DNA of 24,297 nucleotides from a virus (Duplodnaviria > Caudoviricetes): positions 1 to 24,297 of IMG/VR virus record IMGVR_UViG_3300030376_004069. One strand, given 5' to 3'. The notes below the pieces were generated by a model that saw only the letters and a program-made list of their open reading frames with translations, did no database searches and had not been told where the DNA came from. The first letter of the stretch is position 1; each line of letters opens with the position of its first letter. Below, piece by piece: positions 1 through 24,297 of the stretch. The position numbers and the translations under genes were made by a program.

Positions 1-743
1 CCACCAGCAGCACCCATTATATTTTGCTTACCAGCTGCAGTTCCTGGATTCAGTAACTCACCGAAAGTTGCGTTTTGAGTAAGGTCTCTGCCAACTGTTG
101 CACCAGCATCTGTTAAAAAGGAGGCATCTCCAGTTTCCTTGAAAAGTTTTATCTGATCAGGAGTTCCGATTGCATTAACAGCATCAGCAGTTGTCATTGT
201 GTTGTTAGCTGTTAATGAAGCAACATTTTTCAGTGCTTCAACATCAGTTTTTAGAGGTAAGTTTTTCAAAGCTCCAGGACTGAAACTTGTCATTCCAGCA
301 GCCAAGTCTCCACCACTATCTATAAATGGCAAGCCTTCCATAAACGTGCCACCAGTTGCTAGGCTTTCACCAACATTCATAGCAATAGGAGCAACTGTTG
401 ATCCAATCTCTTGCATGATAACTTTAGGGTCTGGCATTCCAGACTTAGCACCACCAGCATTCTTATAGTCTTCGATGTATTGCTGCATCATTTCTCTGTC
501 AGCAGCACTTGTGTCTGTATAAGTTCGTTCGCCAGAAACAATCGCATTTACAAAGTTAAAAGAAGGAATGCCACCTTCAGCAGCAGAGATGCCATAAACA
601 TCTTGGAGCTTTCTACCACCCAACGCATCGCCTATGGGATTCCTTTTTAGAGTAAAAAGGTCATATGTAAATGTTTGCGGATCGTCTGTTCCATCGTCTA
701 CTGGATTTGCTCCGTATTCACCGTGTCCTGCAATATGTGGCAT
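1..743 (-). CDS. Putative internal virion/ejection protein, C-terminally truncated by the window edge
   Basis: Not in the ORF track. Hand translation: ATG at 743 after a strong SD (AAAGGAGG), MPHIAGHGEYGANPVDDGTDDPQTF..., open to base 1. It is Gly/Ala/Thr-rich. Function is inferred only from its position after the tail nozzle genes. Confidence 0.6.
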   Translation of the reverse strand, partial: MPHIAGHGEYGANPVDDGTDDPQTFTYDLFTLKRNPIGDALGGRKLQDVYGISAAEGGIPSFNFVNAIVSGERTYTDTSAADREMMQQYIEDYKNAGGAKSGMPDPKVIMQEIGSTVAPIAMNVGESLATGGTFMEGLPFIDSGGDLAAGMTSFSPGALKNLPLKTDVEALKNVASLTANNTMTTADAVNAIGTPDQIKLFKETGDASFLTDAGATVGRDLTQNATFGELLNPGTAAGKQNIMGAAG

Positions 744-754
744 TGTTTCCTCCT

Positions 755-1084
755 TTAGCTTACTTCTAGCAAACTGGCCACAACGTGTAGTCTATTTGCA
801 GTTGCTGCAGTTACCTTTAAAATTTCATTTTCTTGCACCACTAGAGGTGCTGTTAATAATTCCACTGTTGTATTTGCTCCAACAGCTTTTACTTTAAAAA
901 GACTAAATGTTGCTGGAGTAGAAGCAGCATCTGTAATAGTTACAGTAATTGTGTCTGCGTTGCCTGAATCTTCCGAAACAAGAATAGATTTTACGAGACC
1001 AGTTGTGGCATTTGGGCATGTGTATAGCACAGTTGCATCTGTGCTTGTTAAGTCTACTTTTTTATTTTTATAGTTATTTGCCAT
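755..1084 (-). CDS. Conserved virion/tail-associated hypothetical protein (beta-rich)
   Basis: 109-aa ORF MANNYKNKKVDLTSTDATVLYTCP..., starting immediately after the upstream stop (TAAATG) and lying in the tail module. Confidence 0.75.
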   Translation of the reverse strand: MANNYKNKKVDLTSTDATVLYTCPNATTGLVKSILVSEDSGNADTITVTITDAASTPATFSLFKVKAVGANTTVELLTAPLVVQENEILKVTAATANRLHVVASLLEVS

Positions 1085-1261
1085 TTATGCCATAAACCAT
1101 GCTGTTGCTTCTGCTTGCTGTTTTGTATTGTCTAACGCAGAATCAGCTGAGAATAAAGTCGTTTGTTTGTCTAGCTCCAAAGTGTTCATCAAACGAGCCA
1201 TATATCCTTGGTCGTATTCTGAAGGTGGACTAGGTAATCTTAACTGACCAACACCGCTCAT
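1085..1261 (-). CDS. Small tail-associated protein (58 aa)
   Basis: Hand translation MSGVGQLRLPSPPSEYDQGYMARLMNTLELDKQTTLFSADSALDNTKQQAEATAWFMA. ATGA overlap with the upstream stop; fills the gap exactly. Confidence 0.75.
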   Translation of the reverse strand: MSGVGQLRLPSPPSEYDQGYMARLMNTLELDKQTTLFSADSALDNTKQQAEATAWFMA

Positions 1262-3378
1262 CTTAAACCATCCTCTCTTGCGTTAATTCTAAATGTTCCT
1301 AAACTCCAATCGTCTAAAGTTCCTGAGCTTTGCAGTTTCAAGCTCATCTGACGACCTTTAGCTCTTGTGCTAACTTTTGTTGTTGAGCTAGTTATGTCGA
1401 ATGGACCTTTAGTAACTTCGGTCGCATTCGGGTATTTTCTTGTATTTATAAAAAGAGACAAAGTTGTGTTCGAAGTCATAGTTACGTCTGGAATAACTTT
1501 GTCGACTAAATATAAACTGTTACCAGTGTTTGGTATTTCCCCTGCTGAACTTTCTATAAACGAGGTCATTGCTGAACCATCGTCGCTCGTTCCTGTTTCA
1601 TGATTGTAAAGTTTACCATCTGGATCAAATGCAAAAGGAACTGTTCTAGAGCCAAAAGAATCAGACCAAACTGTTCTATCCATAGAACCAATAGACCAAG
1701 CATTCTCTGCATAATTAAAAGTAACATAGCTGTCTGGCTCAGGGTTTGTTGCTGCTGTGTTTTCATTACTAACATAGAACCAAGTCACTTCTTTAAATTC
1801 TTTGTTGTGACCGACAGAAGTTTTGTCAATATAACGAGTTTGCATTCTGTCAAATACATAATATTGAACTGAGCAAGGAAGTTCTTTAACAACACCATTG
1901 TAAACGAAAAAGTTTCGTTTACCCATCCAAAAAACATCGCCGTCAACATTCATCATTGTATGTAAACCAGCGGCACCAGAGTTAGTTGCTAAAAGTCTAA
2001 AGCTAAAAATAAATGGTGGACCAACAAACGTCATGCCATAAATAGCTTCGTCTGTAGAGATAATTGTTTCTTCACGAGATGGAACCATAGCAACTATTTT
2101 AGTTCCGACTTGTAGTCTTTGGTCACCTGCTGTGTTTGTAGAAGTTGGTCCAAAGTCTGCAAAGTCTTCTTGATTAGACCAACGAACGAGCATTGGGTCT
2201 ACATCCCCACCACCACCAGCAGCATATGCTTGAGCACCACCAGCGATAAAATGTCTATCAGGGAAAGAAACTGTCGAAACTAATGTACTGCTTGGAACAC
2301 TCAATGCTCCGGAAAGAGAAGAGACTAAAACTGCTCTGTTGCTAACAGTGCCAGAAGTGTCCCAATAATAAATACCTCCACCACGAACAGTTGCTATAAG
2401 GTCTTCTCCCCAGAGATTTAAAGTCCAGTTAGAATTTGTTAGCTTAATGTCAGAGTCGGCTACAGATCTCGGAGTTCCCCAAGCTCCAACATTCCAACCA
2501 CCAACACCCCAACCTAATGCTGGGTCTGAGCTTTGTGTCCCTAGTCCATTGTCTATTCCTATAAGATAACCGAATGCAACTGCGTTACCACCACCTGCAG
2601 AAACTGTTGAGGTCGCAGCAGTAGGTGAGGTTATTGTATATGTATTTGTTGTAATGGAAGTTATCTGGAAGCCAGCCTTCCTATTTAGCGTTTCAGCATC
2701 AATACCACCTGTTTGAGCGGCTCCTGTTATTACAACAAAATCTCCTTCTTTGGCACCATGACCAGCATCTGTTATCGTGATTGTTGTGCTTGTGTCGGTT
2801 GTAGCAATTGGGTTTATTAAAATCTGAGTTACAACAGCACCAGTGTCATGCGTTGCAGCTGAGGTGCTATTAGTTCCTCTTGTGCAACCTGTTAAAATTA
2901 AACCGCTGATTCCTGTGTAAGTTATAATCTCGCTGTCTATTTTTATAGTTCCAGCAGTTTTAAAACCTTCAACACTTACAAGATCGATCTCAGTTTCGCT
3001 GGCATCTAAAGCCTCGTTAGTTGTAGTTGCATCATTAGACTTGTCTCTAAGAGGTGTAATATCGTAAAGGGATTGGTCTTGTATTATGTAAAGGTGATTG
3101 TGTGTACCAACAGCAATTCTGTCTTCGCCATCAGTTATTGCTCTCCAATTAACCATTGCCCGAGCAATGCCAGTAATGGTTGTTTCTGTGCTTGTAGTTG
3201 TACCAGCTGCATCAACTAAATTTATCTGATCTTTTTCCCAACCACCTATTTTTGTCGGATAGCCATTACGGAAACGCACGAGATCACCATCAACCCAAAA
3301 TGGACCTTGTTTCCCAGCAGAATATTCTGTTATATCTTTAACAATCCCTGGATTAAATTGTAACAGCTGAAGTGCCAT
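1258..3378 (-). CDS. Tail nozzle / tail tubular protein B-like (P22 gp10-like stabilisation protein)
   Basis: 706-aa beta-rich protein with motifs WVDGDLVRFRNGYPTKIGGW, VRWSNQED, TNTAGDQRL and VFWMG. Size and position fit a podovirus nozzle. Confidence 0.7.
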   Translation of the reverse strand: MALQLLQFNPGIVKDITEYSAGKQGPFWVDGDLVRFRNGYPTKIGGWEKDQINLVDAAGTTTSTETTITGIARAMVNWRAITDGEDRIAVGTHNHLYIIQDQSLYDITPLRDKSNDATTTNEALDASETEIDLVSVEGFKTAGTIKIDSEIITYTGISGLILTGCTRGTNSTSAATHDTGAVVTQILINPIATTDTSTTITITDAGHGAKEGDFVVITGAAQTGGIDAETLNRKAGFQITSITTNTYTITSPTAATSTVSAGGGNAVAFGYLIGIDNGLGTQSSDPALGWGVGGWNVGAWGTPRSVADSDIKLTNSNWTLNLWGEDLIATVRGGGIYYWDTSGTVSNRAVLVSSLSGALSVPSSTLVSTVSFPDRHFIAGGAQAYAAGGGGDVDPMLVRWSNQEDFADFGPTSTNTAGDQRLQVGTKIVAMVPSREETIISTDEAIYGMTFVGPPFIFSFRLLATNSGAAGLHTMMNVDGDVFWMGKRNFFVYNGVVKELPCSVQYYVFDRMQTRYIDKTSVGHNKEFKEVTWFYVSNENTAATNPEPDSYVTFNYAENAWSIGSMDRTVWSDSFGSRTVPFAFDPDGKLYNHETGTSDDGSAMTSFIESSAGEIPNTGNSLYLVDKVIPDVTMTSNTTLSLFINTRKYPNATEVTKGPFDITSSTTKVSTRAKGRQMSLKLQSSGTLDDWSLGTFRINAREDGLR

Positions 3379-3996
3379 TTATACTTTCACCCATTCGTAA
3401 ATTTTATTTGTTTCTTTTATTCGATGGTCTAAACCAGTATATCCACCGTTTATTCGTTTTGTTAGTTTTTTAATAACATCATCGCTGACACCTTCGTCGC
3501 ATATTTTCCAAAGGTTGTTTTTTCTAAAAAACCAAATAGCAGTTTCCATCGCATAATCTTCTTCTAGCAATGTCGGATTGCTTAAAACTTCAGGAACACG
3601 CATGTCTGATGCAAATGCTCTGACGTTGTTATATCCTGTTAATTGCAAAAAACCTCTGCCAATATATAAGCTTGCTTTTTCTTTAGTGTCGTTGCCCATT
3701 CTGTCGAAATAGACTTTTTCAGCTAGTGCTTTCGGATTCCTAGCGTATGGTTTCGCACTTTCCTCTGTTGGGAATCTGCTTGGCCAAACACGCATCATAG
3801 CCTCAACGGAATAATTTAAATTTTCTCTCGTTAATTTAAAAGATGCACTTTCATGAACAATCTGCCCGAGAAGATGAGCACCACGCTCTGGCGAAAGCTC
3901 ATAGTGTTTTACAATGCCACGAGCTGTGTTTGGTCCAAAAGAACCATCAGCATCACATCCGCATTTAGTTTGTAATAATTTAAGAGCATTGCTCAT
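3379..3996 (-). CDS. Endolysin, glycoside hydrolase family 19, with a short N-terminal peptidoglycan-binding-like segment
   Basis: GH19 motifs LGQIVHES, ENLNYS, YIGRGFLQLTGYNN and TKRINGGYTGLDHR. N-terminal LQ...DGSFGPNT. Confidence 0.9.
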   Translation of the reverse strand: MSNALKLLQTKCGCDADGSFGPNTARGIVKHYELSPERGAHLLGQIVHESASFKLTRENLNYSVEAMMRVWPSRFPTEESAKPYARNPKALAEKVYFDRMGNDTKEKASLYIGRGFLQLTGYNNVRAFASDMRVPEVLSNPTLLEEDYAMETAIWFFRKNNLWKICDEGVSDDVIKKLTKRINGGYTGLDHRIKETNKIYEWVKV

Positions 3997-3999
3997 AGA

Positions 4000-4299
4000 C
4001 TAAACCTCGAAAAATTTATCAACCTCGTCAAGAAGATCATCTTTGCTTTTTCTTCTATCCAATTCTATACCTTGTTCTCGCATAAAAAGCTCTAATTCTT
4101 TTTTCGTCATGTCGTGGTAATTTTTACTAGCCTCAGGGATTTTTTCTGCAACAACCTCTGTTCCGTTTATTTTTGCTAGAGCTTCTGCTTTTGTCATGCT
4201 TGGAGTTGGTAAGCTTTTGCCACCTTTTGCATATCGGAGATTGTAAAGCTCTTCTCCTTTATCGTTCTCCCCAACATGAAACATTTCTATTTCGCTCAT
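4000..4299 (-). CDS. Hypothetical protein with C-terminal helix-extension-helix (Rho-N/SAP/LEM-like) domain
   Basis: C-terminus MTKKELELFMREQGIELDRRKSKDDLLDEV fits the HeH pattern. ATGA overlap with the holin. Confidence 0.65.
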   Translation of the reverse strand: MSEIEMFHVGENDKGEELYNLRYAKGGKSLPTPSMTKAEALAKINGTEVVAEKIPEASKNYHDMTKKELELFMREQGIELDRRKSKDDLLDEVDKFFEV

Positions 4300-4697
4300 T
4301 TGGTAAGTCCTTTCTGTTTCTCATAGGTTCTCAAGCCTCCAATGCCGAGCATGCCTAAAAGAACAGTCATTAAACTTCCCATGTCAAACTCAGGCAGAGG
4401 TGGTATTGTTGTGCCTGTTAATGTTACAATAAAAATAATCAATGGAGATAATATAAAATGATAAAGCAAAGCGAATCCGCAGATCCAACCAACGAAAGGT
4501 CTCCATCCACCTTTAAATAAACTGCCACTTGCAGCTTCTGCTTTGTTGATTTCTAGTTGTGCGAGCAAAGCCTCTTGTGCATGTCGCTCACCCATTGTTG
4601 CAATCTCGTGAGCAAGTGCAGCTTTTTGGTCTTTGTCTTCGATAAATTTATCTAGCAATCCTGTAACTGGACCAACTAAAGATGTGATTAAACTCAT
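4296..4697 (-). CDS. Holin of the 3-TM (GTA holin-like) family
   Basis: Motifs LLDKFIEDKDQK, GWRPFVGW and LLGMLGIGGLRTYEK, with hydrophobic helices, upstream of the endolysin. Confidence 0.85.
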   Translation of the reverse strand: MSLITSLVGPVTGLLDKFIEDKDQKAALAHEIATMGERHAQEALLAQLEINKAEAASGSLFKGGWRPFVGWICGFALLYHFILSPLIIFIVTLTGTTIPPLPEFDMGSLMTVLLGMLGIGGLRTYEKQKGLTK

Positions 4698-4859
4698 TTA
4701 CATTCTCCAGAGCATACTTGCCAGCAAAACGATTATCGTGCCAGCTCCACCAATTAGAATAGCCTCTATCCTTTTTATTCTAAGGATTGTTTCTTTCCAG
4801 CGTTCTTCTAATTGAACTTCTACAACGGTCAACCTACGACTCAGCTCCTCTAAGTTCAT
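4698..4859 (-). CDS. Small coiled-coil protein with C-terminal TM helix (53 aa), possible lysis accessory
   Basis: Hand translation MNLEELSRRLTVVEVQLEERWKETILRIKRIEAILIGGAGTIIVLLASMLWRM. ATGA overlap upstream; its stop abuts the holin ATG. Confidence 0.75.
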   Translation of the reverse strand: MNLEELSRRLTVVEVQLEERWKETILRIKRIEAILIGGAGTIIVLLASMLWRM

Positions 4860-5092
4860 GATGCTTTTTCAGTTTCCTTTTCGGTAATTTCTTCAGCAGC
4901 TTTTTTAAAAGACTCTAGAAGTTCTTTTTGAAAACTATCTGCTGCTCGTTGCACTTGATCTAAATCAGCTCGCAACTTACTAGCTTTAACAGACAAATCT
5001 TTTAGCTGTGCGATCAGATACTTTTGTTGATTATTAAGGTCAGCTTCAGCATAACCTTTTCCATCTATATTCAATACATTTTCATCAGTCAT
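4856..5092 (-). CDS. Small coiled-coil hypothetical protein (DUF6447-like by recollection)
   Basis: Start moved to ATG 5092 (SD AGGAG): MTDENVLNIDGKGYAEADL... followed by heptad-rich sequence. Confidence 0.7.
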   Translation of the reverse strand: MTDENVLNIDGKGYAEADLNNQQKYLIAQLKDLSVKASKLRADLDQVQRAADSFQKELLESFKKAAEEITEKETEKAS

Positions 5093-5093
5093 T

Positions 5094-5408
5094 TCACATC
5101 TCCTGTGATTCACGGTATGCTTTGTATCCGTTCTTAACATCATCAGTCCATGCTGCATTAGCTATGGCTTGAACACTTGCATCCTCACCAGAGATGTCTG
5201 TAGCTGTGTGCGTCCAACTGCCGTCTTCAGCTTTCACTGACTCGAATGGATGTAGAACATGACGGTGGAAGTTGCGGTTAAGTTCTTTTTTAGAACCATC
5301 TGCTTGCTCTTCCATTATTTTAGTAGCTTCACGAACTAGGATGCTCCAAGTTGAAACTACTTCAATTTTATCATATTCTGTTTCTTTTGTTATATCGCCT
5401 TGTGCCAT
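5094..5408 (-). CDS. Tail fibre-associated protein (possible assembly chaperone)
   Basis: 104-aa ORF with a perfect SD (AAGGAGGT), directly after the tail fibre gene. Confidence 0.65.
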   Translation of the reverse strand: MAQGDITKETEYDKIEVVSTWSILVREATKIMEEQADGSKKELNRNFHRHVLHPFESVKAEDGSWTHTATDISGEDASVQAIANAAWTDDVKNGYKAYRESQEM

Positions 5409-5413
5409 GTTTA

Positions 5414-5457
5414 CCTCCTTTGGCTTGGACTGTCCGACCCAATGATATGCACTGGGT
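5414..5457 (-). promoter_or_regulatory. Intergenic hairpin plus palindrome plus SD between tail fibre and downstream gene
   Basis: Minus strand: ACCCAGTG-CATAT-CATTGGGT stem-loop, overlapping TCGGAC-A-GTCCAA, then AAGGAGG. Confidence 0.5.
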
Positions 5458-7499
5458 TATATTGCACTTGTTATATACGTTGCAGTAAGATAAAGCCTGT
5501 TTTTATTTGAGCCAGTAGCCATATTCGCAACTGGAACTTGTCTGTAAGATGTTCTATCACCTGTGTTATTTACAAGTACTATATCGTCTGCAGCATTAAT
5601 CCAACCGCCTAAAGGGAAAAAGTTTAACCAACTATCTTGTGCTGCTACTGAGCCTACAGCCCCAAGGAATGTTCCACCTGCGGCTGGAAATGGCAGACCG
5701 TTTATTTGAACATTTCCAGAGGCACTTCCTGCTGTGTAACTGCTAGTTTTAAGAAGTATATTAATGGTGACTACATTACCAATTATTGTGTAAGCCCCTG
5801 TTTGACTAGCATAGGCAATAGCACCAAAAGCTGTACCAGTAGCTTCATATGTTGGCGTGAATGTGCCTTCTTCGTACCGATCTAAAATTTGAGAAGTTCC
5901 ACCAGCTTGTGCAGTTGGACCAGCAAAACGAACTCCATGTCCTGATACGCTTATTATTAGATCACCGTCTAAAATATTTACATCACCATCTGTCTCAAAT
6001 TCTGTGCCTTTATTTGGGTCGTTATTCGTATAAATACGCAAAGGATGATTTGTGTTCATAGAGAGCTCACCTCTACTAGAATCCCCAAAAGAACCCATAA
6101 CCATATTTACATCATCACCACCACTTGTGTGGGATTGATTTAAAAGTATTGCTCTTGTATTGTTACCAGTTGCAAGAAGTCTTGCATTAAAAGTTTCAGC
6201 ACTTTGTATATCGACAAATTGCGAAGGGGAGCTAGTTCCGATTCCTATTCGATCATTAGCTGCATCAACAAATAGCATGTGAGCATTGCCATTGCTCTCA
6301 ACACGGAAGTCTAAGTCAACAGAAGCTTCATTAAATACTGTTTCAGTAGGAGCAATAAACATTCTTGAACGACCAGTACCTCCTACCATAGTTATAAAAT
6401 CTATAGAAGCATCTTCAGTACCATCGGAAGCATCTTGTATTTGGCTAAAGATTTGACCATAAAAAACCTTTTCATCAGCATCGTTTTCACCTGTAAAATA
6501 AATTAAACCTGTTGCATCATTATCAGCAGGTGAACTTGAATTACGATAAAACTCCATAACTGGACCTGCTGAACTATCTGCATCAGTAGACTGTAAAACT
6601 AATTGCGTTGCATTAGAATTATTGGTTATGGTGACAACTTGGTTTGTCGTAGTAATAGTGTCATCAGCAGCATCAATAACAAAAGCATCAGCTTGAGCAT
6701 CTGTTTTAATACGAAAGTCTATGTTTTGACCATCATCATTAAAAACAGTTTCTGTAGCATTTGAAATCATACGACTTCTGTTACTACCTGCTAACCGTAC
6801 ATCTAATTCAAAAGAACCATCTTCACCACCATCGGTTGGGTCTAGAAGTTGAGCAAACATACTGACATAACTCAAAGAATTATCAGCAGCATCCTCGCCC
6901 ATAAACCTTATTTGACCTAAAATATCATTTGCCGCAGGACTTGCTGAGTTTCTAGTTAAATCAAGTTTTGGTCCAGTATCTGCATCAGCATCTGTACTTA
7001 CAAGATTAAGGACAGTGCTGTTATCAGCAACAGTAATTGTAGAACCACCTTCAGATGTAAAAGAACCAACATTCAACGAGGCAAAAGCATCAGTAACAGC
7101 AGCTCCTGATCCTGCACCATCTAAATAAACAGCTTTAACATCTCCTGGAGGGATCGTTACATTTGCACCAGAACCTTGGCTTATAATAATATCTTGAGAA
7201 CCACTTGTGCCGTTTTCAATATAATAAAATTTATTAACAGTATTTGGTCCAATAGTTATCGTACAAGTTGAATCTAATGTTCCTGTGTATTTAACATACA
7301 TCGCTCTGACAGGGTCTGTAGAGCCATCAGCAATAGTCGAGGTATGTGTATCAGCATTTGTGGTTATAGCTTCTGTGCCGAAGCCAAAAGCTTCCCCAAT
7401 TAATTCTAAGTTCGTATTGGTGACAGTTCCCCATGTACCTGAGTTATCACCAGTGTCCATCTCACTGAGTCTGAGATCATTTACATAGGTTATTGCCAT
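5457..7499 (-). CDS. Tail fibre / receptor-binding protein
   Basis: 680 aa. N-terminal anchor (GDNSGTWGTVTNTNLELI), repeated VFN...DFR(I/V) fibre motifs, RIGIGTSSP, and a C-terminal LDRYEEGTFTP...YTIIGNVV...INGLPF tip. Confidence 0.85.
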   Translation of the reverse strand: MAITYVNDLRLSEMDTGDNSGTWGTVTNTNLELIGEAFGFGTEAITTNADTHTSTIADGSTDPVRAMYVKYTGTLDSTCTITIGPNTVNKFYYIENGTSGSQDIIISQGSGANVTIPPGDVKAVYLDGAGSGAAVTDAFASLNVGSFTSEGGSTITVADNSTVLNLVSTDADADTGPKLDLTRNSASPAANDILGQIRFMGEDAADNSLSYVSMFAQLLDPTDGGEDGSFELDVRLAGSNRSRMISNATETVFNDDGQNIDFRIKTDAQADAFVIDAADDTITTTNQVVTITNNSNATQLVLQSTDADSSAGPVMEFYRNSSSPADNDATGLIYFTGENDADEKVFYGQIFSQIQDASDGTEDASIDFITMVGGTGRSRMFIAPTETVFNEASVDLDFRVESNGNAHMLFVDAANDRIGIGTSSPSQFVDIQSAETFNARLLATGNNTRAILLNQSHTSGGDDVNMVMGSFGDSSRGELSMNTNHPLRIYTNNDPNKGTEFETDGDVNILDGDLIISVSGHGVRFAGPTAQAGGTSQILDRYEEGTFTPTYEATGTAFGAIAYASQTGAYTIIGNVVTINILLKTSSYTAGSASGNVQINGLPFPAAGGTFLGAVGSVAAQDSWLNFFPLGGWINAADDIVLVNNTGDRTSYRQVPVANMATGSNKNRLYLTATYITSAI
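6238..7040 (-). repeat. Tandem protein-level duplication (period 136 aa) within the tail fibre
   Basis: STDAD..GP....RNS.SPA.ND..G.I.F.GE...DG.ED.S......G..RSRM....TETVFN.....DFR occurs twice, starting at 7040 and 6632. Confidence 0.85.
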
Positions 7500-7500
7500 A

Positions 7501-7941
7501 TCAGTCGATCCTTACTATTGCATTGCTCGCTGTTGCTGCTGGGAACACAATTTTAAAAGTTCCTCCTGAAACTGTGAAATCACCACCAAAGTCCAAAACT
7601 GCTATTGCACCTCTAGCATTCGATGAAGCATCACCCAGCGTTTTATTATAAATTAATGCACCTCTTGCTGTAAATGTAGCTGATGTCCATTCTGGATCAG
7701 CTGCATCGAAAACACCACTTGTACTGTTTTCAGTAACAGCTTTGCTCGCAAGAGCATTACCTGCTGTGGTGTATCCGTTTCCGTTCGCAACTTCACCAGA
7801 TGTTACATATCCGTCTGTTGCTGCACCCAAACTCGCTGAGCTGGTGTAAAGTGCTATGTAGATGTCATCTGAGTCTAGATGATGATCACCTAGTAAAACA
7901 TCTTTTTTAAACAATGTGCACATTGCTTGAGTTATTGCCAT
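7501..7941 (-). CDS. Conserved tail structural protein
   Basis: 146 aa, MAITQAMCTLFK...IALYTSSASL...FTARGALIYN...AVLDFGGD, in the tail module. Confidence 0.7.
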   Translation of the reverse strand: MAITQAMCTLFKKDVLLGDHHLDSDDIYIALYTSSASLGAATDGYVTSGEVANGNGYTTAGNALASKAVTENSTSGVFDAADPEWTSATFTARGALIYNKTLGDASSNARGAIAVLDFGGDFTVSGGTFKIVFPAATASNAIVRID

Positions 7942-7943
7942 GG

Positions 7944-8570
7944 TTATATACCTCCGTTATATTCTGCTGCATAGTCTCTGCTCATCTCTTGAACGAACAG
8001 CTGAACAGCCTCATCAAATTGTGCTTTATATAGTTGTAGCGTTTCTCCAGCTTTAAGGAAAGCAGAAGTTTCATAAAGTGCTGCTGCTAATAAAACTGCA
8101 GGAGCATTCGTATCGATCCAAGTATTCGCATTGCTTGAACTCAAACCTGTTTCCGGAGCAATAAAGTCAACTTGGTAAGCAAGAGTCGCATCAGGAGTTG
8201 GAGCCAGTGTTATAACTGTTCCGGAAGTTGTTGCGTTTTTCGTGCTATACATTATTGGTGTTCCAGTCGTGCTTGACTTTGGCCAATAATCCCTTAAATA
8301 TGAATCTATCCTATGATCCAAATAATTAACATTTCCGCTTGAGTCTGTTATCGAAGCTTGTCTTATCATTCTCGCTGTGGCAACTGTATAATCAAAAGTT
8401 CCGACAACAAGATTACCAGTCGTTACTTTTCTAAAACAAGGAAGATTAGGCAGTCTTTGAAAAACCATCTCTTCAGCCTGAGCAATTATAGTGTCTATTG
8501 AATTAGTAAGCTCTGTTGAGTCGTCCTCTACAAAATTCTGTATGTTTGCTTTTAAAGTTGTATAGCTCAT
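7944..8570 (-). CDS. Head-tail adaptor-like protein
   Basis: Start placed at ATG 8570 (TAATG coupling): MSYTTLKANIQNFVE...IIAQAE...LAPTPD...NTWIDTNAPAVLLAAALYE. Confidence 0.65.
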   Translation of the reverse strand: MSYTTLKANIQNFVEDDSTELTNSIDTIIAQAEEMVFQRLPNLPCFRKVTTGNLVVGTFDYTVATARMIRQASITDSSGNVNYLDHRIDSYLRDYWPKSSTTGTPIMYSTKNATTSGTVITLAPTPDATLAYQVDFIAPETGLSSSNANTWIDTNAPAVLLAAALYETSAFLKAGETLQLYKAQFDEAVQLFVQEMSRDYAAEYNGGI

Positions 8571-10114
8571 TATTGACCCCAAGCTCCTTCATTCCAAGCA
8601 CCATCGCTCCAAGCTAGATTAACTTCAACATTAGTGGCATTTCCAACACCACCAATTCCAGCAACACCTGTTACTGATTCCAAGTTCCTCTCAATTACAG
8701 AACCAACACCACCTAAACCAGCAACTCCAGACTCAGGTATAGAAATTTGTATTACTTCATCGTTCGATTCACCATGATTGCCTGTTGCACCAGTTCCTGC
8801 AACTCCTGTTTCATTTATAATAGCTTCGACAACTTCTGTACCAACTGCACCAGTTCCTGCCACACCTGCTTCAGCTATAGAAAGCTCAAGTGCTTCTGCA
8901 CCAACTGCTCCAGTGCCAGCCAAACCTGTTGCATTAAACTCTTGGTCAAGAGTTATTCCAGGAGATGTTGCTGGGGTAGTTCCTAGAGTATTAAGCTTGC
9001 CACCCATTCCTGAGTGGTTTGTGCAATAATAGTAAAGTGTCGGTGCACTTGCTGCAACTGTTATTTCGGTGTATGCTCCTGCGCTTCCTGGAGTGCCATT
9101 AGTTGTAACCCCAGTTGTATACTCTGAACCACCACTGTGAGAACCACCAGAAGTTGTTGAGAATCTCATAGGATGGTTACTATTAGAAGAATCAGACTGG
9201 TCGAATCTATATGTTTTTCCTTCTGTCATACTTATTGTCGGAGCAGGACCACCAGTGTCGATATAATATTTATTTCCACTTCCTGGATTCGCAACAGTCA
9301 TGCTAAAAGAAATTGTTCCAGAGGCTGGTGTGAAAGCACGTCCACCCAGCTCATCATTCTCTTCAGAATAATAATTTAATTCTGGTGCACTTGAATCAAC
9401 AGTTATTTCTGTGTAAGCATTAGGAAATCCAGGAGTTCCATTGGTTGTTATTCCTGTGGTATATTCAAAACCGCCACTGTGAGTGCCTCCAGAAGTTGTG
9501 CTAAATCTGAATGCATTGCCTAAGTTAGAAGAGTCTGATTGATCGAATCTATATGTTTGGCCTTTTTGCAAATAAAGTTGCTGCTGAAGAACAGAGTCAA
9601 TATAAAATCTGTCTCCTGATCCAGGAGCAACAGTTACAGAATAACCTACATAAGAAACTGAAGTCTGAACTGATACACCACCAATTCCAGGAACACCTGT
9701 TGCAGTGACAACAGTTAATATCTCAGGAGTTGTGTTGCCAACTGCACCTGCCCCAGCAGAACCTGTTGCATTTACAGTCCTATTTTGTACAAGGTCTGTG
9801 CTATCTATTAAACCAGATCTTCCATGTCCAGGACAGCCGACTGGTGGTCTGTCTTGTATCGGTGTAAATGGATCGAAAGCATAGCCGATATATACAATAA
9901 CATCTTCTTGACTTTGTCCAGTCGATCTTGGTTGGAAAAGTTGCTGAGCATCTATAACATTTTTCGCAGGAGTTAGCTGTGGGTGCTTTGGTTCCCACTC
10001 ATCAGGTGCAACACGCAAACCATCCCAAGTGGTCTTTAGCTGAGTATATCTTACTCTTTGGCCACCTCGGTCGCTTATCGCATATGATTTTTTGCCTTTT
10101 GCATATTTCGCCAT
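8570..10114 (-). CDS. Virion protein: conserved N-terminal domain, two cupredoxin-like repeats and Gly-rich repeats
   Basis: 514 aa. N-terminal AISDRGG...WEPKHPQL; two TYRFDQSDSSN...RFSTTSGG.HSGG.EYTTG units; about 20-aa GxAGxGxVG repeats; C-terminal WSDGAWNEGAWG. Confidence 0.75.
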   Translation of the reverse strand: MAKYAKGKKSYAISDRGGQRVRYTQLKTTWDGLRVAPDEWEPKHPQLTPAKNVIDAQQLFQPRSTGQSQEDVIVYIGYAFDPFTPIQDRPPVGCPGHGRSGLIDSTDLVQNRTVNATGSAGAGAVGNTTPEILTVVTATGVPGIGGVSVQTSVSYVGYSVTVAPGSGDRFYIDSVLQQQLYLQKGQTYRFDQSDSSNLGNAFRFSTTSGGTHSGGFEYTTGITTNGTPGFPNAYTEITVDSSAPELNYYSEENDELGGRAFTPASGTISFSMTVANPGSGNKYYIDTGGPAPTISMTEGKTYRFDQSDSSNSNHPMRFSTTSGGSHSGGSEYTTGVTTNGTPGSAGAYTEITVAASAPTLYYYCTNHSGMGGKLNTLGTTPATSPGITLDQEFNATGLAGTGAVGAEALELSIAEAGVAGTGAVGTEVVEAIINETGVAGTGATGNHGESNDEVIQISIPESGVAGLGGVGSVIERNLESVTGVAGIGGVGNATNVEVNLAWSDGAWNEGAWGQ

Positions 10115-10115
10115 G

Positions 10116-10781
10116 TTATACCAAATTCAATGCAGTTGGTTGAACTCTTAAACTTACACCATCATTGTCGGAAGATGCTGCAAAATTAAAAGCTCGTTCG
10201 TAAAGTTCGTTTAATAATTGAAATCTATCAGGTGCATATTTAATAGATAACTTGGCTGCGAGTCCAGCGGAAATACAGTCGCTCCAACGATAAGGAACAT
10301 CTGTATCTTGATTAGAAGCTGTTATATCATCGAGTTGATTTACTGCCCAATAATTTAGAGTATATGTTTTATCAGGAACATTCCAGAAATAAATAACAGG
10401 AGTGTATTGCTTATCAAGCATGTACTGGCTTGGTTTGCCTTCAGTTGTTTTATTCGGAATCTGGTTGTATTCGGATATTGTAACTCGATTGATTGTTTGG
10501 TCTGTTGAGCCTTCTCTTATTACAGCATCTATAATATCTATTGTTCCTGCTGGTAAAGTATAAGAGGTTGTTCCGTCAGCCAATGTTAAAGTGTTTTGAG
10601 TTACTGCCCAATAATTAATACCTCTGTTCGCAAATTCCGAGAACAATAAATTTAAACTTCGTCGAGCGGAAACTGCCTGATCTCCTGTTCGAGTTTGCGG
10701 ATCTATTCCGCAACGCTCATAGGCTTCAGTTATTACCTCTTCAACATCTGGTCTAAATGCTACTGTTCCGGAAAGTGCCAT
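10116..10781 (-). CDS. Head-tail adaptor / tail tubular protein A-like
   Basis: 221 aa with EEVITEAYERCG, SARRSLNLLFSEFANRGINYW and YNQIPNKTTEGKPSQY; downstream of the capsid genes. Confidence 0.7.
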   Translation of the reverse strand: MALSGTVAFRPDVEEVITEAYERCGIDPQTRTGDQAVSARRSLNLLFSEFANRGINYWAVTQNTLTLADGTTSYTLPAGTIDIIDAVIREGSTDQTINRVTISEYNQIPNKTTEGKPSQYMLDKQYTPVIYFWNVPDKTYTLNYWAVNQLDDITASNQDTDVPYRWSDCISAGLAAKLSIKYAPDRFQLLNELYERAFNFAASSDNDGVSLRVQPTALNLV

Positions 10782-11194
10782 TAATACTGTTTAATCCCTC
10801 TGATAACAACTTGATATGCATCACCTGCTGCACCAGCACCAGTCGTTGTAAATTTAATATCACCAGTTCCATTTGCACCATAACTTGAACTTGTTGGTAA
10901 ACCACCGAACTTAGAAAAGTCTTGGTATCCAGATTGACCCTCGTCAAGATGCAGGACTATTATGTCTGTGTCAGCATCTGCAAGAACCTCAACAGTCATT
11001 GCTTTAATAACCCACCAACACTCTGCAATTCTAATTCCTGTGCAGGCATTACCATTTGCATCCGCAGTTAATCCAGAAACATCTATTTTTAAAACTGCAC
11101 TTTCATCGCCTGTGTCGACATACTGATACTGAAAAGCAAAAACAACTTCACGAGAACTTTCTGAAATTTTTGTTGACGTCGTAAGATCTGCCAT
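10781..11194 (-). CDS. Hypothetical virion protein (beta-sandwich-like)
   Basis: 137 aa, SD AGGAG, TAATG-coupled to the next gene. Confidence 0.7.
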   Translation of the reverse strand: MADLTTSTKISESSREVVFAFQYQYVDTGDESAVLKIDVSGLTADANGNACTGIRIAECWWVIKAMTVEVLADADTDIIVLHLDEGQSGYQDFSKFGGLPTSSSYGANGTGDIKFTTTGAGAAGDAYQVVIRGIKQY

Positions 11195-11211
11195 TAATTT
11201 CTCCTAAATTA

Positions 11212-11233
11212 TAGGTGAGGTTTCCCCCACCTA
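11212..11233 (-). terminator. GAAA-tetraloop hairpin (weak terminator or stabiliser)
   Basis: TAGGTGGGG-GAAA-CCTCACCTA, a 9-bp stem with one G-U pair, followed by TAATTT rather than a clean U-tract. Confidence 0.55.
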
Positions 11234-11247
11234 ATTAAAATCCTCTA

Positions 11248-11703
11248 TTACTGATCAGCAAAAGCAGGTGCTGTTGTTGATGTAACATTACCAAAAATTT
11301 GATAATTCGTTGAATCTGTACCAATAATTGTAACATCAAATCCAGCAGGAACATTTAATTGGATGCTACTGTTTGAGTCACCATCAGAAAAAACCGAACT
11401 TACTTCGTTTCCATCGGTGTCTAAAAAGGTTACACCACCAACATAAAAATTAGTATTTCCTGGAGTTACGATTATCGCATCGGTTGCATCAGCTGCACCA
11501 CCTGCATATACAAACCTGTATGACACTCCAGCTTCTGGTGCAGGTAATGTATAAGTGTTGTCTTGTCCACCATCTGGAACTAGGTTTATTCTTCCACCAT
11601 GTGTTGCTTTTGTTATTGTAATATCACCATCAGCTAGAACTACTGGTGAGACTTGAAATCCAGCATTAGAAATGACTGGTCCTGTAAATGTTGTATTAGC
11701 CAT
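11248..11703 (-). CDS. Putative capsid decoration / head fibre protein
   Basis: 151 aa beginning MANTTFTGPV, directly after the major capsid gene; beta-rich (TYTLPAPEAGVSYRFV). Confidence 0.6.
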   Translation of the reverse strand: MANTTFTGPVISNAGFQVSPVVLADGDITITKATHGGRINLVPDGGQDNTYTLPAPEAGVSYRFVYAGGAADATDAIIVTPGNTNFYVGGVTFLDTDGNEVSSVFSDGDSNSSIQLNVPAGFDVTIIGTDSTNYQIFGNVTSTTAPAFADQ

Positions 11704-11747
11704 GTTGTATCTCCTTGTCGTGGCTAGAGTCAGCTTTCGCTGTCAAG
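11704..11747 (-). promoter_or_regulatory. Structured 5' leader overlapping the SD of the post-capsid gene
   Basis: CTTGA-CAGC-GAAA-GCTG-ACTCTAGCCACGA-CAAG-GAG. GNRA hairpin enclosed by a CTTG/CAAG pairing that overlaps AAGGAG. Confidence 0.45.
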
Positions 11748-11753
11748 TTGATA

Positions 11754-11779
11754 GTAAAGAGGGGAGACAAGCTCCCCTC
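11754..11779 (-). terminator. Rho-independent terminator after the major capsid gene (probably leaky)
   Basis: GAGGGGAG-CTTGT-CTCCCCTC, a perfect 8-bp stem followed by a short TTTAC. Confidence 0.75.
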
Positions 11780-11787
11780 CATAATTT

Positions 11788-12696
11788 TTATGCAGCACCT
11801 TCTGTGCCGAAAATTCCACGCCAGTCAGTGAAACCGAATGAATAACGCTCACGAACTTTGTAGCGAACATTACCAGTTTCGAAGTCACCTTCCATGCCTT
11901 TTTTCATAGGCGAACGCTGGAACATTTTCAAGCCATCAGGAACATCTGTCTGAACAAAGAACGCATCTGAGTCAGTCAAACGACGCATCACATGGTATCC
12001 TTGTGGCAGATAACCACCAGACTTGATAGCATTGATGTCGTTGTCAGCTGTACCAGTGCGAAGCTGTGATTCTAACAAACGCTCTGCGACAAAGGTATAA
12101 GCAGTTGGAATAATCAACTGTGTACCTTGAGCAGCAATTCGAAGACCACGATCATCTTTCATATCCGCAATCTGGATAAGGATAGACTCAAGTGAAGTCT
12201 CAGAAAGGTCTGCAGCAGTTGCCAACACATTAGACTGGTTTCCGTTGGTAGTTGGGTGAGATGCACTTAAAAGTACAACACCGTCGCCACCTGTAAAGCC
12301 AGCTGTTTGTGCATTGTTTAAAACATTCGCAGCTTTGATTTCTTTAGTAGAAGACATTGAGCGTGCGAGTGCTTTAGTATAGCGTGATGCAATCGAACCA
12401 TATTGACCATCCTCTTCAGCTTCCTCAGTAATTGAGAACGCCAAAGCAATAGTTTCATGCTGATAACGTGCAGTCCATTGCTGACTACCAGTATCGTATG
12501 AAACAGCAGCACCTTCGTTTTTAGTTGGTGCTGAGCCAAAACCTTGCAACAATACATCTTCTTCAAATGCTCGGTTAGAAGTATTCGAAGAGAAAACTGC
12601 TGCATATTCTGGTGGATAGCTGTCGTATTCAAGACCGAAAAGAGTATTCAGTCCTGGCTCGAGCATTTTAGCAAATTGTGCTCTATTCATAGCCAT
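11788..12696 (-). CDS. Major capsid protein (HK97 fold)
   Basis: 302 aa with MAMNRAQFAKMLEPGLNTLFGLEY, ARYQHETIALAFSITEEA and DFETGNVRYKVRERYSFG. Strong SD (GGAGGG) and a downstream terminator. Confidence 0.9.
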   Translation of the reverse strand: MAMNRAQFAKMLEPGLNTLFGLEYDSYPPEYAAVFSSNTSNRAFEEDVLLQGFGSAPTKNEGAAVSYDTGSQQWTARYQHETIALAFSITEEAEEDGQYGSIASRYTKALARSMSSTKEIKAANVLNNAQTAGFTGGDGVVLLSASHPTTNGNQSNVLATAADLSETSLESILIQIADMKDDRGLRIAAQGTQLIIPTAYTFVAERLLESQLRTGTADNDINAIKSGGYLPQGYHVMRRLTDSDAFFVQTDVPDGLKMFQRSPMKKGMEGDFETGNVRYKVRERYSFGFTDWRGIFGTEGAA

Positions 12697-12709
12697 TATT
12701 CATACCCTC

Positions 12710-13261
12710 CTATATGCCTGCACTGTCTTTTAGAATGTGCTCATTTATAAGCACTTCCATGACAGCGTTGGTTCCGAAAGCATTGTCTGGGGCATCGTAA
12801 AGAGCGATGATCTTACAAGTAGCAGCACCAGCTGCCATTGTTCCAGAGATTTCAAAACCTGATTGACCAGTCACAGTAGATCCTGCCCCAGCAACAACAT
12901 CGGCACAATTACCGATATTTGTCTGAGCAGGTGCTCCTGCGGACTGTACTTTAAACACAGTATATGGATCATCATATACATATGCGATGATGTCTGTAGC
13001 AACTGTGCCCGAAGGCCAGTATTCACTATAAACGTATGAACCATCTGATGCGGTATAAGATACTCCAGCAAAAACACCAATGTTATTGGTCTCTGTTGCA
13101 GTGTGCGGAGTAAGCAAACCAGTGTTAATCAGAATTACCAAGTCACCTGTAAAGATGTTCTCAGCAAGACCACTAGCAATAGTGTACTTGTTAGCACGAG
13201 GAATATTACCACTCATATGGCGAACTGGGACAAACCCAAAGGCTGCATCAACATTAGCCAT
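12710..13261 (-). CDS. Capsid cement/decoration-type protein
   Basis: 183 aa, MANVDAAFGFVPV...IFTGDLV...GVFAGVSY...VYDDPYTVFKVQ, directly upstream of the capsid gene; SD AAGGAG. Confidence 0.65.
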   Translation of the reverse strand: MANVDAAFGFVPVRHMSGNIPRANKYTIASGLAENIFTGDLVILINTGLLTPHTATETNNIGVFAGVSYTASDGSYVYSEYWPSGTVATDIIAYVYDDPYTVFKVQSAGAPAQTNIGNCADVVAGAGSTVTGQSGFEISGTMAAGAATCKIIALYDAPDNAFGTNAVMEVLINEHILKDSAGI

Positions 13262-13285
13262 TATTCGCTCCTTTCAGCGTAAAGT

Positions 13286-13768
13286 TTAATCTTCCATAAC
13301 AGAGAGATCCCTGCCACGGCTCATTGAAGACTTCCTATCTTGATAGATAGGTTGTCCTGTTTTTCGTCCTAATGCCTCGAGGTCTCCTGCAATTGACTCA
13401 TTAGCTTCAACGCTACGATTGTGGTAATAATCTTTCATTGCTCTATGCTTTTCTACTGGCATTTCGCAAAGTAACATTCCTTCAATTCCAATTGATCCTG
13501 CCCACTGACCATGATTGATAGTCGGAAACAACTTCTCTTTCACACTGTCAGCTTTGCGAGGTTCCCAGCCTTCACGCATACGTTTATACACGTTATCTGG
13601 GGTGTCTTTACCCTGAATCGAGGTAGCAATCCATCGTTGGGTGTATCCTGGACGAGGCTCTGGAGCATCCAACAATGATGGTGGTTTCCACGCAGTATCT
13701 GGGCGAGATTGCTCATCTCTGGTGGAAGTTCGAGTTTCGTTCGCACGCACGTTTCTTTTCTCAGTCAT
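13286..13768 (-). CDS. Conserved head-assembly region hypothetical protein
   Basis: 160 aa, WKPPSLLDAPEPRPGYTQRWI...REGWEP...GMLLCEMP; ATGA overlap with the scaffold gene. Confidence 0.75.
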   Translation of the reverse strand: MTEKRNVRANETRTSTRDEQSRPDTAWKPPSLLDAPEPRPGYTQRWIATSIQGKDTPDNVYKRMREGWEPRKADSVKEKLFPTINHGQWAGSIGIEGMLLCEMPVEKHRAMKDYYHNRSVEANESIAGDLEALGRKTGQPIYQDRKSSMSRGRDLSVMED

Positions 13769-14655
13769 GACTGGTTCCTTTGTTGTCTTTTGATTTCAGC
13801 CTCGTATTGTTTGAGACCTGCCTCTGTTGTAATTCCAAGTTCACGAGCCATCCTAAGTTGTTCCTGTGACATACGCACTCTATTGCCCTTATAAGATGAA
13901 CCGCCTGTAGTTGGCGCAACTGGTTGTCTACTTTTTGTTCTTGTCTTAGACGGACTTGATCCTGATTGTAACTCAGGAAACACTTTTTGTAAACGATTAT
14001 TAAGAACGTCATAATATTCTTCAGAATCTTTGTCATATCCCTCTATATCTAGCTGAACATCTATAGACCTTGCAGCAGCAGTTTCTCGCTCAAAACCAGC
14101 AGAATTGAACCAACGATTCTTTTCCCACCAATCCATTGCTTTTTTAGGTGCTGGATTCTGCGCAACCTGTTGAGCTCTGCCAACTGTTGGTGATGCAGCT
14201 CGCTGAGCACGTTGTTGCTTTTGCAAATCAGCAATTCGCATCGCAGCACGCATGTCTGCCATTTGCTCTTGGAAATTTACCTGAGCTTCAGTATCACCTT
14301 CTTCAACTGCTTTGGTCAATGCAGCCTTAGTTTGGGCATAGCGTTGATTAAAAGCTTGCTCATTGCTTTTAACCGAACCTTGCTCCAAACGAGAGAGCCT
14401 TGCCTCTAATTGTGCATTTTGCTCTTGTATACGACGAGTTTCTAATTCTGCTTCTCGCCTTTGGTCTACAAGTTTTTTAATTCGCTTTTGAACTTTTGGA
14501 CCATAATCGTCTTCTTGCTCAGCTGCTTTTTCCTCAGCAACATCCTTAGCCTCTTCAGCAGGATCCTCGGTTATTTCTATTTCGAAATCTTCAGGCTCGC
14601 CTTTTGCCTTTTTGATTTCTTCTTCAATTTCTTGAACTACATCTTCATTTGCCAT
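13765..14655 (-). CDS. Capsid scaffolding protein
   Basis: 296 aa with an acidic N-terminus, long coiled coil, W..KN.WF motif and a C-terminal helix-turn-helix (MSQEQLRMARELGIT). Lies upstream of the capsid gene. Confidence 0.75.
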   Translation of the reverse strand: MANEDVVQEIEEEIKKAKGEPEDFEIEITEDPAEEAKDVAEEKAAEQEDDYGPKVQKRIKKLVDQRREAELETRRIQEQNAQLEARLSRLEQGSVKSNEQAFNQRYAQTKAALTKAVEEGDTEAQVNFQEQMADMRAAMRIADLQKQQRAQRAASPTVGRAQQVAQNPAPKKAMDWWEKNRWFNSAGFERETAAARSIDVQLDIEGYDKDSEEYYDVLNNRLQKVFPELQSGSSPSKTRTKSRQPVAPTTGGSSYKGNRVRMSQEQLRMARELGITTEAGLKQYEAEIKRQQRNQS

Positions 14656-14672
14656 GGTAGCGTCCTTCCAAG

Positions 14673-15071
14673 TTATGTCGCTAAATATGCGGTGACTTCG
14701 ACATCTTCAGGAATAATCGACGTTAATTCGTCGTCATTTAACAAAAGAAATCTAACACCATTAATTGTTACTTTCTGGCCAGCATATTTGCCATAAGTAA
14801 CTCGATTGCCAGTTTGGGGTGTATTCATTTTCCAAGCTGCACCAGAGTCTCTGTCTCTGAAAGCAAGATCACCCATAGCTGCAATTCGACCATGAGCAGT
14901 TAAATACTCCTCATTGTCTTTAGAAACGCTTGGCAGATGTATTCCACCTTTTGTTTTCATTTGCACTTGATGGGGTTGAACTAAAACTTTCCAATTCAGG
15001 GGAACTGGTAGTTGGTCAGTTGTGACCGTTGAATCTGTTGATTCGTCTTTATATTCATGCTGATGAGACAT
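14673..15071 (-). CDS. groES: Phage-encoded GroES/Cpn10 co-chaperonin
   Basis: PLNWKVLV, mobile loop KTKGGIHLP, and GNRVTYGKYAGQKVTINGVRFLLLNDDEL. Start is ATG 15071 (SD GAGGA) or 15080. Confidence 0.9.
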   Translation of the reverse strand: MSHQHEYKDESTDSTVTTDQLPVPLNWKVLVQPHQVQMKTKGGIHLPSVSKDNEEYLTAHGRIAAMGDLAFRDRDSGAAWKMNTPQTGNRVTYGKYAGQKVTINGVRFLLLNDDELTSIIPEDVEVTAYLAT

Positions 15072-15072
15072 G

Positions 15073-15267
15073 TTAATCATCCTCTTCTAGTTTTTTTAAT
15101 GTTTCACCGATTATCTCAGAAGCTTGTTCTAAACCTTCCGCAATACCGACGTTCTTTTGATATGACTCAAAGTCGGAAACCCGACCTTGAATCAAGCTTT
15201 CAGCTATTTCTAGCCTTTTCTCCCTCAGATTCTTTTTTATCTGATTGAGTAGATCTGTTACCGTCAT
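15073..15267 (-). CDS. Conserved small helical protein upstream of GroES
   Basis: MTVTDLLNQIKKNLREKRLEIAESLIQGRVSDFESYQKNVGIAEGL...; perfect SD AGGAGGT before ATG 15267. Confidence 0.8.
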   Translation of the reverse strand: MTVTDLLNQIKKNLREKRLEIAESLIQGRVSDFESYQKNVGIAEGLEQASEIIGETLKKLEEDD

Positions 15268-15334
15268 TTTTGACACCTCCTGACATAGAAACGCCAGTTA
15301 CAAAAATGGTAACATCTTTCTTTTCATCTGACAT
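15200..15334 (-). CDS. Possible 44-aa microprotein overlapping the downstream gene by 68 nt
   Basis: MSDEKKDVTIFVTGVSMSGGVKNDGNRSTQSDKKESEGEKARNS; TAATG coupling and an AAGGA SD. Confidence 0.45.
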   Translation of the reverse strand: MSDEKKDVTIFVTGVSMSGGVKNDGNRSTQSDKKESEGEKARNS

Positions 15335-15477
15335 TAATATCCTTTCTTTTTCATTGTTTTTTTCTTTTTGGCCATAGGCTTTTTCTTGCCCTTCATAGCC
15401 ATTTTCTTCATAGGCTTCTTTTTACCATACATCGACTTGCCTCCTTTCATTAGTTTGCCGAAACTTGATCTATTCAC
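15334..15477 (-). CDS. Lys/Met-rich basic microprotein
   Basis: GTG 15477 (SD GGAGG) gives MNRSSFGKLMKGGKSMYGKKKPMKKMAMKGKKKPMAKKKKTMKKKGY. A second in-frame ATG at 15432 has SD AAGGAGG. Confidence 0.75.
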   Translation of the reverse strand: MNRSSFGKLMKGGKSMYGKKKPMKKMAMKGKKKPMAKKKKTMKKKGY

Positions 15478-16141
15478 CTTCGCCTCCTGGAATAAAAGGC
15501 AAAGCTCCGAACATTGACAAAAATTTAAATAGGTCTTTTGAGCTTCCTACTTTTTTGCCACCTTTGCCTTCTAACTGCATCGGACTTGTTTCTGTGTAAA
15601 CATCCGAAGGTTTTCCTGTTTTGCTCATCACCTGCTGACCTCTAAAATATGGTGCTACTTTAACGAGTGATTGTAAAGCTCCGACTTGTTCCATAGCTCT
15701 ATTTCTATGACGACCGTCATGTCCAACGAACTGAGCAACATTTTCTTGCGGAACCATATATTCTAGAAAAGGCACGTTGTCTTCAGGATTGTTAAGAGGA
15801 ATGCCAGACTCTATCTCAGCAGCATACTGGTCGACTGTTTTTTGCATTTGCTTTGCAATGTCTGGGTCTGCTGTATCTATCTGAGCAGCAATCTTTCTAA
15901 ATGTTTCTGGCTCTATTATTGCCAAGTCAGCTTGAGATTTGTTGGCTTGCTCTAAACTTTCTAAAATCGCAGTTGGTTCGTAAAGGCTAAACGCTTCCGG
16001 AAACTCTTTTTCTAGATTAACTAATTTTGTTCCCATTCGCTCGGCAAGTTCGTCAGCTGGCTTGTCTAGCTTACTCGCCAAAGAAGCCACCCATCTAAAG
16101 GCTGTGTCCCCTAGTTCAGCTAATATCCTGCCTTTGCCCAT
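15470..16141 (-). CDS. Protein with ParB/Sulfiredoxin-like motif
   Basis: 223 aa; VPFLEY...FVGHDGRHRNRAM resembles the ParB-N DGxHR signature. Confidence 0.55.
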   Translation of the reverse strand: MGKGRILAELGDTAFRWVASLASKLDKPADELAERMGTKLVNLEKEFPEAFSLYEPTAILESLEQANKSQADLAIIEPETFRKIAAQIDTADPDIAKQMQKTVDQYAAEIESGIPLNNPEDNVPFLEYMVPQENVAQFVGHDGRHRNRAMEQVGALQSLVKVAPYFRGQQVMSKTGKPSDVYTETSPMQLEGKGGKKVGSSKDLFKFLSMFGALPFIPGGEGE

Positions 16142-16563
16142 TAAAATTCCTCCACTGGCAAAACACCTAGATTGCCAGATAATTTAGAGGCAAGAGAACC
16201 GAAAAAACTTTTAGCTGGTTGCGTCAAAAGTTTTACTCCAGGAATCATCTCTAATGCGGAGAAACCTAAGTCTAAAGCAGCGTCGCCATATTCACCTTGC
16301 TGAAAGGATCTTGATCCTTCTTGTATAACGAGCGGTAAAGCAAGAGGTGTTAAATCTAAAAGACCGATATTGTCTATTAAATTATCAGCACGCATGTCTC
16401 CAACTAACATGTTCTTGCCTCTATCGTCAACTCCGATAAAATCCAATGCACCTCTAACTTTGTCTCTATATGTTGGACCACTTAAAAATCTTGCATCTGG
16501 TGGAACAGTTATAAATTCAGCTTTAGATGCAGCTTTTATTCCTTCTTCGTAAGGATCTGCCAC
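16141..16563 (-). CDS. Hypothetical protein (possible internal virion protein)
   Basis: 140 aa, GTG start in a TAGTG overlap with SD GGAGG; IGLLDLTPL...ALEMIPGVK. Confidence 0.7.
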   Translation of the reverse strand: MADPYEEGIKAASKAEFITVPPDARFLSGPTYRDKVRGALDFIGVDDRGKNMLVGDMRADNLIDNIGLLDLTPLALPLVIQEGSRSFQQGEYGDAALDLGFSALEMIPGVKLLTQPAKSFFGSLASKLSGNLGVLPVEEF

Positions 16564-16754
16564 TAGACTTGACCTCCGGAAAGTTTACTTGCTAATATTC
16601 TCAAAGTTTCCATAAAGCTTTTGTCTAGTTCTTTTGCAGCTTTAGCGAACTCTTTAGGAGAGATCTCGTCGGACTTAATTCCTCTGCGCTCTAAAAAGCT
16701 TTTTGCAGCTCTTATCTCTGCTTGTGCTACTTTTTTAATCGCTGCTCGTGCCAT
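16563..16754 (-). CDS. Small basic helical protein
   Basis: 63 aa MARAAIKKVAQAEIRAAKSFLERRG...; fills the operon gap. Confidence 0.75.
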   Translation of the reverse strand: MARAAIKKVAQAEIRAAKSFLERRGIKSDEISPKEFAKAAKELDKSFMETLRILASKLSGGQV

Positions 16755-16756
16755 AA

Positions 16757-16954
16757 TTAACCTTTTATCTTTTTATTAATGTATAAGACAGCAGCATAAA
16801 CGACAAGTCCAAAAACTGTGGCAACGCCAATATCGACCAAATGCTCACGCATGTTATAAATAAATTCAATGCCAGCTTCTACATCACTCATGCCACCACC
16901 TTCGCTAAAAGTAATGTTTTTTGTGCCAGTAAAAGTTTCTATTGTTTGTTCCAT
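16757..16954 (-). CDS. Small membrane protein (one C-terminal TM helix)
   Basis: IGVATVFGLVVYAAVLYI followed by NKKIKG; TAATG coupling. Confidence 0.7.
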   Translation of the reverse strand: MEQTIETFTGTKNITFSEGGGMSDVEAGIEFIYNMREHLVDIGVATVFGLVVYAAVLYINKKIKG

Positions 16955-17373
16955 TATCTAGCATTCTTTTTTTGATCTGGGTGTACTGGGGATCTTGTAA
17001 AATATTCTAATGTGCTTTCTAAATTTTTAACACGAGCCTGAACTTTAATTATCTCCATCATATGAGAAGCCATGCCACCAACATCCTCATGCACTAAGTC
17101 AATTTCTTCCCAGATGTCGTTGTCCGCATCTTCCATATCCTCATATATTTCAGCAAGGATATCGATCATTTCCTCGATATTTTCTTTATTCTGCTCTACA
17201 TCTCTTATCAAATTAGTTTTATCAGTAGCATTATTTTCAACAGTCAGAATATTAACTGTTTCTTCAAGGTTTGATATTGTGCTGGCTTGCTGTGCCGTCC
17301 ACCAAATAAAGCCACCGATCTGGGCAATCACGACACCTACGACAGCAATACTTACTTTGGGCATTTTATCCAT
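16954..17373 (-). CDS. N-terminal TM plus acidic coiled-coil protein
   Basis: Start at ATG 17373 (TAATG): VSIAVVGVVIAQIGGFIWW then heptad-like acidic sequence. Confidence 0.75.
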   Translation of the reverse strand: MDKMPKVSIAVVGVVIAQIGGFIWWTAQQASTISNLEETVNILTVENNATDKTNLIRDVEQNKENIEEMIDILAEIYEDMEDADNDIWEEIDLVHEDVGGMASHMMEIIKVQARVKNLESTLEYFTRSPVHPDQKKNAR

Positions 17374-17630
17374 TACCAAGCCTTACACGACCAATAGCGT
17401 GCCTTTGTTTTTGGTCCAGGATTGTCGCAGTTATGCCTTGCTCTAAAATTACTCCTGCGTCCTTTTTGATTTTTCTTAATACGCATATTAGGGTCGCCGA
17501 AGGTAACACGCTTCACTTTATCGCCATCCATAACATAAACGACTGACTTCTTTTTGCCATAGCTCGTTTCGCCTTTAGCAATCCTGCGAGGCTTATTTAG
17601 TTTTACAGTCTTGCCTTTGTACTTAGCCAT
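17373..17630 (-). CDS. Basic small protein (FGDPNM...RRSNFRARHNC...ARYWSC motif)
   Basis: 85 aa, K/R-rich, TAATG-coupled on both sides. Confidence 0.85.
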   Translation of the reverse strand: MAKYKGKTVKLNKPRRIAKGETSYGKKKSVVYVMDGDKVKRVTFGDPNMRIKKNQKGRRSNFRARHNCDNPGPKTKARYWSCKAW

Positions 17631-17791
17631 TACTTTTTCTTTTGCGCAGGTGTATGAACTTTTTGTATTTCGAATGAAGCTTTTTTAACTGCACCTTTAT
17701 GTGGTTTGTAATCACCTTTCATTAGTTTAAATCCTGAACCAGATTTCATCCAATGAAAACCTTTTGGTGCTTCAACTGCTTTTTTTGCCAT
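17630..17791 (-). CDS. Basic microprotein (53 aa)
   Basis: Hand translation MAKKAVEAPKGFHWMKSGSGFKLMKGDYKPHKGAVKKASFEIQKVHTPAQKKK; its stop overlaps the next ATG. Confidence 0.8.
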   Translation of the reverse strand: MAKKAVEAPKGFHWMKSGSGFKLMKGDYKPHKGAVKKASFEIQKVHTPAQKKK

Positions 17792-18047
17792 TTTTCTTTT
17801 TCCCTTTCAATAAATCGGAGTCTGCCTTTCTAGCTCCTCCTTTGCCACTTACAAAACTTTTTACCCTTCCCATTGCCCAAGCGTGTTGCGATGTTTTAGG
17901 TCTACTGCCAGAACTAAAATATGCACCTTGTCCTCTTTTATAAACCTGATCTAGTTTGGCTTTGCTGAATCTTCCTGCTCCTGGAATAGAAGAGTATCGT
18001 CCCATGTCCTTTTTAGGTTTGGCTTTTTTCTTAGGTTTTGTTGCCAT
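17772..18047 (-). CDS. Basic protein, DUF5824-like by recollection
   Basis: LDQVYKRGQGAY...SRP...QHAWAMGRVKSFV...ADSDL flanked by Lys-rich tails. Confidence 0.8.
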   Translation of the reverse strand: MATKPKKKAKPKKDMGRYSSIPGAGRFSKAKLDQVYKRGQGAYFSSGSRPKTSQHAWAMGRVKSFVSGKGGARKADSDLLKGKKKNGKKSS

Positions 18048-18229
18048 TAACTTTTGCTCCTTTGCTTGCTTATTCTTTGCATTTCTGCTTTTGTAAGCGT
18101 GCCTTCCCTGTATTTTTTGGCAGTCCTTTTTATTTCTTTCTCTCTTGCCTTAGGATTCTTCGCACCTTGCAGGTATTTTTTAGGAACACCTTTTTTGGTT
18201 TTAGCAACTTTTTTAAACTTTTTTGGCAC
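18047..18229 (-). CDS. Basic microprotein (about 60 aa)
   Basis: Likely start GTG 18229 (GAGG upstream) or ATG 18241: PKKFKKVAKTKKGVPKKYLQGAKNPKAREKEIKRTAKKY... Confidence 0.75.
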   Translation of the reverse strand: MPKKFKKVAKTKKGVPKKYLQGAKNPKAREKEIKRTAKKYREGTLTKAEMQRISKQRSKS

Positions 18230-18365
18230 TTTTCCTCGCATTCTTGAAATCAGATTTTTTCGGAGCACCTTTCGTTCCTGGCTTCCTCATTCTCTCGCCA
18301 GAACCAGCTTTTATTCGTTTCTTTTTAGCATTTATGTTAGCATATAATCCTTTTTTGCCAGCCAT
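18213..18365 (-). CDS. Basic microprotein (50 aa)
   Basis: Hand translation MAGKKGLYANINAKKKRIKAGSGERMRKPGTKGAPKKSDFKNARKSAKKV; TAATG coupling. Confidence 0.8.
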   Translation of the reverse strand: MAGKKGLYANINAKKKRIKAGSGERMRKPGTKGAPKKSDFKNARKSAKKV

Positions 18366-18487
18366 TACTTCTTCTTCTTTTTAAGCTTTTTAAAATCGGC
18401 ACCTGTGATTTTATTACGAGGTTTTGCAATAGCAGCAAGTTTCTTCTGCTTTGGGGAATATGACTTACTTCCTTTTGGCTTCGGCAT
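18365..18487 (-). CDS. Basic microprotein (40 aa)
   Basis: Hand translation MPKPKGSKSYSPKQKKLAAIAKPRNKITGADFKKLKKKKK; perfect SD AGGAGGT. Confidence 0.8.
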   Translation of the reverse strand: MPKPKGSKSYSPKQKKLAAIAKPRNKITGADFKKLKKKKK

Positions 18488-18488
18488 A

Positions 18489-18761
18489 TTAACCTCCTAG
18501 GATCTGATTCATCATAGAATGAACATCGTCGCCAGAGCCAACTTTCATAATTTTGACTTTAACATCCGAGTCGTGATCTTCCATCATTTCCTCTTCTTCA
18601 TACTCGTCGCCAATGCCATGTTGCATCTGGTGACAAAGCAATAAAAAGTTTACAAGCTGATCGTCGGTCATGTCTAGACCTTCGGAGTCGTGAGCGAAAC
18701 CCATTTTCTCCATGAAGAGTTCAGCATTCTCTTCCATATTTTCTACATTTACTTCAGCCAT
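18489..18761 (-). CDS. Acidic Met/His-rich small protein
   Basis: 90 aa with about 23 D/E, 11 Met and 5 His by hand count; SD AGGAGGT. Confidence 0.8.
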   Translation of the reverse strand: MAEVNVENMEENAELFMEKMGFAHDSEGLDMTDDQLVNFLLLCHQMQHGIGDEYEEEEMMEDHDSDVKVKIMKVGSGDDVHSMMNQILGG

Positions 18762-18770
18762 ATTAACCTC

Positions 18771-19244
18771 CTATTGGTTCATTTCCATATCTCTAATTCC
18801 GGACTCTACATCCTGAACTAGAATGCCAGCATTTTTAGCTCCCATCATTTCTCGCTCAGTCATCTCGACAACTTTACCATCGACCATGTAGCTCTTTGTT
18901 TCGCCACCACTCATCATACCACGAAGTGCACCACCAAGGCTTTGTAAAATAGACATAATGCCAGATGACTCGCCTTCAGTAAGTGCACCACCAGCCATAA
19001 CCTTTTGCTTGGTCATTTCTAAACCATCGATAATGTCTTTAGTTCCTGTTGGATCCATCTCCATAAGACCCATCTGAGCATTGTTAATCATTTGTATTTC
19101 GCCACTTGCCCTAGCTGAGTCCATTTCTGATGGTTTCATGCTTACTGCTTTTCCATCAACAGTGTAAGACATCTCCATCTCATTAGCAGGCATTTTTGCA
19201 TCCGCTGATAAAAGCCTATTCATTTGTTCTGTTTGGTCTGCCAT
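18771..19244 (-). CDS. Met-rich protein with an internal duplicated motif
   Basis: 157 aa, about 22 Met; SYxVDGKxVxM motif twice; SD AGGAGG. Confidence 0.8.
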   Translation of the reverse strand: MADQTEQMNRLLSADAKMPANEMEMSYTVDGKAVSMKPSEMDSARASGEIQMINNAQMGLMEMDPTGTKDIIDGLEMTKQKVMAGGALTEGESSGIMSILQSLGGALRGMMSGGETKSYMVDGKVVEMTEREMMGAKNAGILVQDVESGIRDMEMNQ

Positions 19245-19253
19245 TTCAGCCTC

Positions 19254-21023
19254 CTATGATGTTAATGCTGCGTTGTTAGCTGCAACAAACTGGTCGTATT
19301 GAGCTTGATTTGGGAAAGTAACCAGCTGACCAGAAGCTGGGTCTGTAACGGAATAAACCTGATTTTGTGCTAAAATATCTGCATCTAAGTCAGGGTTGTA
19401 TGCATCTGTGTAATTTGTAGAAATTAAATTGCCTTGCGCATCGTAGTCTTGCGAGCCGATTGCGACTTGCTCCTCGCCTATTTTTAAAACTGTTGGGTCT
19501 CCAGTTAGCCTATAATTAGAACCAATAGACTCAGGATTTATCAACGCACCATCAGCACCAAAGAAAGAAGTTGTTCCGTCTGGGTTTTCAACTTTACGAA
19601 CCATCTCATCGAACTGCTCTGGGGAATAACCGAACCTTGTTAAATAGCTTCCTATGAATCTGTCCCACATTCCTCCTGAACGACCACCATAAAAATCACC
19701 CATTATGTCCCTAGTTCCATAGATGTCTCTTGAGTATGGTTCTGCACCACTGTCAGTGAAAATACTATCAGTTACACCTTCACCACCAAAAATACCATCC
19801 TCATCACCACCACCAAGATCTGTTAAGTCTGTCATTCCCCCAGTTATATTGGAGCCATCTTCATTCACTTCATCTGCGAGATCAAGATCTATCAGCGACT
19901 CTCCCAAAAGACTCAAGCCACCAGTGGTGTCTCCTTCGCTTCCTGCGACAACAACCGAACCATCTGTGTTTACAGTATAGCTTCCACCAGACTCATAAGT
20001 TTCTGAAACACCATCGCCATCTAGATCTGCTGTGAAACCTTCGTTCACTATAAAACCTGTAGCAGTTGTTGAGCCATATGGGTCTAATGCAGCTGCAGCT
20101 GCTGTTGTATCATATCTAGTTATAAAGTCCTCATAACTTCCTGCACTACCTCCAGGAAGCAACTCGGCATATAGACTTGATGTAATATCGTCAGCATTTA
20201 CATTCGTGCCAATTTTTATTGTACTGCCGTCGGATCCTGTTATTTTTCCTGTTTCAGCATCGTAAGATGATCCTGCATTTGCACCAACTGTTGCTTCTAT
20301 TCCTACATCATCAGGAACAAGAACACTGTCTATATATGTTGTTCCATCATTAGGTGTAAAAAAGTTTGCAATACTTTCTATTACTGTGTTATCATTTTCA
20401 GCAGCTTCTTCAGCAGCATATTGCGCATTCGCTGCATCTCTTGCAGCAGCAGTTGGGTGGGAAATACCTCTGCTATCTATAAATTCTCCCACAGCTGTAT
20501 CAGCTGTTGTTGTATCAGCTGTTGCTGTGTCAGTTGTTGCTGTTGAGGTTGTATCAGTTGTTGCTCCAGGATTGTAAGTGTCTGTGTCAGCTGAACCAAG
20601 AGTTACAATTTCTGTAACAGTGTCAGCAGCTGCTGAACCAATATTAGAAGCAACATTAGAAATCGTCTCGACAGCTGCGCTCCCAGCGTCGCTAACAAAA
20701 TCAACTGCTGAACTGACTGTGTTGCTAATCGCCGAACCAACACTAGATATTGCATTTCCTATACTAGAAAAAATACCACCACCATCATCGTCATCATCGT
20801 CGTTACTGCTAGAGCTAGAAGATGATCCACCTCCTCCACCCCATCCACTACTTCCTCCAAAAAAGAAATAAGCAGGAACACCATCAGGACCAGCAACAGG
20901 AGGCAAGTTGCCTCTGTAGTCTTGAATAAGACTCTCCTCTTCTGGATTAATATATGCCAACATATGTGGCTGACCACCAATAGTCGTTTCTCTGGGGATA
21001 GAACTTAGTGCTCCATAATTCAT
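19254..21023 (-). CDS. Large acidic low-complexity protein, putative internal virion/ejection protein
   Basis: 589 aa. N-terminal GQPHMLAYINPEE...GPDGVPAY, poly-G/S/D tracts, an amphipathic segment and a Thr-rich linker. Only 4 Lys and no Cys. Confidence 0.7.
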   Translation of the reverse strand: MNYGALSSIPRETTIGGQPHMLAYINPEEESLIQDYRGNLPPVAGPDGVPAYFFFGGSSGWGGGGGSSSSSSSNDDDDDDGGGIFSSIGNAISSVGSAISNTVSSAVDFVSDAGSAAVETISNVASNIGSAAADTVTEIVTLGSADTDTYNPGATTDTTSTATTDTATADTTTADTAVGEFIDSRGISHPTAAARDAANAQYAAEEAAENDNTVIESIANFFTPNDGTTYIDSVLVPDDVGIEATVGANAGSSYDAETGKITGSDGSTIKIGTNVNADDITSSLYAELLPGGSAGSYEDFITRYDTTAAAAALDPYGSTTATGFIVNEGFTADLDGDGVSETYESGGSYTVNTDGSVVVAGSEGDTTGGLSLLGESLIDLDLADEVNEDGSNITGGMTDLTDLGGGDEDGIFGGEGVTDSIFTDSGAEPYSRDIYGTRDIMGDFYGGRSGGMWDRFIGSYLTRFGYSPEQFDEMVRKVENPDGTTSFFGADGALINPESIGSNYRLTGDPTVLKIGEEQVAIGSQDYDAQGNLISTNYTDAYNPDLDADILAQNQVYSVTDPASGQLVTFPNQAQYDQFVAANNAALTS

Positions 21024-21247
21024 GCTGCTGGTGCTCCTTGCTGTTGCGGTGGTGGCATTGCTGCCATGACGTTGCCAAGTGCACCTAGCTCGCCTTGATT
21101 CATTTTCTGGCGAATCTCCATTACTTTTTGCATCAGGTATTGGTTTGCGTCAAACGGTTGATTTCCTTGTTGCGGTGCTTGATTTTGAGGCAAGCCACCG
21201 AATGCAGCTGGATTTATTGGTCTAATAGAGGCTAACAATTCATCCAT
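21020..21247 (-). CDS. Small Gln/Pro-rich hypothetical protein
   Basis: 75 aa, overlapping the portal stop and the next start; GGAGG upstream. Confidence 0.7.
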   Translation of the reverse strand: MDELLASIRPINPAAFGGLPQNQAPQQGNQPFDANQYLMQKVMEIRQKMNQGELGALGNVMAAMPPPQQQGAPAA

Positions 21248-23672
21248 TTTTCATAGCCTCCATCTGCATTTTAGCTGCATTCTTTTCTCGTTCTAGTTGC
21301 AACTCAGCTTCTAACTTTAAAACTTTCGCTTCTAAGTCTGCACGAGCTTTGGCTGCATCGATTTCCATATCTTGTTTGGCTTCAGCTTCTTTAATTGCGA
21401 TTGAGGACTGTGCTTTAGCTTGGTCTGCAGCGATTTGGGCTTCCGTCCTAGCTTTGAGTGCTTCAGCTTCGAGTTGGGCAAGTTGCTTGGCATATTGTAA
21501 TGGATCCTGCTGTTGACCTTTCGGCTGAATTGCAGCAATCGCTTTCATCTGAGGTGCCTCTTGCACAACCTGAGCAGCACGCTGACTAATTAGCCTGTCT
21601 AAGTCTGGGTTGATATCTTCGAACTGGAAGTCAGCTTCTTTCAAGTCCGGAATAGTTGGTAATGGCACGCCAATACTTGCTTCCATTCGAGTTCTATAAA
21701 GCAACGCAATGTGCTCAGCAACATGGGCAACTAAAACAGGTTGCATGCCTGCAGCTCCAGGATTTCCAGCGAGCGATGGGTCTTGTAAAAACTGCATGTG
21801 AACTGCGATGTGCGATTCGTGATCTTGCTCTATAAATGCTTTTATCGGTTTGCCATACATAACAGACATATTTTCATCGATAGGATCTAACATAGGTGCA
21901 TCTGCAGGCTTGACCAATATCTCGTCAATATTAGGAATTCGAATCGCTTCATACATACGTTTGTATGCAGAATACATATCGTGCATGTCTGGTGCTGACT
22001 GAGCCATCTGTAAAACAGCTTGAGCCTGAGCAATCCTCTGGGCAGTAGAAAAAATGTTGGGGTCACTGACTGGGAGAATATCAATGCGTTCGTTAAAGTC
22101 AGCAGCGAACACTTCTGAGTCGCCACCTATCAACGAAAATGTAAACTGCTCCGGAAGGTTTTCGGCATTCAAGTCGGCTAGGAGCTTGAACTCTTGACCT
22201 TGGGAATAATGCAACCTTTTATGGATCGCAGAGAACGCTTTGCTGCCTTGTTCAATTAAGGCAACTGTCGAACCAACAGGTGCATTTGGGTTCACATCCC
22301 CAACATTGAGATCAGCTGTGCTAGCAAAACGCTGACCTGCCTCTACAATATAGCCGAGTAAACTGAACAAAGATCCGCTTGGTTCTTTGAAAGGCAATGG
22401 CATTATTGCTTTGTTAACATCGTCGACTGTTGCATCTAAATCGACAAACTCTCCAGGATTTACCTGAACCTCACCACCCGAAACTCTGCCTCTTAGCTTG
22501 AAGCCACCTTGCATATTGCTAAATGCAGCGGAGTCTAAAAGAGCTCGTAAGGATCCAGTTGCTGCTTTACCCAGACCACCAATAAGATGATATAAGCCAA
22601 AGCCATAAAAACCCAATCCAGGAAGGAACTTATAAGATACAAACCAATCCCTGCGTTTCTTTAGCTCGTCGTCTTCTTTCCAGTTACGACGAATGCTAAC
22701 AATAGATTCATTGTCATAGTCTACTGTAACAACATAAGGAATAGCAACTACATTGTCGTCGTCTGGGTCTTCTTCCTCGAACGAGTGGTAAACATGCATC
22801 TCTAAAAGAGTCATTATATTGTCTTGCGAGTCGTCGGCATACTGGTCGACACCTTCTATCTCGCCAATGGTATCGCCTGATGGATCTAAATCGCCACCTT
22901 GGTCGGTGCTTGGTAAATAATAGCCAGACTGAACATAACGATTGTAATCGTTTTTAGGCATGCGAATAACATGCGTGTATCTAGGTGAGGTGTATAAATC
23001 TTTGCTTTCCGGAGCGACAACGAAGTCTTCAGCTTTTACGAACTGCGAACATTGCCTGTCCATATTGCTGTCCCACCAAACCTTTTTAAATGTCTGGCCA
23101 ACGAGCGGTAAATGGAAAAGCATTTGATCTAGATCAGGGAAATACTCTGGCATCTCCTGCGTGATCTGGTAATTCATATATTCACGAACTCTGCGAGCTT
23201 GCTCCTCAAGTTCTTCACTTGGGTCACCAACGATAACTGTCTTGACTGGACCACCACTAGGATAAAGTTCAGCGATAGCTCTAGCATTAAACTGTGTTGC
23301 AGCTTCAGCAATCATAGGATGCACAACTGTGCTAAGTCCACGAGTGGCACGCTCATCCTCGGACTCATCCATACCACCATCTGGGTCTAGAGTTTTCAAA
23401 CCTTTTTTGTATCGTTCTTCCCACTCGGAGCGAGCTTCACGATCATTATTGTAATATGTAATGAGTTCAGATGCAGCAGAGTTGAGCTCTTTATCAGACA
23501 TCTCCTCAGCTAAGTTCTGGTCAAAGGTGCTGTCTGTTTCCGGAATATTGTCTAGCTCTGGGTCTCCGATTAAAACATCATCACCAATTGTTTCAACTTG
23601 TAAGTCATCAGCAGGAGCAGGTTCTGCAAAGGGAGCTAACTGTTGTTGAATCGCAACTGGTTTTCTAGCCAT
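21240..23672 (-). CDS. Portal protein (P22-like, long C-terminal helical extension)
   Basis: 810 aa directly after the terminase; VVHPMIAEAATQF, YKFLPGLGFYGFGL, APVGSTVALIEQG, and a C-terminal coiled coil. Confidence 0.9.
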   Translation of the reverse strand: MARKPVAIQQQLAPFAEPAPADDLQVETIGDDVLIGDPELDNIPETDSTFDQNLAEEMSDKELNSAASELITYYNNDREARSEWEERYKKGLKTLDPDGGMDESEDERATRGLSTVVHPMIAEAATQFNARAIAELYPSGGPVKTVIVGDPSEELEEQARRVREYMNYQITQEMPEYFPDLDQMLFHLPLVGQTFKKVWWDSNMDRQCSQFVKAEDFVVAPESKDLYTSPRYTHVIRMPKNDYNRYVQSGYYLPSTDQGGDLDPSGDTIGEIEGVDQYADDSQDNIMTLLEMHVYHSFEEEDPDDDNVVAIPYVVTVDYDNESIVSIRRNWKEDDELKKRRDWFVSYKFLPGLGFYGFGLYHLIGGLGKAATGSLRALLDSAAFSNMQGGFKLRGRVSGGEVQVNPGEFVDLDATVDDVNKAIMPLPFKEPSGSLFSLLGYIVEAGQRFASTADLNVGDVNPNAPVGSTVALIEQGSKAFSAIHKRLHYSQGQEFKLLADLNAENLPEQFTFSLIGGDSEVFAADFNERIDILPVSDPNIFSTAQRIAQAQAVLQMAQSAPDMHDMYSAYKRMYEAIRIPNIDEILVKPADAPMLDPIDENMSVMYGKPIKAFIEQDHESHIAVHMQFLQDPSLAGNPGAAGMQPVLVAHVAEHIALLYRTRMEASIGVPLPTIPDLKEADFQFEDINPDLDRLISQRAAQVVQEAPQMKAIAAIQPKGQQQDPLQYAKQLAQLEAEALKARTEAQIAADQAKAQSSIAIKEAEAKQDMEIDAAKARADLEAKVLKLEAELQLEREKNAAKMQMEAMKNG

Positions 23673-24297
23673 ACAATGTTATCCTTCTTTTTTCCTCATA
23701 ATCATCGTCATCCAAATCGTTAGAATGCGTTACAAACCAACCTTTTCGCAGCCTCAACCATGCCTGTGTGCAGGTGTCAACAATGTCATCATTGTCGGTC
23801 GCAGGGAAAGCTGCACAAATATCAATTAAATTCTTAGCCCATTTTTTGTCAGAAGGATAGTAAATTCTTCCATCTTCTAAAAGAGCCGATGATGCATGGG
23901 CACGAGCTTCCTTGTCTCTGTCAGGCATATACTCTAAAACAGGCACACCTGCCATGCGTAAATCTTGCAGCAGAGATTGGCCAGATGCCTTCTTTTCTAT
24001 TAATACTGCGTCAGGTTCCCAGTCGTAATATGCTTCTTGTGCGAGCTTTCTTAATTCAGGATAGCTGACACGATCATACCACATCTCTAACACCATTGCA
24101 TTTATCTGGCCATTCATGCGGAAAACTCCCCAAGTTGTGCGGGCAGAATAAGATGACTTTTCTTTAACGCTGAATGCTGTATCCCAAGATTGCAAAACAT
24201 ATTCTATTTCGGGAAGGTCGTCTTTTTCCCATGGCACCCACCACTCAGCTTTTAGAATACCGCCACCTTTGGGCATTGGTCGTTGTTGTAGCTGACC
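23665..24297 (-). CDS. terL: Terminase large subunit, C-terminal RNase H-like nuclease domain (5' partial)
   Basis: Frame open to the window edge (GQLQQRPMPKGGG...). Motifs SWDTAF, IEKKASGQSLLQDL, DKEARA and AFP...DDIVDTCTQA. Confidence 0.92.
   Translation of the reverse strand, partial: GQLQQRPMPKGGGILKAEWWVPWEKDDLPEIEYVLQSWDTAFSVKEKSSYSARTTWGVFRMNGQINAMVLEMWYDRVSYPELRKLAQEAYYDWEPDAVLIEKKASGQSLLQDLRMAGVPVLEYMPDRDKEARAHASSALLEDGRIYYPSDKKWAKNLIDICAAFPATDNDDIVDTCTQAWLRLRKGWFVTHSNDLDDDDYEEKRRITLYG

What the first reader, a model, noticed from the sequence alone, without database searches (positions are those of the whole stretch)
17373..18487. Cassette of six consecutive ultra-basic microproteins inside the head module: candidate protamine/histone-like genome-core system
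Seen: six contiguous ORFs of 40, 50, about 60, 91, 53 and 85 aa, three of them absent from the ORF track. They are joined by TAATG or short overlaps behind one perfect SD. They are extremely K/R-rich (for example 16 of 40 and 18 of 50 residues, with 1-2 acidic). Two more basic ORFs lie nearby at 16563-16754 and 15334-15477. Established: tailed phages generally neutralise packaged DNA with cations and polyamines, not with a dedicated set of basic proteins. Inference: position between portal and scaffold implies late co-expression, so these may be packaged DNA-condensing core proteins, or injected nucleic-acid/ribosome-binding effectors.
Basis: partly seen in the sequence, partly recalled or inferred. 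Interest (0 to 1): 0.8.

Follow-up and report, generated by a model that had tools for sequence, protein, structure and literature searches.

The report
Swappable basic proteins inside phage heads
A marine phage carries six real, conserved, very positively charged small genes between its portal and capsid genes; their relatives in unrelated viruses sit behind predicted head-protease cut sites, so the proteins are likely packed inside the virus head, where they would bind part of the DNA.

Summary
The six minus-strand ORFs are real: net charge +11 to +22, median dN/dS 0.04-0.15, like GroES and capsid genes. The phage is CRP-901-like. These are not protamines or histones but distinct virus families: B4 is DUF5824; B6 folds (pLDDT 90, no solved match) and is probably Tlr6F/DUF5754, an unexplained protein of phages, Polinton-like and giant viruses. 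In longer proteins, B6's start Met is replaced by the T4 prohead-protease motif [LIVMF]xE in 82 of 129 contexts (background 3.4%); B6 is also fused to head proteases and a portal. Relatives keep 4-8 such genes (31 of 32) and swap apparently unrelated ones slot by slot (B5 or KHYF: 17/15, never both). Best reading: head-internal proteins like T4 IPI-III that likely bind DNA and screen only part of its charge; ejected effectors remain possible. None of the six was shown in a virion or on DNA here. The scan noted a similar cassette in another phage (e1-6027743).

The parts
18365..18487 (-). B1, 40 aa, net +15; first slot, usually alternating with the MPVMK family in relatives
18213..18365 (-). 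B2, 50 aa, net +16; PHROG 16028; also a domain of polyproteins flanked by LxE or xxGG motifs; alternates with a DUF5872 gene pair
18047..18229 (-). B3, 60 aa from GTG (start inferred; 73 aa from 18268), net +19; PHROG 38321; always with B4 in the relatives examined
17772..18047 (-). B4, 91 aa, net +22; DUF5824 (PF19141) C-terminal half, predicted helical core with Lys-rich tails
17630..17791 (-). B5, 53 aa, net +11; alternates strictly with the KHYF family
17373..17630 (-). B6, 85 aa, net +21; PHROG 7595; probable Tlr6F/DUF5754; folded, invariant H66, C68, W80, C82, W85
15334..15477 (-). B7, 47 aa (GTG start matches MNR[AT]S starts of relatives), net +20; last basic gene before GroES region
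16563..16754 (-). 63 aa, mildly basic (net +6), conserved neighbour; not ultra-basic
18489..18761 (-). ac90, 90 aa, net -19; conserved acidic gene directly upstream of the cassette (possible acidic partner, untested)
18493..18498 (-). Shine-Dalgarno AGGAGG before B1
   Evidence: sequence
21240..23672 (-). Portal protein (upstream landmark)
   Evidence: PHROG 1216, E 4.6e-42
14673..15080 (-). GroES co-chaperonin (downstream landmark)
   Evidence: PF00166
11788..12696 (-). Major capsid protein (downstream landmark)
   Evidence: PF25209, PHROG 371

Best explanation
The six genes are real, conserved small basic proteins of a CRP-901-like roseophage that are likely made late and likely packed inside the head, where they would bind the packaged DNA and screen part of its charge, as T4's internal proteins IPI-III do. 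Shown: the genes, their charge, purifying selection, their place between portal and capsid genes, their slot-wise exchange in relatives, and the occurrence of the B2, B4 and B6 domains in polyproteins and fused to head proteases and a portal. Inferred: cleavage at the flanking motifs, hence presence in the procapsid; that the free genes here give the same mature products that proteases release elsewhere (B6 then begins with the same Ala); DNA binding through Lys-rich tails on small folded cores. Estimated: tens to about 200 copies each, screening 10-25% of the phosphate, not protamine-like full condensation. Some members may also be ejected with the DNA.
For: (1) B6 in the best 150 of 4,098 50%-identity representatives: 142 internal, 129 distinct upstream 6-mers; 82 of 129 end in [LIVMF]xE exactly at the position of B6's Met1 (3.4% per position elsewhere), next residue Ala in 121 of 129, 13 have K, 18 have A. 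T4 gp21 cuts after L/I-X-E, first found at a Glu-Ala bond (PMC9026906 section 2.5). (2) B2 in 36 distinct internal contexts: 17 behind LxE, 14 behind xxGG (background 2.2%; GG again downstream in 10 of 10), 5 other. (3) Fusions: XkdF-type protease PF14550 in 15 of 120 longer hits, mostly one close group; ICP1 gp125, described as putative capsid maturation protease, has B6 at 193-258 (E 5e-12) after ELVK|A, a motif repeated in its scaffold; weak B6 match in the CL131 portal. (4) Position: 206 family hits in 210 kb upstream of GroES against 2 in 409 kb downstream; B2 next to head/packaging genes in 36 of 80 other loci, right after the capsid gene in P-SCSP1u; B3+B4 between minor head and scaffold-like genes in MED4-184. 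(5) S-CREM2 gp160, found in virions (7 peptides, 13.1%; PMC10665884 Table 3), carries the DUF5872-type family that replaces B2 in relatives (E 1.5e-22) behind ISE|G. (6) Hosts of B6/B2 carriers include SAR11, roseobacters, cyanobacteria, Flavobacterium, Vibrio and an archaeal spindle-shaped virus, which favours a host-independent partner such as DNA.
Against: None of B1-B6 was found in a virion proteome in the papers read; the CRP-901 paper has no mass spectrometry. Tlr6F of the virophage PgVV gave only a few sub-threshold peptides in purified particles. The S-CREM2 authors warn of co-purification, the peptide positions are unknown, and that family is a slot-mate, not one of the six. The P-SCSP1u cryo-EM paper does not mention the B2 gene. 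Only 6 of 34 non-CRP-901 B6 loci had a named head neighbour (most neighbours unnamed). B1-B7 lack the Gly-Ala-Leu tag that four neighbours carry. Strict slot exclusivity suggests specific jobs rather than bulk charge. I did not check that each polyprotein contig encodes a gp21-type protease (known T4-like only for HTVC008M, Melnitz, S-CREM2). No DNA-binding data.
Confidence: 0.55

Rival explanations
1. They are packaged but act mainly after ejection, as anti-defence or host-takeover effectors (as T4 IPI blocks a type IV restriction enzyme).
For: T4 IPI precedent; mix-and-match gene content; folded cores with invariant residues; enzymes such as cytidylyltransferase share the polyproteins and are found in virions.
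Against: Strong purifying selection and 60-80% identity of B2 across viruses of SAR11, cyanobacteria and roseobacters are unlike arms-race genes; B6 also occurs in an archaeal virus and probably in viruses of algae.
Confidence: 0.2
2. They are procapsid assembly helpers (core components that pair with acidic partners such as ac90 or the scaffold) and leave or are degraded before or during packaging.
For: Fusions to head proteases and a portal; a conserved acidic gene (net -19) heads the cassette; T4 IPIII loss slows head assembly.
Against: The basic domain is cut out whole (median net +15 against -4 per 85 aa for the rest) rather than chopped as scaffolds are; variable gene sets are unusual for an assembly core.
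Confidence: 0.12
3. They are late intracellular nucleic-acid-binding proteins that are not packaged in this phage; the head-module location only gives late expression.
For: No direct virion detection; weak Tlr6F signal in PgVV particles; no Gly-Ala-Leu tag; many B6 loci without a named head neighbour.
Against: Protease-site flanks in at least three motif systems and fusions to head proteins; B3 and B7 give no tryptic peptide of 7-30 aa and B2 only one, so standard proteomics would miss them.
Confidence: 0.13

Closest known systems
T4 internal proteins IPI, IPII, IPIII (PMC9026906; passages and section 2.5 read)
   Same: Small, basic, several unrelated proteins, variable among relatives; packaged at about 360 copies, bind DNA at low salt, processed by the prohead protease at L/I-X-E; homologues of B2, B4, B6 carry that motif in T4-like phages.
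   Different: No sequence link found to IPs; here the genes are free-standing in a roseophage head module with no propeptide or CTS; the families are far more conserved and widespread than IPs.
Tlr6F / DUF5754 (PF19058) of Polinton-like viruses, virophages, giant viruses and phages (PMC4642659, PMC12220804, bioRxiv 2022.07.28.501842; passages read)
   Same: B6 relatives match PF19058 over the B6 domain (P0070 E 1e-5); Atlas neighbour cluster 25% DUF5754 at score 0.97; weak fold matches in Tunisvirus and CeV.
   Different: B6 itself has no Pfam hit and 8 of 40 relatives hit only below the cut-off; the papers read give Tlr6F no function.
DUF5824 (PF19141) and DUF5872 (PF19197)
   Same: B4 passes the DUF5824 cut-off (40.6 bits, cut-off 25); slot-mates of B2 match DUF5872 halves.
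   Different: B4 covers only model positions 69-122 of 127; no paper in the library names DUF5824.
Protamine-like and histone-like core proteins of eukaryotic DNA viruses (baculovirus P6.9, adenovirus VII, viral histones; recalled, plus search listing)
   Same: Small, very basic, proposed to sit on the packaged genome.
   Different: Lys-rich rather than Arg-rich, six or more unrelated families instead of one, folded non-histone cores, and room for only partial neutralisation in a densely packed phage head.

Membership tests
T4-type internal proteins (IPI-III) | Small and basic | tested here: met
   40-91 aa, net +11 to +22
T4-type internal proteins (IPI-III) | Present inside mature virions | not testable with these tools
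   No proteome of this phage group found; only indirect virion data
T4-type internal proteins (IPI-III) | N-terminal capsid-targeting propeptide cut at L/I-X-E | tested here: not met
   The window's genes start at the mature N-terminus; the motif is present only in polyprotein homologues
T4-type internal proteins (IPI-III) | Sequence or fold homology to IPI/II/III | tested here: inconclusive
   No hit in Pfam, PHROGs named families or PDB
Tlr6F / DUF5754 | Pfam PF19058 score above cut-off (B6) | tested here: inconclusive
   B6 no hit; 8 of 40 relatives below cut-off, best E 0.0056; P0070 25.9 bits against 27.4; precomputed PF19058 on 11 of 120 longer hits
DUF5824 | Pfam PF19141 score above cut-off (B4) | tested here: met
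   E 3.5e-10, 40.6 bits, C-terminal half only
DUF5824 | N-terminal half supplied by B3 (split gene) | tested here: inconclusive
   B3 and B4 co-occur 9 of 9; B3 profile hits upstream of B4 in polyproteins only weakly (best E 0.0025); no Pfam hit
Protamines / P6.9-like | Arg-dominated, simple-sequence polycation | tested here: not met
   98 K against 25 R in 379 aa; conserved aromatic, Cys and His core in B6
Histones / HU-IHF | Histone or HU fold | tested here: inconclusive
   No Pfam or NCBIfam hit for B1-B7; B6 and B4 models give no significant PDB match; B1, B2, B3, B5 not modelled
Any DNA-condensing core protein | Binds and compacts DNA | not testable with these tools
   Charge only

The most novel reading that the evidence does not exclude
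Aquatic viruses of three different kinds (tailed phages, Polinton-like/giant viruses, archaeal spindle-shaped viruses) share a toolkit of small basic genome-core proteins, with Tlr6F as its most constant member. In tailed phages it is built from a few functional slots filled by interchangeable unrelated proteins and delivered either as free genes or as protease-cut polyproteins: an unrecognised viral 'chromatin' missed because trypsin destroys the peptides and gene callers skip the genes.
Probability: 0.35. Interest if true: 0.85.

Novelty: new variant of a known kind. Interest (0 to 1): 0.62.

Why it matters
If right, it gives a first testable function to Tlr6F/DUF5754, described in 2015 as conserved across Polinton-like viruses, virophages, giant viruses and phages with no known structure or function, and to DUF5824, DUF5872 and several PHROG families. 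B6 alone has 4,098 clusters at 50% identity and a fold without a solved match. It would mean that abundant marine phages routinely carry protein on their packaged DNA, which bears on particle stability, ejection and virion nitrogen content. Cultured models exist (CRP-901, HTVC008M, S-CREM2, P-SCSP1u).

Tried and rejected
Artefact of A-rich sequence: rejected by dN/dS and family matches. PDB sequence search: no hit for B2, B6; one chance hit (E 0.15) for B4. Fold searches: no match for B6 (Foldseek best E 1.3; VIA best Z 2.2) or B4 (best E 2.2); absence is not proof of a new fold. NCBIfam: nothing for B1-B7. B1 and B3 gave no tblastn match in cultured phages. Homology between slot alternates: not detected (hhalign probability B5/KHYF 4.7%, B2/DUF5872-N 1.3%), though B5 and KHYF both have two His around a Gly-x-Met word, so remote kinship is not excluded. 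Promoter/terminator scan at chance level. RNA runs: all holders on record as RNA had small word shares; contigs from four metatranscriptomes cover parts of the cassette but cannot show level, strand or timing; not used as evidence. Cyanophage cytidylyltransferases match only the N-terminal enzyme part of the polyprotein, not the basic domains. In one search three XkdF-fusion rows were mis-anchored by my pattern; one search uses profile alignment instead. Downstream LxE after B2 (17 of 17 in 24 aa) is weak because about half of random windows would have one. The eLife ICP1 paper has no data on gp125. Literature searches that found no description of this cassette or of a function for these families: (open-licence library only; supplements not read, so virion tables there may hold these proteins).

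Full report
OBSERVATION. The six ORFs exist as described on the minus strand: B1 18365-18487 (40 aa, net +15), B2 18213-18365 (50, +16), B3 18047-18229 (60 from GTG, +19), B4 17772-18047 (91, +22), B5 17630-17791 (53, +11), B6 17373-17630 (85, +21). Three junctions are TAATG and two are overlaps of 17 and 20 nt. A seventh strongly basic gene, B7, lies at 15334-15477 (+20); 16563-16754 is only +6. A very acidic gene (ac90, -19) lies directly upstream. Most other genes of the module are acidic or neutral. Against distinct homologues of at least 70% identity, median dN/dS is 0.15, 0.13, 0.09, 0.09, 0.10, 0.04 for B1-B6 and 0.08 for B7, against 0.11 for GroES and 0.075 for the capsid gene (Nei-Gojobori, unsaturated pairs only, 6-42 pairs for B genes). 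They are protein-coding genes.

THE PHAGE. The window holds terminase, portal, GroES and major capsid genes in the order of Roseobacter phage CRP-901, whose gp67 is 93% identical to B6. CRP-901-type phages infect the CHAB-I-5 roseobacters and are widespread (PMC10149686, passages); that text has no mass spectrometry. In the CRP-901 record three basic ORFs before gp67, B5 among them, are not annotated.

FAMILIES. B4 is the C-terminal half of DUF5824. B2, B3, B4, B6 match PHROGs of unknown function. B6 has relatives in 34 of 50,697 cultured-phage records, including pelagiphages, T4-like HTVC008M and Melnitz, Flavobacterium phages and two Nitrosopumilaceae spindle-shaped viruses, and 4,098 representatives at 50% identity. 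B2 matches 57 records, mostly T7-like cyano-, pelagi- and roseophages, at 60-80% identity. B6 folds with pLDDT 90 into hairpins, a small sheet and two helices with invariant H66, C68, W80, C82, W85; no solved structure matches. B4 has a helical core with disordered Lys-rich tails, also unmatched. B6 is probably Tlr6F/DUF5754: relatives hit PF19058 just under the cut-off, an Atlas neighbour cluster carries it in 25% of members, and PMC12220804 equates the two names (passage). Yutin et al. describe Tlr6f as conserved in nearly all Polinton-like viruses, several virophages, many giant viruses and some phages, with no known structure or function (PMC4642659, passage).

THE CASSETTE IN RELATIVES. 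Among 80 loci chosen by GroES, 29 span ac90 to GroES; 28 of these carry 4-7 genes from 14 basic families and one carries 2 (the family profiles were built from B6-selected loci). There are 206 family hits in 210 kb upstream of GroES and 2 in 409 kb downstream. Pooling both selections (48 loci, 32 after dereplication at 95% GroES identity): B6 in 31, B7 in 29; B5 in 17 and KHYF in 15, never both, never neither; B2 in 16 and a DUF5872 gene pair in 13, never both, neither in 3; B1 and MPVMK both in 3, neither in 2; B3 and B4 together in 7 and never apart. On a backbone tree these labels change 5-8 times, and seven of the eight pure three-slot combinations have at least one clean example, the eighth type (B1, DUF5872, KHYF) too, so all eight occur; kin still share labels more than shuffles, so the Fisher values overstate independence. 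No homology between alternates was detected. This looks like a few functional slots filled by interchangeable proteins; replacement by recombination at shared flanks is an alternative cause.

EVIDENCE FOR A PLACE INSIDE THE HEAD. First, protease motifs. In the best 150 representatives, 142 carry B6 internally; of 129 distinct upstream contexts 82 end in [LIVMF]xE exactly where the free gene has Met1 (3.4% per position elsewhere in the same proteins), the next residue is Ala in 121, and P2 and P4 vary freely (an earlier set gave 55 of 72). T4 gp21 cuts after L/I-X-E, first seen at a Glu-Ala bond (PMC9026906 section 2.5). Cleavage would give the same N-terminal Ala that Met removal gives the free protein. 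Thirteen contexts have Lys instead, as in fusions to the XkdF-type protease and ICP1 gp125 (ELVK|A, repeated in its scaffold). B2 lies behind LxE in 17 and behind xxGG in 14 of 36 distinct internal contexts. Second, fusions to head proteins: ICP1 gp125, the putative maturation protease in the capsid operon (PMC9040626, PMC8096241, passages), whose B6 part also matches a minor-head PHROG; ChaB/XkdF proteins; and, weakly, the CL131 portal, a protein found in virions (PMC6293099, passages). Third, the families join each other in polyproteins: 21 of 150 B6 proteins carry a second family; HTVC008M has B2, B4 and B6 in three nearby genes. Fourth, position in other phages: B2 has a head or packaging neighbour in 36 of 80 loci, often between terminase and portal. 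Fifth, S-CREM2 gp160, detected in virions with 7 peptides (PMC10665884 Table 3), carries the DUF5872-type slot-mate of B2 behind ISE|G.

EVIDENCE AGAINST OR MISSING. None of the six was seen in a virion proteome in the papers read. PgVV Tlr6f gave a few sub-threshold peptides in purified particles and none in infected cells (bioRxiv 2022.07.28.501842, passages). The S-CREM2 authors allow co-purification. The P-SCSP1u structure paper does not mention its B2 gene. Only 6 of 34 other B6 loci have a named head neighbour, most neighbours being unnamed. The basic proteins lack the Gly-Ala-Leu tag of their neighbours, so how they would enter this head is unknown. Trypsin would leave 0-4 usable peptides per protein (none for B3 and B7), which can explain non-detection but is not evidence of presence.

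MECHANISM. Most likely the proteins are co-translated from the late head operon, enter the procapsid, and end up on the DNA through Lys-rich tails, with small folded cores giving slot-specific roles. With a 53-kb genome (CRP-901's size) and an assumed inner diameter of 55-65 nm, full neutralisation would take about 860 copies of each of B1-B7 and 34-56% of the capsid volume; 10-25% takes 86-215 copies each and 3-14%. So partial screening or organisation is feasible and protamine-like condensation is not. The spread of B2 and B6 over viruses of very different hosts favours DNA as the partner over a host protein. Ejected effectors (0.2), assembly helpers (0.12) and unpackaged late proteins (0.13) remain.

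COMPARISON AND NOVELTY. It is not a member of that family by sequence or propeptide, nor a protamine or recognisable histone. The families are known as DUFs; I found no paper that links them to head proteases, to each other or to a slot-wise cassette (open-licence library, supplements not read). The scan noted a comparable cassette in another phage (e1-6027743, unchecked note). Verdict: new variant of a known kind, interest 0.62.

Noticed in passing
window 19254-21023, 18771-19244, 16141-16563, 15470-16141: Four non-basic neighbours carry a Gly-Ala/Val-Leu word near an end, as in earlier finding e1-9509217; the basic proteins do not.
   Followed up: partly
proteins P0245, P0280, P0288, P0313 and others: A recurring xxGG motif (LASGG, YAEGG, MAKGG, KKDGG) brackets the B2 domain in one class of phage polyproteins; it resembles Gly-Gly cleavage sites of adenovirus and African swine fever virus proteases (recalled). 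The phage protease is unidentified.
   Followed up: partly
L246:3709-4545 and 2639-3700 (ICP1 gp125, gp124): ELVK|A/S-type motifs repeat through the ICP1 scaffold and precede the B6 domain of the protease, suggesting the protease's cut site.
   Followed up: no
window 18489-18761: ac90, a conserved Asp/Glu/Met/His-rich 90-aa protein, heads the cassette in all spanning relatives (they were chosen by it); possible acidic chaperone or core protein.
   Followed up: partly
L085:5289-6344 (P-GSP1): A 351-aa protein of net charge +91 next to the terminase region, near B2 and a DUF6321 gene.
   Followed up: no
L084:4419-5616 (MED4-184): Five small basic ORFs, including B3 and B4 relatives, between the minor head protein and scaffold-like gene of a cyanophage of another type.
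   Followed up: partly
L082:899-7207 (HTVC008M): A run of genes rich in [LIV]xE motifs, including the cytidylyltransferase fused to DUF5824, that looks like a head-cargo region.
   Followed up: partly
window 15470-17373 and same interval in L001-L081: Large variable acidic genes (140-950 aa) are inserted between the basic genes in relatives, making the interval 2.4-9.4 kb long.
   Followed up: no
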